A DNA stretch of 64,000 nucleotides from an uncultured delta proteobacterium (GTDB lineage: Bacteria > Myxococcota_A > Polyangia > Fen-1088), in NCBI GenBank assembly GCA_963737265.1, contig CAVTRY010000019.1:1-64000 (forward strand), given 5' to 3'. This document shows, piece by piece, positions 1 to 64,000 of the stretch. The notes under the pieces were generated by a model that ran no database searches, was not told the DNA's origin, and was given only the letters and a program-made list of their open reading frames with translations. A program made the translations under genes and the position numbers. The stretch's first letter is position 1; each line of letters starts with the position of its first letter.

Positions 1-248
1 GCTCACCGCCTGGCCAAGGCCATGCTTCCCGACCATAGTCAGCAGGACTACACCTACGACCGCGCGGGCAATCTGCTCAAGGGCCCCGGGCTAGAGGCCA
101 GGATGCAGGCAGGGAATCGCCTGCTCGATGCCAACGAGGACCGGTTCACCTACAACGACCGCGACCATGTGGCCACACGCGAGGGGAGGAACGGCAAGGT
201 CACCTACACCTATGATTCGCGAGATATGCTGGTCGCCATTGATGGACC
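1..248 (+). pseudogene. RHS/YD-repeat protein, open at window edge and truncated by IS21 left end
   Basis: Frame 1 reads AHRLAKAMLPDHSQQDYTYDRAGNLL...FTYNDRDHV...YTYDSRDMLVAIDGP, with YD-repeat motifs; IS21 end TGCTGAGCG starts at 249. Confidence 0.8.
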
Positions 249-410
249 TGCTGAGCGACAATTACATCTCCCCAAAGACGACAGCTACGTCGCCCCGCTT
301 TGAGGCGCGACGGTGACCGTGAGGTAGACCTCCAAGCCCGCAAGCGGGCAGGAGCACCTTTGAAGCCGGTACCGACGCCCAAGTGAGGCGTTTGATGGAA
401 GAGATGAGCA
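249..410 (+). mobile_element. Partial extra copy of IS21 left end and first istA codons
   Basis: Matches 2912-3075 except two single-base deletions (ggagcacc vs ggaggcacc; ccggtacc vs ccggtcacc). Confidence 0.85.
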
Positions 411-530
411 GGAAAGAGGGCTGAGCGACAATTACATCTCCCCAAAGACGACAGCTACGTCGCCCCGCTTTGAGGCGCGACGGTGACCGTGAGGTAGACC
501 TCCAAGCCCGCAAGCGGGCAGGAGGCACCT

Positions 531-2030
531 TTGAAGCCGGTCACCGACGCCCAAGTGAGGCGTTTGATGGAAGAGATGAGCAAGATTGGAAAAGTAGGCC
601 AGGCCGCCATGAAGGCGGGCATGGACCGGAAGACAGGGCGGCGATACATCGCCGCGGGCAAGCTACCGTCGGAGCTACGGCAGCCGCGGTGGTGGCGGAC
701 GCGCCCTGACGCGTTCGCCGAGGACTGGCCAGCCGTGGCCAAGTTGCTGGAGGAAACGCCTGGGCTGGAGGCTCAGACGGTGCTGGAGCTGCTGGAGGCG
801 AAGCAGCCAGGGCGGTACAACGAGAGCCATCTTCGGACAATGCAGCGGCGAATCCGTCGCTGGCGGGCCGAGCATGGTCCTGCGCGTGAGATTTGGTTCA
901 CGCAGGCGCATCGGCCCGGTGAAGCCGCGCAAACCGACTTCACGTCGACGGCGGAGCTTGGTGTGACGATCGTGGGCCAGCTATTTGTGCACCTTTTGTG
1001 CGTGACGGTGCTGCCGTACTCGAACTGGCAATGGGCGACCGCGTGTCTGTCGGAGTCTCTGGCAGCGCTTCGGCGAGGGATCCAGTCGGCGCTGTTCCAG
1101 CTTGGGCGGGTGCCGCGATACCACCAAACCGACCACTCGACGGCGGCGACACATCAGATCGCTCGCGATGCGGAAGATCGCACTTTCAACGATGAATACA
1201 AGGCGGTCATGCGGCACCTCGGAATGGAGCCACGAACTACAGCCGTCGGGGCCAAGGAACAAAACGGCGATGTGGAGGCCAGCAACGGCGCGCTCAAGCG
1301 TCGGCTTGAACAAGCGTTGCTGGTGCGTGGCAGCCGCGACTTCGCGGACCAAGACGACTACGAACGCTTCGTAGCCAAGGTGGTCCGCAAAGCCAACGCT
1401 TCGCGAGGCCCGCGCGTCGCCGAGGAGATCGAAGCCATGCGGCCGCTGGTGGTGGAGCGTTTGCCGGAGTACGCAGAAATGACGGCACCTGTGGCGTCGA
1501 CGAGCACCATCCGGGTCAAGTCGTGCGCCTACTCGGTGCCGTCGAGGCTGATCGGCGCACGGGTGAGAGTCCGCGTGTTCGAGCACCGAATCGAGGTGTA
1601 CTACGCCGACAACTTGGAATTGGCCTGCGACAGGCTGCGAGGCAAGACCGCGCGCATCGACTACCGGCACGTCATCTGGTCTTTGGTGCGCAAGCCGGGC
1701 GCGTTTTCTCGCTACGTCTACCGAGAAGAGCTGTTTCCAAGCGTGACTTTCAGGCGGGCATACGACGCGATCCAGGCGACCAAGCCTGGAATCAAAGGCG
1801 ACGTTGAATACCTGCGCATTCTTCACCTGGCCGCCAGCACGATGGAAGCCGATGTCGAGCAAGCGCTCACGACTCTGCTTGCCGATGGGACCATCTTGAC
1901 GGCGGATGCAACCAAGAAGAGATGCACACAGGCGACGGACAGTACCTATCCACCGAGCGTCCCCGCGCTCGAAGCACCGCTGGTCGATCTCGCGTCCTAC
2001 GACCTGCTCCTCGAACAGGTGGCATCATGA
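531..2030 (+). CDS. istA: IS21 transposase IstA
   Basis: 499 aa; N-terminal HTH (GMDRKTGRRY), PGEAAQTDF, TDH, EQNGDVE DDE core, YSVPSRLIG; TTG start after GGAGG. Confidence 0.95.
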   Translation: MKPVTDAQVRRLMEEMSKIGKVGQAAMKAGMDRKTGRRYIAAGKLPSELRQPRWWRTRPDAFAEDWPAVAKLLEETPGLEAQTVLELLEAKQPGRYNESHLRTMQRRIRRWRAEHGPAREIWFTQAHRPGEAAQTDFTSTAELGVTIVGQLFVHLLCVTVLPYSNWQWATACLSESLAALRRGIQSALFQLGRVPRYHQTDHSTAATHQIARDAEDRTFNDEYKAVMRHLGMEPRTTAVGAKEQNGDVEASNGALKRRLEQALLVRGSRDFADQDDYERFVAKVVRKANASRGPRVAEEIEAMRPLVVERLPEYAEMTAPVASTSTIRVKSCAYSVPSRLIGARVRVRVFEHRIEVYYADNLELACDRLRGKTARIDYRHVIWSLVRKPGAFSRYVYREELFPSVTFRRAYDAIQATKPGIKGDVEYLRILHLAASTMEADVEQALTTLLADGTILTADATKKRCTQATDSTYPPSVPALEAPLVDLASYDLLLEQVAS

Positions 2031-2875
2031 CCAACGTCTCCGTAGACACGGTCAAGCCGAGCGCGCTCAACGCTCTGCTGGTGCTTCTGCGCGCGCTCAA
2101 GCTGCCTGCCTTCACCCGGCACGCCGAGGAGATCGCGATCAAGGCCAGCCGCGAGGGGTGGACCTTCAGCCAATACCTCCAGCACCTGGCCGAACTGGAA
2201 ATCGAAGAGCGCCGAACCCGTCGCATCGATCGCGCGCTTCGCGATTCGGACCTTCCCACGGAGAAAACCCTGGCCACCCTGGAACGTGGTCGGCTGTCAC
2301 CCAAGGTGATGAAGCAGATGGCGAGCCTGTGTGAGGGTGGCTTTGTCGAACGTGGGGAGAACCTGCTCGTCTTCGGACTGCCCGGCCGAGGCAAAAGTCA
2401 CGTTGTGGCTGCCATCGGCCACGAACTCATCCGGCGCGGCTACCGGGTCCTCTTCACGCCGACCTTCGCGCTTGTCCAGAGGCTGCTGGCCGCCAAGCGC
2501 GACCTTCGCCTGGAACGAGAACTGGCCGCGCTCAACATCTATCACGCCGTGATCCTCGACGACATCGGCTACGTCCAGCAGAGCCGCGATGAAATGGAGG
2601 TCCTTTTCACCTTCCTGGCCGAGCGGTACGAACGCAAGAGCGTCCTCATCACCAGCAACCTGGTCTTCAGCGATTGGATCCGCATTTTCAAGGATCCCAT
2701 GACCACCGCCGCCGCCATCGACCGACTGGTCCACCACGCGGTCATCCTTGAGATGACCGGCCCCAGCTACCGCAGCGAAGAAGCACGAAAGAGAGGCGTC
2801 ACCACCCCAGCGACAACTACGACAACTACCGATCAACCAACGACAACTACCCCCGACAACAATGGGGCGATGTAA
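2027..2875 (+). CDS. istB: IS21 helper ATPase IstB
   Basis: Walker A GLPGRGKS, Walker B VILDDIGY, ITSN, AAIDRLVHH; ATGA overlap with istA stop. Confidence 0.95.
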   Translation: MTNVSVDTVKPSALNALLVLLRALKLPAFTRHAEEIAIKASREGWTFSQYLQHLAELEIEERRTRRIDRALRDSDLPTEKTLATLERGRLSPKVMKQMASLCEGGFVERGENLLVFGLPGRGKSHVVAAIGHELIRRGYRVLFTPTFALVQRLLAAKRDLRLERELAALNIYHAVILDDIGYVQQSRDEMEVLFTFLAERYERKSVLITSNLVFSDWIRIFKDPMTTAAAIDRLVHHAVILEMTGPSYRSEEARKRGVTTPATTTTTTDQPTTTTPDNNGAM

Positions 2876-3023
2876 TTGACGTCACCGGGTGAATGTAGTT
2901 GACGTCCAGCATGCTGAGCGACAATTACATCTCCCCAAAGACGACAGCTACGTCGCCCCGCTTTGAGGCGCGACGGTGACCGTGAGGTAGACCTCCAAGC
3001 CCGCAAGCGGGCAGGAGGCACCT

Positions 3024-4523
3024 TTGAAGCCGGTCACCGACGCCCAAGTGAGGCGTTTGATGGAAGAGATGAGCAAGATTGGAAAAGTAGGCCAGGCCGC
3101 CATGAAGGCGGGCATGGACCGGAAGACAGGGCGGCGATACATCGCCGCGGGCAAGCTACCGTCGGAGCTACGGCAGCCGCGGTGGTGGCGGACGCGCCCT
3201 GACGCGTTCGCCGAGGACTGGCCAGCCGTGGCCAAGTTGCTGGAGGAAACGCCTGGGCTGGAGGCTCAGACGGTGCTGGAGCTGCTGGAGGCGAAGCAGC
3301 CAGGGCGGTACAACGAGAGCCATCTTCGGACAATGCAGCGGCGAATCCGTCGCTGGCGGGCCGAGCATGGTCCTGCGCGTGAGATTTGGTTCACGCAGGC
3401 GCATCGGCCCGGTGAAGCCGCGCAAACCGACTTCACGTCGACGGCGGAGCTTGGTGTGACGATCGTGGGCCAGCTATTTGCGCACCTTTTGTGCGTGACG
3501 GTGCTGCCGTACTCGAACTGGCAATGGGCGACCGCGTGTCTGTCGGAGTCTCTGGCAGCGCTTCGGCGAGGGATCCAGTCGGCGCTGTTCCAGCTTGGGC
3601 GGGTGCCGCGATACCACCAAACCGACCACTCGACGGCGGCGACACATCAGATCGCTCGCGATGCGGAAGATCGCACTTTCAACGATGAATACAAGGCGGT
3701 CATGCGGCACCTCGGAATGGAGGCACGAACTACAGCCGTCGGGGCCAAGGAACAAAACGGCGATGTGGAGGCCAGCAACGGCGCGCTCAAGCGTCGGCTT
3801 GAACAAGCGTTGCTGGTGCGTGGCAGCCGCGACTTCGCGGACCAAGACGACTACGAACGCTTCGTAGCCAAGGTGGTCCGCAAAGCCAACGCTTCGCGAG
3901 GCCCGCGCGTCGCCGAGGAGATCGAAGCCATGCGGCCGCTGGTGGTGGAGCGTTTGCCGGAGTACGCAGAAATGACGGCACCTGTGGCGTCGACGAGCAC
4001 CATCCGGGTCAAGTCGTGCGCCTACTCGGTGCCGTCGAGGCTGATCGGCGCACGGGTGAGAGTCCGCGTGTTCGAGCACCGAATCGAGGTGTACTACGCC
4101 GACAACTTGGAATTGGCCTGCGACAGGCTGCGAGGCAAGACCGCGCGCATCGACTACCGGCACGTCATCTGGTCTTTGGTGCGCAAGCCGGGCGCGTTTT
4201 CTCGCTACGTCTACCGAGAAGAGCTGTTTCCAAGCGTGACTTTCAGGCGGGCATACGACGCGATCCAGGCGACCAAGCCTGGAATCAAAGGCGACGTTGA
4301 ATACCTGCGCATTCTTCACCTGGCCGCCAGCACGATGGAAGCCGATGTCGAGCAAGCGCTCACGACTCTGCTTGCCGATGGGACCATCTTGACGGCGGAT
4401 GCAACCAAGAAGAGATGCACACAGGCGACGGACAGTACCTATCCACCGAGCGTCCCCGCGCTCGAAGCACCGCTGGTCGATCTCGCGTCCTACGACCTGC
4501 TCCTCGAACAGGTGGCATCATGA
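3024..4523 (+). CDS. istA: IS21 transposase IstA
   Basis: Near-identical to 531-2030. Confidence 0.95.
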   Translation: MKPVTDAQVRRLMEEMSKIGKVGQAAMKAGMDRKTGRRYIAAGKLPSELRQPRWWRTRPDAFAEDWPAVAKLLEETPGLEAQTVLELLEAKQPGRYNESHLRTMQRRIRRWRAEHGPAREIWFTQAHRPGEAAQTDFTSTAELGVTIVGQLFAHLLCVTVLPYSNWQWATACLSESLAALRRGIQSALFQLGRVPRYHQTDHSTAATHQIARDAEDRTFNDEYKAVMRHLGMEARTTAVGAKEQNGDVEASNGALKRRLEQALLVRGSRDFADQDDYERFVAKVVRKANASRGPRVAEEIEAMRPLVVERLPEYAEMTAPVASTSTIRVKSCAYSVPSRLIGARVRVRVFEHRIEVYYADNLELACDRLRGKTARIDYRHVIWSLVRKPGAFSRYVYREELFPSVTFRRAYDAIQATKPGIKGDVEYLRILHLAASTMEADVEQALTTLLADGTILTADATKKRCTQATDSTYPPSVPALEAPLVDLASYDLLLEQVAS

Positions 4524-5368
4524 CCAACGTCTCCGTAGACACGGTCAAGCCGAGCGCGCTCAACGCTCTGCTGGTGCTTCTGCGCGCGCTCAAGCTGCCT
4601 GCCTTCACCCGGCACGCCGAGGAGATCGCGATCAAGGCCAGCCGCGAGGGGTGGACCTTCAGCCAATACCTCCAGCACCTGGCCGAACTGGAAATCGAAG
4701 AGCGCCGAACCCGTCGCATCGATCGCGCGCTTCGCGATTCGGACCTTCCCACGGAGAAAACCCTGGCCACCCTGGAACGTGGTCGGCTGTCACCCAAGGT
4801 GATGAAGCAGATGGCGAGCCTGTGTGAGGGTGGCTTTGTCGAACGTGGGGAGAACCTGCTCGTCTTCGGACTGCCCGGCCGAGGCAAAAGTCACGTTGTG
4901 GCTGCCATCGGCCACGAACTCATCCGGCGCGGCTACCGGGTCCTCTTCACGCCGACCTTCGCGCTTGTCCAGAGGCTGCTGGCCGCCAAGCGCGACCTTC
5001 GCCTGGAACGAGAACTGGCCGCGCTCGACATCTATCACGCCGTGATCCTCGACGACATCGGCTACGTCCAGCAGAGCCGCGATGAAATGGAGGTCCTTTT
5101 CACCTTCCTGGCCGAGCGGTACGAACGCAAGAGCGTCCTCATCACCAGCAACCTGGTCTTCAGCGATTGGATCCGCATTTTCAAGGATCCCATGACCACC
5201 GCCGCCGCCATCGACCGACTGGTCCACCACGCGGTCATCCTTGAGATGACCGGCCCCAGCTACCGCAGCGAAGAAGCACGAAAGAGAGGCGTCACCACCC
5301 CAGCGACAACTACGACAACTACCGATCAACCAACGACAACTACCCCCGACAACAATGGGGCGATGTAA
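4520..5368 (+). CDS. istB: IS21 helper ATPase IstB
   Basis: Near-identical to 2027-2875. Confidence 0.95.
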   Translation: MTNVSVDTVKPSALNALLVLLRALKLPAFTRHAEEIAIKASREGWTFSQYLQHLAELEIEERRTRRIDRALRDSDLPTEKTLATLERGRLSPKVMKQMASLCEGGFVERGENLLVFGLPGRGKSHVVAAIGHELIRRGYRVLFTPTFALVQRLLAAKRDLRLERELAALDIYHAVILDDIGYVQQSRDEMEVLFTFLAERYERKSVLITSNLVFSDWIRIFKDPMTTAAAIDRLVHHAVILEMTGPSYRSEEARKRGVTTPATTTTTTDQPTTTTPDNNGAM

Positions 5369-5416
5369 TTGACGTCACCGGGTGAATGTAGTTGACGTCC
5401 AGCAAACTGACGATGT

Positions 5417-5479
5417 GTCCCTACGGGACTAGGGCCTACCCACCCAACCCCTGCCCCACGCGGCTTCGCCGCGCCCGTC
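5417..5479 (-). repeat. Hairpin/G-tract mini-element, copy 1 (63 bp)
   Basis: Minus strand GACGGG-CGCGGC GAA GCCGCG-TGGGGCAGGGGTTGGGTGGGTAGGCCCTA-GTCCC GTA GGGAC. Confidence 0.9.
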
Positions 5480-5711
5480 GCCGTCGGACCAAGGCCGCTT
5501 GAACTCCAGCCTCACGTGACCGTCGTCGAGGATCTTGAGGCGGTCGTTGGCCAGCGGCGGGCGCAAGATGTACTTGCACAGGTTCTCGCGACCCTTCTTG
5601 TCGTTGGCGGCGACCTTGGTCTGCGCATGCAGGTTAAACCCGGCTTGCTGGCCGTATAGCTTGCCCTTGGCCACGGGAGTGGCGTCTGGGTCGAGCACGA
5701 TACGCACGGGC

Positions 5712-5761
5712 GACGGGCGCGGCGAAGCCGCGTGGGGCAGGGGTTGGGCGGGCAGGCCCTA
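5712..5761 (+). repeat. Hairpin/G-tract mini-element, copy 2 (50 bp, opposite orientation, lacks second hairpin)
   Basis: GACGGGCGCGGCGAAGCCGCGTGGGGCAGGGGTTGGGCGGGCAGGCCCTA. Confidence 0.9.
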
Positions 5762-5880
5762 GCGCGCTTGTGCGCAGGGCCGGCGGGAGCGGCGCCCGCG
5801 GTGGCGGCGGCCAACAAGCGGGCCAGGAGCGGATCTTTGTCGCCCATGGTTTCGTCGGTGACGACGGTGAGCTCACCGTC

Positions 5881-5947
5881 TCCCCCTTCGGGGACTTCGG
5901 GACCTACCCCTCCACCTACCCGCCCCACGCGCTTCGCGCGTGCCCTC
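5881..5947 (-). repeat. Hairpin/G-tract mini-element, copy 3 (67 bp, divergent)
   Basis: Minus strand GAGGG-CACGCGC GAA GCGCGTG-GGGCGGGTAGGTGGAGGGGTAGGTCCCGAAGT-CCCC GAA GGGG-GA. Confidence 0.8.
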
Positions 5948-6186
5948 GCCTGGCGCGGTAACGAGGGTGATGACACCGACAGTGTGCAGCTGATTCTAGG
6001 GAGCGTGGGCGAGTCCAAGCCAGGAAGCGACCCAGGTCGACCCACGCTTCGAGAACGGGATAGTTCGCCCAAACATTGGGGCCCCCACCAGGGAAGAACT
6101 TTGCGAATCCGCATGATTGGATACGCCGCGCAGGGGAAGGCGGCGGCGTCATCCTGCCCTTCCGCAACGGCGAGCGCCAGATACAC

Positions 6187-6418
6187 GCAGGGCCACCTGG
6201 TTCGCGAGAAACTGGAACAGGCCCGGACAGAGAAATTCTTGCGACCCTTCATGCGACTCGTGGGAACGGTGAAGGGGCCCAAGGATCTGTCATCGCACAA
6301 AGGCTTTTCGTGGTCGTGAAGGGGATCGCCGACACGGGATTCCTGGTCGCGTTCGCTAACCGGGAAGATCGCTACCACAAATGGGCGGTCGGGGTAGCCG
6401 AACAGGTCAGTGAACCCC
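6187..6418 (+). pseudogene. VapBC-like TA relic: antitoxin C-terminus plus PIN toxin N-terminus
   Basis: QGHLVREKLEQAR..PFMRLVGTVKGPKDLSSHKGFSWS* overlaps by GTGA (6316-6319) with VKGIADTGFLVAFANREDRYHKWAV, a PIN-type DT motif; truncated after about 34 codons. Confidence 0.7.
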
Positions 6419-6910
6419 AGAAGGGCCGGCCCGCGGATCGCGGCTGGCGGCTCGCGAGAGCGTGAGCGAGTTCGTGGGCGGTGTGCGGGAGGCGGAAAGC
6501 GTAGGGCGAGAGTGTGAGCGCTCCGCGGGCGGCGGGACGCGCACGCTCACCTAAGCCGCGCACGCGAGCCGCGACACGCGGGCGCTCACGCTACCGCGAC
6601 CGCTCACTCTGGCCGATCTGGGCTGCCGGTCTCCCATGTGGGCCCACCGGGTGAGCATGGCGCACAAGCGGTCGAGCAGCGCCAATAGCGTCAGGATCTC
6701 GGCCTCGGGAGCGAGGCCCAGTACGAGGACGCCCTCCAGTGCCGGATCCGCCCCCACCCTCGACTGCGAAGAGCACCACGCGAGAAGGCTCGGACGCTTC
6801 GATCACGGTAACGTCGAAGGTTTCCGCACCATCCTTCAGCGAGTCCTTGGGGAAATGCACCATCGACACGACTCGACGAGGGTAGCGAACCTCTGAGAAC
6901 CCTCTGAGAA

Positions 6911-9856
6911 CTACTGCCCGCCCACCGACAGCACGATGTGCAGGCTGCGCAGGGGCAGGGTGGCGCCTTTGACCTGGGGTTCGTCGTCGAAGGCGACGTC
7001 GCTGCGCGTGTGGGCGAAGGCCGAGGCCAGTTGTCCGGCCGGAGAATTCTCGCTCAAGGGGGCGATGCGGACCTTGTTGTGCGCATGGCGGCCGAAGCGA
7101 TGGGTGTGCACGATCTCAGGCTTGGCCAGCGGCTCGCTGCCGTCCACGTCGACAGGAACATTACCGAAGTAGTCCTGGGCCAGGCGCCGTAGGGCCACGC
7201 TGTCCAGGCCGGGCGCGCCGCGCACCAGGATGTTGGCCACGCGCCGGGACGCCGCGTGGGCATCGTCGAGCGTGACGGCGATGCCAGCGCTTGCGAGCTG
7301 CCAGAACGGCCCGCCCTTCTTCATGGCCAGCGCGAAGACAAGCTGCGAACTCTGCCTGCCCCCCGCCGTTCCTTTGCCCGAGGGCTTGGCCAGCTTGCCG
7401 GCGGTGCAGTCCTCGATGCGCGACTTGAGCGTGGCCTCGCTGAGCGATAGCAAGAGGTAGTCCTTGCAGAAGGCGTAGTAGAGCGTGACATCGCCCGCGA
7501 GCTTGCGCGCTTCGCCCTCGCGCGAGGCCCCGATGGCGACATAGGGCACGCCCTTGTGCTTGCCGCGCTCGCGCCATACGATGGCGCCGGGCGCAGCTTC
7601 CTGGACCATCTTGCGAATCGCGCCCAGAGTGATGGCTGCGGTCAAGCGATTGCGCACGGCCACCCCGGCATGAATGGGGGCTTCGGTGAGAATCTTGGCA
7701 ATATCTTGCTCGTGCGAATCGTCCTCGCTGTTGTAGATGTCAAAGAAAAGCTTTGCGTTGAAGCGATCCTCAACACCGACGAAGGCAACCTCGCCCAGCC
7801 AGTCGAGCTGCGCGCGCAAAGCCGACGGCATCGCGCGCGCCATGTCGGTGAGCAGCTTGCGCAGTTCGGCCCGCGGCCCCACCCCAAGGGATAGCAACGC
7901 GCCGCTGACGCTGGCGGGGTCGTCGATGCGTGCCTCGCCGACTGAACGCTGCATCCTGCGGTAGTCGCTGTCCTCGATGATGGGAAGGATGCGAAAATCC
8001 GCGCGTAGGGCGTGCTTGCCCGATGGTGCGTTTGAATTAAGGGTCAGGCGCAAGCAAGCCGGATCCACGAACGTGCTCCAGTAGCGCTGGTACGAATTGG
8101 CGAACAGGCGATAGGCATCGCGCTCGCTCTCGGTCACCTTGGTCAGTGCCGGCAAATCGATGACCGGCGTGAGCGAGGCGACCGTACCCCACGACGAACG
8201 GGCAGGGCGGCCTGGCTGCCATGCGATGGGCTCGCCAGCTACGTGCTTCAGCTCGTCCTTTCCAAGCAAGCCAGCCGCAACCAGTTCTTCAAATCCGCGC
8301 GGCGTCCGGCCGAGCATCCAGCCATAGAGCAAAGCCGCGTTGCCGGGTGCCGTCAGATCGGACAGGGCGAACATGCGGCGCGCTTCGAGGATCTTCTGGC
8401 GCGGCCCCACCACCTCGGCCACGAAGGCATCGCTCATGAAGGCCAGCACATCGGCCGGCACGTCGGCGTCGCGGGCCATCATGTAGCGAAAATCGAGCGC
8501 ATCGGCCAAGGCCGGGGCACGGCCCTTGAGGGTGTCGACAACGGCCTTGATCGCGCCCAGGCTGTTCGAGACCAGTGAGAAGCCGCCCACGTCGGCGCGG
8601 TGCTGTCTGACCTCGCCGTCTTGCGAGCGCGTGACCGTGATCTTTTCGCCGGCGTAGTCGACCGTCTGGCTGGTCTGCTTACCGTGCGCTGCCAGATGGC
8701 CGGCCAGCGCGGAGACCAAACCAGCCTGGAACGCCGTCCGGGACTTCGCGCGAAAGATGAAGGTCAGATCGCTGCCCTCGCGCAGATAGGGGTCGCTGCC
8801 CACCACGGCCAGGTCGGTCACCACCTGTGGCCCCAGCACGCGGCTGACCTGGCTGCGCTGGAGTCCAAGTTGGGTCTCGTAGCGCTTCCCAAGATCCTGG
8901 TTCTGGGCCTGGCCCGCGCTCAAGGAGGCCACGGGTGTGAGCCAAGTGTCGGCCTCGTCGATTAGTCGAAACAGGTGCGCAAGTGAGGCAAAGCGAACGT
9001 AGTAGAAGCGGGCCGGCGCCGCGTGGGCCAGCGGCTCATCTGGCACGTTCTTGCCCAGGGCCGCGACCATGTCCTGCCAAGGATGTTGCGCGACGGCGGG
9101 TGGCTCCACAGAGGCCAGCGCAACACTTGGCGTTTCGCTGGCGAACCGCGTGCGCAGACGGCGATCGATCTGCAGCGCCTCGTGCACCGAGGTGAGTCCG
9201 GTGGTCGAATCCATGAAGCCCACCAGCGACGAGGGATCGGGCCGTTCCCGGCCCGCGGTCACGCCCACTCGGCCGGCGTTGCCGGGCTTCTTCTTGGCGC
9301 TGCTATCGGGGCTGGCGTCTAGATCCTGCAGCAGCTGATCGATGCGGAACTGCGCGAAATCGGACCAGGCAGTTGTTCCCGCGGAAATGTCGGTGCGCAG
9401 GGCCGTAAGCCACTTCTTCTTCAACTCTGGGTCTACCCGTGCCCCGCTGACATCGCCCATGGCAAAGCGGTAGCGCGGGCCGGAGGCGGCGCCATCCTCG
9501 CCAGCCTGGGCATGGACAACCACGTGTTGATTCTCCCCAGCGGGAGGAAGCTGGCGGCGCACGAGAAAGAGCTGGCTCGTGCCGCTGTCACGGTCGTAGA
9601 CCACCGCGGACCACGGCACGGGCCGCCCAGCCGGTTGCTCGACCGCAATCTCGGAGTCGCTGCCCACACCGTCGAGGTCAGCCTTGGGCCGAAAGGCCAG
9701 GATTTCCTGGTCCCCATCGACCAGGCGGCCGGCGAGCGAGACAGGAACGTCCTTGACCGCGACGACCGGCTTTCCGGCAGCCGCGGCTGGCTCGGCCGAG
9801 AATCCGAGTACGAAGATGCCGACAAACCAAGCGTAAGCAATGAGACGTGAACGCAT
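6911..9856 (-). CDS. Large secreted hypothetical protein (981 aa)
   Basis: Long uninterrupted ORF; signal peptide MRSRLIAYAWFVGIFVLGFSAEPAAA; no family recognised. Confidence 0.85.
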   Translation of the reverse strand: MRSRLIAYAWFVGIFVLGFSAEPAAAAGKPVVAVKDVPVSLAGRLVDGDQEILAFRPKADLDGVGSDSEIAVEQPAGRPVPWSAVVYDRDSGTSQLFLVRRQLPPAGENQHVVVHAQAGEDGAASGPRYRFAMGDVSGARVDPELKKKWLTALRTDISAGTTAWSDFAQFRIDQLLQDLDASPDSSAKKKPGNAGRVGVTAGRERPDPSSLVGFMDSTTGLTSVHEALQIDRRLRTRFASETPSVALASVEPPAVAQHPWQDMVAALGKNVPDEPLAHAAPARFYYVRFASLAHLFRLIDEADTWLTPVASLSAGQAQNQDLGKRYETQLGLQRSQVSRVLGPQVVTDLAVVGSDPYLREGSDLTFIFRAKSRTAFQAGLVSALAGHLAAHGKQTSQTVDYAGEKITVTRSQDGEVRQHRADVGGFSLVSNSLGAIKAVVDTLKGRAPALADALDFRYMMARDADVPADVLAFMSDAFVAEVVGPRQKILEARRMFALSDLTAPGNAALLYGWMLGRTPRGFEELVAAGLLGKDELKHVAGEPIAWQPGRPARSSWGTVASLTPVIDLPALTKVTESERDAYRLFANSYQRYWSTFVDPACLRLTLNSNAPSGKHALRADFRILPIIEDSDYRRMQRSVGEARIDDPASVSGALLSLGVGPRAELRKLLTDMARAMPSALRAQLDWLGEVAFVGVEDRFNAKLFFDIYNSEDDSHEQDIAKILTEAPIHAGVAVRNRLTAAITLGAIRKMVQEAAPGAIVWRERGKHKGVPYVAIGASREGEARKLAGDVTLYYAFCKDYLLLSLSEATLKSRIEDCTAGKLAKPSGKGTAGGRQSSQLVFALAMKKGGPFWQLASAGIAVTLDDAHAASRRVANILVRGAPGLDSVALRRLAQDYFGNVPVDVDGSEPLAKPEIVHTHRFGRHAHNKVRIAPLSENSPAGQLASAFAHTRSDVAFDDEPQVKGATLPLRSLHIVLSVGGQ

Positions 9857-10008
9857 CCCGGGATAGTAGCGCAGCTTGGGCGTGAGTTAGCGAAGCGCGA
9901 ACAGTCGTAGATCTCTTTTTGCAGAAAGCGCATTTGTAGGCGCGGCCTGCAGTGTCGAGCCATACGCGCCAGTAGTCGGAAATCTTACACGCGCTTTTCA
10001 TGATCTAC

Positions 10009-10063
10009 GGGACCATAGGCGAATCAAAGGGGGACCATAGGGACCATAGGCGAATCAAAGGGG
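10009..10063 (-). repeat. Duplicated oriIS-like end of IS91 element
   Basis: GGGACCATAGGCGAATCAAAGGGG at 10009-10032 and 10040-10063; minus strand CCCCTTTGATTCGCCTAT resembles the TTTGA-n4-CCTAT oriIS pattern and lies 3' of the transposase. Confidence 0.6.
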
Positions 10064-10227
10064 TTTTCTGAGCGTCGGAGAACCCTGCCGGACCGCATCA
10101 GGTGGGGACCTATCACGTGCGCGCAGGGAACTTGACCGGGTTTCTGGGGCCTGACGGGGCGTTTTCGAGCGTTTTCGAGCACGCGAGGCAGTCTACTCCA
10201 TCCCGCCCTTGTCGACGTGCCGTCAGT

Positions 10228-10832
10228 TCAGCCAGTCTCCGCCCTCGCCACCAGATTGCGAGGGAGGCGGTCGTGCGGGCCAGAGTTTTGGCGCACAGGT
10301 GGGCAGGCCCATGGCCTTGAGGATTTCTTGATGGTGTCCTCGGTCTCGATCATGGCGATGAGGCGCAGAGGTGTTTTGCAGCGAGGGCAGACGGTGTCGA
10401 TCTCGAACGTATTTTTCAGAAGCTGGGACCAGGAAATGTAGTGTGAAAGTGGCAGTGAAGGCTTGTCGTCTTCCTCGGGCGCGGCCACGGCGGGGACTGG
10501 GACGACTTGGCTGCGGAGGCTGGAGTGCGAGGAGATGACCCCCGAGTATCTGACGACATGCCGACGAGGAGGGGGAACCAAGGCCGCCAAGCGCGCAATA
10601 AGGGCGAGCGGCGCAAGGTCGACCGACGATGTGTCCCTACGGGACTAGGGCCTACCCACCCAACCCCTGCCCCGCGCGGCTTCGCCGCGCCCGTCGCCGT
10701 CGGACCAAGGGTCCACTCCTGCTCGAAGGTCAGAAGATGCTGCTGGAGCACCTGGCAAAGGGCGGTCTTTTCCGGCTCCCGGCGGGCATAGGTGTACCCG
10801 GTCGCAGGTTTTGCGCATGCCGCTGCCTCCAT
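10228..10832 (-). pseudogene. IS91-family transposase with large internal deletion, mini-insertion and frameshift
   Basis: N-terminus YARREPEKTALCQVLQQHLLTF joined near 10710 directly to PWSDG|TSSVDLAPLALIARLAALVPPPRRHVVRYSGV...WSQLLKNTFEIDTVCPRCKTPLRLIAMI. Confidence 0.88.
10633..10695 (-). repeat. Hairpin/G-tract mini-element, copy 4 (63 bp)
   Basis: Identical to copy 1 except one base; same SDG|TSS insertion site. Confidence 0.9.
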
Positions 10833-10915
10833 GAAGGAGGATGTCGGTCAGCGGGGCACGAAAGTTGCTTGAGCCCCGCAGTGGCAGCCGCGTGGATTGT
10901 CAGTTCCGGTCCCGC

Positions 10916-10966
10916 CGTGGCTTCGGCGAGCATCTCCTCATCAAGCACAAGATTCGTACGTTTCAT
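10916..10966 (-). pseudogene. VapB-type antitoxin N-terminal remnant
   Basis: MKRTNLVLDEEMLAEAT, then runs into the IS91 upstream region. Confidence 0.55.
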
Positions 10967-11218
10967 ACACACAGTATGCGATTGCTTGCGTGGCGGGGCA
11001 AGCTGGTCGAGGACTTGAGGGTCGAACCTCACCACGTGGTGCTGGACATTGGCGCCGGCACATGGCGGCTTGGCCTCGAAGCCGTCTGGGACTTGGTACT
11101 GCGACATGGGAACTGTCCATTGGGCCCAGGGCGAGAAGGGCAACGGAACCTGCCCGGTTTGCGGCATGGATCTAGTTCAAAAGCCGTAGCGAAGTTGTTG
11201 GGCCCGCGGGAAGCGGGC

Positions 11219-11758
11219 CTACGTCTTGGGTGGATACTTCTTCAGCTTGAGTTGCAGCGTTCGCCGCGCGATCCCCAGGCGCCGGGCGGTTTCGGAAATG
11301 TTGCCACCGGTATCTCCCAGCACGCGCTGAATGTGTTCCCATTCGGCGCGCGCCAAGGAGGGGGTGCCGTCGGGGGCAGCCTCCTCGGGGGCATGTCGAC
11401 CATCCAGACGGTCCAGCGCCGCGACCAACTCGTCGGCGTCGAGCGGCTTGGTTAGATACTGATGCACGCCCTGTTGAATCGCCTCGACTGCGGATACGAT
11501 GCTTCCGTATCCCGTCAACATGACCAGCTTGGTCTCGGGGCTGACCGGAATGATCCCTTGCACGACCTCGTGTCCGTTGGTGTCGCGCAGGCGCAAGTCG
11601 ACGACGGCAAAATCGGGCCGATGCTCGGAGGCCGCTTGGATCGCTGAAGCGCGATCGCCCGCGGTGAATACGACGAAGCCACGCGAGCGCAGGGCGCGGG
11701 CCATGCGCTCGCGGAAGGGCTCGTCATCGTCCACGAGAAGCAGGGATCGCTCGCTCAT
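11219..11758 (-). CDS. regA: RegA/PrrA/ActR-family response regulator
   Basis: Receiver domain (LLVDDD, VVDLRL, LTGYGSI, YLTKP) plus SLARAEWEHIQRVL..GGNISETARRLGIARRTLQLKL. Confidence 0.92.
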   Translation of the reverse strand: MSERSLLLVDDDEPFRERMARALRSRGFVVFTAGDRASAIQAASEHRPDFAVVDLRLRDTNGHEVVQGIIPVSPETKLVMLTGYGSIVSAVEAIQQGVHQYLTKPLDADELVAALDRLDGRHAPEEAAPDGTPSLARAEWEHIQRVLGDTGGNISETARRLGIARRTLQLKLKKYPPKT

Positions 11759-13053
11759 GGCGTCGCCTCCACTCGCGTCGCATGCGAAAGCGGAACGCTC
11801 AGACGAGCGACTGTGCCGCGTCGGAGCTGGGACTCGAACGTGAGGCCGCCCCCCAGGCGCTCAGCCACGGCTCGGGCCAGAAAGACGCCGAGTCCCATGC
11901 CGCCGCCGGTGGGCTTGGTCGTGAAAAACGGCTCGCCCAGGCGATCGAGATGCGCCTCGGCGATTCCAGTCCCTTCATCATGGATGGCGAATTGAACCGC
12001 ATCCGGCGTCGCATCCACGCGAACCCACACTTCCCGTCCCTTGGAGGAAGCCTCTTGGGCATTCTTGACCAGTCCCCGGAGCGCCTGGGCGAGCGCGCCC
12101 AACGGAAGCCGCAGACGCAGGCCGCGGATGGTCGGGGCTATCTCGCTACGGATCCGAACGTCCGGCGAAAGCCCAGACAGGGCGACGTTGAGCAGATCGG
12201 GCGCGGCCAGCGGCTCCCAGTTTTCCCCGACGCTTTGGCCAGCATCCGACGCCATCTGCTTGAGGATGTCGCGACAGCGATCCACCTGCTCGCGGATAAG
12301 TCGCACGTCGGATAGTAGGTCGGGGTCGCTCGAACGCCCATGGTTGCGCTCCAATTCCTTGACCGCGACCGCAATCGTGGCGAGAGGTGTGGACAGCTCG
12401 TGCGCAGCTCCCGCGGCCAGCGTGACGAGCGACGCCAGACGGGCTTGTCGGGCGGTCGCCTGCCGCGACTCGACCAATTCGAAATCTCGTTTTTCCAGGG
12501 CCTTTCGCACGCGGAACAGAAAATACACGATGAATCCCGCTGCCACGCCGAAGGCCACCCACATACCACGCAGATGCAGCGCCATGTAGGCCGCGTGAGA
12601 AATCCCCGAGGGCAGGGGATTGTCGAATAGAAACAAAGCCGCGGAGCCAAGCAGTGCGAGCCCGGTAAGCGCCCACGACCAAGCCGCTCGCACCGTGATC
12701 GCCGCCAGGGCAATCTGCACCAGATAGAGAAAGCTGAACGGGTTCGATGGGCCGCCCGTGAAATAAAGCAGCCCCGTGAACAGGATGATATCGGAGGCCA
12801 TGAGGGCGACCAACCACCCTTCCCGCGGCTCGTATCGGTGTTGCAGGACGATTCCCGCGAGGTTGAGTACCACCTCGGTGGCCACGATGGTTAGCAGCGG
12901 GGCGAGTGGGAGATTTAAGCGCAGGCCGAGCTCGACGCCCCCAATCGCCAACAGCTGCCCCGCAATCATGGCTCCGCGCAACCGGAGCAACCAACCGAAA
13001 TTGATTCGGTTCGGATGCCTCGGAGCGCTTGAAGCCCTGAAGCCGGAAGCCAT
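11755..13053 (-). CDS. regB: RegB/PrrB/ActS-family sensor kinase
   Basis: Membrane GGPSNPF motif, AAHELSTPL H-box, DRCRDIL, GEPFFTTK/GMGLG. Confidence 0.92.
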   Translation of the reverse strand: MASGFRASSAPRHPNRINFGWLLRLRGAMIAGQLLAIGGVELGLRLNLPLAPLLTIVATEVVLNLAGIVLQHRYEPREGWLVALMASDIILFTGLLYFTGGPSNPFSFLYLVQIALAAITVRAAWSWALTGLALLGSAALFLFDNPLPSGISHAAYMALHLRGMWVAFGVAAGFIVYFLFRVRKALEKRDFELVESRQATARQARLASLVTLAAGAAHELSTPLATIAVAVKELERNHGRSSDPDLLSDVRLIREQVDRCRDILKQMASDAGQSVGENWEPLAAPDLLNVALSGLSPDVRIRSEIAPTIRGLRLRLPLGALAQALRGLVKNAQEASSKGREVWVRVDATPDAVQFAIHDEGTGIAEAHLDRLGEPFFTTKPTGGGMGLGVFLARAVAERLGGGLTFESQLRRGTVARLSVPLSHATRVEATP

Positions 13054-13093
13054 CAGGGATTCCTCGCATGTGCCATAAGGAATTCACTTCTAT

Positions 13094-13108
13094 GCGAAAT
13101 TTGGCCGC
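13094..13108 (-). promoter_or_regulatory. Candidate RegA/RegR box upstream of regB
   Basis: GCGGC-CAAAT-TTCGC versus RegR-box consensus GCGGC-N5-GTCGC; about 40 bp upstream of the regB ATG. Confidence 0.45.
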
Positions 13109-13603
13109 TTGTCTACCCGGCCATATTGACCGACCTCTGTGCCACGAAAGCCAAGTAGAGGTATTGAAGGTGCGAAAATACACCGTAGAACGGGGTGGAT
13201 GGCAACGGCGAGGGTTGCCCGAATTGAAGTGGCCTTCGCTGGTTGCTCAGCGTCCAAAGCAACGCCGAAGCAATAGTACCCGAAGGACATCTGTTTGCGC
13301 TCGCCGCGACTGCACAGTTGGCGTCTTGCCGTAGACAGAGCAACAGCCCGTGTCTAATGGCGTCCCGCTAAGAATCGCCAATGCAAAACACGGCCTGGGC
13401 GGGCCGAAGGTCCCGGGAGATCCCGTGCCCTCCCCGGCTCGAGCACGGGTACGCGGTGGAGGCCGTCGGCAGCCATGGCAAAATGGGATAAACCCATAGC
13501 CGTGAAAAGGCGACGGGCTACTACACCTACGTTCAGGACTATGTCGATGTGCGACGGTGCGATTTCGGTCAGTAGCAAACAACCGTGACTGTGAGGGTTC
13601 AAA

Positions 13604-14116
13604 CTACTCTCGCGGATCGGCGAGGAGGGGAAGCACCGCGGTCGCCAGATCTTCAAAAGCGACTGGTTTCTCTTGAGGCATGAGGACGGCACGGACCTTA
13701 CCGTCTCGTCCTATGACGAACGTCATCGGCACGACCGTCGGTTTGCCAAAGTCATTGGTCTCCGCGTTCGCCAACATCGCGCACGGGTAATGAACCGAGC
13801 TTGCTGTCTTCGTGACGAGCTCGCGATCGCGGCGGCGGTCGATGCTTATTCCAACCAACTCGACGCCGCGGGAATGAAAGCGCGCGTAAAATGCGTCGAA
13901 GGCCGGCATTTCATCGCGACAGGTCGAACACCAGGTCGCCCAAAAGTTGACAACGACGACCTTCCCGCGCCACTCGGCAAGATCCCAGCGGTTTCCATCA
14001 AGCCGGGTTATCGTCAATGCGGGTGCGGTCTGCCCCTTCGAGGGAAAGGCCAGCGCGGTGCCGGCGAGTATTGCCGCAATCGAGGCCAGCATCGCAGCAA
14101 CGGAAATCGTCTTCAT
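13604..14116 (-). CDS. TlpA-family thioredoxin-like disulfide reductase
   Basis: Signal peptide; VVNFWATWCSTCRDEMP; cis-Pro region VPMTFVI. Confidence 0.88.
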   Translation of the reverse strand: MKTISVAAMLASIAAILAGTALAFPSKGQTAPALTITRLDGNRWDLAEWRGKVVVVNFWATWCSTCRDEMPAFDAFYARFHSRGVELVGISIDRRRDRELVTKTASSVHYPCAMLANAETNDFGKPTVVPMTFVIGRDGKVRAVLMPQEKPVAFEDLATAVLPLLADPRE

Positions 14117-14146
14117 GCTACGGTCTTCCCGGCGCGGGTAACGTCG

Positions 14147-15178
14147 CTAGAAATCATACGCCAGTTGAAACCTAAAGAGCGCCGGGGCCACCATCTGACC
14201 GGCGGTTCCTTCGACCGCCACGGTGGCGGCGGCGGCGGTGTGTTGGTAAAAGGGCAGTTCGACATCGCCGTATAGCCTAATCTTATAGAGTCTCAGCTCA
14301 AGACCGGGGGCGGCCAAAAGACGCCTTGAGCCGGAGTTCAAAGGGTCCGACTTGGCTCCGCTGTCGCTTGGCCGGTAGGTGCCGACGGTCTGGAAAACCG
14401 GCGCCACCTTCGCCAGCGGGCCGAGGGCGCCGAAGTTGTACGTCAGCCCGATGGCCGCATCGAGCTCGCTGCCAGGTCGGTAATCGTCGCGTGTCAGGAA
14501 CGCCCACTGATAGCGGGCCTGCACGAAATAGGCGAGCGACCTAGAACTGTTCAGTCCGCCGACATGATAGGCGGCTACGATGAGGTCGGTGCTTCCGGTG
14601 CCGGGCAGGGTATCGCGGTCGAATTCCGAGCCACCCAGGGAACCAACTGGGCCGGTATAATTGCCGGTCGGTAGCTTGACGCCCAGGCCCAGTCCGGTCG
14701 ACATGTCGGCGAAGAACCCGGTGTATAGGCCGGTAAGTTGCAAGTCGCCAAGATCAGTTAGGTGACCTGTGTAGATGCTGCCTGCTGCCCCGGAGACCGT
14801 ACCGTCGTCGGTCGTGGTCAGACTGCGCGAATAGGTCGGCAACTCGGCCATTACGGTCCAACTGTGATCGATCATGTAGCGGATACCGAGCGTGTAGAAA
14901 CTGGTCTTGATGGACTTGTCGTTATTGTCCGCGGCGGGGGCCTTGCTGCCGCCTTCCCAGTTCTGGTTCTGGTCCATATAGGTGTAGCGAAGCCAGACCG
15001 AGAAGCCCGAATCGGAATCGGTCGGCATCAAGGTGCTGGCGCCGACATCGAAAACACCGCATCCGCACGCGCATGCCTCCGCGCCTCGCGGCGCCAGGAG
15101 AGCCACCGACAGGGTGGTGCCGAGGAATAGGAGCGGCCCGCGCCGCCACACGTATCTCAAAGTCGACGCTGGTTGCAT
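14147..15178 (-). CDS. Outer-membrane beta-barrel transporter-like protein with N-terminal CxCxC (start uncertain)
   Basis: Signal peptide then ACACGC; LGDL, GLGVKLPTG, LPGTGSTD motifs; C-terminal YDF. Confidence 0.7.
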   Translation of the reverse strand: MQPASTLRYVWRRGPLLFLGTTLSVALLAPRGAEACACGCGVFDVGASTLMPTDSDSGFSVWLRYTYMDQNQNWEGGSKAPAADNNDKSIKTSFYTLGIRYMIDHSWTVMAELPTYSRSLTTTDDGTVSGAAGSIYTGHLTDLGDLQLTGLYTGFFADMSTGLGLGVKLPTGNYTGPVGSLGGSEFDRDTLPGTGSTDLIVAAYHVGGLNSSRSLAYFVQARYQWAFLTRDDYRPGSELDAAIGLTYNFGALGPLAKVAPVFQTVGTYRPSDSGAKSDPLNSGSRRLLAAPGLELRLYKIRLYGDVELPFYQHTAAAATVAVEGTAGQMVAPALFRFQLAYDF

Positions 15179-15213
15179 CTTCGGGTCATACGAAACTTTC
15201 AGTCGTCGGGTAT

Positions 15214-15228
15214 GTGTCAATATTTCGC
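15214..15228 (-). promoter_or_regulatory. Second candidate RegA box
   Basis: GCGAAATATTGACAC about 35 bp upstream of ATG 15178; shares TGCGAAAT with the 13094 site. Confidence 0.35.
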
Positions 15229-15583
15229 ACGTGAAAGATTGTGCGGCGCTCCTGAGGGCGCCTGACGGCCAAGACCGCGAAGGTCTATCCGCGAAAGAAC
15301 AGCGACGCGATGGGGCCGGCGCCAGCGGGGGAAACGCTAACGAGGGGAAACATAATCCACTCGTAAAGACCCCTTCGCCAGGAGTGTAGCCTTGCCCGGT
15401 CTTGGATCCAAACCCCTTGTTTCTCCGAAACCTCTGGGTGCTCTTTGACTCGGTGGTAAGAACCAGATTGGTGGAATTTCTGGAGCCAATTCGCTTAATG
15501 CCTATGGGCCGCGGCCCTCCCGTCGTCCGCGAAGCTCTTCAAAAGGCATTTGAACTGGGGAAAAGGTTGGCCAAAGTAGGCGC

Positions 15584-16759
15584 GTGAGCATCAATCTCGA
15601 AGACCCCGTCGATCGTAGCACTTCAGACAGCGTGAAATGGGGTGCGTACGCGCCCGATGTCTTGCCGCTTTGGGTGGCTGACATTGATTTTCGCTCGCCG
15701 CCCGTCGTGCTGCGCGCTCTTCACGAGCGCGTGGAACACGGCATTTTCGGCTACGGCAAGGACCCTCGGCAGCTTGCCGAGGTTCTGGCCGCTCGTCTCG
15801 CCAATCTCTATGCCTGGCGGGTCTCACCGGGGGATATCGTCTTCCTACCGGGCGTCGTGCCCGGCCTTTACCTTTCTTGTCGGGCGTTCACGGAACCAGG
15901 AGAGAAGGTGGTCGTGCAAACGCCAGTGTATCCACCGATCCTGCGCGCACCGCTTGACACCAAGCGTGCCCGCGCGGAAGTCGGCTTCATTCGCGGCGAC
16001 GACGGCCAGTACGCTATCGATTGGGACGCTTTCGGCAATGCCATCGACAGCAATGCCGAGCTGTTGATCCTGTGCAACCCGCAGAACCCGCTCGGCCGCG
16101 TGTTTTCGCGCGACGAGCTCGAGCGCATAGCCGAGCGTTGCCAGCGGCGAGATGTCGTCATTTGTTCGGACGAAATCCACTGCGACCTCGTGTTTTCCGG
16201 ATACCGGCACGTTCCGACTGCCTCGCTTGCGCCGGAAATAGCCCAGCGGACGATCACGCTCATGGCGCCGAGCAAAACCTTCAATCTTGCCGGCCTGGAT
16301 TGCTCTTTCGCGATCATCCAGAACCCAGACCTGCGCGCTCGATTCCAGAAAGCGCGCAGGGGCATGGTACCGCACGTCAATGTCCTCGGTCTTACGGCCG
16401 CTCTTGCGGCCTATCAGGATGGCCAAAGCTGGCTCGACGAGGTGCTCGCCTACCTGACCGGCAATCGCGACGCGCTTCTGGACTACGCTCGCAAGCATCT
16501 CCCCGGCGTGCGAATCGCGGCTCCCGAGGGGACGTACCTGGCGTGGCTCGACTGTCGGCACTCGCCAGCGGCGGAAAAGCCCTATCAGTTCTTCCTTACC
16601 CAGGCCAAGGTTGCGCTGAACGACGGCGCGCTGTTCGGCCCTGGCGGCGAGGGGCACGTTCGTCTCAATTTCGGCTGTCGCCGGGATGTGCTGTTAGAGG
16701 CTCTTGGTCGAATGAGGAAAGCGCTGGAGAGTGCAGCAGGTTCTGGCGCACTCCGATGA
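15584..16759 (+). CDS. patB: MalY/PatB-family PLP-dependent C-S lyase
   Basis: SVKW, LPLWVADIDF, HGIFGY, CNPQNPLGRV, SDEIHCDL, APSKTFNLAG, EGTYLAWLD. Confidence 0.9.
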   Translation: MSINLEDPVDRSTSDSVKWGAYAPDVLPLWVADIDFRSPPVVLRALHERVEHGIFGYGKDPRQLAEVLAARLANLYAWRVSPGDIVFLPGVVPGLYLSCRAFTEPGEKVVVQTPVYPPILRAPLDTKRARAEVGFIRGDDGQYAIDWDAFGNAIDSNAELLILCNPQNPLGRVFSRDELERIAERCQRRDVVICSDEIHCDLVFSGYRHVPTASLAPEIAQRTITLMAPSKTFNLAGLDCSFAIIQNPDLRARFQKARRGMVPHVNVLGLTAALAAYQDGQSWLDEVLAYLTGNRDALLDYARKHLPGVRIAAPEGTYLAWLDCRHSPAAEKPYQFFLTQAKVALNDGALFGPGGEGHVRLNFGCRRDVLLEALGRMRKALESAAGSGALR

Positions 16760-16769
16760 GTCACATCGC

Positions 16770-18095
16770 CTACGACGTGCTCGCACCTTCGCGCTGGACA
16801 AGCAGGATGCGCGGCAACAGCGGGACCAGGACCAACGCGACCAAAGACGTCCCAGCATTGAGCCAAATCAGCCGGGAGAGATTGTGGTGCCAGCCGATGC
16901 CAGGGCGTTCATAGAGCCAGGAACCGAGCGGGTTGGAGATGGCGAACACCGCGACGTTGTATACGCTCATCAGAAGTGCGTAGCCGAAGCTCTCGCTGCC
17001 TTTAGGGGTGGCGCGGGCGGCCAGATCGAAAAGGGGCAAGACGCCCAGGATGCCGAGGAAGCCATTGACTGAGTCAATCGCGATGGCATTCCCGGGCGAC
17101 CGGTAGCCTAGGTAGAGAAGGCTGCCCAAGGCGTTCACGAGGATGCCGCCTAACAACAGGTGTTTGAGCGCGATCTTGCGGCAGAGATAGGCATAGAGGA
17201 CTGTCGCCAAGATCCCGCCGATCCCAGCCAACGCTTGTAAGCGACCAATGAACTCCGTGCTGAACCGCAGGACGTCCTGCTGGTAGTAGTTGAGGGCGAT
17301 TCCGAAGCCTGGTGTCATGAAGACAAACAGCAGCAAGAGCGCGGCTGACCACATGGTCTTGGACTTCAGAATGAGGCGAAACTGCACGGCGGCCGCCGAC
17401 CAAACTGCGAGGTTGCGGCGGGCAAGCGGTTGTTCCTTCACCCATACAAAGGTGACTGGCACCAGCGTGAGCAGCAACACCGCTCCGATGCCGGCCGTCC
17501 AACCGAAGGCACGTGCCGCCAGATAGCCACCGAGCGGCCCGGCGATCACATTGATGACACCGTCGATGCCGTAGCGTAGCGAGGCTAGGCGACCCGTGGC
17601 ACTGCCTTCCTGGCCAACCTCGACGAGTATGCCGCCGATCGTCGTGCTGGCAATGACCATGGCGCTGTTGAGCATCACCATCAGCCAGAAGAAGGTCGCG
17701 TAGGAACGAGGCGCAATGGCGAAGAGCGACCACGCCAAGCCAGCAACGGCGGACGCCAGGATCAGGTAGCTGCGCCGCCGGGTGCCGAAGAGCGGAAAGC
17801 TGTCGCAAAGCAGTCCGGCTAGTGGCTTTAGGTACCAGGCGAAAGTCGCGATGGCGAAGAAGTTCGCCTGCTGGGCGGCGTTAAAGTGGAACTGGTTTTT
17901 GAAGAGGAATCGGAACGGCAATTGGCCGATGACACCGGCTTGGCCCAAGGTGGTGATGAAAAGTCCGGCCGAGACGAGGAAGTACATGCGCCGGAGATCC
18001 GTCGGCGAGCGCACCAGAGCGGGCGCTTTCGCGCCAGCGCTTATCGTCGCCAGGGTGGGATCGGGAGCGTTGTCGTCAGTGGAGATTGTTGTCAT
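16770..18095 (-). CDS. MFS transporter, BT1/folate-biopterin-like
   Basis: Multi-TM; WYLKPLAGLLCDSFPLFGTRRRSYL. Confidence 0.8.
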   Translation of the reverse strand: MTTISTDDNAPDPTLATISAGAKAPALVRSPTDLRRMYFLVSAGLFITTLGQAGVIGQLPFRFLFKNQFHFNAAQQANFFAIATFAWYLKPLAGLLCDSFPLFGTRRRSYLILASAVAGLAWSLFAIAPRSYATFFWLMVMLNSAMVIASTTIGGILVEVGQEGSATGRLASLRYGIDGVINVIAGPLGGYLAARAFGWTAGIGAVLLLTLVPVTFVWVKEQPLARRNLAVWSAAAVQFRLILKSKTMWSAALLLLFVFMTPGFGIALNYYQQDVLRFSTEFIGRLQALAGIGGILATVLYAYLCRKIALKHLLLGGILVNALGSLLYLGYRSPGNAIAIDSVNGFLGILGVLPLFDLAARATPKGSESFGYALLMSVYNVAVFAISNPLGSWLYERPGIGWHHNLSRLIWLNAGTSLVALVLVPLLPRILLVQREGASTS

Positions 18096-18336
18096 GGCTG
18101 GACTGAGATAGAGTACTGGAAAGGCCGCAGTAAACGAAGACGTTGTTGTTAGCAGGATCGGGCCGCAAGAGAAACTGCCGCTGGGTACAGCGCCGGGTAA
18201 TCATGCAAGTGCGACCTGGAAGGACCTCGTGTGGGGGAGACATGTAGGGCTTTCGGCGGCTGCGAATATGAAGATTTGTTTGCCGAGCGTTCCGTTACCA
18301 CATACGATGAACGGCAAGAAAGCCCCAGGAGGACCC

Positions 18337-18720
18337 ATGTCCGAGACAAATGTCGCTGCACTCGTAGAAACCTTCGCCAATCAGCTTGTTGCATCCGTGG
18401 AGGCATCCGTCGCCGCGCGAGTCCAAGCTGCAATCGCCGGTGTCTTCAATGCGCCACAAGCGCGTGGACTAGAGAGTCCGCGGAATCGGGCCGTGTCGGA
18501 TACGGCGCCCGTGGTGGCAATACCAGTGGCGACAGCGATCGCGAAGAACGCATCCCCCAAGGCTGCGCGGGCGCGGAAGCTTCAAGGGCAGTACCTGGGC
18601 GCATTAAAATCCCTTACCGGCGCGAACCGCGCCAAGGTGAAACGGGCGGCCAAGGAGAAGGGCGTCGCCGAGGCGGTGAGGCTGGCATTGTCGATAAAGA
18701 AGATATCGACGATCCCTTAG
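18337..18720 (+). CDS. Small basic hypothetical protein, possibly DNA-binding
   Basis: AGGAGG before ATG 18337; helical N-terminus, linker, basic C-terminus ARKLQGQYLGALKSL..RAKVKRAAKEKG. Confidence 0.7.
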   Translation: MSETNVAALVETFANQLVASVEASVAARVQAAIAGVFNAPQARGLESPRNRAVSDTAPVVAIPVATAIAKNASPKAARARKLQGQYLGALKSLTGANRAKVKRAAKEKGVAEAVRLALSIKKISTIP

Positions 18721-19682
18721 CTGCGGTAGAAACCCGACTGAGAAAAGATAGTCAAGCTAAGTTGCGACTGGGTCGCCTGCGTCGCGCCCTGCCGGTACTG
18801 CTGAAGGCGCCCAACGTATTCCCGCGTGCTCTTGGGCATCGGCACCCGCGCGCGGGTCATGTGAAAGATTAGGTCCTTGCCCATCGCGATCAATTGGAGG
18901 CCCTGGGTGATTCGCAACTGCTCGTCCAAGGACGGCGTCCTCACGGGATGCGGCTCGAAGCCACAGACCTTCTCGGCCGCCACCACCAGCGCGGTCCATG
19001 CCTCGAAGATCTCGGGGTCGGTGTGCAGCGTCTCGCACTTGACCTTGGCCGCCGCGACACACTCGCGGATGAGCGGCTCGACCCCCGAGAACGCGGACAG
19101 GCTGCCGAAGGTGGCAACTAGCTCGTCCCCGATGAGGTCGACAGTACGCATGGTCTGCGCGATCTTCATGTAGCGGCTCTTGTAGAATTCCTCGATGGGA
19201 AACGCGAACGCCTTGAACGGCTCTCCCCACAGCTCGTCGATGCCCTCCTCGCCGCTCCGATGCAGGACCATCCGTCCGAGCTCGAGCGCCTCCTGCAGGT
19301 ACTCGCCACACTGGCGCATGAGCGCGTTGTCGGTACGGATCTCGATACCGAGCGTCTGGACCTCTACCACCTTGGTAAAAACGTCGGCGGCGCGGTTGAA
19401 CAGCGCCCCGGCCAACATCGCCCCCTTCACGCGCTTTCGCCGCGGCTCGGTCTCGGCCTCGAACGCCCGGCGCGCCTCGTCGAGGCGCGTGCCTGGAATA
19501 TTCACGCCGTGCTCGACGTGGTTAAACAAGCGCCGGGTCAGCGCTTCGATAAGTCGCTTCTTTGCCGTCAAGGTGTCGGCGGGGACTTCGTAGGCTTTGA
19601 TCCAGTAGCCGTCGCAATAGACGCGGCGTTGGCCACCGATGATTCGCTGCGTACCGTCGGGAATGGGCGCATCGTCCTTCAT
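18717..19682 (-). CDS. Hypothetical protein (321 aa, predicted helical)
   Basis: Long ORF with protein-like composition; no family recognised. Confidence 0.75.
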   Translation of the reverse strand: MKDDAPIPDGTQRIIGGQRRVYCDGYWIKAYEVPADTLTAKKRLIEALTRRLFNHVEHGVNIPGTRLDEARRAFEAETEPRRKRVKGAMLAGALFNRAADVFTKVVEVQTLGIEIRTDNALMRQCGEYLQEALELGRMVLHRSGEEGIDELWGEPFKAFAFPIEEFYKSRYMKIAQTMRTVDLIGDELVATFGSLSAFSGVEPLIRECVAAAKVKCETLHTDPEIFEAWTALVVAAEKVCGFEPHPVRTPSLDEQLRITQGLQLIAMGKDLIFHMTRARVPMPKSTREYVGRLQQYRQGATQATQSQLSLTIFSQSGFYRS

Positions 19683-19817
19683 GACCGTGAGAACCTACCG
19701 CCGATCTCCGCCTGCGCCGCCGCCAGAGCGAGGGTGCGCGAAGTATTTACGTTGCCGAAATATCACCGAAGCAGTAGCTGGCTTCGCGCAGGAATAAAAA
19801 CTGCCGTGCCCGTGCCC

Positions 19818-20603
19818 CTAGACCACAATCCGACGTCGCAACCGACGGATGGCGAAGTAGCCGGCGACGACAGTCACCACGACCAGGAAGGCGAGATCGG
19901 CGAGGAGCACAGGCGAGAAGCGGCCGATAGCGAGCGAGCGGGTCAGTCGGATAGCGTGGGTCAGGGGTAAAATCTCCGCGAACGGGCGAAGCGTGCGCGG
20001 CAGGTTGTCGATGGGAAACACGGTTCCGGAAAAGAAGAACATCGGGGACAGGAAGCCGGTGAAGTAGAAATTGAAGTGATTGATGTTGCGCACGAACGAG
20101 GCGACCACCAGCGAGAGCGCTCCGAACATGGCCCCAGTCAGGAAACCAATTGGCACCGCGAACAAGCCCATGGGCATGGGAATGGCACCGAAGAGCGCCA
20201 TGACCAGGACGACACAGGCGCTGAAGAAGAGGCCTTTGCTGCCAGCCCACAGGATTTCGCCGACGAAGAGGTCGTTGACGGTGACCGGGGCTGCAACCAT
20301 GCCGTCGTAGGCTTTCTGGAACTCCAGGCGAACGAACGTGCCGAAGGTGCACTCGTAGGACGCCGTGAACATGGCCGAGGTCATGGGAAGTGCGGTGGCA
20401 AGAAAGACGAGATACGGGATGCTGTCCATCGCCGCGATGTACCGGCCGAGGCCGAGCCCGATGCCGACTAGGAAGATCATGGGTTCGAGAAAAGGCGGCA
20501 GCCCGTTGCTGACGAGGTTCTTCGTGTACACGCGCATGTGGCGATGCCAAACGCTGTATAGGCGCGCGCCGAGCACAGGCGGGCGAATGTCACTGGCGAG
20601 CAT
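19818..20603 (-). CDS. ABC-2 permease, NodJ-like
   Basis: FLEPMIFLVGIGLGLG, PMFFFSGTVFPI; start MLASDIRPP after GGAGG. Confidence 0.88.
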   Translation of the reverse strand: MLASDIRPPVLGARLYSVWHRHMRVYTKNLVSNGLPPFLEPMIFLVGIGLGLGRYIAAMDSIPYLVFLATALPMTSAMFTASYECTFGTFVRLEFQKAYDGMVAAPVTVNDLFVGEILWAGSKGLFFSACVVLVMALFGAIPMPMGLFAVPIGFLTGAMFGALSLVVASFVRNINHFNFYFTGFLSPMFFFSGTVFPIDNLPRTLRPFAEILPLTHAIRLTRSLAIGRFSPVLLADLAFLVVVTVVAGYFAIRRLRRRIVV

Positions 20604-21522
20604 CGAGCCTCCTTCCGGTCGCTTTGAGAAAGACGTCTTCGAGCGTGCTCGGGCGCAAATGGTAGTCGCCCGGTGGCAGTTGCTCGGCCACCGACTTGAG
20701 CACGGCGTAGTCGGTGGCGTAGACGCGCACCGATTCGTCGGACTGCTCGACGCGGGCGGTACCAGCCGGAACACGTTCAAGCGCTTGGGGCGCGAGCTTC
20801 ACGTCGGTCAGCTCCAGAACGTAGGGTTCGATGTGGTCCGCCAGCAGCAGCTTGGGGTTGCCACGCAGCACCGCCTTGCCATTTTCCAGTATGAGCACGT
20901 CGTCGCACAACTGGAACGCTTCTTCCATGTAGTGCGTGGTCAGCATGATGGTGAGACCGCCGCGTTTAAGCTGGCGTAGCTTGTCCCAGATGGTGTGGCG
21001 GACTTGCGGGTCGAGCCCGGTGGTCGGCTCGTCGAGGATGAGCAGGCGCGGCTCGTTGAGCAGGGCGCGCACGATGACGAGCCGACGTTTCATGCCGCCC
21101 GAAAGCTCACGGATACTGGCGCGCGCCTTTTCGCGCAACTCCATGAACGCGAGTAGCTCTGCGATGCGCGACTCGGCTCGCTTGGCGGGCATGCCGTAGA
21201 GCCGGGCGAACACGTGCAGGTTTTGGCCGACGTTCAGCTCTTCGTCGAGGTTGTCGTCCTGGGGAACCACGCCCGAGCGGCACTTGATTTCGAGCTCGTC
21301 GCGCTCGGGATCGAAGCCGAACACCGAGACGGTTCCGCGCGGCGAGGCGTCGCGCTCGGCCTTGCGATAGATGAGACGCATGATCGTACTTTTGCCGGCG
21401 CCGTTGCGGCCGAGCAGCCCGAAGCAGGTCGACGGCGCCACGTCGAAGCTCACTCCGTCGACGGCTTTCACGTCGCGGTAGGATTTGTGGACATTGTCGA
21501 AGACGATGACGGCGTCTGCCAT
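20590..21522 (-). CDS. ABC transporter ATP-binding protein, NodI-like
   Basis: GRNGAGKS, VVPQDDNLD, LSGGMKRR, DEPTTGLDPQ, TTHYMEEA. Confidence 0.92.
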   Translation of the reverse strand: MADAVIVFDNVHKSYRDVKAVDGVSFDVAPSTCFGLLGRNGAGKSTIMRLIYRKAERDASPRGTVSVFGFDPERDELEIKCRSGVVPQDDNLDEELNVGQNLHVFARLYGMPAKRAESRIAELLAFMELREKARASIRELSGGMKRRLVIVRALLNEPRLLILDEPTTGLDPQVRHTIWDKLRQLKRGGLTIMLTTHYMEEAFQLCDDVLILENGKAVLRGNPKLLLADHIEPYVLELTDVKLAPQALERVPAGTARVEQSDESVRVYATDYAVLKSVAEQLPPGDYHLRPSTLEDVFLKATGRRLDARQ

Positions 21523-21583
21523 AGCCGGCTAGAATTAGCACACTCAGGGCCGTGCGTGGGTTTCACCACAGAGAGCTAGCTAG

Positions 21584-22531
21584 CTAATACAATCCGAGCT
21601 CTGCAATGCTGGCGGACAAGATCTCCGCCGAGCGGGTGAGCTTCTCCAGCTCGCTCGCGTCCAGGCCGAGCTGCAACACGCGGGCGACGCCGCGCCGGTT
21701 GATGACGGTGGGCAGGCTCAGACAAACGTCGGAGAGACCGTACTGTCCGGTGAGGAGGCTCGATGCGGACAGGACGGTGCTTTGATCGCGCACGATGGCC
21801 TCGACGATGCGCAGAAGGCCCGAGGCGACGGCGTAGTAGGTCGCGCCCTTGCGCTCGATGATGTGGTACGCAGCATCCCGCGTCTTGTGGAAGATTTCTT
21901 CCATGGCCTTCGATTCGAACTTGGGCCAGCCTTCGCCGCCAAGGTCGGCCAGGCGAACACCCGCGATGTTGGCCAGCGACCACACCGGGACCTCGCTGTC
22001 GCCGTGCTCGCCGATGATGTGGGCGTGCAGGCTGCGCGCGTCGACGTCGAAGTGATTGGCCAGCAGGGTGCGAAAGCGGGCGGTATCGAGGATGGTGCCT
22101 GACCCGAACACGCGCCGCCGGCTGAGCCCGGAGATCTTGTAGGCCGCGTAGGTCAGGACGTCGACCGGGTTGGTGGCGACGAGGATGATGCCTTCGGGAT
22201 TGACCGCGGCGATTTCACTGATGACCTCGCGAAAGACGGCGATGTTGCGCTTGAGCAAATCCATGCGCCCTTCGCCCGGGCGCTGGCTGGCGCCCGCGGA
22301 CACCATGGTGACGAGCGCGCCCTTACAATCGTCGTAGCCCCCCGCCCACACCCGAACTGGCTGATTGAACGGAACGGCGTGGTCGAGATCCATAGCCTGA
22401 CCTTCGGCGCGGGCTCTGTCGGCATCGAGAAGCACGATCTCGCTGGCCAGGCCGCTGAGCATGACGGAATAGGCGAAGGTGGACCCGACGTTGCCGGCGC
22501 CCACCACGGCGATTCGAACTGGTTCATTCAT
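21584..22531 (-). CDS. ldh: L-lactate dehydrogenase
   Basis: VGAGNVG, AGASQRPGEGR (Gln specificity residue), ATNPVD, LDTARF, GEHGDS, KGATYY. Confidence 0.93.
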   Translation of the reverse strand: MNEPVRIAVVGAGNVGSTFAYSVMLSGLASEIVLLDADRARAEGQAMDLDHAVPFNQPVRVWAGGYDDCKGALVTMVSAGASQRPGEGRMDLLKRNIAVFREVISEIAAVNPEGIILVATNPVDVLTYAAYKISGLSRRRVFGSGTILDTARFRTLLANHFDVDARSLHAHIIGEHGDSEVPVWSLANIAGVRLADLGGEGWPKFESKAMEEIFHKTRDAAYHIIERKGATYYAVASGLLRIVEAIVRDQSTVLSASSLLTGQYGLSDVCLSLPTVINRRGVARVLQLGLDASELEKLTRSAEILSASIAELGLY

Positions 22532-22655
22532 TTGCCGCCCATTCTACGTGCTAGGCTCCCGTCGGACAGGCAAGAAAACATGGGGATAGGACATTGGTGA
22601 CCGTCGCTCTCGCTCTCGCGCTCGCGGCAGGGCCGCGCTGTCGGCAAGCGACACC

Positions 22656-23027
22656 ATGCTAGTCGGCGCCGCCGTGCTGCTTGCGTTTCAGCTCGGGGCT
22701 GAATGGATCGCCACGCGGTTCCATTTGCCGCTTTCGGGTCCTGTGTTGGGAATGGCTGCGCTGACGGTGGCCCTGGCTGCCTCGGGACGCGCGCCCCAGG
22801 GTCTGGCCACGGTGTCGAACCTGTTGCTCAAGGCCATGCCGCTCTTCTTTATTCCCGCGGGCGTGGGCGTGCTGGTACTTTCCGACCAGCTCCGCGCCGC
22901 CTGGGTGCCCATTGCAACGTCGCTGCTCGGCAGTACCTTGGTAGCCATGGCGGCGACGGCGACGGTCATGAAAGGCGTCGCCCAATTGCTAGCGCGTGTT
23001 CGGCCGGGTTCGAAACCGTCGCCATGA
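22656..23027 (+). CDS. CidA/LrgA-family membrane protein
   Basis: LSGPVLGM, MPLFFIPAGVG. Confidence 0.85.
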   Translation: MLVGAAVLLAFQLGAEWIATRFHLPLSGPVLGMAALTVALAASGRAPQGLATVSNLLLKAMPLFFIPAGVGVLVLSDQLRAAWVPIATSLLGSTLVAMAATATVMKGVAQLLARVRPGSKPSP

Positions 23028-23722
23028 AGCTTCTGTGGTCCACACCCTTGCCCGGCGTCTTGGTCACGCTCTTGGCCTACGCAATCTGCCTGCGCGTTCA
23101 GCGGCGCGCGCGCGGGCATGCGTTTGCGCATCCGGTGGCCTGGTCCATCGTCATCCTAGTCGTTCTGCTCGAGGTGACGAAGCTTCCCTACGCCACCTAC
23201 TTCGCCAGCGCGCGGCTCTTGCATTTTCTTCTCGGTCCCGCCACCGTGGCGCTGGCCGTGCCACTGGCGAGAGAGTTGCCACGCCTGCGGCGCCTGCTGT
23301 GGCCGATTGCCGCGGGACTGCTGGCTGGCAACCTGAGCGCCGCGTGCAGCGCCATCTTCCTTGCCAAGATCCTGGGCGCGAGCCGCTCGGTGACGCTTTC
23401 GCTCGCGCCGAAATCCGTCACCACGCCAATCGCGATGGGCATTTCGGAAAAGATCGGCGGCCTGCCATCATTGACCGCGGTACTTGTCATCACAACCGGC
23501 GTCATCGGCGCCGTGCTGGGCCCGTGGTTTCTCGATCGCCTGGGCATCGACGATCCGACCTTTCGCGGAACCGCGATGGGGGTGAGCGCGCACGGGCTCG
23601 GCACCGCCAGCATCTACCAAGAATCGAGCGAAGCCGGCGCGTTCTCCGGCCTTGCCATGGGCCTGTCCGGACTTATCACCGCGCTGATGCTTCCGGCGCT
23701 GGTGAAGCTCTTCGGGCTGTAG
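23024..23722 (+). CDS. lrgB: LrgB/CidB-family membrane protein
   Basis: LLGPATVALAVPL, SLAPKSVTTPIAM, AMGVSAHGLGT; ATGA overlap. Confidence 0.9.
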   Translation: MKLLWSTPLPGVLVTLLAYAICLRVQRRARGHAFAHPVAWSIVILVVLLEVTKLPYATYFASARLLHFLLGPATVALAVPLARELPRLRRLLWPIAAGLLAGNLSAACSAIFLAKILGASRSVTLSLAPKSVTTPIAMGISEKIGGLPSLTAVLVITTGVIGAVLGPWFLDRLGIDDPTFRGTAMGVSAHGLGTASIYQESSEAGAFSGLAMGLSGLITALMLPALVKLFGL

Positions 23723-23742
23723 TTGTGTTGCACGGCCTAACC

Positions 23743-24756
23743 TTACCCGCCCAACCTCGCCACAGCCCACTGCGCGGCCTCCGCCACCGCCGGACTGGCG
23801 TCCCCGCACAATCGTTCCAGCAACGGCAGCGCTTCTTGGCGATTCCCAGCCCCGAGCGCAAGGCAGGCGTTGCGGCGAATTCCGTCGTAGCCGGCGCGAA
23901 TGAGCGGCGTGCCCGCGGCCAGCTCGGCGAACTCCGATGGCGAAAGGGCGGCGAGCTCGGCGGGCGTTCGTTGGGCGATGGGCCGCGGATCTTGTCTCGG
24001 GTCACCAGGCGGCAGATCACGCTGGTTCCAGGGGCAGACTTCCTGGCACACGTCGCAGCCGAAAACGCGGTCAGCCAGCTGAGGGCGCAGCTCATCCGGG
24101 ATCGGATCGTGGTTCTCCACGGTTTGATAGGCCAGGCAGCGGCGCGCGTCGAGGACGCCGGGGCGGGGAAAGGCGTTGGTCGGACAGGCCGACAGGCAGC
24201 GCGTGCAGTCGCCGCACAACCTGGGATGGGGCTCGTCGTAGGCATCGACGGCGCGGTTCAAGATCATTAGGCTCAAGGTGAAGTACGAACCGTGTCGGCG
24301 ATTGATGAGCAGGCCGTTCTTGCCGATAAAACCCAGTCCCGCCCGTTCGCCCCACGCCTTTTCCATGGCCGCGCCGGCATCGACGCAGGCGTAGGTATGG
24401 ATAGTTGGATCGAGCAGCAGCAGTCGCTTGCGCATGGCCTTCATGCGATCGCGGTGGGCGTAGTGATAATCGCGGCCGCGGGCGTAGCGGGCGATGGGCG
24501 AAACAAGCTCGTCGCCCCGGCCGTAAGGGATCCCGAATACCAAGACCGTCCTCGCGCCGCGCACGACGCGCGCCGGATCCAGCCGTTCTTCCATGCGTTT
24601 GCGAATGGCGCCGAGACCTGCGGCGTAGCCCGCGTCCAGCCATTCGCGCAGCGGCTCGGGCGGAAGCGGCGCCGCCGGCGCGAGCCCGACGAGAGTGAAG
24701 CCGCAGGCCAGGGCCTCGTTGCGAACGTCGCTGGTTATGAGCAGAATGTCATCCAC
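23743..24756 (-). CDS. queG: tRNA epoxyqueuosine reductase (start approximate)
   Basis: IARYARGRDYH, GLGFIGKN, CGDCTRCLSACPT, DARRCLAY, FGCDVCQEVCPWN. Confidence 0.92.
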   Translation of the reverse strand: MDDILLITSDVRNEALACGFTLVGLAPAAPLPPEPLREWLDAGYAAGLGAIRKRMEERLDPARVVRGARTVLVFGIPYGRGDELVSPIARYARGRDYHYAHRDRMKAMRKRLLLLDPTIHTYACVDAGAAMEKAWGERAGLGFIGKNGLLINRRHGSYFTLSLMILNRAVDAYDEPHPRLCGDCTRCLSACPTNAFPRPGVLDARRCLAYQTVENHDPIPDELRPQLADRVFGCDVCQEVCPWNQRDLPPGDPRQDPRPIAQRTPAELAALSPSEFAELAAGTPLIRAGYDGIRRNACLALGAGNRQEALPLLERLCGDASPAVAEAAQWAVARLGG

Positions 24757-24924
24757 GTTGCACGTCGACCCAGGATCTGCCCTAGTAGGCGGCCTGGGTC
24801 GAGAAAAACAGGAGAACGCGAAGGCTTGCAACCCCACTGCGAACACCACCAGTAGCCGTTGTAGTCGCGCCACTACCGTCTTTCGCACAAATGGGTTCAT
24901 GATTTCTCCTGCCAAGGCTGGTGC

Positions 24925-25050
24925 ATGCAGGAAAGGCTGGACGACCCGGCCTTCTACGAAAAGATGTCCGCGCTGCTGGACGAGGTCATCAAGTTCCGCA
25001 AAGAACGGGCGGTAGGGTACGAGCAGTACCTGAAGAAAATTGCCGAGCTG
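24925..25050 (+). pseudogene. Short fragment resembling type I restriction HsdR C-terminal region
   Basis: DPAFYEKMSALLDEVIKFRKERAVGYEQYLKKIAEL; recognised by eye. Confidence 0.55.
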
Positions 25051-25186
25051 ACACTCTGCAACACCTGCTACCGCTCGGCGAACGACTCCGCCCGCTGCGG
25101 CAAATACGGGGAACTTCGGCCTAGCCCACCATGCGAAAACCGGCTGAGGCAGAGTGGATAGCAGGTCATATGACACCCATCCAGTT

Positions 25187-27337
25187 CTACCCGCCGAGAG
25201 CTCGGCCGACCTGATACACGCCGAAGCTCACCAGCCAGGCCAAGCCCGTTGTGTACGCGAAGAGAAAGGCGGGCCAGCGCAGGGTTCGGGTCTCGCGGCG
25301 AACGGCGGCGAGGGTGCTGGTGCATTGGCAGGCGAGGGCGAAGAAGAGCAGCAGGGACAGGCCGACAAGCGGCGTGTACATGGGCGTCCCGTCGGCGCGT
25401 CTCTCCTGGCGCAGCTTTTCGCGCAAGGTTGCTGTCTCGCCGCCACCGTCGGGGCCGAGGCCGTGCACGACGGCCATGGTGGCGATGAAGACCTCGCGCG
25501 CGGCGAACGAGCCAAAAAGTCCGATGCCGATCTTCCAGTCGAAGCCGAGCGGCGCCAACACCGGTTCGAGGCTGTGGCCGAGCTTTCCCGCGAAGCTTTG
25601 CTGCAGGCGTTCGGCTTCCTTGCCTGCTTCAAGCTGTGGACGCTCGGCGAGCGAGGCGGTGCCGATAGCTTGGTCCCACGCGCGCGACGGATGGGCCGCC
25701 GTGCGGGGAAAATCGAGCAGGGCCCACAGCACCACCGAGCACACGACGATCAAAGGTCCGGCGTCGCGTAGAAAGCGGCTTGCGCGATCCCAGACCATGA
25801 GCAGAACGTCGCGCAGTCTCGGCCTGCGGTAGGGCGGCAGCTCGACCACGAAGGGCAGGCGTTTTCCGCTGAGCGGCGGAAGCAGGCGCGAGAGTACCCA
25901 GGCGGCGACGAGCGCGGACAGCATGCCGAACACGTACATCGAGACCAAGACCAATCCGCGCGTGGGGAGAAAGCCCGCGATCGTTCCCGCCGGGAACAGA
26001 GAAACGACGATCAAGGTGTAGACCGGCAAGCGTGCCGAGCAGGTCACCAGGGGAACGACCAGCATGACCAGCAGGCGGTCTCGCCGGCGCTCCATGGTTC
26101 GCGTGGCCAGAATAGCGGGCACGGCGCAGGCAAAACCGGATAAAAGAGGTACGAATGCGCGTCCATGCATGTTCATGGCGCGCATGGGACGATCCATGAT
26201 GTAGGCCACGCGCGCCAGGTACCCCGAGTCTTCGAGCAACCCGAGAAAGGTGAAGAGCAGGAGGATCTGGGGCAGGAAGACCAGCACGGCGCCGAGGCCG
26301 CCGAGCAAGCCGTCGGCGACGAAGTGGGTGAAGATGCTGTCGGGCAGCGTGTGCTTGAGCCAGGAATTGCCAAGCGCGAAGCCGTGCTCGATGGCCCGCA
26401 TCAGCGGATCCATGCCGGTGAAGAGGCCTTGGAAGAGTCCCAACATGAGGACGACGAAGATGAGAAAGCCGAACATCGGGTGGATGAGGATGCGGTCCAC
26501 CTTATCGGTTCGGCCGCGGTCGGGCGCGTGCAGCACGAGCGGGCCTATCTCGCGGTCGAGCCAGGCGTAGCGACTACAAATTGTCTCGTCGTCCACGCGT
26601 TTCTGCTCGTCGTGCGCAAGGCGCGTGACGGCGCGAAGCTCGCGAGGGATGGCGCGTAGCTCGTCACCGTCTTCCACGCTCATCAACGCCCACAGCGCCA
26701 TCGCGTCGACGTGAGGCCAGTCCGGCGGCAGTGCCGGCGCGACGACGGCGAGCTTTTCGCGTAGCCAGGGCGATGGCTGCCAGCGCCAGCGTTCGCTTCG
26801 ATCTTTCTCGGCCAGCCGTCGGCTGAGCGCTGCACGCAATTCCGGCAGACCACGGCCCCGCCCTGCCACCACGGGAATGACTTCGCAGCCGAGGTGCTTG
26901 GACATTGCGACGGGGTCTGCTGCCGCCTTGAGCGCCTCGTCCATCATGGTCATCGCCACCACGACGGGCAGGCCGAACTCCAAGGCTTGTAGGACCAGAT
27001 ACGATCCGCGTACCACCTGCCCGGCGTCGACGCAGATCACGACCGCGTCCGGCCGCGGCTGGCCATCGAGTCCCAGCATGGCCTCGATGGCGATTTGCTC
27101 CTCGGCCGTGCGCGCGACCAGGGAATACGTGCCGGGGATATCGACCACGCTAACCTCGCCGATCTCTTCGAGCGTTGCCTCGCCGACACAGCGATCGACC
27201 GTGACGCCGGGGTAATTTCCCACGTGCGCGCGGCTACCCGTGAGGACGTTGAATAGGGTCGTCTTGCCGGTGTTGGGGTTTCCCGCGATGGCGACCAATC
27301 GAGGTGAGACCGCCGCCGCGGGATGGGCGCCGTTCAT
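25187..27337 (-). CDS. feoB: Ferrous iron transporter B
   Basis: GNPNTGKT, VGNYPGVTV, DIPGTYSL, LEDSGYLAR, GFACAVP, CSARLPVY. Confidence 0.96.
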   Translation of the reverse strand: MNGAHPAAAVSPRLVAIAGNPNTGKTTLFNVLTGSRAHVGNYPGVTVDRCVGEATLEEIGEVSVVDIPGTYSLVARTAEEQIAIEAMLGLDGQPRPDAVVICVDAGQVVRGSYLVLQALEFGLPVVVAMTMMDEALKAAADPVAMSKHLGCEVIPVVAGRGRGLPELRAALSRRLAEKDRSERWRWQPSPWLREKLAVVAPALPPDWPHVDAMALWALMSVEDGDELRAIPRELRAVTRLAHDEQKRVDDETICSRYAWLDREIGPLVLHAPDRGRTDKVDRILIHPMFGFLIFVVLMLGLFQGLFTGMDPLMRAIEHGFALGNSWLKHTLPDSIFTHFVADGLLGGLGAVLVFLPQILLLFTFLGLLEDSGYLARVAYIMDRPMRAMNMHGRAFVPLLSGFACAVPAILATRTMERRRDRLLVMLVVPLVTCSARLPVYTLIVVSLFPAGTIAGFLPTRGLVLVSMYVFGMLSALVAAWVLSRLLPPLSGKRLPFVVELPPYRRPRLRDVLLMVWDRASRFLRDAGPLIVVCSVVLWALLDFPRTAAHPSRAWDQAIGTASLAERPQLEAGKEAERLQQSFAGKLGHSLEPVLAPLGFDWKIGIGLFGSFAAREVFIATMAVVHGLGPDGGGETATLREKLRQERRADGTPMYTPLVGLSLLLFFALACQCTSTLAAVRRETRTLRWPAFLFAYTTGLAWLVSFGVYQVGRALGG

Positions 27338-27555
27338 GCCCGCACGCGCACCTGCGCGGCTTCCCTGCGCCGCAGGGACATGCGACTCAAGCGCAGCTCG
27401 ATGGTCAACGGATCGCCAAGCGGCGCCGTCGCCACCACACGCACTGGCGTGCCGGGAACCAACCCCATCTCCATGATACGTCGGCAGAAGGCGCGATCAC
27501 CTTCCACCGCTTGCACGATGACGATTTTTTTCAGGGGTACTTCGGGAAGAGACAC
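27334..27555 (-). CDS. feoA: Ferrous iron transport protein A
   Basis: RRIMEMGLVPG, APLGDP, SLRRREA. Confidence 0.92.
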   Translation of the reverse strand: MSLPEVPLKKIVIVQAVEGDRAFCRRIMEMGLVPGTPVRVVATAPLGDPLTIELRLSRMSLRRREAAQVRVRA

Positions 27556-27644
27556 TCTGCTTCACTCATTCCAAGCCGAAACGATACTGGAATGTATAGT
27601 CTGACTCGGAAGAGAACGCGATTCATTCCCGATCTACTTCCGAT

Positions 27645-28322
27645 CTACTTCGCCGGTTTGGCGGCGGCGGCAGATGGCTTGGCCGCGGGCGCAGGCGCCG
27701 GAGCGGGCGCATCAGCCGCCACCTTTTCCTTCAGCTCGGCATTCAATTCCAGGCTGACGTCGTTGCCAACCCCGAGCCCGCCGTTGTCGAGAACGGTGTT
27801 CCAGCTAATGGCGAAGTCCTTCCTATCGATCTTTGCGGTCGCGTGAACGCCGCGAACCGTGCTTCCATAGGGCGTCTTGAACGCCGGGGTCGGACCTTCG
27901 ACATCAAGTACGACCGGCTTGGTCACGCCATGCAGGGTCAGATCGCCCGTGACCTTCAGCTTGTTTTTTCCAGCCTTCTGCACCTTGGTCGATTTGAACG
28001 TCGCGGTCGGGAACTTGGCGACATCGAAGAAGTCGGGCGATTTGAGGTGCGTGTCGCGCTTGGGCTCGTGGGTGCTAACCGAGGCGACATCGACGGTCAC
28101 CTCGACGGTCGACTTGGTCACGTCCTTGTCGTCGAGCTCGAGCGTGCCCTTGACCTTTTCGAACTGTCCCTTCACCGTGCTCACCATCATGTGACGGACG
28201 CTGAATTCGATGGTGGAGTGAACGGGGTCGATCTCCCAGGAGCTTGCTTGCGCAAGCGCCGGAGCAAAGAGAGCACCGCTGATAGCCAGAGCCAGGACCT
28301 TGAGGTTTCGCATCGTTATCAC
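27645..28322 (-). CDS. YceI-family periplasmic protein
   Basis: WEIDPVHS, FSVRHMM, RDTHLKSPDFFD, GDLTLHGVTK. Confidence 0.92.
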   Translation of the reverse strand: MITMRNLKVLALAISGALFAPALAQASSWEIDPVHSTIEFSVRHMMVSTVKGQFEKVKGTLELDDKDVTKSTVEVTVDVASVSTHEPKRDTHLKSPDFFDVAKFPTATFKSTKVQKAGKNKLKVTGDLTLHGVTKPVVLDVEGPTPAFKTPYGSTVRGVHATAKIDRKDFAISWNTVLDNGGLGVGNDVSLELNAELKEKVAADAPAPAPAPAAKPSAAAAKPAK

Positions 28323-28476
28323 CTTTCATCGCCTTTCGTAGTTTTCCGTACCGGGTTCTTTCCGAAATCGGTGCTGGTTTGATGCCGAAGCGCAGCGTTG
28401 GTCACAGCCCACGCACAGCGCGGGCCTCGCCCACAACCCAGGGCTTTCCACGGCCCGAAGGAGCCGAGCGCGACGG

Positions 28477-29838
28477 TCAGGGAACGGGATCCGGCGCTGT
28501 CTCAGGCGGCAGGCGGATCACAAACGACGTCGGCCAGCCGTCCACGTCATCCACTGAGAGTTCTCCCTGATGGGCCTCGACGACCAGGCGACAGAAGTAC
28601 AGGCCCAAGCTCCAAGCCGATTGGGGACGAGCTGCTTGTCCCTCGGACGGCAGCTGGTTGGGAAACTTCTCGAAGATCGCTTGGCGCTCGCTGGCGGGGA
28701 TGGCGGGGCCGCTGTTGTGGATCGAGATCCGGACTTCGTCCACGCCACCCGTGGCGGCCAAAAGGACGCGGCCCCCTTCCGGCGTGTGACGGAGGGAACG
28801 GGTGACGAGAACTTCGAGCAGTCGCGAAAACAGGCGCAGATCGACCGCGGCCTTCAAATCGTCGGGCGCTTGGAGGCCGACCGTGATGGAGCGCGAGCGT
28901 GCGCGCGGCGCAGCCTCTTGCAGGGCGCGTTCGAGCAGGCCGCGCAGCTCGACGTCGTCCAAGCGAAGCGTGATGTGACCGCTTTCCAGTTTCGACGTGT
29001 CGAGAATCTGGGCGATCATGTTGGCGAGGCCGTTCGAGGTGCTGAGCGCATCCTCGACCGCTTCGAGCAGCGCACCTTGGCCGGGCATTTTCTTGAGCTC
29101 GAGGGCCAGGTATTCCAGCGAGAGAATGGTCGCGCTGACCGGGTTGCGCATGTCATGCACGATCACCTCGACCAAGGTGTCCTTCTCGCGCTGCAGGTGT
29201 TCGAGCTGCTGGTTTTGTTCCCGCGCTTCCACAAGCGACGCGCGTGCGGAGGTCGCCTCGTGTTTCTGGCGGAGAGCGACCTCGGTTTGGCGAGGAACTG
29301 CGCTGGTGGCCAAAGCAACAAATCCGAGCGAGCATGTCGCCACCAAACCCGGCCAGAGGCTGAGGCCCGCGGCGCGCAGAAGCGCAAACTCGGCGACGGC
29401 GGCAAGAAGGGTCAGCAGCACCACCAAGCGGACTGGCAGGGAAAGGCCGATGAGCGCCACGATTAGGGTGAGCACGCCGAGACTGCTGACCGCCCAGGCC
29501 GTGCCGTGTACGGTGTCGATGAGAATACCCGCCCGCAACACGAGCAACGCGATGCCGAGATCGAAAAATGGCATGGTCCAGGCCCAGCGCCCTGCCAGGG
29601 CCGAGCGACGGCAGGCAAACGCCACGGCCGCCAACGCCAGATAGACCAGCAGCGGCAGCAGTGGATAAATGAGCACGCTGAGGTCGAGGCCATGCTTGCG
29701 GGTCCACGCGCCGCTCAGGGCAGCAAAGGTCGCGCCAGCGGCGAGGCGGATCGCGGAGGTGACCGCGAAGGCGCTTTGGCGAGCTTCGGCCATGGTCTGG
29801 GCAACCGCAGGTTGCAGGGGCGAAGTGGTACTTGGCAT
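28477..29838 (-). CDS. Orphan membrane sensor histidine kinase
   Basis: TM N-terminus, IVHDMRNP H-box, HATPase with degenerate N and G boxes (TRSLRHTP, SLGLYFC). Confidence 0.85.
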   Translation of the reverse strand: MPSTTSPLQPAVAQTMAEARQSAFAVTSAIRLAAGATFAALSGAWTRKHGLDLSVLIYPLLPLLVYLALAAVAFACRRSALAGRWAWTMPFFDLGIALLVLRAGILIDTVHGTAWAVSSLGVLTLIVALIGLSLPVRLVVLLTLLAAVAEFALLRAAGLSLWPGLVATCSLGFVALATSAVPRQTEVALRQKHEATSARASLVEAREQNQQLEHLQREKDTLVEVIVHDMRNPVSATILSLEYLALELKKMPGQGALLEAVEDALSTSNGLANMIAQILDTSKLESGHITLRLDDVELRGLLERALQEAAPRARSRSITVGLQAPDDLKAAVDLRLFSRLLEVLVTRSLRHTPEGGRVLLAATGGVDEVRISIHNSGPAIPASERQAIFEKFPNQLPSEGQAARPQSAWSLGLYFCRLVVEAHQGELSVDDVDGWPTSFVIRLPPETAPDPVP

Positions 29839-29928
29839 GGCGATAGCCGTGCCAGAATACGCCTTCTCCCGACAATCGTCAGTTCGTACTGCGGCTAAAC
29901 CACGCGGTAGCGCGCAGCGCAGGAAGAA

Positions 29929-30046
29929 CTAGAGCACCGAACGGGTTGACGGACCGAGCAAAATCAGGTAGTTGCGAGCGGCCCAAGTGACGGCCCAAGG
30001 CGCGGGGGGCAATAATCGACGGGAGTCAACCCGTTCGGTGCTCTAG
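29929..30046. mobile_element. MITE-like element, 118 bp, with perfect 22-bp terminal inverted repeats
   Basis: CTAGAGCACCGAACGGGTTGAC (29929-29950) and GTCAACCCGTTCGGTGCTCTAG (30025-30046). Confidence 0.75.
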
Positions 30047-30051
30047 CGTGG

Positions 30052-31605
30052 CTAGGCCGCCGCTACTTGGCGCTCGCCGCTGCGTTCGCTGCGGGCCTGT
30101 TCGATGGCCTGTCGCAAGCGTGGCAAGACGTCTTCGGTGGTGTAGCGGATCATGTGTTCGCCCGAAACGGCGAGCGAGAACGCATGGGCCGTCCGGCGCG
30201 GCGTTCGCCACAGCACGCGGCCCAGGAATTTCCAATAGGCGGCGCGATAACGGCCTGTCACACCCTGATGCCACAGCGACGACAGCACGGCGCGAAGGGC
30301 ATACCGCCAGGGCAAACTGAAATGCGTGCTGGTGCGGGATTTCAGTTCGAGCGAGCGATTCGAGCGTTCGAAATAGGCGCCCGGCGCGTAGACGCTTTCG
30401 AGCAAGCGCGCGTAGGACTGGAGCAGCTCCACTTCGTCCATCTTGGTTCGGAAGTTGGGCCGGTCGAAGGTGTCGCCGCCCGATCGTTCGATGAGACGGC
30501 CTTCTTGGATGAGCCGTCGTTCGAGCTGGGTTCCCGGCAGCGCGGCCAGGATGCCCACCATGGCCAAGGGCACGCGCGAGGTGGCAATCCATTCGCGCTG
30601 GCGCTCGATGGCCGCGGCGTCGTCCGAATCGAAGCCGACGATAAATCCCGCCGAGACATCGAGACCGTGGCGGGTGAGCGTGTCGACCGCTTCATGAAGA
30701 TCGACGGCCAGATTCTGCGCCTTGTTCGTTTCGCGCAGCGCCTCCGTCGACGGCGTCTCGATGCCCACGAACACGGCGTCGATGCCGGCGCGCACCATTG
30801 CCACCATCAGCGGCTCGGACGCCGCCAGGTTGATGCTGGCCTCGCAGTAGAATTGGAAAGGATGCTTGTGTTTGTCCATCCAGTCGCCAAGCACCGAAAG
30901 AAGGCGCAAGGTTTCGACTTTGTTGCCCACCAAATTGTCGTCCGATAGGAACACGGTGCCGCGAAAGCCGGTCGCCAGGATGGCCTCGAGATCGGCGCAG
31001 AATTGGGCCGGCGCTTTTGTGCGCGGACGCCGACCGAAGACCTCGATGATGTCGCAGAACTCGCAATTGAAGGGACAGCCGCGACTCCACTGCACCGACA
31101 TCGAGTGGTAGGCCTTCACGTCGAGCAAATCATAGCGCGGCGGCGGCAAGGTGCCGAGCTCGGGTCGGCGCTCTGCGGACATGCGCCGGGGCAGATCGGT
31201 TCCGCGCTCCAGCGCCTCGCACAGGGTGCCCATCAATTCGTCCGCCTCGCCCGAGACCACGCAGTCGGCGTAGGGTTCGAGCAGCTCGGGGCTGGTCGTG
31301 GCCACCGGGCCGCCGACCACGACGGTCTTGCCCGCGGCCCTGGCTTGCGTGGCCAGCGCTAACAAAGAATCGCGCTGCACCAGCATGCCGGACAAAAATA
31401 CAGCGTCGGCCCATGCTAGCTCGCGGGCATCAAGCGGCCTCACGTTGAGATCGCACAGCCGCACTTCCCAGTCCTTCGGCAACAGCGCGGCCACCGTGAG
31501 CAGCCCCAAGGGCGGCAAGAGCGAGCGCTTTCCGAGCAGGCGCAACGAGTTCTCGTGTCCCCAGTAGGTTCGCGGGAACTCAGGGTACAGGCAAAGAATT
31601 CTCAT
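30052..31605 (-). CDS. B12-binding radical SAM protein (DUF4070/HpnP-like)
   Basis: PPLGLLTVAALLP, SRGCPFNCEFC, VFVGIETP, GFIVGFDSD. Confidence 0.9.
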   Translation of the reverse strand: MRILCLYPEFPRTYWGHENSLRLLGKRSLLPPLGLLTVAALLPKDWEVRLCDLNVRPLDARELAWADAVFLSGMLVQRDSLLALATQARAAGKTVVVGGPVATTSPELLEPYADCVVSGEADELMGTLCEALERGTDLPRRMSAERRPELGTLPPPRYDLLDVKAYHSMSVQWSRGCPFNCEFCDIIEVFGRRPRTKAPAQFCADLEAILATGFRGTVFLSDDNLVGNKVETLRLLSVLGDWMDKHKHPFQFYCEASINLAASEPLMVAMVRAGIDAVFVGIETPSTEALRETNKAQNLAVDLHEAVDTLTRHGLDVSAGFIVGFDSDDAAAIERQREWIATSRVPLAMVGILAALPGTQLERRLIQEGRLIERSGGDTFDRPNFRTKMDEVELLQSYARLLESVYAPGAYFERSNRSLELKSRTSTHFSLPWRYALRAVLSSLWHQGVTGRYRAAYWKFLGRVLWRTPRRTAHAFSLAVSGEHMIRYTTEDVLPRLRQAIEQARSERSGERQVAAA

Positions 31606-31700
31606 TCCCTACGAATACACGCTCTTCTGTCATCGTATTGTCATGGCTTGGTCATAACGCCCGACGCTGAAACCCCAATTTTCAACATTCTGGTACTGTT

Positions 31701-32753
31701 TTATTGACAGTCGTTCCCCGACGGGATTTGACAGGTGCCGGCGATGCACTCGGCACCCGCAAGGCACGTGCTGCTTGGCTTGCAAGTATTATTGTCTGGA
31801 GTCTGGGCAGCGCACTGGCCCTGGATGGGTATGCCGAGGAGCTGAATCGAACCGGCGACCCCGGTGCAGCCGGCAAAGCCGCCGGGGGCGCAGAGCGTGG
31901 GGCCGAGGCCGGTGCCCGGGGCGAGCCCGCAGGGTTCTCCCTTCAGCGACGTGGCTAGCTGCGTAGGCGTTTGCGGATTGGCCGCCGTGCTTTTGCCGAT
32001 GCAAACGGTTCCATCGGCAAAGTTGATGTATGCACCCGGGCACGCCGCGCCCGCGGCGACTGTCAGGCCACAGGTCTTGGCCGCCGTGCAGAACAGGCCT
32101 GTTAGGCACGGCTGGGTGTTGTCATCGCACTCGGCGCCGGCTGTCGCGGGGACGACGCAGGTCTTGCTCGGGCTGCACACGAGGCTGCTCTGGCATTCAG
32201 CATTGTCGCCCGACGGACAGGAGGCGCCCGCCCCACCTTGTTCGGTGCAAACACCGCACAGTTGGCCGTTGTGCTCGCATAAACCGCTCGCGCACTGGCT
32301 GTTGCTGCCGCAGGTCGCGCCGTTGGCAAGGGTGCCGTGGAAGGTACAGGCAGGCAGGTTGTTGGCGAAAACGTCGTTGCAGGTTGCGGTGGCTAGAGAG
32401 TCCTTGCAGGTCTGGATATTGGCCGGTGTCGTGCCACTGCCCGCGGACGTGGCGTCCGCGCTACACACCTTGGTCAACCGATCGGCGCAGGTGGCGACAT
32501 CGCCGTAGGCGGCCTCGACGAGGAAGGGAGCGCATTGGTTGATCTTTGCGCACAGAACGGCAGCTTGTTCGCACCCCGGCGCCACGAAGCTGGCGTCCGA
32601 TACGCCCCTGGTCGGCAGGCCGGCGTCGGTGTTGCCGTCCCCACCGCTGGACCCATCCAGTTCCGCGGCGTCGCGAGCCTCGGACAAGCCACCGCTCGAA
32701 TTGCTGCAAGCGGAAACCAGGACGACCAGGGCAAGGCAGACATTGTTTTTCAT
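31701..32753 (-). CDS. Cys-rich lipoprotein
   Basis: Lipobox VSAC; repeated G..C....C..GL.C....C modules. Confidence 0.8.
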   Translation of the reverse strand: MKNNVCLALVVLVSACSNSSGGLSEARDAAELDGSSGGDGNTDAGLPTRGVSDASFVAPGCEQAAVLCAKINQCAPFLVEAAYGDVATCADRLTKVCSADATSAGSGTTPANIQTCKDSLATATCNDVFANNLPACTFHGTLANGATCGSNSQCASGLCEHNGQLCGVCTEQGGAGASCPSGDNAECQSSLVCSPSKTCVVPATAGAECDDNTQPCLTGLFCTAAKTCGLTVAAGAACPGAYINFADGTVCIGKSTAANPQTPTQLATSLKGEPCGLAPGTGLGPTLCAPGGFAGCTGVAGSIQLLGIPIQGQCAAQTPDNNTCKPSSTCLAGAECIAGTCQIPSGNDCQ

Positions 32754-33067
32754 CAGATCCCCATGGCGTGCTCTACGCCGTTGCGCGGATATCGCGTTCC
32801 GATCCATTGTGACACAGCTGACGTCGAAACCTGAAAGCTCGTGGTTGCAACTCAGCCTTGCTCAGGTGGCGCGTCGCGTGCGAAATCGGCCTGCGCTTTT
32901 CGCGGACTGAAGAACTGTCCAAAAATTTGACAGTTCTTCGGCAGCCGAGCCAAGGGCTCGGCCGCAGGTGGGGTGAAGTCCGCGAATTTACTTCGCGGAC
33001 GAGGGGAGGGCAGCGGCCCTCCCTTCAAAAATCTTCAAGACGGGTCCATTTATGGACACGTCTTGAG

Positions 33068-33376
33068 TCAGGGGAGCAGAACGAGTGGAACGATTTCGAC
33101 GAGAGCGCCGAGACCGAACATGCGCGTCGCAGGAATTCGCTCGGCCAGGCGTCCGCCAATGCGACCGCCCCAGGTGTCGCGGAGACTCTGCAAGGCCATG
33201 TAGAGCTGAAAATGCGTGGCAGCGAGCCGCGGATGGGTCAGGTCCATGAAACAGTGCCAGGGTCGCCAGGCGCAACATGATGGCCACGGTGAAGAATCCC
33301 CACGGCACGCCCTGGGCGAAATACAGCCCCGCGAAGAGGAGCAAGCGTGAGCGGGTCGTGCTAGCGGCATCCACCG
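33068..33376 (-). pseudogene. AmpG-like MFS transporter reduced by a large internal deletion
   Basis: N-terminus RLLLFAGLYFAQGVPWGFFTVA joined out of frame near 33250 to C-terminus FMDLTHPRLAATHFQLYMAL. Confidence 0.7.
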
Positions 33377-33391
33377 TTGCATGGTAGCGGA

Positions 33392-35335
33392 CTATTTGCG
33401 CAAGATCAGATTGTTCGCGAGCGCGATGGCCACGCTGACGATGGATTCGCCGGCGATGATCCCCGACGATATCGGCACCACATAACGCTCGGCCTGGGCA
33501 TGGTTGCGACGGGCCCACAGCCATGCGCCCACCGCCCCCAAAAGCATCGAGAAGGGATTGAAGAAGGGCAGGATGAAGCCGAGGCCGAGCCCGATGGGCG
33601 AGGGAATCCAGCGCCGGTGGCGGGGCAGGGCGATTTCCAGCGCGGAGAGAGCCGCGCCGCCGAGAAGTCCCCACATCATTCCGTGCCGTGCCATCGCGTG
33701 CAGGCTGCCGATGCCGTGCTGAAAGAGCTGGGCCACAGCAAGCCAGGTCTGCGCGCTGGGGGCCGCGAAGGTGGGCGCCGCCGAGCCCGCGCCGGTGAGG
33801 ACCGAAGCGTCGGGCACCAGCAAGTGGAATCCGATCACGGTTGCGATGGTGCCGGCAACGACGCCGATAGTTTGCGCCAAAAACTGACGGCGCGGATGAG
33901 CACCGAGCAGGTAGCCGGATTTCAGATCGGTCAGCAGGTCGGCGCTCGACGCCGCCGCGTTGGCGGTGATGGACGCGGTCATCAGGTTGGCGGTGGCGTT
34001 CTGTGGAATGAGCACGCCGTAGACGAGCTGGGTGACCTTGCCCATGGCGCCGATGGGTGTGATGTCGGACTCGCCGGTGGCGCGGCAGGCGACCAGCGAA
34101 AGAAAGAAGGTCAGCAGCACGGCGATGAAGCCGAGGTGCCAGGGGATGCCAAACTGCGTGTGTCCGATGATCAGAACACCGGCGGTCCCGACGGAAGCAA
34201 GGGCAAGGAACCACGACCCCGGCACTTCCGCCGTGGCGTACGCAGCCTTGCCCGATCGCCCGAGGCCGCCCACGGCACGCCAGATCGTTCGCCACTGGGT
34301 GAAAAATGTCAGCAGGCCAGCCGAGATCATCATGGGCGCGCCGATCCAGATGCCAATCTCGCGCCAGGCGCGGCCCGCACTGTGCGCAGCGCCCGCCGCC
34401 AGCGCCGCCGGCCCGACCGCGTACATCAGCACGAGCCCGCCTGCGACCATGGAAAAGCAAATGCGCGGGCCGGTGAGCGCGCCGGCCGCGATCATGACCA
34501 GCTTGTTGTCGAGGACGAAGTTCCAGTCGCTGGCCAGGTAAGACGCGCCAGTCTTGGGATCCTTGCCTGGGACGGGCAACCAATCGAAGATCGACGCCGT
34601 GTCGGGAACCACACCGTTGTAGGGACGCTCGGCGCTCGGCCGGCGCAACGGAAGATCCATGATGAGCGGCGGTACCGCCGCGACCAGCGCTGCATAGAAC
34701 AGCGCCTTGGCCTTGGCCGCTGCTTCCTTGCCTTGGCTGAACAGCGATTGCAACGTCACCGCGGCCGCGATGCCCGACGGGAAACGCAACTTCTCCTGGT
34801 TGATCATGTTGCGCTTCATGGGAATGGCCAGGGCGACGCCCAGCAGCGCCAGGAAGAACGTCCAGCCCGCGAGCACCGGCCAAGGCAAATGCTGCCCGTG
34901 CGGATTTTGTGCCGTCACGCTGAGGAGCAACAGCGCCGGCGTGGCCGACACCATGGTGCTGCCGGTGGAATAGCCGGCGGCCGACGCCGTCGATTGCATG
35001 CAGTTGCTTTCCAAGATGGAGAGCGGCGAGCGCGCGAGTCCAATGCGCAGGCAAAGGTTCCACAGCGAGAAGGACACGATGCAGGCGGTGATGGCCACGC
35101 CCAGACCCCAGCCGGTCTTGAGGCCAACGTAGAGGTTGGTGAAGGCGAGCAAGAAACCGAGAAGCGAGCCCAGCACCACCGCGCGCAGGGTAAGCTGGGG
35201 AGCGTCTTCGCCGCGGAAGGCGAGCCGGTACCACGTCTTCTCGTCGAAGGTGGCGACTTCAGCAGGCGAGGTTTCGAGCGGGCGACCAGCGGCGATTTCC
35301 TCGGGCGTATGCGCCGGCTTCTGGAACCACGACAT
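33392..35335 (-). CDS. OPT-family oligopeptide transporter
   Basis: QLTLRAV, NLYVGLKTGW, LESNCMQSTASAAG, LRFPSG, DLKSGYLLGA, SGIIAGES. Confidence 0.92.
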   Translation of the reverse strand: MSWFQKPAHTPEEIAAGRPLETSPAEVATFDEKTWYRLAFRGEDAPQLTLRAVVLGSLLGFLLAFTNLYVGLKTGWGLGVAITACIVSFSLWNLCLRIGLARSPLSILESNCMQSTASAAGYSTGSTMVSATPALLLLSVTAQNPHGQHLPWPVLAGWTFFLALLGVALAIPMKRNMINQEKLRFPSGIAAAVTLQSLFSQGKEAAAKAKALFYAALVAAVPPLIMDLPLRRPSAERPYNGVVPDTASIFDWLPVPGKDPKTGASYLASDWNFVLDNKLVMIAAGALTGPRICFSMVAGGLVLMYAVGPAALAAGAAHSAGRAWREIGIWIGAPMMISAGLLTFFTQWRTIWRAVGGLGRSGKAAYATAEVPGSWFLALASVGTAGVLIIGHTQFGIPWHLGFIAVLLTFFLSLVACRATGESDITPIGAMGKVTQLVYGVLIPQNATANLMTASITANAAASSADLLTDLKSGYLLGAHPRRQFLAQTIGVVAGTIATVIGFHLLVPDASVLTGAGSAAPTFAAPSAQTWLAVAQLFQHGIGSLHAMARHGMMWGLLGGAALSALEIALPRHRRWIPSPIGLGLGFILPFFNPFSMLLGAVGAWLWARRNHAQAERYVVPISSGIIAGESIVSVAIALANNLILRK

Positions 35336-35412
35336 GCGGCTAGGTTACTCGATAGGACGCGCCAGCAGCACTGCCTGTTGACAGCGAAGGGCTGCCGACC
35401 GAGATTGCACCC

Positions 35413-36303
<891 letters not shown>

Positions 36304-36388
36304 GAGAACGCACGTGCTCCGTGGCCGACGGCGATCGTCTCGGCCACGGCCGGGTTGGCGACCGCGTTCGCGGCGCCGAGCCGAAGGG

Positions 36389-36745
36389 TCACGACTTGCT
36401 GGAACCACCGAGTACGGGAAACAGCCGATGTAATACCTTGATGCTCGCTTCGTCGAGCAGAATGCCGCAGCCGATGGCCTCGTGGGTCGGATGAAACCCG
36501 CGCCAGCGAACGATGCCGGCCATGGTTTCTTCGCCCTTTTCGGTGTGAAGGGTTATTTGCATGCTGTCGCCGACGCCCACTTCGTCGGGCAGTGCGCTGG
36601 TGGCCACGAGGAACAAGCCCGCCACGGAAACGTCGCAGATTTCCCCCGGCATGGTTTCGGCACGGCGGTTGTGCCAGAGAACGGCCACCCGCACCCGATG
36701 TCGAGGATGAATTCTCCGCTCGGGCTTGGGGCGGTCGGGCCTCAT
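36389..36745 (-). CDS. Single-domain PilZ protein
   Basis: RxxxR (RIHPR) and DxSxxG (DVSVAG) motifs. Confidence 0.8.
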   Translation of the reverse strand: MRPDRPKPERRIHPRHRVRVAVLWHNRRAETMPGEICDVSVAGLFLVATSALPDEVGVGDSMQITLHTEKGEETMAGIVRWRGFHPTHEAIGCGILLDEASIKVLHRLFPVLGGSSKS

Positions 36746-36800
36746 GGAACGCCACCCACCACCATCGACGTGTTAGGGCAAAGCTTGAGCGGCGCGCACC

Positions 36801-37857
36801 TCACCCTTCCATCAGCCTCCAGAAGACACCGTCGAAGATTCTTCGCCGCAGGCCTTTTCCTGGGTTGCGGAACAGCCACTCGATGAACCAGCACAGCGGC
36901 AACTTGCGATTGGTCATGAGGTTGAAGATGCGCACCTGCTTGCGGTGGTCGGCGACCATTTTGGCCAGGATCTCTTCACCTTCCGCGTCGCCGAGGATGA
37001 ACTTGGCCACGCCTTCACCGCTGCGCATGGCAAACCAGATCCCCTCGGTGGTCACCGGATTGAGGAAGCCGCCAGCGTCGCCTATCAGGTAGGTGTTGCC
37101 GAATCTCCACCCGCGATAGTCCGCATTTCCCTTCATCGCCTCGTGCGGCGTCCTGTCCGGATCGATGGCGAAGGTCTGCGCAATCCAGCGCTTGGCGCGC
37201 GCAGCGACCGCCGCATCGAAGGTCTCGCCAGCCCAGGCCAGCCCGGCCATGGTCTGGTTGCGGTTTTTCGGCATCATGTAGCCGTAGGCGCCCTTGAATT
37301 CGCGCGGCACCCAATGCATTTGAAACTCGGTGCAAGGGCGATCCAAGATGTAGTGCAAGGCCCAACCGACGACATTCTTCGACGGCAGCCCAAGGTATTT
37401 GCGTACCCTCGACAGCGAGCCGTCGGCACCGACCAGGTGCCGGTAGCCGTATCTGCCGTGGTCGGTGTCGACGAAATCGCGGGTGATTCGTCGCACCGGC
37501 TCGGAGAAATGGACCTCGGCGGTGCAGTCCCTGAGCAGCCGTCCTTCGATGTCCTTGCGTCCGAGCGTCCAAAGGTACGGCCGATCGAACTTCACCGACT
37601 GTTTCGAAACCTTGGGTCGCGACCGAGATTTCGGTCCAAGGAATTCCTCGATCCATCGGCTCGCCGGGAAATGCCTTGGGCGAAATCAAGCCCGAGCAGA
37701 TCTTTTCGCCAAGCCCCGCGCTCTTTTCAAGCACCAGAACTTTCTTGGACGAGCCGGCCAAATGCTTGGCGCAGGACAGGCCGCCCGGCCCCGCGCCAAT
37801 GATCACGACGTCCACCACGTCGTAGGGGCGGGTGTGAACTGATATTTCCTTCGCCAC
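36801..37857 (-). pseudogene. FAD-dependent oxidoreductase (geranylgeranyl reductase-like), frameshift near 37597
   Basis: IGAGPGG in one frame; VGADGSLS and IGDAGGFLNPVTTEGI in another. Confidence 0.78.
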
Positions 37858-37894
37858 CAGCGCAGTCTAGCGCGCGAAATAGGAGCGCCCAGGT

Positions 37895-38890
37895 CTACTT
37901 TGTCGTGGTGGTGAGGAAACCGTCGGGATGACCGTGGTGCCACTGCCAGGCAGTTTGGATGATCTCTTCCAGGCCAAAGCGCGGCGACCACCCCAGTATC
38001 TCGCGCGCCTTGCGGTTGTCGGCAAATACGGTCGCGGGATCGCCGGGCCTGCGCTCCACCATCTCGGCCGGAATGTCCACGCCGCTTAGGCGGCGGGCCT
38101 TGTCCAGGACCTCCTTGACCGAGGCCCCTTGGCCGGTGCCGATGTTGAAAACGTCCGATCGCCCGGTTCGCGCCAGGAAATCGAGCGCGCGGGCGTGCGC
38201 TTCGGCCAGGTCGAGCACGTGGATGTAGTCGCGGATGGCGGTTCCGTCGGGCGTGGGATAGTCGGTGCCGAACACGCGCAAAACGGGTTCGCGCCGAGTG
38301 GCCACCTTCATCACCACGGGAATGAGGTTCTGCACGTAGCGCGGATCCTCGCCGTTGGCTCCGTCGAGCGCCGCGCCGGCCGCGTTGAAGTAGCGCAAGG
38401 CGACGCTGCGCAACCCGTGGCAAACGTCGTACCACTTGAGCATCCGTTCGACGATGAGCTTGCTTTCGCCGTACGGGTTTTCTGGGTGCAGGGGAGCGCT
38501 CTCGCCGACCGGCAGGGCAGCCGGCGTACCGTAGACCGCGGCCGTCGACGAGAAAACGAACTTGCGCACGCCTGACTGGCAAACCGCATCCAGCAGTCGC
38601 AGCGTCCCGTGCACGTTGTTGTCGAAGTACTTCGCCGGATTCGTCATCGACTCGCCCGCGGCCTTGTAAGCGGCGAAGTGAATGACCGCTTCGAGCTGGT
38701 GATCGCCGATAACCTGGCCGACGAGCTTGCTGTCGCGGGTGTTGCCGACGACCAAGGGAATGTCGCCAACGGCCTGGCGATAGCCGAGCTCCAGGCTGTC
38801 GAGCACGACCACGAAATCCCCGCGCTCACGCAGGAGCGCGGCGGAGTGCGAACCGATATAGCCGGCGCCGCCGGTGATGAGTACGCGCAT
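37895..38890 (-). CDS. galE: UDP-glucose 4-epimerase
   Basis: TGGAGYIGSH, HFAA, YGESK, LRYFNAAG, TPDGTAIRDYIHV. Confidence 0.95.
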   Translation of the reverse strand: MRVLITGGAGYIGSHSAALLRERGDFVVVLDSLELGYRQAVGDIPLVVGNTRDSKLVGQVIGDHQLEAVIHFAAYKAAGESMTNPAKYFDNNVHGTLRLLDAVCQSGVRKFVFSSTAAVYGTPAALPVGESAPLHPENPYGESKLIVERMLKWYDVCHGLRSVALRYFNAAGAALDGANGEDPRYVQNLIPVVMKVATRREPVLRVFGTDYPTPDGTAIRDYIHVLDLAEAHARALDFLARTGRSDVFNIGTGQGASVKEVLDKARRLSGVDIPAEMVERRPGDPATVFADNRKAREILGWSPRFGLEEIIQTAWQWHHGHPDGFLTTTTK

Positions 38891-38895
38891 GGCGC

Positions 38896-40308
38896 TTACC
38901 GGTTGAGGATATGGATGGCTTCGCCCTGCGCGGCTTTCGCTGCCTCCATGATGGCCTCGGGCAGCGTCGGATGCGGGTGAATCGTCATACCCACGTCGCC
39001 CGCCAGCGCGCCCATTTCGATGGCCAACGCGGCCTCGCTGATGATGTCGCCGGCGCCCTGGCCAACCACGTGAATACCAAGTACCTCGCCGCCGTCGATG
39101 TCGATGATGACCTTGGCGAAGCCATCGGTGTCGTAGTTGGCGATGGCGCGCCCCAAGGCGGAGAAGGGAAACTTGCCCACCTTGATCTTGTGGCCCTGCT
39201 TCTCCGCCTCCTCGGCGGTAAGTCCCGCGCTGGCGATTTCGGGATCCGTGAACACCACGGCGGGTATCACCTTGGCATCCATCTCGGCTGCCTTGCCCGC
39301 GATGACCTCGGCCGCGACTTCAGCCTCGCGCGAAGCTTTGTGCGCCAGCATGGGCTGGCCGGCGACGTCGCCGATGGCGAAAATATTGGGCACGCTGGTG
39401 CGCATCTGGCGGTCCACGGTGACAAAGCCGCCCGCGGTCTTCACGCCCGCGATTTCCAAACCGAGCTCCTCGATGTTGGGGCGCCGGCCGACGGCGACCA
39501 GCACCTTGTCCGCCTCAAGCTCGATGAGGCCGTCGTTGTTTTCCACGGCGAGGCTGGCCGAATTGCCTTTCTCGGTCAGCCCCTTGGCCTTGGCGCCAAG
39601 CAGAACCTCCAGGCCAAGTTTCTTTGCTTTGCGCGCGACGACTTGGACGCATTCGGGATCGCTGCCGGGCAAAATCGTGGGCAATGCCTCGACGAAGGTG
39701 ACCTTGCTGCCGAGCTTGGCGTACAGCGTGCCGATCTCCATGCCGATGTAGCCGGCGCCGACGACCACCAGGCGCGGCGGGATCTCGGTGAAGGCGAGGG
39801 CGCCGGTGGAATCGACGATGCGCTTGCCGTCGAAGGGCAGGCTGGGGATGGCGACCGGACGCGAGCCGGTCGCGATGATGATGTGCTCGGCCTCGACGAG
39901 AATTTCTTCCTCGGAATCCGGATGCGTGATGCGGACGGTGTGCGCGGAGAGCAGCGTTGCCGTGCCCTGGCGGTAGTCGCAGCCATTGGCCTTCAACAGC
40001 TGGCGCACGCCCGAGGTGAGCTTGCCGACCACGCTGTCCTTCCATTTTTGCATGCGGGCCAGATCGACGCGCAGGTTGTCGACGTGAATTCCCATCTCTG
40101 CGCCGTGACCCGCCTTCTCGTACAGCTTGGCCGCGTTGATGAGCGCCTTCGACGGGATGCAGCCCACGTTCAGGCATACGCCCCCCGGCGCGGCCTTCTC
40201 GATGACAAGGGCCTTCTTGCCTAGCTGACCAAGTCGAATGCCCGCTACGTAGCCACCTGGGCCAGCCCCGATGACCACGGCTTCCACTTTCAGGATTTCT
40301 GTGCTCAC
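38896..40308 (-). CDS. lpdA: Dihydrolipoyl dehydrogenase
   Basis: [27 protein letters not shown]. Confidence 0.95.
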   Translation of the reverse strand: MSTEILKVEAVVIGAGPGGYVAGIRLGQLGKKALVIEKAAPGGVCLNVGCIPSKALINAAKLYEKAGHGAEMGIHVDNLRVDLARMQKWKDSVVGKLTSGVRQLLKANGCDYRQGTATLLSAHTVRITHPDSEEEILVEAEHIIIATGSRPVAIPSLPFDGKRIVDSTGALAFTEIPPRLVVVGAGYIGMEIGTLYAKLGSKVTFVEALPTILPGSDPECVQVVARKAKKLGLEVLLGAKAKGLTEKGNSASLAVENNDGLIELEADKVLVAVGRRPNIEELGLEIAGVKTAGGFVTVDRQMRTSVPNIFAIGDVAGQPMLAHKASREAEVAAEVIAGKAAEMDAKVIPAVVFTDPEIASAGLTAEEAEKQGHKIKVGKFPFSALGRAIANYDTDGFAKVIIDIDGGEVLGIHVVGQGAGDIISEAALAIEMGALAGDVGMTIHPHPTLPEAIMEAAKAAQGEAIHILNR

Positions 40309-40363
40309 GGACGAATTCTTAGCATCGAATTAGCCCCCAAGCGCGAAATCGGACCCATACTCC

Positions 40364-41301
40364 CTAATCCGACAATATCTCGGCGATCCGTTGGTTGAGC
40401 CAGCTTTGCATGCGGAAGTTCTTGATGTAGCCGCAATGGCCACCGTATTGGGTAATTTCGACCGACAGGCAGGGTGGCCGCGCCAGCCTTTCGAGGTGAC
40501 GGACGTCGATGACGGGATCGTCGGCCGCTGCGATGATGTGCGACGGGACGGTAAGGCCGCGCAGGACATCGTCGGCGATGGCGTAGGCCATGAAATAGTT
40601 GAGCGGCGTGGCGAACTCGGTCAGATGCGGCACGAAGTAGTCGTTCATGGTGCGCAAGCTGTGGCGGCGGCGCAGGGCTTTCCCGTAACCGAGATCGGGA
40701 TAGAGCGCGAGCTTGCGGCGCAGCGAGCGTTTCCACTTGAAAAGGAAATAGGCGTGATAGATGAAGAAACCCCGTTCGAGATCGTCCATGGTCAAGTGGG
40801 GCAGGATGGCCGGGCAGATGGCGACGACCTTGGCGAGGTCGATCCCGGCCGCGGGCGTGTGCCGGGCCAGCCGACGAGAAAGTGGCGCTGGTGCGGGTAT
40901 CGTCGATCCACGGCGGCGAGCGCTTGCACGACTTCGCGTAGGCGCGTGCAGGTGAATGGCTCGCGATTGAGCGCGTGGCTTTTACCGTGATCGCGCAGGT
41001 TCAGCCGGAAGATATCGAAGCCGGCATCGAACAGGTGTCCCGCCGCGGAAAGAACGTAGAGCGACTCGGCGCTGCCTTCCCAGCCGTGGATGATGGTGAC
41101 CAAATCGCGCGGCCGATCGCCGTGGCCGCTATAAATGCCGGCCAGCCGCACCCCTTCGCCAGCATCAAGGATTACTGGCTGTGCGTGCTGGCGTAGAGCT
41201 TTCCAGGTTCTTCGCCGCAGGAACCGGCGCGGCTCCGACGTGGCGAAGATGGTTTGGACGTGGCGATGGCGGAGCAGCAGGGGAGGGCAAAAGGGTTGCA
41301 C
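40364..41301 (-). pseudogene. YheT-like alpha/beta hydrolase lacking nucleophile motif, frameshifted near 40870
   Basis: HVQT, HGWEGS, LNLRDHG, AADDPVI and GGHCG present; the G-x-S-x-G segment after HFLVG is absent. Confidence 0.8.
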
Positions 41302-41310
41302 GGCTTTGGG

Positions 41311-42499
41311 CTAGGCGCGACGGGTCGCCGCCAGCATACACGCAATGCCGTGGTCGAAACTGGCCGGCGGGGCGAGCAGGCTGACGACCAGGGTCGCGCC
41401 GAGGCGCACATCGAAGAAATAGCCTGGCTGCACTAGAACACCGTCATCGCGCACGAGGCGCAGCGCCCATTCCTCGTCGCTCATGATTTCCGGCACGCGC
41501 ACGATGGCGGACCAGCCCGCCTCCGCCGGCAGCAACGTGCAAGGCGAGCGCGCACCGATTGCGTTGGCGAGCGCGGCTCGATTGCGCACGACGCGGGTTT
41601 GGATGGCTTGGCGAATATCCGCCCCCGCGTTCGAGCAGCCGTGGCAGCGCCAGTTGCACCGGCGCGCCGACGGACAAATAGGTGTCGGCCACCAGATCCA
41701 AATTGGCGAGCGCGGGCTCGACCAAGGATCGTGGCCCGGTCGCGGCGATCCAGCCTAACTTCATCTGCGGCAACCCGCTCGCCTTCGAGAGTCCGCCGAG
41801 GGAAAAGGTCAGCGACGGAAGTTGCCGGCCGGAAATGGCGGTCACCGCGTCGGTCGAGGGCGCCAGTGGAAAATCCGCGAAGACTTCGTCCGCGATGAGG
41901 GCCACACCGTGCAGGGCGGTGAGCTCCGCAAGACGATGGCAATCCTCCGCGCTGATGTACGAGCCAGTTGGATTGTTGGGGCTGACCACGACAAGGGCGG
42001 CGACGTTGGCGAAATCCAGGCTTGGAAAATCTATATGCCAGCGTCCGTCGAAGGCCAGGCGGTATGTCCGCGTAACAAGCCCTTCCAGCGCTGCCAGGTA
42101 GTCGAAAAGCGGATAGCTCGGCTCCGGCACCAGCACGGCTTGCCCCGGATCGCCAAGCAGCTTGAAAAGCAGGGCGTACGATTCGCTCGAGCTCGCGGTG
42201 AGCATGATGGCGTCGGCATCGACCCTGGCGCCGCGGCGAGCGTAGTCGGCCGCCACTGCCGCGCGCGCCTGCGCCAGGCCGCGCGGCGACGGTTGATAGG
42301 TCGCCATGGCTGGATCGGCGAAGGACTGCGCGATGGCGTGAACCGGGTAAGGCAGCTCGGCCAGCGTCGGGTTGGAGAGCGTCAGATCGAAAAACGGCAG
42401 GCCGCTCGCTTGCCGCTCGGCCTCGGCGCGCGCCAGGGCATTTTCCTGCGTGCCCCAAGCCAGCCGGCGCGAAAAGCGTACGCACCGGGACGCTGTCAC
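41311..42499 (-). pseudogene. Class I/II PLP aminotransferase, frameshift near 41625
   Basis: LTASSSESY, PSYPLF, VSPNNPTG, DEVF, GLSKASGLPQMKLGW; C-terminus GWSAIVRVP...QPGYFFD in another frame. Confidence 0.8.
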
Positions 42500-43266
42500 A
42501 GAAGGCCCACGTCCTCGGCGCGCACGTATCCTTCGAGGCCGTTGGCCAGGCGGACGCGCAACCAATCTTGGTCGCGCTCGAGCACGCGCACGCGCAGGCC
42601 GCTGTGAACCTCGAAGCTGGTGCGGAAGTTGGTGTCGGCGCCTTCCTTTACCGCCACCGTGTCGGGGAGTACGACGGCGAAAGGAATGCGGTCGAGGTTG
42701 ATGCGGCCGAGCACGAGCAGCCCGGCCAGCAGCGCGCCCATGCCAAGAATAGCGGCCCCGGTGGTGACGGCCAAGCGCGAATCTTGGGCCATGCGCCGAC
42801 GCACGAACAGCAGCGCGAAGCAGCCTGTGTAGAGGCCACAAAAAAGCCAGACCACCGTCGACGGGCTGACGTAGTTGACGGAACGGCTCCACAGTGCCTC
42901 GCGTTCAGTGCCTTCCAGTTTGTCGTGTGCTCGCTGATCGGCCAGCTTGCGCGACTGCGCAAGATTGAAGCGCGCATCTTCGTCGTCGGGCGCAACCACG
43001 AGCGCGCGTTCGAATGCCCAAATAGCGCGGCCAAGGCGGCCTAGGCGAAAGTAGGTGACGCCGAGGTTGTAGTAGAGATCGGCCGACACGACCTGTTGCT
43101 TGTCGAGCTGCTCGTAGGCAGCGGCAGCGGCCACGTAATCGCCGCGCAGATGGGCTTCGTTGCCACGCTTCCACGCTTCGTCCAGGGTATCGGCGCGAGC
43201 CAACGGCGCCATCGCGCCCAGGACCAGGACAAGCAGCAGAGCTGTTCGGCGCGCGTGCAAGCTCAT
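42496..43266 (-). CDS. BatE-like TPR + SH3 membrane protein
   Basis: LYYNLGVTYFRLGRLGRAI, DARFNL; C-terminal EVHSGLRV...WLRVRLANGLEGYV. Confidence 0.85.
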   Translation of the reverse strand: MSLHARRTALLLVLVLGAMAPLARADTLDEAWKRGNEAHLRGDYVAAAAAYEQLDKQQVVSADLYYNLGVTYFRLGRLGRAIWAFERALVVAPDDEDARFNLAQSRKLADQRAHDKLEGTEREALWSRSVNYVSPSTVVWLFCGLYTGCFALLFVRRRMAQDSRLAVTTGAAILGMGALLAGLLVLGRINLDRIPFAVVLPDTVAVKEGADTNFRTSFEVHSGLRVRVLERDQDWLRVRLANGLEGYVRAEDVGLL

Positions 43267-45152
43267 GCGACACCCGCGATTTTCTCGAATTCCTCGATGA
43301 TCTCGCTGGCCTCGTCGATGGCGGCGCTGGCCTCCTCGGCTGTGATGCTGCCGAGGGCGAAGCGCGCGCGGTCGCAGGTATCGAGGGCCGCGACGGTGCT
43401 GTCGACCAGCGCCTCGCGCGCGCCGGCTTGGCCCAGGGCCACGCGGAGCTCGTCGCGGGACATGCCGACCACGGTGTGGCCGATTCGGCTGGTCAGAAAC
43501 TCGCGCAGCACCCGCTCGATTTCGCCCAGCGCCGGGGCCAGACGGTTTTCGCGCAGATGGGCCGCGGCGGTACGCAGGCGGCGATCGGCGGAACGGCGCA
43601 ATTTACGGCGACGTTTGCCTTCGCTTTCTTGACCGAGGCGGGTGCGCGCCACGCCGAATAGGCCGACGAATGCCAGCAAGAGGGGCGGCGCGAGCACCAC
43701 GCCGAGCAACACCGGCGAGCGGAACAGCGCTGAGCCATAGTCGCGCCGTAGCGTCGTGCGATTGCGCAACGGCCGGACGTTGAGCGCCAGCAGGTTCTCG
43801 CTGCCGGTGGAGGCGGGCGCAGGCGCGGCGGCGGCCATATTCGCATTTTGCGCGCGTGCCTCGCCTGTCACCACCAGAGACAGGGGTGCTGTTTTCAAGG
43901 TGGAGTAGGTCGCCTTGTGGGTATCGAAGTAGGTGAAGACGAAGGGAGGGATGGCAAACGTGCCCGGCCGCTCCGGCAGCAGCAGGTATTCGGTGGTCTT
44001 GCTGCCGCCCACTTCGTCGCTGCGATTCATTTGCACGCTGGTCTTGGGCTCGTAAACCTTCCATCCGTCCAGACGTGCCATGACGGGTAGGGCGACTTTG
44101 CGCAGATTTCCCTGGCCGTCCAAGCGCAGCTTCAGCGTGACGGCGTCGCCCACTTGAACATGGTCGCGGTCGAGCTCGGCGGCAAGCGAGAAACGTCCGA
44201 CCGCCGACGGGTCGAATCCGGCGGGCGCGCCCGCCGGTAGGGGCACGATCTCGATGGTGACCGGATCGGCTTTCAAGTGCTCGCTGTGCAAGGTGGCGCC
44301 GAAAAAATCCACGCGCGAGATGTCCGCTTCGAGCGGCGTGATGGTGTAGTGGCCGGGCTTGAGCCCGAACAGGGCTTTGCGCAAGAGCGGCGCGACCAAG
44401 AAGACGCGGCCCTCCAGCACTTGTTCCGTGAGGGCGAGGCCGCCGCGTTGGTTGGGAACATCCAAGTCCTCGACCCAAAACCCGTCGGTGCGCGGCTCTT
44501 TGGTGGGCGCGTAGTTGTTCTGCCGTTCGGTCAGATACAGAAACCACTCTGCCGTGACCTGTTCCCCGGCAAAGGCCTTGGTCTTGCTCGGCACCATACG
44601 CAGAAAATTGCGGCGTCCGGCCGGCTTTGCCGCTTCGGGGACTGGCGCGGGCTCGGGTTCAGGTTCTGGCTCGGGTTCCATGCCAGGAAAGAAGAAGTTG
44701 GGGTTCGGAAAGCCGGGAATGCCGCGCGCCTGCTGTTGTCGCGGCCGAGGTGCTTGGCCCGCGTCCACGACCGTCACGTTCAATTTTTCCGTGCGTAGCT
44801 CATGGCCATCGACGAGAACGGTGGCTGGTCCGACGGTGAGCTTGCCGCGCTGGAGCGGCACCAGGTCGTATTGCCAGGTGTAGATCTGGCGCATGAAGCT
44901 GCCGCCGCCGCCCATCTGAATCTGGGTGGACTGGCTCGGGCGCTGGCCGACGATACGAAAGCCGCGAAAGTCGGGCGGCCGATAGTCCTGCATCTTGCCG
45001 TTGTCGGCGGACAGGGTGATTTCCACTGGGAAGGCTTCGCCCACGCCCACGGGATTGCGGCCGAGGCGTGCGGAAAACGACGGCCCTTGCGCCAAGGCCG
45101 TGGCGGCGAAGAGGTATGCGCCCAGGGCGGGCAGACAAGAGTACGCGCGCAT
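43263..45152 (-). CDS. BatD-family protein
   Basis: Signal peptide, repeated beta-sandwich segments, AVGRFSL, GQGNL; operon context. Confidence 0.85.
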   Translation of the reverse strand: MRAYSCLPALGAYLFAATALAQGPSFSARLGRNPVGVGEAFPVEITLSADNGKMQDYRPPDFRGFRIVGQRPSQSTQIQMGGGGSFMRQIYTWQYDLVPLQRGKLTVGPATVLVDGHELRTEKLNVTVVDAGQAPRPRQQQARGIPGFPNPNFFFPGMEPEPEPEPEPAPVPEAAKPAGRRNFLRMVPSKTKAFAGEQVTAEWFLYLTERQNNYAPTKEPRTDGFWVEDLDVPNQRGGLALTEQVLEGRVFLVAPLLRKALFGLKPGHYTITPLEADISRVDFFGATLHSEHLKADPVTIEIVPLPAGAPAGFDPSAVGRFSLAAELDRDHVQVGDAVTLKLRLDGQGNLRKVALPVMARLDGWKVYEPKTSVQMNRSDEVGGSKTTEYLLLPERPGTFAIPPFVFTYFDTHKATYSTLKTAPLSLVVTGEARAQNANMAAAAPAPASTGSENLLALNVRPLRNRTTLRRDYGSALFRSPVLLGVVLAPPLLLAFVGLFGVARTRLGQESEGKRRRKLRRSADRRLRTAAAHLRENRLAPALGEIERVLREFLTSRIGHTVVGMSRDELRVALGQAGAREALVDSTVAALDTCDRARFALGSITAEEASAAIDEASEIIEEFEKIAGVA

Positions 45153-45171
45153 TGCCAGTTCTCTACCAGAC

Positions 45172-47004
45172 TTACCAGTCCTTGGTCGGCGGTGCACGGC
45201 GGACGGCTCGCAGGCGCGCACGCATCTTCTCCAAGTCTTTCGGGCTGTGTTCCAGGTTGTTGAGCACATCATCGATCTCGCGCATATCGGGCGTCTTGTC
45301 ATCCTTTCCGTTGCCGGGCTGCGGTTGCGGCGGCGGCGGGGCGCCGGCATCGCCCTTTTGCGGTTGGTCTTTGGATTGGTCCTGGTCCTTCTTGTCTTGG
45401 TCCTTTTTGTCCTGGTCTTTCTTGTCTTGGTCCTTTTTGTCCTGCTTGTTTTGATCCTGCTTGTCCTTCTTGTCTTGGTCTTGCTTCTTGTCGTCTTTCT
45501 TGTCTTGGTCCTTGTTCTTCTCGTCCTCCTTTTTTTTGTCCTCTTCCTTCTTCTTCTGCAGCGCCAATTCCAGGTTCCACTTCGCGCGTGCGTTCGACGG
45601 GTCGAGCGACAGGGCATGGCGGTAGGCGGCGATGGCGTCTTCGTATTTGTTGTTTTTGAAGTGGCTGTTGCCGAGGTTGTAGAAGGCCGACGCTTTCAGC
45701 CCCGGCACGGCGGTCTGGGTGGCGCGCAGGAATTCCGCGCCGGCCTCTTCGAAGCGCGAAAGGGCAAAGAGGGCGTTGCCACGATTGAAATGCACGCCCG
45801 CATCGTTCGGAAGCTCGGCGACCGCTTTGTCGTACTGGGACAGCGCCTCCTCGGCTTTGCCATTCTTCATGCTGGCATTGCCGCTTTCGACCGCGCGGTT
45901 GTTCCGCTCGACCGGACTCCACGCGCCGAGGAAGGGCAAGAGCAGCAAGAGCAGCGCCAAAGCTTGCGGTACCGGCGCCTTCTTCACCGCGCGCTCACGG
46001 CGGCGCTCGCCTAGGCAGGCTTCGATGAGCAGCAGCAACAGGGCCGGAACGAGCAGATACTCGAAGACTTCGTCATATTGCTTGACCAGACGGGATTCGT
46101 TCTCGGTGCGCTTGAGCCCCGCCAGCGCGGCCTCGATGGCTTCCACGCCGAAGTGTTGGGCGTCGGCGCGCAAGTAGCCGCCGCCGGTCTTGGCCGCGAT
46201 TTGCGCCAGTAAATCCTCGTCCAGGCGCGAGGTGACGTACTTGCCGTCGCGATCCTTGATGTAGCCCTCGGCTTGTTCGTTTTCGCCGACCTCGGGAACC
46301 AGCTCGCCGGAGCGCGAGCCGATGCCAACGGCGAAAATCTTGATGCCGAGCTTGGCGGCCTCGTCGGCGACTTCGAGCGGCTGGCTTTCCGTCTCCTCAC
46401 CGTCGGTGAGAAGCAAAATCACCTGGTCGCGCGTCTCGCCGCCTTGGGCGCGCAGGCGGGACAGCATGTCGATGCCGCTCTTGAGCGCGCGGCCGATAGC
46501 GGTACCACCCACCGGCATGTCCGACGGTGAAAGATCACGCCAGAACAATTTCACGGCATCGTAGTCGGTGGTGGGCGGGTAGGTCAGCGTCTCGCCCGCG
46601 AACGCCACCAACCCGACCCGATCGCCCGCCAAATGGTCCATCAGTCGTTCGAGCTCGCGCTTGGCGCGTTCGAGACGCGAAGGATAGATGTCCTTGGCCA
46701 ACATCGACTTGGAGAAGTCGAGCGCCACCACCAGGTCGAGGCCGCGCTGCTTTTCCAGGCGCGCGCGCCCACCGGCCTGGGGCCGCGCCAGGGCCAAGGC
46801 CAAAAGGCCGACGGCCAGACACACCAGGGCCGCGCGCACCACCTTGCGCGGGACCGAGGTCGCCGGCGACATGCGCGCGATGAGCACCGGATTTCCCAGG
46901 CGCCCGAGCAGTCGCCGCCGGTACACGAAGGCGATGGAATAGGCCAAGACTGCTGCCGGCACGAGCAGCAACAGCCACAGCAGGTGTGGATGCGCCAGTC
47001 TCAT
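45172..47004 (-). CDS. BatB/BatC-like fusion: VWA + TPR + QDKK low-complexity tail
   Basis: MIDAS DFSKSM, LTDGE, FNRGNAL, YNLGNS, WNLELAL, terminal KDW. Confidence 0.88.
   Translation of the reverse strand: MRLAHPHLLWLLLLVPAAVLAYSIAFVYRRRLLGRLGNPVLIARMSPATSVPRKVVRAALVCLAVGLLALALARPQAGGRARLEKQRGLDLVVALDFSKSMLAKDIYPSRLERAKRELERLMDHLAGDRVGLVAFAGETLTYPPTTDYDAVKLFWRDLSPSDMPVGGTAIGRALKSGIDMLSRLRAQGGETRDQVILLLTDGEETESQPLEVADEAAKLGIKIFAVGIGSRSGELVPEVGENEQAEGYIKDRDGKYVTSRLDEDLLAQIAAKTGGGYLRADAQHFGVEAIEAALAGLKRTENESRLVKQYDEVFEYLLVPALLLLLIEACLGERRRERAVKKAPVPQALALLLLLLPFLGAWSPVERNNRAVESGNASMKNGKAEEALSQYDKAVAELPNDAGVHFNRGNALFALSRFEEAGAEFLRATQTAVPGLKASAFYNLGNSHFKNNKYEDAIAAYRHALSLDPSNARAKWNLELALQKKKEEDKKKEDEKNKDQDKKDDKKQDQDKKDKQDQNKQDKKDQDKKDQDKKDQDKKDQDQSKDQPQKGDAGAPPPPQPQPGNGKDDKTPDMREIDDVLNNLEHSPKDLEKMRARLRAVRRAPPTKDW
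45380..45555 (-). repeat. Degenerate 15-nt coding tandem repeat (KKDQD)
   Basis: Repeated cttgtcttggtcctt-like units. Confidence 0.8.
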
Positions 47005-48074
47005 GGCAACCTCCGCAATCGGCCCAAGCGCAAGAGCATTTCCAACAACAGCGCCGCGAACGCCGGCCACAGGAAGCTGGGATAGAGCTCGGCCCACAGC
47101 ACGCCGCGATCCTTGATGCGCGACTTTTCCAGATCTTCCAGGATGCTCTGGAATCGCTTCACCAAGGCCGTCGTGTCGGTGGCCAAGTAAGGCGAGCCAC
47201 CGGTCATCGAAGCAATTTCTTCGAGTAGCTTGGGGTTCACGGGATAGCGGGCGCGCCCGCCTTGCGCGTCGTCGGCCTCGGCTGCGCTGTCGCCCGCGCC
47301 GGCCAGGATGGTATAGATTTTCACGCCGAGTTTCTGCGCGAAGGTCGCCGCCTGAATGGGCGAGATGTTACCCGCGTTGTTGTCGCCGTCGGTGAGCAAG
47401 ATGATGACCTTGGAGCGAGCATCGGACTTGCGCAGGCGTGCCAGCGCCACGCCGAGGCCATTGCCGATGGCGGTGCCGCGCCCGTCGACGATGCCCGATT
47501 GCAAGTCGGCGACCATGCGCAACAGCGTCCCGTGGTCCAGCGTCAGCGGCGTGTAGGTGTAGGCGTCGCGGCCGAAGATCACGAGGCCGATGCGATCGCC
47601 GTGGCGCCGGCGCACGAAGTCCTGAATCACGGCTTTTGCCGCTTCCAAGCGATTGGGCACGAGATCGCGCTCTTCCATCGAGCCCGACATGTCGAGCGTG
47701 ATGACGATGTCGATGCCTTCGAGTTCCATGTTGTCATCGCGACTGGATGTTTGCGGGCGAGCCAGGGCGAGCCCAAGCAAGGCGATGGTCAAGAACCGCA
47801 GCGCCGCTGGCAGGTCGCGGAGACGCGCTATCATTCCCGGTCGCTGTGCTGCAAGCTCGCTGGCGCGCGAGTAGACCAGGAAGGCAGGGCGCGCGCGCCG
47901 GCTGCCGAGCCACGCGGCGAGAATCAGGGTGAGCGGAACGACCAGCAGAAACAGCGGGTGGCCGAAGCGAAGATTCTCGAGGCCGCGGAAAAGCCAAAGG
48001 TAGACCAGCGCAGCGGGTACCAACAGCGCGAGCGCGAAACGGTAGGGGATGCGGCCGCGTGCTGAGCTAGACAC
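47001..48074 (-). CDS. BatA-like VWA protein
   Basis: LARPQ, DMSGSM, NRLEAAK, GTAIGNG, LLTDGDNNAG. Confidence 0.9.
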   Translation of the reverse strand: MSSSARGRIPYRFALALLVPAALVYLWLFRGLENLRFGHPLFLLVVPLTLILAAWLGSRRARPAFLVYSRASELAAQRPGMIARLRDLPAALRFLTIALLGLALARPQTSSRDDNMELEGIDIVITLDMSGSMEERDLVPNRLEAAKAVIQDFVRRRHGDRIGLVIFGRDAYTYTPLTLDHGTLLRMVADLQSGIVDGRGTAIGNGLGVALARLRKSDARSKVIILLTDGDNNAGNISPIQAATFAQKLGVKIYTILAGAGDSAAEADDAQGGRARYPVNPKLLEEIASMTGGSPYLATDTTALVKRFQSILEDLEKSRIKDRGVLWAELYPSFLWPAFAALLLEMLLRLGRLRRLP

Positions 48075-49047
48075 GGGCTACCTCCTCGGCCGGGCTGGTG
48101 GGCTGGGGTTCGGTACGCGGCCGCGTGGATGCGACCATGAGGATGGCTGTTTCGAGCGCGCCGCGCGCCTGTTCGGGCGACGGCGCGACCTTGGCGAATT
48201 TCACCAGGTCGCAGGCCGATAGCCAGCCTGCAATTTCGCCCTCGACTACACCGTTCGTGGCTTGGATGGGTGCATGGCGCATGGCCTCGACCAGTTCCTC
48301 GGTTGTCATCTCCAGCGAATCGAAGCCGAAACGAGCGCCCAGGTATTCGCGGATGGCCTCGGAAAGCTCGAAATAGAACGGACGCAAGTCGCCGCCGGTT
48401 GCCAAGACGGTGCCCAGGCGGTCGAGTTTTTCCATGGCGACTTCGTGGGCGGGCCGTCGGGGCACGACGGGCACGACTTTGGGGCGCGCGCGCAGGCGAC
48501 GGCGCACGAGCAACGCAATCATGGCACCCAGCCCAGCGGCCAAAAAGCCGCCGGCGATATAGACAAAGAGGTAGTCGCGCTGCCTCACCGGCAAGGAGTC
48601 GGCGTTGTCCTTGAGCTTGGGCTCGGGTTCGTTGGCGATGAGGCTGGTGATCGTGATGGGCACGGGCTGCGTGCGCAGACTTTTGACGTTGCCGTCTTGG
48701 CCGAAATAGGTCAGCTCGACCGAGGGAATTTCGACCGTTCCGGGCTCGTAGGTCGCGACCGATAGGCTGAACTCGCGGCGCATTTTTCCGTCGCCGAGAT
48801 CCTTTTCTTCCAGCGCGCGCGCAAGCTCGGAGAACGGACCGAGCTCGAGGTTCACCGGCAGAACCACCGGCATGGTGCGTGCGCCGATGGAGGTGATGGT
48901 GAAGGCGATCGCATCCCCAACATGCGCTTGCGTTTTGTTCACCCGCACGGCCACGGTGGGCGCGTCGGCGGGCGTCGCCTGGGTCGGCTGCGATCCCGCG
49001 TCCATCGGGGCGGCGGCTAGCAGGGCGAGCAGGAAGGTCGAGCTCAA
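48067..49047 (-). CDS. Bat-operon membrane-anchored hypothetical protein
   Basis: Signal, Ig-like region, TM, YFELSEAIREYL..EMTTEEL..DLVKFAK. Confidence 0.8.
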   Translation of the reverse strand: MSSTFLLALLAAAPMDAGSQPTQATPADAPTVAVRVNKTQAHVGDAIAFTITSIGARTMPVVLPVNLELGPFSELARALEEKDLGDGKMRREFSLSVATYEPGTVEIPSVELTYFGQDGNVKSLRTQPVPITITSLIANEPEPKLKDNADSLPVRQRDYLFVYIAGGFLAAGLGAMIALLVRRRLRARPKVVPVVPRRPAHEVAMEKLDRLGTVLATGGDLRPFYFELSEAIREYLGARFGFDSLEMTTEELVEAMRHAPIQATNGVVEGEIAGWLSACDLVKFAKVAPSPEQARGALETAILMVASTRPRTEPQPTSPAEEVARV

Positions 49048-49928
49048 TGGCGAAGCCTCCGCGCCCGTGCCTCGAAGAAACTGGTGAGCGCCGGTAGGTA
49101 GGGCCGGTCGGTGGACACGGCGATGGCGTCCAGGGCAAGGCGGCGAAACAGGGCCTCGCGCGCCGCGCGCTGCCGTTTGTTTTGGGCGGCAAAGGTGCGC
49201 ACCTCGGGTCCGGAGGAATCGAAGACCACGAAGTCGCCGGTTTCTGGATCGAGCAGGTCGAGCAAACCCACGGCGGGAAGCTGTTCTTCGAGAGGATCGG
49301 AGACCACCACCGGCACCACGTCGTGGCGGCGCGAGGCGATGCGCAGCGCACGTTCGTAGCTCGTCTGCGGCGAGAGAAAATCCGAAACCAGGAAGGCGAC
49401 CGAGCGGTGGTGCGCGATGTGACCGAGAAAATCGAGCCCGGTGGCAAGATTGGTGCGCGGCGAATTGGGTGAGAACGAGAGAATTTCGCTGATCACGCGC
49501 AGCACGTGCTTCTTGCCCTTTTTGGGAGGCACGAAGCGTTCCACGTCGTCGGTGAAGATGATGAGCCCCACGCGGTCGCTGTTCTTGATGGCGGAAAAGG
49601 CCAGCACCGCGGCCAGCTCGGCGGCCAGCTCGCGTTTTTCTTCGTTCGCCGAACCAAAACGGCCGGACGCCGACATGTCCACCAGCAAGAGCACGGTCAT
49701 CTCGCGCTCTTCGACGAACAGCTTTACGTAGGCTTCGTTCATGCGCGCCGACACATTCCAGTCGATGAGGCGAATATCGTCGCCGGGGATGTACTGGCGC
49801 ACCTCCGAAAACGCGATGCCCGCGCCCTTGAACACGGAATGGTACTGTCCCGCCATCCGGTCGCGCACCAGGCGCTGGGTGACGATTTCGATCTTCCTGA
49901 TCTTCCTAAGTAGTTCTCGGGTCAGCAT
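49044..49928 (-). CDS. DUF58 domain protein
   Basis: FSEVRQYIPGDDIRLIDWNVSAR, EERE, DMSAS, SDF. Confidence 0.92.
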   Translation of the reverse strand: MLTRELLRKIRKIEIVTQRLVRDRMAGQYHSVFKGAGIAFSEVRQYIPGDDIRLIDWNVSARMNEAYVKLFVEEREMTVLLLVDMSASGRFGSANEEKRELAAELAAVLAFSAIKNSDRVGLIIFTDDVERFVPPKKGKKHVLRVISEILSFSPNSPRTNLATGLDFLGHIAHHRSVAFLVSDFLSPQTSYERALRIASRRHDVVPVVVSDPLEEQLPAVGLLDLLDPETGDFVVFDSSGPEVRTFAAQNKRQRAAREALFRRLALDAIAVSTDRPYLPALTSFFEARARRLRH

Positions 49929-49959
49929 CTCATTTCTCGGGCTGGAACCTGGCTATTGG

Positions 49960-50943
49960 TTACGGTACTTCCACATGGTCGAACAGCTTGCGCACCACCT
50001 GCTCGGACGTCATCTCCTCGGCCTCGGCTTCGTAGGTCAGAATCACGCGGTGGCGAAGCACGTCGATGCCGATGGCCTTGATGTCCTCGGGCGTGACGTA
50101 GCCGCGCCGGCGCAGGAAGGCGTGCGCTCGCGCCGCCATGTTCAGATAAATCGACGCGCGCGGGCTGGCGCCGTATTCGATGAAGTCCGCCATGTCCGCC
50201 AGACCGTAGGCCTTGGGATCGCGCGTGGCCTGCACCAAATTGATGATGTAGTCGCGGATCTTTTCGTCGATGTAGATCTGGTTGATGACCGAGCGGGCGT
50301 GCAGGATTTGCTCGGGCGTCGCCACCGGGTTGGCCTTCACCGAAAGACCGGTGGTCATGCGGTCCATGATGGTGCGCTCGTCTTCCTTGCTGGGATAGCC
50401 GACCTTCACCATCAACATGAAACGATCGAGCTGGGCCTCGGGCAGGGCGTAGGTGCCTTCCTGTTCGATGGGGTTCTGCGTCGCCATGACCAAGAACGGA
50501 TCGGGCAGCGCGTGTGTGGTGTCGCCGATGGTCACCTGCCGCTCTTGCATAGCTTCGAGCAGGGCCGACTGGACCTTGGCCGGGGCGCGGTTGATTTCGT
50601 CGGCCAGCACCAGATTGGCGAAGATGGGCCCTTTCTTGGGGACGAATTCACTGCGGCTTTGGTTGTAGATGACGGTGCCGACGATGTCCGCTGGCAGAAG
50701 GTCGGGCGTGAACTGCACGCGCGAAAAACGCATGGACATGGCGTCGGCCAGGGTCTTCACGGTCAGCGTCTTGGCCAGCCCAGGCACGCCTTCGAGCAAC
50801 ACGTGGCCGCCCGTCAGCAGGCCGATGAGGATGCGATCGACCATGGCCTTCTGGCCCACGATGACCTTGCCCACCTCGGCGGTGAGGTTGTCGACGAAGG
50901 CCGACTGCTGCTGAACCATTTCATTGATAACGCGAACGTCCAT
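49960..50943 (-). CDS. moxR: MoxR-family AAA+ ATPase
   Basis: EGVPGLAKT, QFTPDLLPADI, DEINRAPAKVQSALLEAM, ATQNPIEQEGTY. Confidence 0.95.
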   Translation of the reverse strand: MDVRVINEMVQQQSAFVDNLTAEVGKVIVGQKAMVDRILIGLLTGGHVLLEGVPGLAKTLTVKTLADAMSMRFSRVQFTPDLLPADIVGTVIYNQSRSEFVPKKGPIFANLVLADEINRAPAKVQSALLEAMQERQVTIGDTTHALPDPFLVMATQNPIEQEGTYALPEAQLDRFMLMVKVGYPSKEDERTIMDRMTTGLSVKANPVATPEQILHARSVINQIYIDEKIRDYIINLVQATRDPKAYGLADMADFIEYGASPRASIYLNMAARAHAFLRRRGYVTPEDIKAIGIDVLRHRVILTYEAEAEEMTSEQVVRKLFDHVEVP

Positions 50944-51090
50944 GTGCGATCTCCTGTGCGGCGTAGGTAACGACAATCCGAGCGACCTTACAACCCCAAC
51001 TTCGGCCGCTGTATTCCCGGCGGTGTGCGCAAACCGCAGGGTTGACGTTTGGACGGGCATTCCCGGGTGCCTCGCACTATCTTTGCGTCC

Positions 51091-51690
51091 ATGCGCCTGC
51101 TTTTCGTCGTCGCGCTGACTGCCTGTCTTGCGATGTTGTCGAGCTGTTCGGGCGATTCGAACGGGGCGCTGTCGCTTGGAAGAGGTGCCGACGCCGGCGC
51201 GGCCGAGCCCGGGTCTCGCCAGATATTTCCCGACCTCACGTTCCCGGGCGTGCTTTCCGCCGCAACTGCGAGCACACAAGCGGTCGTTTCCACGTCCGAC
51301 TACTCCGACCCGCAGGGCTTGCGCTACAACTTACTGCACGTGATCGCCATCTTCATGTGGTGCCCGCATTGCAACAACGAGACGTACAACCTCGCGACCA
51401 TCGCCGGCTGGCAGGCGAGCCAGCGCGTCGCCGTGATCCAGATCGCCATGCAGGGATATGACAGCGCAGCGCCAACCTGGTCTGACGTGCAGAAATGGGC
51501 GCCCGACCATGATGTCGCTTTTCCCGTGCTGATGGACGGGCAGGGTGCGCAGTTGGGCAAGTATTTTCCCGTCAGCGCCGTTCCGGTGAATATCGTCGTC
51601 AACCCGCGCACGATGGAAGTCCTGGCCGTGGACGTCGGAGAAGTGGACGACAATCAGGCCTACGAGCAGGGCTTTCTGAGCGGCCTCTAG
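51091..51690 (+). CDS. Redoxin/thioredoxin-fold lipoprotein
   Basis: Lipobox LSSC; WCPHC; FPVLMD; VPVNIVV. Confidence 0.8.
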   Translation: MRLLFVVALTACLAMLSSCSGDSNGALSLGRGADAGAAEPGSRQIFPDLTFPGVLSAATASTQAVVSTSDYSDPQGLRYNLLHVIAIFMWCPHCNNETYNLATIAGWQASQRVAVIQIAMQGYDSAAPTWSDVQKWAPDHDVAFPVLMDGQGAQLGKYFPVSAVPVNIVVNPRTMEVLAVDVGEVDDNQAYEQGFLSGL

Positions 51691-51828
51691 CGCCCGCATC
51701 TCTCGGATTCCAATGACGCCCAGAGCTAGCCACCTCTTCTTGTGAAAGCGCCCGGCTTGCGCATATAAACGTTCCCATCACGAGTCCAGAGGTTGTTTGA
51801 ACGTGAGAAGACCAAACGAGAGGGTGAC

Positions 51829-52713
51829 ATGAACGCAAGGAATTTTTCGAAGGTTCGAGTCTGTTTGACCATGACGGCACTGGCGCTATGTGGTGCCCTG
51901 GCACTGACCGCCTCCTGCGCCGGCAATGGCGGCGGCACCGGCGGCGCCACAGGTAGCAACGGCGGCGCAACCGGCACGAGCAACGGTGGTTCCACCGCGA
52001 CGAGCAGCGGTGGCAGCACCGGCGCCGCTGGTGCGGGCGCTGCCACTTGCACCGCAGGCGCGGACAGCGTGTGCCTCTCCTCGGGCCAGGCCTCGGGTTT
52101 GATGACAGGCTACGGCTGGATTGCGATGGGTCAGTTCGACAGCGCGAGCGAACCGGTGTGCGACAGCACCGGCGCAACCCCGCCCGGCACAGCCTCTGAT
52201 CCGATCACCAAGGCCACGCCCTGTCCATCGGTTGGCGGGAAGACGGTGTGGCAAACCCCTACCCAAGGACTCTGCATCACGGGCAGCGTTCCCATGGTCG
52301 GCACCACGGTCGGTGTCACGGGCCCCGACTACACTGGCTACTGGGGCCTTGAGATCGGTGCGAACTCCGACACGGCCGCTGGAACGATCGACATCTCGGG
52401 CTACTCCAGCGTCTCGTTTAGCTACAATGACTCAGCTATCAGCCCCGCCCCCACGGGCTTGCTCCGCGGCGAGATTCACGTCAAGGGCCATGTGCCCACC
52501 GACGAGAGCTACTGCGCCGTTCTTTCGGGCTCTGGCAAGCTCGCCTTGCTCACCTCGTTCAATACGCAGTGCTGGGCAGGCGGCGCCGGCATCGCCCTCA
52601 CCGCTGCTGACATGCAGAATGTCGACCAGATGGGCCTGCAGATCGCGTCGGACGTCGTCAATACCTACACCGTTTCCAACTTCTGCTGGAGTGGGGTTAC
52701 CTTTTCCAAATAG
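51829..52713 (+). CDS. Lipoprotein with Gly/Ser/Thr linker and Cys-containing beta domain
   Basis: Lipobox TASC; GGATG/SNGG repeats; C-terminal domain unassigned. Confidence 0.75.
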   Translation: MNARNFSKVRVCLTMTALALCGALALTASCAGNGGGTGGATGSNGGATGTSNGGSTATSSGGSTGAAGAGAATCTAGADSVCLSSGQASGLMTGYGWIAMGQFDSASEPVCDSTGATPPGTASDPITKATPCPSVGGKTVWQTPTQGLCITGSVPMVGTTVGVTGPDYTGYWGLEIGANSDTAAGTIDISGYSSVSFSYNDSAISPAPTGLLRGEIHVKGHVPTDESYCAVLSGSGKLALLTSFNTQCWAGGAGIALTAADMQNVDQMGLQIASDVVNTYTVSNFCWSGVTFSK

Positions 52714-52735
52714 TCCGGTGTCTTCCTCCTAGCAA

Positions 52736-52766
52736 GAACGGGGCACCCAGGTGCCCCGTTTCGTTT
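52736..52766 (+). terminator. Rho-independent terminator candidate
   Basis: AACGGGGCAC-CCAG-GTGCCCCGTT then TCGTTT, downstream of the 52713 stop. Confidence 0.65.
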
Positions 52767-52985
52767 GGACAAGAGGACAGAGCTGGTCCGCATTTTTTTT
52801 GCTTAGTGACGCGGAAACCTGCGCCCTAACTACCGGCTGAAGCGTGCGAGGGAGATTCAGAAGAAGGGCGTGTCACGGGCAAGGCCGGGGACTTCTGGGA
52901 TTTCCCATCCACTTTCACTATGGTGTACTAACTCCTGTCCCGCAGCCCCTTGTCGGCCCTGCCATTCCTGCGCTTCGGAGGTTCT

Positions 52986-54015
52986 ATGCGCTCGTCTTTT
53001 CTCGCCTTCGCTCTTGTCGCCATTGCATCATCCTGTGTGGCCAAGAATCCGGACCCCACTCAAGGTACCGGCGGGGCGGCCAATGGTGGCACGGCCAGTC
53101 AGGGCGGAGCCACGGGCAGCAGCGGTGGCACGACCAGCAAGGGCGGAAACACTAGCAGCGGCGGCGCCACCAGCAACGGTGGAGCTACCTCGAAAGGGGG
53201 AACCACGGGCAACGGCGGCGCCACCAGCGCTGGCGGAAGCTCCCAGAGCCAGACTTCGGGCTCCTGCACGGATGTCTCGACTTCGCCTGTATCGAGCCAG
53301 GTCACCGGGCAGTATGGCGGCCTGCAGATCTCGGTCGACAACAATTCAGGCAAGACCTACATCATGCAGGCTAACTGGTGGGGCGCCCCCTTCGGCAACC
53401 AGACAGAGAGGGTGAGCGGCATAGGCTTCACGATGTCGAATCCAGCCCCCAATATTCAATCGAATGACCCCAGCCTTCCCTTGGGCTTCCCGTCCATTTT
53501 GATCGGGGCCTACCAAACCAAGAAGACAACTGGCAGCAACTTGCCCAAGCAGGTATCAGCCCTGACCAGCATCCCAACCATCTTCTCCACCAACGCTGAC
53601 CAAAAGGGCTCCGCAAGCTACGATGCGACCTACGACGTGTGGTTCACTCAGTTCGAGCTCCCTGGTCACGGGTTCCGACCCGGGCTCCGGAGGCGCGTAC
53701 CTGATGGTGTGGCTCTTCATGCCAACCGACAAGTTCCCTCGCGGCACCAAGAGGGCCACTGGTAGCATCGTCACCGGAGTGCCAGGGGGCTGGGACGTCT
53801 GGTACGACACTACCAATCCGCCCTGCGTCTCGTACGTGGCCAGCTCCAAGGTCGCCTCGCTCGAGTTCGACCTCAACAACTTCATCAAGGATGCCGTAGC
53901 CAACAACTACGGTGTCACGAACGGCCAATACCTCAGCATCATCTTCGCCGGCTTCGAGGTGTGGAGCGGCGGCGATGGGCTCCAGGTCAAGAAGTTCTGC
54001 GCCAACGTCCAGTAG
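52986..54015 (+). pseudogene. GH12-like glycoside hydrolase lipoprotein, frameshift near 53651
   Basis: QANWWG, FPSI, SNLPKQVS, YDATYDVWF; continues in another frame with YLMVWL, FDLNNFI, IFAGFEVWSGG. Confidence 0.75.
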
Positions 54016-54223
54016 TCGGTGGATCGGCCGCTTCTGCTTGAAGCGGGCCTGGCAGCACCCCAGGCAGCACCCCGGCGGGCGTGCAACTACATGATGCAGT
54101 TAGCAACCTGTGCCTGACTGGCATCACCTTCGGCCGCTAGTCGACACCTCACTCCATCGAAATGGGACACTTGGGTGCCCCCTTTCTTTCGCTCAGGGTC
54201 TGGTTCCGCGACTCGCTCGCCAG

Positions 54224-54276
54224 TTGACATTTTCCGCCGACAGAGCAAAATTGCCTCTCAAGAGGAGCAATCTTGC
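54224..54276 (+). promoter_or_regulatory. Candidate promoter and operator of the TA operon
   Basis: TTGACA-N16-CAAAAT overlapping the imperfect palindrome GCAAAATTGCCTCT-CA-AGAGGAGCAATCTTGC. Confidence 0.5.
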
Positions 54277-54277
54277 C

Positions 54278-54676
54278 ATGACCGTTTTTCAGCTCGCCGA
54301 ACAGCCGCCCGCGGCGCAGATTGCCGCCATTGAAAAGGGACTTCCCGGAGCCGCACTGCGCCAGATGGTCGATGGACTCGGGATCTCGCGCAAGGTATTG
54401 CTCGGCGCGCTCGGCCTGGCTCCGCGCACGATGGCCCACCGAATGGGCAAGAACCAGGCTTTTTCGCAGACGGAATCCGAGCGGCTGATGCGGGTCATGC
54501 GCGCGCGCAAGCTTGCGCACGAGGTATTCTCGACGGAAGAAGCCGTGGCACAGTGGCTGACCACGCCAGACGTCGCGCTGGGCAAGCGGACGCCGCTGGC
54601 CATGCTGGCCACCGACGTGGGCACGGCCGAGGTGCACAACCTATTGCAGGCGATGATCCACGGCGTTCCGCTGTGA
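54278..54676 (+). CDS. Xre/MbcA/ParS-type antitoxin
   Basis: IEKGLP, ESERLMRV, EVFSTEEAVAQWLTTP..ALGKRTPL. Confidence 0.88.
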   Translation: MTVFQLAEQPPAAQIAAIEKGLPGAALRQMVDGLGISRKVLLGALGLAPRTMAHRMGKNQAFSQTESERLMRVMRARKLAHEVFSTEEAVAQWLTTPDVALGKRTPLAMLATDVGTAEVHNLLQAMIHGVPL

Positions 54677-55161
54677 GAGCCTTCCGCATCGCCTTACGGA
54701 AATACGGCGCAACCGCCAGGGCGGCATTTAGCGGGGCCAGCGGCTACGCCACAGATGGGCGCTGGCATTCGCACGGGCGCTATCTCGACTACGCGGCCGA
54801 GAGTCAGTCGTTGGCCGTGCTCGAACGCCTCGTGCACTACAAACGCTTCGATGCCCTGCAGCCGCACCTCCTCTATGTCATCGACATCCCCGAGCCCGCG
54901 ATTCAGGAATGCAAGGAGGTTCCGAGGGGCTGGGATGAGGCGAACCTTTCGCCATCCAGCCAGAAGATCGGCAACCGCTGGTGCGACGAACGCCTGTCCC
55001 CCGCGCTCATGGTTCCGAGCGCGGTCACGCCCGGCGAATTCAACCTGCTGCTGAATTCAAGGCATCCCGGCTGGAAATGGGCATGGATCACCCGGCGCGC
55101 TCCCTTCACGTTCGACGCGCGCCTGCGGGATCTCGTGGAAGCTGCGAGCAAGAGGCGCTAG
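54673..55161 (+). CDS. RES-domain toxin (ParT/MbcT-like)
   Basis: FRI, FSG, GRWH, YAAESQSLAVLE, LMVPSAV, EFNLLLN, FDARL; GTGA overlap. Confidence 0.9.
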   Translation: MRAFRIALRKYGATARAAFSGASGYATDGRWHSHGRYLDYAAESQSLAVLERLVHYKRFDALQPHLLYVIDIPEPAIQECKEVPRGWDEANLSPSSQKIGNRWCDERLSPALMVPSAVTPGEFNLLLNSRHPGWKWAWITRRAPFTFDARLRDLVEAASKRR

Positions 55162-55194
55162 CGGCTTCCACGGCTTACGGGCTAACTTCTCGGG

Positions 55195-55440
55195 CTAACT
55201 TTTCGGCCCCTGGGGTTCAACCTGGGGCGGAGGCTCGGGCGCGGGCGGCGTTTCGTCGGCGACAGGCTGCGGCCCGGGAACGATCCCAGCGAGGTCAGGA
55301 TCCTCGTCGGGATCGAGCGGGTTTGATCCAGGGCGCTCCGATTGCCGCTGTTGGCGGCGCTCGGCCTTTTCCTTCTGCCACTTCTGCCGAAGAATCTCCT
55401 TCTTGCGCTTCTCGGCAGCGTTTTTCGTGCCTGGTCTCAC
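55195..55440 (-). CDS. Small basic/Pro-rich hypothetical protein
   Basis: KRKKEILRQKWQKEKAERR...EDPDLAGIVPGPQP; starts 7 bp after the RRM gene stop. Confidence 0.65.
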   Translation of the reverse strand: MRPGTKNAAEKRKKEILRQKWQKEKAERRQQRQSERPGSNPLDPDEDPDLAGIVPGPQPVADETPPAPEPPPQVEPQGPKS

Positions 55441-55447
55441 GCCTTAT

Positions 55448-55852
55448 CTACCAACGTTGCTTTCGACCGCCGCCGAATCCACCGCGATCGCCGCCGCCAC
55501 CACCGCCGCCACCACCGCCGAATCCGCGGCCACCGCCACCACCGCCGCCGCCACCGAATCCGCGGCCGCCACCACCGCCGCCGCCACCGCCACCGCCACC
55601 CGTGCGCTCGCGCGCCTCGCTGACCGCGATGGAACGTCCCTGCAAATCCTTGCCGTTGAGATTCTCGATGGCGTATTGCGCACCGGCATCGGTCGCCATT
55701 TCGACGAAGGCGAAGCCGCGCGGCCGCCCGGTGTCGCGATCGAGCACCAGTTTCACCTCGGATACGTCATGGCCGGTCGCCGCGAACGCATCGCGCAGAT
55801 CAGCCTCGGTCGCCGAATACGACAAATTGCCAACATAGAGTCTCCTGCCCAT
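55448..55852 (-). CDS. RRM RNA-binding protein with Gly-rich tail
   Basis: RNP2 LYVGNL, RNP1 RGFAFVEM, (G)nRGF repeats. Confidence 0.93.
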   Translation of the reverse strand: MGRRLYVGNLSYSATEADLRDAFAATGHDVSEVKLVLDRDTGRPRGFAFVEMATDAGAQYAIENLNGKDLQGRSIAVSEARERTGGGGGGGGGGGGRGFGGGGGGGGGRGFGGGGGGGGGGDRGGFGGGRKQRW

Positions 55853-56084
55853 CGTGATCTCCTTCTTCTGCCGGTTTTCTTCTTTTCCGTCGACTACCCA
55901 GCAGCGGCCTTGTTCGAGCCTCAGGCGGGAGACGAGAGAACTGTCTATCGCAGCAGGTGCCGTCGAGCCGGCCCTGATGAGATTTTCCCCAAAGAATGAT
56001 TCGGCCTGGCGTGAAAGTCCAGTTCATTTACCGGGCCGCGCAAGATTGGACATCCGGCCGCCGCGCTAATAGGTTGAGGGAACC

Positions 56085-57806
56085 ATGACGGAAGAAGAGC
56101 AGGCCGGGAAGCAAGCCGGCAAGCAAGCCGGGACGGAAGCCCAAGCAGCGGGGCGCGCCGCCGGGAATTTCATCGAGGAAATCATCAACGAGGATCTGGC
56201 TCAAGGCAAAAACGACGGCCGGGTTCATACGCGCTTCCCGCCCGAGCCCAACGGATACCTGCACATCGGCCACGCCAAGTCGATCTGCCTGAACTTCGGC
56301 ACCGCGGCCAAGTACGGCGGCAAGTGCAACCTGCGCTTTGACGACACCAACCCCAGCACCGAGGACGTCGAATATGTCGACTCCATCGCCGAAGACGTCC
56401 GCTGGCTGGGCTTTCGGTGGAACGGCGAGGCGCTGTACGCATCGGACTACTTCGAAAAGATCCACGACTGCGCCGTGCACCTGATTCGCGAAGGCAAGGC
56501 CTACGTCTGCGATCTGACGGCCGAGCAGACGAGTGAATACCGCGGCAACTTTTACAAGCCGGGCAAGGACAGTCCGTACCGTAGTCGTGGGGTGGAAGAA
56601 AATCTGGATCTGTTTCGCCGCATGCGCGCCGGCGAGTTCGCCGACGGCGCACGCGTCCTGCGCGCCAAAATAGACATGCAGCACCCCAACCTCAACATGC
56701 GCGACCCGCCCATCTACCGCATCAAGAAGGCGCGCCACCACCGCACCGGCGATGCCTGGTGCATCTACCCGATGTACGACTACGCCCATCCTATTTCCGA
56801 CGCCGTCGAAGGGATCACGCACTCGATTTGCACGCTCGAATTCGAAGATCACCGGCCGCTCTACGACTGGTGCATCGCCAATCTGCCGCTGCCGTATCAG
56901 CCGCGGCAGATCGAATTCGCACGCCTCAATCTGACCTACACCATGATGAGCAAGCGCCGGCTGCTTCAGCTGGTGAACGAGAAGTTGGTCGGCGGCTGGA
57001 ACGATCCGCGCATGCCGACGCTTTCGGGCTTGCGCCGGCGCGGCTACACCCCCGAGGCCATTCGCGCCTTCGCCGAACGCATCGGCGTGGCCAAGAACGA
57101 CAGCACCGTCGATGTCGGAGTGTTGGAGCTCGCGATTCGCGAGGATCTGGAAAAACGGGCGACGCGCGTTCTCGCGGTCTTGCGGCCCCTCAAGGTCGTG
57201 ATCGACAACTATCCCGAGGGTCAGGTCGACTGGTTCGAAGCGCCCAATCACCCCGACGATTCGGCCCAGGGGACGCGCAAGATTCCCTTCTCGAAAGTCG
57301 TCTACATCGAACAGGACGACTTCATGGAAATTCCGCCGAAGAAGTGGTTTCGCCTGTCGCCCGGCGCCGAGATCCGCCTGCGCTATGCCTGCCTTATCCG
57401 CTGCACCGACGTGGTGAAGAACGACAAAGGCGAGGTCGTCGAGCTGCACTGCACCTGGGATCCCGCCTCGCGCGGGGGCGACGCGCCCGACGGCCGCCGG
57501 GTCAAGGGAACGTCGCACTGGGTGTCGGCGGCGCACGCCGTGAAGGCCACCGTGCGCCTCTACGACCGGCTTTTCACCACCGAGAGTCCTGCGGCCGGCG
57601 ACGCCCTCAATCCCGCGTCGCTGGAAACGTTAGGCGGCGCGTGCATCGAGCCGTCGCTGGCGGACGCCGCTCCAGGCTCGCGCTTTCAGTTCGAGCGCCT
57701 CGGCTATTTCTGCGTCGACACCGTCGATTCCAAGCCGGGCGCGCCGGTGTTCAACCGCACGGTTCCGCTCCGGGACGGCTGGAGCAAGATCGCCAAGACG
57801 GGCTAG
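56085..57806 (+). CDS. glnS: Glutamine--tRNA ligase
   Basis: [32 protein letters not shown]. Confidence 0.96.
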
Positions 57807-57808
57807 CA

Positions 57809-59242
57809 TCATCCCGCGAAATGAATCGATCGGCCGTCGGCGGCCAAGGACGCTTCGTGCGTGGTCTCGGACAGCGAGGGATGGGCGTGGACCGTGCGCT
57901 GCACGTCCTCGGCGCTGGCGCCAAATTCCATGGCGAGTACCGCTTCCGCGATCATCTCGGACGCCATGGGCGCCATGATGTGGACGCCAAGGATCCTGTC
58001 GCTGCGCTTGTCGACCAGAACTTTGGTGAGACCGGTGATTTGGCCCATGGCGCGCGCGCGGCCGTTGGCCGACAATGGAAATACGCCGATCTTGTACTCG
58101 CGGGCCGCGGCGCGAAGTTGGCGCTCGGTCTTCCCGGCCCACGCGATTTCAGGCGACGTGTAGATGACCCATGGGATGACGTCGTAGTTCACGCGCGTCT
58201 TTTCGCCCGCGATGCGTTCGACCACCATGATGCCTTCTTCCGATCCCTTGTGCGCGAGCATGGGGCCGCGCACGACATCGCCCGCGGCGTAGATGTTGGG
58301 CAAATTCGTGCGGCAGAACTCGTCGACGTGGATGTAGCCGCGCTCGTCGAGCAGCAGACCCACCTCGTTGACGTTCAGGCCCTCGGTGTTGGGCTTGCGG
58401 CCCACGGCCACCACCAACTTGGAAAAATCGATGGTGTGCTTGCCGTCGCGATCTTCATAGGTGACTTGCACTTGCGTCTTGCCAGTCTTGGCCGACAGCA
58501 CGCGTGCGCCGAGGCGAATGTCGAGCCCCTGGCGCGACATCTCCTTGAAGGCGGTGTCGGCGATCTGTTCGTCGGCGCCGGGCAGGAAGGTGTCCATCGC
58601 TTCGAGCAGGACGACTTGGCTGCCCAGGCGGTGCCACACCGAACCCAATTCGAGGCCGATCACGCCGGCGCCAATCACGCCCAGCTTGTCTGGCACCGAC
58701 GCAAAGTCGAGAGCGCCTGCGGAATCCACCACGATCTTCCCGTCGGTGGGCACGGCGTCGAGATCGCGTGGGAGCGACCCCGTGGCGATGAGGATGTTCT
58801 TGGCTTCCAGGATTTCCGTCTGGCCGCCCGTCGTGGCGGACACCTCCACGCGCATGCCCGAAAGCAATCGTCCGGTACCCGCGAACGACACGACCTTGTT
58901 CTTGGCGAACAGCGTGGAGACGCCTGCGGCAAGTCCGCGCACGATCTTGTCTTTGCGGGCGATCATGGCCGGCACATCCATGCGCACATCGCCCGTGGTG
59001 ATGCCGTGGTCCTTTAGATCCTGCCGGCAGCGATGGAAATGCTCGGACGATTCGAGCAGGGCCTTGGACGGGATGCAGCCCACGTTGAGGCAGGTGCCGC
59101 CCAAGGAAGGTTTGTCTTCCTTGCCCACCCAGCGATCGATGCACGCCACGTGCATGCCTAGCTGCGCGCCACGGATGGCGGCGACGTAGCCTGCGGGCCC
59201 GGCACCAAGAACGACGAGGTCGAATGTTTCCGCCATGATCAA
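57809..59242 (-). CDS. lpdA: Dihydrolipoyl dehydrogenase (E3 of 2-oxoglutarate dehydrogenase)
   Basis: [28 protein letters not shown]; follows sucB. Confidence 0.95.
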
Positions 59243-60585
59243 ACCTGCAAGATGAATCGGGTTGGGTCTTCGATGAGCTCCTTGACGGCGACCAGGAAGA
59301 GAACGGCTTCGCGGCCGTCGACAATGCGATGGTCGTACGACAGGGCGAGGTACATCATGGGTCGAATCACGACCTTGTCTCCTTCGGCGATGGGGCGGGG
59401 CTCGATCCGGTGCAGACCCAGGATGGCGCTTTGGGGCGGATTCAAGATCGGTGTCGACAGCATGGATCCGAAAACCCCACCGTTGGAAATGGTGAAGGTG
59501 CCACCGGTCAGCTCGTCGATGGTCAGCTTGCCCTCTTCGCCCTTGTTGCCGAAGGCGGCGATGGCGCGTTCGATGTCGGCCAAGCTCATCCTGTCGGCAT
59601 TGCGCAGCACCGGAACGACCAGTCCGCGCGACGTGCTCACGGCCACGCCGATGTCGAAATAGCCGTGGTACACCACATCGTCGCCGTCCACCGAGGCATT
59701 GACGATGGGATAGCGCTTGAGCGCCTCGGCGCAGGCTTTGACGAAGAAGCCCATGATCCCGAGCTTCACCCCGTGCTGCGATTGGAAGGTATCGCGGTAG
59801 TTGCGGCGCAGATCCGTCAGGGCCTGCATGTTGATCTCGTTGAACGTGCTCAGGATCGCGGCGCTGCGCTGGGCTTCCAGCATACGCTCGGCGATGCGCG
59901 CCCGCAGGCGGCTCATCTTCGCGCGTGTGGTGGGGCGCGCCGCCAACGACTCATGGCCCGACGGTGTCGTTGCGGTTTGGGAAATCTCGACCACCGTGGG
60001 GGCCTCGCCGAAATTGCCGGCGAGCTGGGGCGACTGCGCTAGGTGACGGAGGACGTCTTCCTTGGTAATGCGTCCGCGCGGGCCGGTGCCAACGATGTCG
60101 GCCGGGCTGAGCTGACGTTCCTCCAACAGCCGGCGCACCGCCGGAGCGAGGCCGTCACCCGAATCCGTCGCACCCTTGTTGTCGGCCGAAGGCACTTTCG
60201 CCGGCGGGGCCGCGGGCGCTGTCGGGGCTGGCGCGACCTTGGCTGGCGGCGCTGCCTTGGCCGCCGGCGCGCTTGGGACCTTCGCCGCGGGCGGAACGCT
60301 TGTCTTGGCGGCCGGCTTGGCGGCAACCGGCTTGGCGCCGGTAGCGCTCGCGGCCTCGATGGTCGTGATGACGTCCCCGCGCTTGACCGAATCGCCCTTC
60401 TTGCGCAACTGCTGACCCAAAACCCCCGTGCCGGGCGCGGCGATCTCCAAAACGACCTTGTCGGTCTCGATTTCAGCTAGCGGTTCGTCGGCCCTGACCT
60501 CGTCGCCGGGGTTCTTGTGCCAGACGATGAGGGTGCCGTCGGCGACCGATTCTGGCAGTTCGTTGACTCTTACCTCGACGATCAT
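59239..60585 (-). CDS. sucB: Dihydrolipoyllysine succinyltransferase E2
   Basis: Lipoyl [26 protein letters not shown]. Confidence 0.95.
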
Positions 60586-60678
60586 GGAAGGATACCTCCT
60601 GGCGCTTGGCGCCTCGGCAATTCAGGTTGACCTGTCGGCAACGGTCGGCGGCTACTATAGCCCATGGGCGGGCTAGGG

Positions 60679-63522
60679 CTAGTGCCCCGTCGTGCCCGTG
60701 GCCGCGGTTTCGGGGCCGTCCGGCAAGCTCAGCGCGCTGTCGACCAATTGCTTCTGCCGTTCCACGTGCCGATGGTAATCGCCGCCCGACGGCGCCGCCA
60801 TGACCGGTCGACCAGAATAGAGAAGCTTCTGCTTGGGCGCAAGCGCGGCCGTCAACCGATCCCTGACAAAGTACCAGGCGCCCTGATTTTCCGGCTCTTC
60901 CTGTGCCCACACCACCTCGCGCAGGTTGGGAAAGTGGGTGAGCTCGGCCGCGATGGCGTCGGTCGGGTAGGGGTTGAGCTGTTCCACGCGGGCAATGGCA
61001 ACACCCGGAATCCCCTTTTCCCGCCGTGCCTCCAGGATGTCGTAATAGAGCTTGCCCGAGCACAGAACCAAGCGGTCGATCTTGCGTGCGTCCACGAGAT
61101 CGATCTCGCCGATGACCACGCGAAAAGCGCCCTGGGTCAGCTCGTCGAGCGGCGAGAAGGAAATCTTCCGCCGCAGCATGCTTTTGGGGGAAAAAATGAC
61201 GAGGGGTTTGCGATAGGGGCGAATGACCTGGCGGCGCAACAAGTGGAACATCTGCGCCGGCGACGATGGGTAGCAGACCTGCATGTTGTCCTGCGCGGCC
61301 ATCTGCAAGAACCGCTCGATCCGCGCCGAGGTGTGCTCGGGACCTTGCCCTTCGTAGCCGTGGGGCAACATGAGCGTTAGCCCGCACAGCAGCCGCCATT
61401 TTTGCTCCGCGGCCGCGATGAACTGATCGATCACCACCTGCGCCCCGTTGGCGAAGTCGCCGAATTGCGCTTCCCAAATCACCAGCGTTTCCGGACTGGC
61501 GGCCGCGAAGCCATACTCGAAGCCAAGCGCGGCTTCCTCCGACAAAATGGAATTGATGACCGTGAAGCGCGCCTGCCCGTCCGAAATGTGTTGCAAGGGA
61601 ACGTATTCATCGCCATTGCGCTGATTGAGAAACACGGCGTGGCGGTGGAAGAAGGTGCCGCGACCGGTGTCCTGGCCCGACAGGCGCACCGGGCGGCCCT
61701 GCTCGACCAGACTGGCGTAAGCCATGATCTCGGCAAAACCCCAATCCACCGGCATGGCGCCCGCCGCCATCATGCGCCGATCTTCCACAATCTTGACTAC
61801 GCGCGGGTGCAATTCGAAGTCCTCGGGCAGGGAGTCGAGGCGTGCGCCGAGGCGACGGATCTCGGCCATGGCCACGGTCGTGTCGGCGGGTACCGACCAA
61901 TGGTTCTTGCGAATCTCCTCGAATACGCGCGGCTTGCGATCGACGAGCGGGCACACCATGCCGAGCGCGACCTGCTGTCCCTGCTTGAGCGCCTCGCGGT
62001 ACTCGCTCGCCAGCGCATCGGCCTGACCGGCGGCGATGACGCCTTCGTTCTCGAGCTTTTCCGCGTAGAGCTTGGCCACCGTGTCGCGCGCCCGAATCTT
62101 TTTGTACATCATGGGCTGGGTCGCGGCCGGTTCGTCGGCCTCGTTGTGTCCGTAGCGGCGGTAGCAAACGATGTCGATGATGACGTCCTTCTTGAAGGTC
62201 ATTCGGTAGTCGACCGCAAGTTGCGCAACGTAGGCTACCGCCTCGGGGTCGTCGCCATTGACGTGGAAGATCGGCGCTTGAACCACCTTGCCGACGTCAG
62301 TGCAGTAAAGGGTCGACCGCGCGTCAAGCGGGTGGCTGGTGGTGAAGCCGATGCGGTTATTGATGATGATGTGGATGGTGCCACCGGTGGTGTAGCCGCG
62401 CGTCTGCGAAAGATTGAGGGTTTCGTAGACCACGCCCTGACCGGCGAACGATGCGTCCCCATGCAGCAAAATCGCCATCACCTTTTTCCGTTCGCTGTCG
62501 TTGCGCTTCTCCTGGCGCGCACGCACCGAGCCCTCGGTCACGGGATCGATGATCTCGAGGTGCGACGGGTTGTAACCGAGCGCCAGGTGCAAAATTCCAC
62601 CCCGGGCGGCCACATCCGACGAGTAGCCCTGGTGGTACTTCACGTCGCCTGATACGCCCTTCCAGTCATGCACGCCCTCGAATTCCTCGAACAGTTCCTT
62701 GGGCGACTTGCCCATGATATTGACAAGCACGTTGAGGCGCCCGCGGTGGGCCATGCCGATTACGATTTCTTCCGTGCCCTGTGCGCCCGCGGTTTGGATA
62801 ATGGTGTCGAGGGCGGTAATGGCGGTTTCGCCGCCTTCGAGCGAGAACCGCTTCTGGCCGGCGTAGGCAGTCTGTAAGTAGTGTTCGAGGCCCTCGGCCG
62901 CGATCAGCCGCGCCAGAAATTGAACGCGATCGTCCTGCGTGAATTCAGGGCGGCTGCAGGTTGCTTCCAAGCGGGTTTGCAGCCAGCGCTTCTCCTCAAC
63001 TTCCGAGATATGCAGAAACTCCGAGCCGATGGATCCCGTGTAGGTACCGCGCAGCATGTCCACGATTTCACGCAAGGTCATTTCCGAGCGGCCACCGAGG
63101 TTGCCGGTGTGGAAGACCGTGTCCATATCGGCTTCGGTCAGGCTGTGGAAACCTGGGTCGAGGTCGGGGATGTTGGGTTGCGCGCGCAAGCGGATAGGGT
63201 CGAGGCGCGCCCGAAAATGTCCCAGTCCGCGGTGCGCCTGAATGAGTCGCATGACCGCGATTTGCTTCGCCACCGTGGCCTGGCTCTCGACCTTGGCGCG
63301 CCGTCCACTGGCTTTACTGGGGTCGTGGTCGTCGAAAAGCCGACGGATTTGGTCCGCAAGCGCCGCGCGCATCGGCGAATCGGCGCCCTTGAAGGTGGCG
63401 AACAGTCGCCGCCATTCCTCGGTAACCGACGCGGGCTGCGTCAGATAGCGCTCGTAGAGGTCCTCGATAAATTCAGCATTGCCGGCATAGACCGGCGTGG
63501 TCGGCAAAATCGCATTGATCAT
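60679..63522 (-). CDS. sucA: 2-oxoglutarate dehydrogenase E1
   Basis: KRFSLEG, GMAHRGRLN, GDVKYH, HGDASFAGQG, PHGYEGQGPEH. Confidence 0.97.
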   Translation of the reverse strand: MINAILPTTPVYAGNAEFIEDLYERYLTQPASVTEEWRRLFATFKGADSPMRAALADQIRRLFDDHDPSKASGRRAKVESQATVAKQIAVMRLIQAHRGLGHFRARLDPIRLRAQPNIPDLDPGFHSLTEADMDTVFHTGNLGGRSEMTLREIVDMLRGTYTGSIGSEFLHISEVEEKRWLQTRLEATCSRPEFTQDDRVQFLARLIAAEGLEHYLQTAYAGQKRFSLEGGETAITALDTIIQTAGAQGTEEIVIGMAHRGRLNVLVNIMGKSPKELFEEFEGVHDWKGVSGDVKYHQGYSSDVAARGGILHLALGYNPSHLEIIDPVTEGSVRARQEKRNDSERKKVMAILLHGDASFAGQGVVYETLNLSQTRGYTTGGTIHIIINNRIGFTTSHPLDARSTLYCTDVGKVVQAPIFHVNGDDPEAVAYVAQLAVDYRMTFKKDVIIDIVCYRRYGHNEADEPAATQPMMYKKIRARDTVAKLYAEKLENEGVIAAGQADALASEYREALKQGQQVALGMVCPLVDRKPRVFEEIRKNHWSVPADTTVAMAEIRRLGARLDSLPEDFELHPRVVKIVEDRRMMAAGAMPVDWGFAEIMAYASLVEQGRPVRLSGQDTGRGTFFHRHAVFLNQRNGDEYVPLQHISDGQARFTVINSILSEEAALGFEYGFAAASPETLVIWEAQFGDFANGAQVVIDQFIAAAEQKWRLLCGLTLMLPHGYEGQGPEHTSARIERFLQMAAQDNMQVCYPSSPAQMFHLLRRQVIRPYRKPLVIFSPKSMLRRKISFSPLDELTQGAFRVVIGEIDLVDARKIDRLVLCSGKLYYDILEARREKGIPGVAIARVEQLNPYPTDAIAAELTHFPNLREVVWAQEEPENQGAWYFVRDRLTAALAPKQKLLYSGRPVMAAPSGGDYHRHVERQKQLVDSALSLPDGPETAATGTTGH

Positions 63523-63778
63523 GGTGTGTTCAGGTCGGCAGGTGGAAACGTCGCTGGGACAGCGTCAACAGGCGTCAATAAGATGCGGGAAGTCCCGCTC
63601 TCGTCTCGCGAAAAAGGACAGACTCGGTCGCTCTAGAACACCAAGCCATTCTCGCCAGGCGAAACGCGGCAACCTTTGCCAGTGCCCGACATCCAAAACG
63701 TCGCTCGTACCGAGACGGGGATATCTGCGTACCTTGCAACGAGGCATGCCAATCTTCACCAATTTATGGAGGATCGTG

Positions 63779-64000
63779 ATGCGAAAGACTGCACTGTTTT
63801 TGGCTTTTCTGGTTGTAGCGGCGGTGGGAACAGCGCGGGCGGCGGAGCCCATGGCTGGACACGCGATGGCCGCGAAGCCGGCGGCGGCACAACAGACCTG
63901 CGGACAGATGATTTCAAGCATGGCACCCATTCCGGCCAAGCTTTCCGAAGGCGCGGCCTCGGTGGCGGACATGCTGGAAGCCCACGCGGCAATCATGGGC
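63779..64000 (+). CDS. Secreted hypothetical protein, runs off window
   Basis: GGAGG then MRKTALFLAFLVVAAVGTARAAEPMAGHAM...; no stop before 64000. Confidence 0.65.
   Translation, partial: MRKTALFLAFLVVAAVGTARAAEPMAGHAMAAKPAAAQQTCGQMISSMAPIPAKLSEGAASVADMLEAHAAIMG

What the first reader, a model, noticed from the sequence alone, without database searches (positions are those of the whole stretch)
5417..5947. Mini hairpin/G-tract elements inserted three times in one IS91 transposase, each precisely after GGC
Three related inserts of 63, 50 and 67 bp lie within about 530 bp, two in one orientation and one in the other. Deleting 5881-5947, 5712-5761 and 5417-5479 restores one open frame: GVITLVTAPG|DGELTVV...AHKRA|PVRIV...GFNLHA...KRPWSDG|TSSV. 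On the G-rich strand each insert follows host GGC, starts GA(C/G)GG and has no target duplication. Sequence-specific, TSD-free insertion with hairpins is known for HUH enzymes (IS200/IS605 TnpA, REP-associated RAYT, IS91). Inference: this is a tiny non-autonomous element that targets single-stranded rolling-circle IS91 DNA, acting as a parasite of the transposon or as a way of inactivating it. I do not recognise it as a described family.
Basis: partly seen in the sequence, partly recalled or inferred. Interest (0 to 1): 0.85.

Follow-up and report, generated by a model that had tools for sequence, protein, structure and literature searches.

The report
Tiny hairpin elements that invade IS91 transposases
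Three 50-67 base hairpin-plus-G-tract inserts break one IS91 transposase gene here, and they belong to an undescribed family of tiny mobile DNA elements that sits almost only inside IS91-type transposase genes of some soil and peat Myxococcota.

Summary
Window 5417-5479 (-), 5712-5761 (+) and 5881-5947 (-) are 63, 50 and 67 nt inserts in an IS91-family (Y2 HUH) transposase fragment. Removing them restores the frame of an intact 501-aa paralogue. Insert-free copies exist in the same genome, so these are real insertions. They follow GGC and leave no target duplication.

The family has a constant 5' end, GA(C/G)GGC. Then come a hairpin with a GNA triloop, a G-tract and an optional 3' GNA hairpin.
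- In this genome 24 of 27 copies lie in or beside IS91-like coding DNA, which is 0.66% of the genome. No copy lies in the more numerous DDE-type ISs.
- A context-free metagenome scan gave 72 of 86 copies beside IS91.
- The family was found in 19 of 89 related genomes, in only two genera.
- Inserts are identical between host copies that differ by about 9%.
- One conserved motif (W-x-D-G) is hit in IS91 lineages 33-99% identical to the reference.

Best reading: a non-autonomous, HUH-style element that prefers IS91 DNA and inactivates it. The enzyme was not found. Targeting of single-stranded IS91 DNA remains inference.

The parts
5417..5479 (-). Mini-element copy A (63 nt, GAC-type). Contains the 5' end GACGG, hairpin 1, a G-tract and a 3' hairpin. 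Inserted after the Gly codon GGC of the W-S-D-G motif (site A).
   Evidence: An empty site is seen in paralogues C8, C14_428, C14_446 and others.
5458..5474 (-). Hairpin 1 of copy A (GCGCGGC-GAA-GCCGCGT), with a GNA triloop.
   Evidence: ssDNA fold. Loops among 43 distinct copies: GAA 38, GCA 4, GAG 1.
5435..5457 (-). G-tract of copy A (GGGGCAGGGGTTGGGTGGGTAGG). It has four runs of 3 or more G with loops of at most 2 nt, which is a canonical G-quadruplex motif.
   Evidence: Read directly from the sequence.
5417..5429 (-). 3' hairpin of copy A (GTCCC-GTA-GGGAC). The element ends at its foot.
   Evidence: At least 10 different compensating stems occur at this position across copies.
5712..5761 (+). 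Mini-element copy B (50 nt, GAC-type, no 3' hairpin). Its orientation is opposite to the gene. Inserted after GGC between AHKRA and PVRIV (site B).
5881..5947 (-). Mini-element copy C (67 nt, GAG-type, 5' end GAGGGCA). Inserted after GGC between VTAPG and DGEL (site C).
   Evidence: The same 67 nt are present in C12, C14 and C23 copies.
5405..5978 (-). Fragment of an IS91-family (Y2 HUH) transposase gene, roughly residues 245-375 of the 501-aa protein. It is 5'-truncated near 5978 and 3'-truncated by IS21 at 5404/5405.
   Evidence: Pfam PF04986, tblastn with exon peptides, alignment to paralogues, intact paralogue.
2912..5404 (+). IS21-family element (istA 3024-4523, istB 4415-5368) inserted into the IS91 fragment 12 nt beyond copy A. 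It is the second of two tandem IS21 copies; the first ends at 2911.
   Evidence: Contigs of other runs stop at 5404.
10633..10695 (-). Fourth element copy in the window (A-type, 1 mismatch), at site A of an internally deleted IS91 copy (about 10324-10832).

Best explanation
The three inserts are copies of a family of 50-67 nt non-autonomous mobile DNA elements. Each has a constant 5' end, GA(C/G)GGC. This is followed by a 6-7 bp hairpin closed by a GNA triloop, a G-quadruplex-prone G-tract, and usually a second GNA hairpin whose foot is the 3' end.

Shown here:
- They are insertions; empty alleles exist.
- They land 3' of GGC without target duplication, in either orientation.
- They break the reading frame or bring in-frame stops.
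- They lie overwhelmingly inside IS91-family transposase genes, at many sites, with a hot spot at the DNA coding the conserved W-x-D-G motif.
- The same insert is identical in host copies that have diverged by about 9%.
- Invaded IS91 copies occur at several loci.

Inferred:
- The elements move as single-stranded DNA through an HUH-type nuclease supplied in trans and not identified. That nuclease would nick GGC|GA and read the hairpins.
- IS91 DNA is preferred because of something specific to it. Its single-stranded transposition intermediates are the leading idea.
- Occupied alleles also spread to paralogous IS91 copies by recombination, and by trans-mobilisation of dead IS91 copies.
- The net effect is inactivation of IS91 transposase genes.
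For: - Insertion nature: filled-versus-empty alignment of 18 IS91 copies shows clean 67, 63 and 50 nt inserts after GGC. There is an intact 501-aa paralogue. Contigs in a DNA run join across the 67-nt insert, and with three extra bases across the B insert; an RNA-library contig skips exactly 50 and 67 nt.
- Target: in 47 distinct flanks, position -3 is G in 38, -2 is G in 45 and -1 is C in 41. In metagenome contigs 40 of 57 distinct flanks are GGC and 51 of 57 are xGC.
- IS91 association in the window's genome: 24 of 27 hits lie in or within 63 nt of Y2-like coding DNA, which covers 43,570 bp or 0.66% of the genome. The genome also holds 41 rve, 30 DDE_Tnp_1 and 3 IS66 transposase matches, none near an element, against 28 Y2_Tnp matches.
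- IS91 association elsewhere: 21 of 28 loci from other genomes and 72 of 86 copies on 80 metagenome contigs (48 of the 56 copies with at least 300 nt on both sides).
- Elements are younger than their hosts. Inserts 1 and C are 54/54 and 67/67 identical between C23_538 and C12_78, whose exons are 324/358, 338/371 and 106/118 identical. The filled C23_538 copy is closer to the empty C8 copy (195/199 and 183/189 around site C) than to other filled copies.
- Recurrent use of one site: 24 copies with 19 distinct flanks at W-x-D-G|, in hosts 33-99% identical to the reference.
- Structure under selection: hairpin-1 loops are GAA 38, GCA 4, GAG 1 of 43. The 3' hairpin shows at least 10 different compensating stems, with GAA, GCA, GTA or GGA loops. 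Folds are. d(GCGNAGC)/GNA loops are exceptionally stable DNA mini-hairpins (abstracts of PMC13037366 and PMC3201870), which points to a DNA-level structure.
- HUH analogy: IS91-family elements also make no TSD, use a short target next to one end and have subterminal palindromes (passages of PMC13181058). G-tetraplexes have been proposed as RAYT recognition elements (abstract of PMC4690160).
Against: - No mobilising enzyme was linked to the element.
- The resident IS91 ends are canonical: left ...CAAGC|AAC, right ...CTATGG(C/T)C. They share nothing with the element, and the CAAG-type ter motif differs from GGC.
- The only Y1/RAYT-like gene family (47 bits against a cut-off of 80) is flanked by unrelated tandem repeats of roughly 30-45 nt. 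It had the element nearby in 0 of the 6 loci scanned (L099-L104, five of them from other genomes) and beside 1 of 4 own-genome copies.
- 3' ends are heterogeneous (...GGGAC...GGGGC...CCCTA), so no fixed right-end cleavage motif is seen.
- Two junctions are not clean. Site 1 has 52 nt replacing 3 nt. Site 5 has 65 nt plus one substitution.
- Both orientations occur, which argues against insertion into a single displaced strand only.
- Some copies lie outside recognisable IS91: 3 of 27, 7 of 28 and 14 of 86.
- A GAG-type relative forms the core of intergenic composite repeats; genome G002 has 38 matches in all, two of them GAC-type copies inside IS91.
- Genomes are related and copies are not independent.
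- The metagenome scan required an exact 27-nt core, which inflates apparent element conservation.
Confidence: 0.6

Rival explanations
1. The IS91 (Y2) transposase itself mobilises the mini-elements, making them a miniature IS91-type element. The bias to IS91 genes would then reflect cis-action of the newly made transposase on DNA next to its own gene.
For: - The architecture resembles an IS91 in miniature: no TSD, a short target next to a constant end, subterminal palindromes, and a variable other end as in one-ended transposition (passages of PMC13181058, and PMC3189936).
- IS91 is the only abundant HUH enzyme in the genome (28 Y2_Tnp matches).
- The transferred-strand ori ends of the resident IS91 families also begin with GAC.
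Against: - There is no similarity between the element and the oriIS or terIS of resident IS91 families.
- Their ter motif is CAAG-like, not GGC.
- Y2_Tnp is present in 58 of 89 genomes and 17 of 19 genera of the family, but the element is in only 2 genera.
- Functional mini-IS91 needed 82 + 89 bp of ends; the whole element is 50-67 nt.
Confidence: 0.15
2. Pure hitch-hiking. A few old chance insertions into IS91 copies were multiplied by IS91 transposition and by gene conversion among paralogues. The element would have no preference for IS91.
For: - Invaded copies are themselves multi-copy. C23_538, C14_441 and the window copy carry identical inserts.
- IS91 copies are mosaic. C12_78 is 349/358 identical to C14_446 in exon 1 but 339/371 in exon 2.
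- Each site carries its own element variant within this genome.
Against: - There are 32 site/orientation bins along the transposase.
- The same site is hit in IS91 lineages 33-99% identical to the reference, while the elements stay far more conserved than their hosts.
- The same element variant occurs at different sites in different genomes.
- No copy is found in the more numerous DDE-type ISs.
- 72 of 86 copies are IS91-associated in a context-free scan.
Confidence: 0.1
3. The inserts are tolerated or functional parts of the gene. They would be removed at RNA level or bypassed by the ribosome, or act as a reversible DNA switch that excises precisely to restore the transposase.
For: - Site-A inserts are 63 nt (in frame) in several lineages, and some invaded genes are otherwise uninterrupted (L060 and L062 give single HSPs across the insert).
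- HUH-type elements of the IS200/IS605 kind excise precisely (recalled, not tested here).
Against: - The inserts occur in both orientations.
- Lengths of 50, 52, 64, 65 and 67 nt are not multiples of three.
- The in-frame 63-nt versions contain TAG or TAA stops (read from the sequences; the Y2 scan flags 1 TAA in G064:C100).
- No matching take-off and landing codons were seen at site A.
- Insert-free alleles exist as DNA.
- The RNA-library contig that skips the inserts differs from the window at 3-14 positions per piece, so it is a relative and not a processed transcript.
Confidence: 0.07

Closest known systems
REP/BIME elements and their RAYT (TnpA-REP, Y1 HUH) enzymes
   Same: Both are short GC-rich palindromic units with no TSD, presumed to act at the single-stranded DNA level. 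G-rich 5' halves and G-tetraplexes have been proposed as recognition elements (abstract of PMC4690160; listing abstracts of PMC8266576 and PMC3479197). A GAG-type relative is embedded in intergenic composite repeats in a sister genome.
   Different: REPs are extragenic and cluster around their RAYT gene. Here the GAC-type sits inside IS91 coding DNA, and the only RAYT-like genes are flanked by unrelated repeats. The GTAG-plus-hairpin signature of E. coli REP (recalled) was not established.
IS200/IS605 family and its miniature PATE derivatives
   Same: Both insert 3' of a short specific sequence without TSD, have subterminal hairpins at both ends, and are non-autonomous small forms. The properties of the family are recalled, plus the listing abstract of PMC6006769.
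   Different: No conserved right-end cleavage motif was seen. No cognate Y1 transposase with matching ends was found (one search gave one sub-threshold hit). At 50-67 nt the element is far smaller than described PATEs (recalled).
IS91-family elements and their miniature or one-ended derivatives (IS801 fragments, mini-IS91)
   Same: Both make no TSD, have a short target next to a constant end, carry subterminal palindromes, have a variable second end, and use single-stranded circular intermediates (passages of PMC13181058, and PMC3189936).
   Different: The element shares no sequence with oriIS or terIS of the resident IS91s. Its target is GGC rather than CTTG/GTTC-type. It is much shorter than the 82 + 89 bp ends used for mini-IS91.
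RUP of Streptococcus pneumoniae (IS-targeting MITE)
   Same: It is also a small non-autonomous repeat reported to insert into IS elements and inactivate transposase genes, and it has been discussed as a limiter of IS load (passages of PMC2229807).
   Different: RUP has terminal inverted repeats, a TA target duplication and an IS630-type (DDE) mobiliser, and it hits more than six IS families. The element here has no TIR or TSD and is confined to one HUH IS family.
Non-autonomous Helitrons
   Same: They are rolling-circle HUH elements with no TSD and a 3' subterminal hairpin (listing abstract of PMC4778049; other properties recalled).
   Different: Helitrons are eukaryotic, kilobase-sized, and insert at AT with TC...CTRR ends (recalled).

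Membership tests
IS200/IS605-type PATE or REP (Y1 HUH-mobilised) | Insertion 3' of a specific short target without target duplication | tested here: met
   GGC precedes 38 of 47 and 40 of 57 distinct flanks. Empty versus filled sites show no TSD.
IS200/IS605-type PATE or REP (Y1 HUH-mobilised) | Conserved subterminal hairpins at the ends | tested here: met
   Folds. Compensating stem changes with GNA loops kept. About a quarter of copies lack the 3' hairpin.
IS200/IS605-type PATE or REP (Y1 HUH-mobilised) | A cognate Y1 transposase or RAYT gene flanked by the same hairpins | tested here: not met
   The only Y1-like family is sub-threshold (21.8 bits in Pfam; 47 bits against 80 for NF047646). 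Its copies are flanked by other repeats. 0 of the 6 loci scanned (L099-L104, five from other genomes) have the element.
IS200/IS605-type PATE or REP (Y1 HUH-mobilised) | A fixed cleavage motif at the right end | tested here: inconclusive
   3' ends vary (GGGAC, GGGGC, GGGGT, CCCTA). Many end in GGC-like triplets at the hairpin foot.
IS91-family miniature derivative | Carries the oriIS of a parent IS91 element | tested here: not met
   All 27 genome hits are accounted for and none lies at an IS91 end. The fam1 and fam2 ends are unrelated to the element.
IS91-family miniature derivative | Target or ter tetranucleotide of the CTTG/GTTC (CAAG/GAAC) type | tested here: not met
   The element's target is GGC. 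Resident IS91 left ends read CAAGC|AAC. Known targets are taken from PMC13181058.
IS91-family miniature derivative | No target duplication, and subterminal palindromes | tested here: met
Classical MITE (DDE-derived), including RUP | Terminal inverted repeats and a target-site duplication | tested here: not met
   The ends are not inverted repeats of each other. No TSD is present.
Translational bypass element or intron-like RNA element | One orientation relative to the gene, matching take-off and landing codons or splice signals, and a gene that stays functional | tested here: not met
   Both orientations occur. In-frame stops are present (sequences). No Rfam family matched, best E 3.

The most novel reading that the evidence does not exclude
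The element is a hyperparasite of rolling-circle transposons. It would be a 50-67 nt single-stranded-DNA element that integrates into IS91 DNA while that DNA is single-stranded (transposition circles, or the transcribed gene). It homes to DNA coding conserved transposase motifs such as W-x-D-G. It may excise precisely, which would make it a natural and possibly reversible off-switch that limits IS91 load in its hosts.
Probability: 0.3. Interest if true: 0.85.

Novelty: new variant of a known kind. Interest (0 to 1): 0.68.

Why it matters
Small non-autonomous repeats are common, but a family this small that is almost confined to one transposase gene family is unusual.

It gives a clean natural case of one mobile element parasitising another. 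It also offers a possible handle on when and where IS91-type DNA is single-stranded in vivo.

Any enzyme that nicks GGC|GA next to a GNA mini-hairpin and a G-quadruplex motif would be a new HUH-type specificity. IS91/ISCR relatives move resistance and virulence genes in other bacteria, so a natural inactivator of such elements is of general interest.

Tried and rejected
- **Rfam scan** of window 5300-6100 at E up to 10 gave only two chance-level matches, E 3 and 4.2.
- **Parent element.** All genome-wide hits were accounted for, and none is the end of an IS. The right ends of IS91 fam1 and fam2, and the fam1 left end, are unrelated to the element. An apparent GGC at the fam1 left boundary dissolved once 13 left ends were compared; the boundary motif is CAAG-like.
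- **RAYT-like Y1 gene as mobiliser.** It is multi-copy and concentrated in the same two genera (g1 10/12, g32 10/11, others 11/65). Its flanks carry other repeats, and 0 of the 6 loci scanned (L099-L104) have the element. This is kept only as a weak candidate.
- **Ribosomal bypass or splicing** was rejected (see rivals).
- **Strand bias** towards the IS91 bottom strand is 43:29 by copies and 32:16 by distinct flanks in metagenome contigs. It is 18:16 in genomes and 18:14 by site bins. I do not rely on it.
- **Sequencing runs.** All holders had small shares of the stretch, at most 0.26. Laying four runs gave patchy contig cover. Uncovered parts and depths are not used as evidence.
- **Literature.** Seven answered searches found no description of this element. 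Supplements were not consulted.
Full report
**1. The observation**

Window 5380-6000 carries, on the minus strand, a fragment of an IS91-family transposase gene. Its 77-aa middle exon matches Pfam Y2_Tnp (PF04986, E 4.2e-7). Three segments interrupt it: 5881-5947 (67 nt), 5712-5761 (50 nt) and 5417-5479 (63 nt). Two have their G-rich strand on the gene's strand and one on the other strand.

Deleting the three segments in silico gives one open frame. That frame is colinear with an intact 501-aa paralogue elsewhere in the same genome (contig C8).

A 22-nt core occurs three times in the window, against 0.02 expected from shuffles. The third match is a fourth element copy at 10633-10695, inside an internally deleted IS91 copy.

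The gene fragment is cut 12 nt beyond insert A by an IS21 element (2912-5404). That IS21 is itself the second of two tandem copies.

**2. They are insertions**

The 6.55-Mb assembly (25 contigs, about 63% G+C) holds 28 Y2_Tnp matches. I aligned 18 copies of the same IS91 subfamily.
- Several copies (C8, C14_428, C14_446, C14_450, C23_1, C23_543) are insert-free.
- One copy (C23:538544-540265) carries five inserts.
- Empty versus filled sites show clean insertions of 67, 63 and 50 nt directly 3' of GGC on the G-rich strand, with no duplication.
- Two further sites are less clean. Site 1 has 52 nt replacing 3 nt. Site 5 has 65 nt plus one substitution.

Environmental contigs show the same thing. 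A DNA run joins across the 67-nt insert, and across the B insert with three extra bases. An RNA-library contig skips exactly 50 and 67 nt. These contigs differ from the window at 3-14 positions per piece. They are therefore insert-free relatives, not processed transcripts.

**3. Anatomy**

On the G-rich strand every copy starts GA(C/G)GGC. Next comes a 6-7 bp hairpin with a three-base loop, then a G-tract. In copies A and B the G-tract fits the G3+N1-7 quadruplex motif. It ends ...AGGCCC. Most copies then have a second short hairpin whose foot is the 3' end.

Among 43 distinct copies the first loop is GAA in 38, GCA in 4 and GAG in 1. The 3' hairpin occurs with at least ten different, mutually compensating stems, such as GTCCC/GGGAC, GCCCC/GGGGC, ACCCC/GGGGT, GCTCC/GGAGC, GCACCC/GGGTGC and CGTCGC/GCGACG. 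Its loops are GAA, GCA, GTA or GGA.

C(GNA)G loops are the exceptionally stable DNA mini-hairpins of the d(GCGNAGC) type (abstracts of PMC13037366 and PMC3201870). This suggests that the structure matters in DNA rather than RNA.

Short forms of 50-52 nt end at CCCTA(G). Long forms of 63-67 nt add the 3' hairpin.

**4. Target**

In 47 distinct 5' flanks from genomes, position -3 is G in 38, -2 is G in 45 and -1 is C in 41. Other positions look like background. In 57 distinct flanks from metagenome contigs, 40 are GGC and 51 are xGC.

**5. Where the copies are**

*In the window's genome.* A profile search finds 27 copies at E up to 0.05. Of these, 24 lie in or within 63 nt of IS91-like coding DNA, which covers 43,570 bp or 0.66% of the genome. 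The other three are intergenic GAG-type copies. The genome also has 41 rve, 30 DDE_Tnp_1 and 3 IS66 transposase matches, and none is near an element. A simple 'neutral sink' explanation therefore fails.

*Across related genomes.* Across 89 genomes of the same family-level group, a sequence model finds the element in 19 genomes. All 19 are in two genera: g1 with 8 of 12 plus the window's genome, and g32 with 10 of 11. Y2_Tnp itself is in 58 of 89 genomes and 17 of 19 genera. Of 28 loci fetched from other genomes, 21 have IS91-like coding DNA next to the element.

Of these, 72 have IS91-like coding DNA within 300 nt. Among the 56 copies with at least 300 nt on both sides, 48 do.

*Taxonomy.* Relatives named in public records are uncultured Myxococcota/'delta proteobacterium' MAGs.

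**6. Sites, orientation and age**

Of 151 element copies, 107 could be mapped on the reference transposase. They fall in 32 site/orientation bins. Hot spots lie at about residues 360-372, 288-294, 468-498, 126-132 and 156-168.

The strongest hot spot, site A, lies exactly after the Gly codon of a conserved W-x-D-G motif. It has 24 copies with 19 distinct flanks. The host genes there are 33-99% identical to the reference.

Each site has a fixed orientation. Overall both orientations are used:
- 29 coding and 43 opposite copies in metagenome contigs;
- 16 and 18 distinct flanks in genomes;
- 14 and 18 bins.

Inserts are much less diverged than their hosts. Between C23_538 and C12_78, inserts 1 and C are 54/54 and 67/67 identical, while the exons are 324/358, 338/371 and 106/118 identical. 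The filled C23_538 copy is closer to the empty C8 copy (195/199 and 183/189 around site C) than to other filled copies.

Within this genome each site carries its own variant. Across genomes the same variant occurs at different sites. Invaded copies with identical inserts lie at several loci with different right flanks.

I read this as three processes:
- real transposition to new GGC sites with a strong preference for IS91 DNA;
- copying of occupied alleles between paralogues, since the IS91 copies are visibly mosaic;
- trans-mobilisation of dead IS91 copies.

**7. Consequence for the gene**

Most lengths (50, 52, 64, 65, 67 nt) shift the frame. The 63-nt in-frame versions contain TAG or TAA (sequences; the Y2 scan flags 1 TAA in G064:C100). 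Both orientations occur. The inserts therefore inactivate the transposase gene. I found nothing that supports bypass or splicing.

**8. Who moves them**

This is unresolved.
- The resident IS91 ends are canonical for the family. The left end is ...CAAGC|AAC and the right end is ...CTATGG(C/T)C (compare passages of PMC13181058, and PMC3189936). They share nothing with the element, whose target is GGC.
- The only Y1-type HUH gene is RAYT-like and below the curated cut-offs. It is multi-copy and concentrated in the same two genera. Its copies are flanked by unrelated tandem repeats, and none of the 6 loci scanned has the element.
- The architecture is that of HUH-mobilised elements: no TSD, a short target next to a constant end, subterminal hairpins, and a variable second end. 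That is why I favour a single-strand, HUH-type mechanism. No step of it is shown here.

**9. Comparison with known systems**

The behaviour is closest to RUP of pneumococcus. RUP is reported to insert into ISs and inactivate their transposases (passages of PMC2229807). RUP, however, is a TIR/TSD MITE.

The anatomy is closest to REP/RAYT, IS200/IS605 PATEs and miniature IS91 derivatives. The defining link to a cognate enzyme or parent end was tested and not met for each (see the membership table).

A GAG-type relative is the core of a larger intergenic composite repeat. It accounts for most of the 38 matches in genome G002, two of which are GAC-type copies inside IS91. The family as a whole is therefore not strictly IS91-bound. 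The GAC-type nearly is.

**10. Verdict**

Targeting of the single-stranded rolling-circle intermediate and the identity of the enzyme remain hypotheses. I found no published description in the searches listed.

Caveats:
- The genomes are MAGs and are related to each other.
- Copies are not independent.
- The metagenome scan required an exact core.

Noticed in passing
window 2700-5404: Two IS21-family copies lie head to tail. The first ends at 2911 (...gttgacgtccagca) and the second starts at 2912. This is a tandem (IS21)2-type junction.
   Followed up: partly
window 10324-10832: An IS91 copy has a large internal deletion, with about residue 41 joined to the W-S-D-G region. It still carries an A-type element at 10633-10695 and has a duplicated right end further downstream.
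   Followed up: partly
G000:C16:130175-130774 (L015/L099): A RAYT-like Y1 HUH gene is present in several copies (C16, C23:170311, C22:93556), flanked by arrays of roughly 30-45 nt tandem repeats. The C16 copy is itself interrupted by a different small palindromic repeat (GGAAACCCTAGGAGTGTTTCC type). This is a second case of a small repeat inside an HUH gene.
   Followed up: partly
G002 loci L073, L088-L092, L095-L098: An intergenic composite repeat is made of a GGGAACCC-type palindrome, a CCTCGCCCC...GGGCGAGG hairpin and a GAG-type mini-element core. The GAG-type core accounts for most of the 38 model matches in that genome, and some copies lie in tandem arrays about 220-270 nt apart.
   Followed up: partly
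L019-L031 (one MAG contig); G008:C9: More than ten near-identical intact IS91 copies lie within about 130 kb of one contig. This indicates very active IS91 or a local array.
   Followed up: no
Reference transposase coordinates: Coding-orientation insertion sites are confined to about residues 126-372. Opposite-orientation sites lie at 48-60, 228, 270-294 and 390-498. I have no explanation for this.
   Followed up: no
G000:C23:538000-538330 (L001): Three tandem repeats of about 100 nt, containing GGAAACCC-type palindromes, lie just upstream of the five-insert IS91 copy.
   Followed up: no
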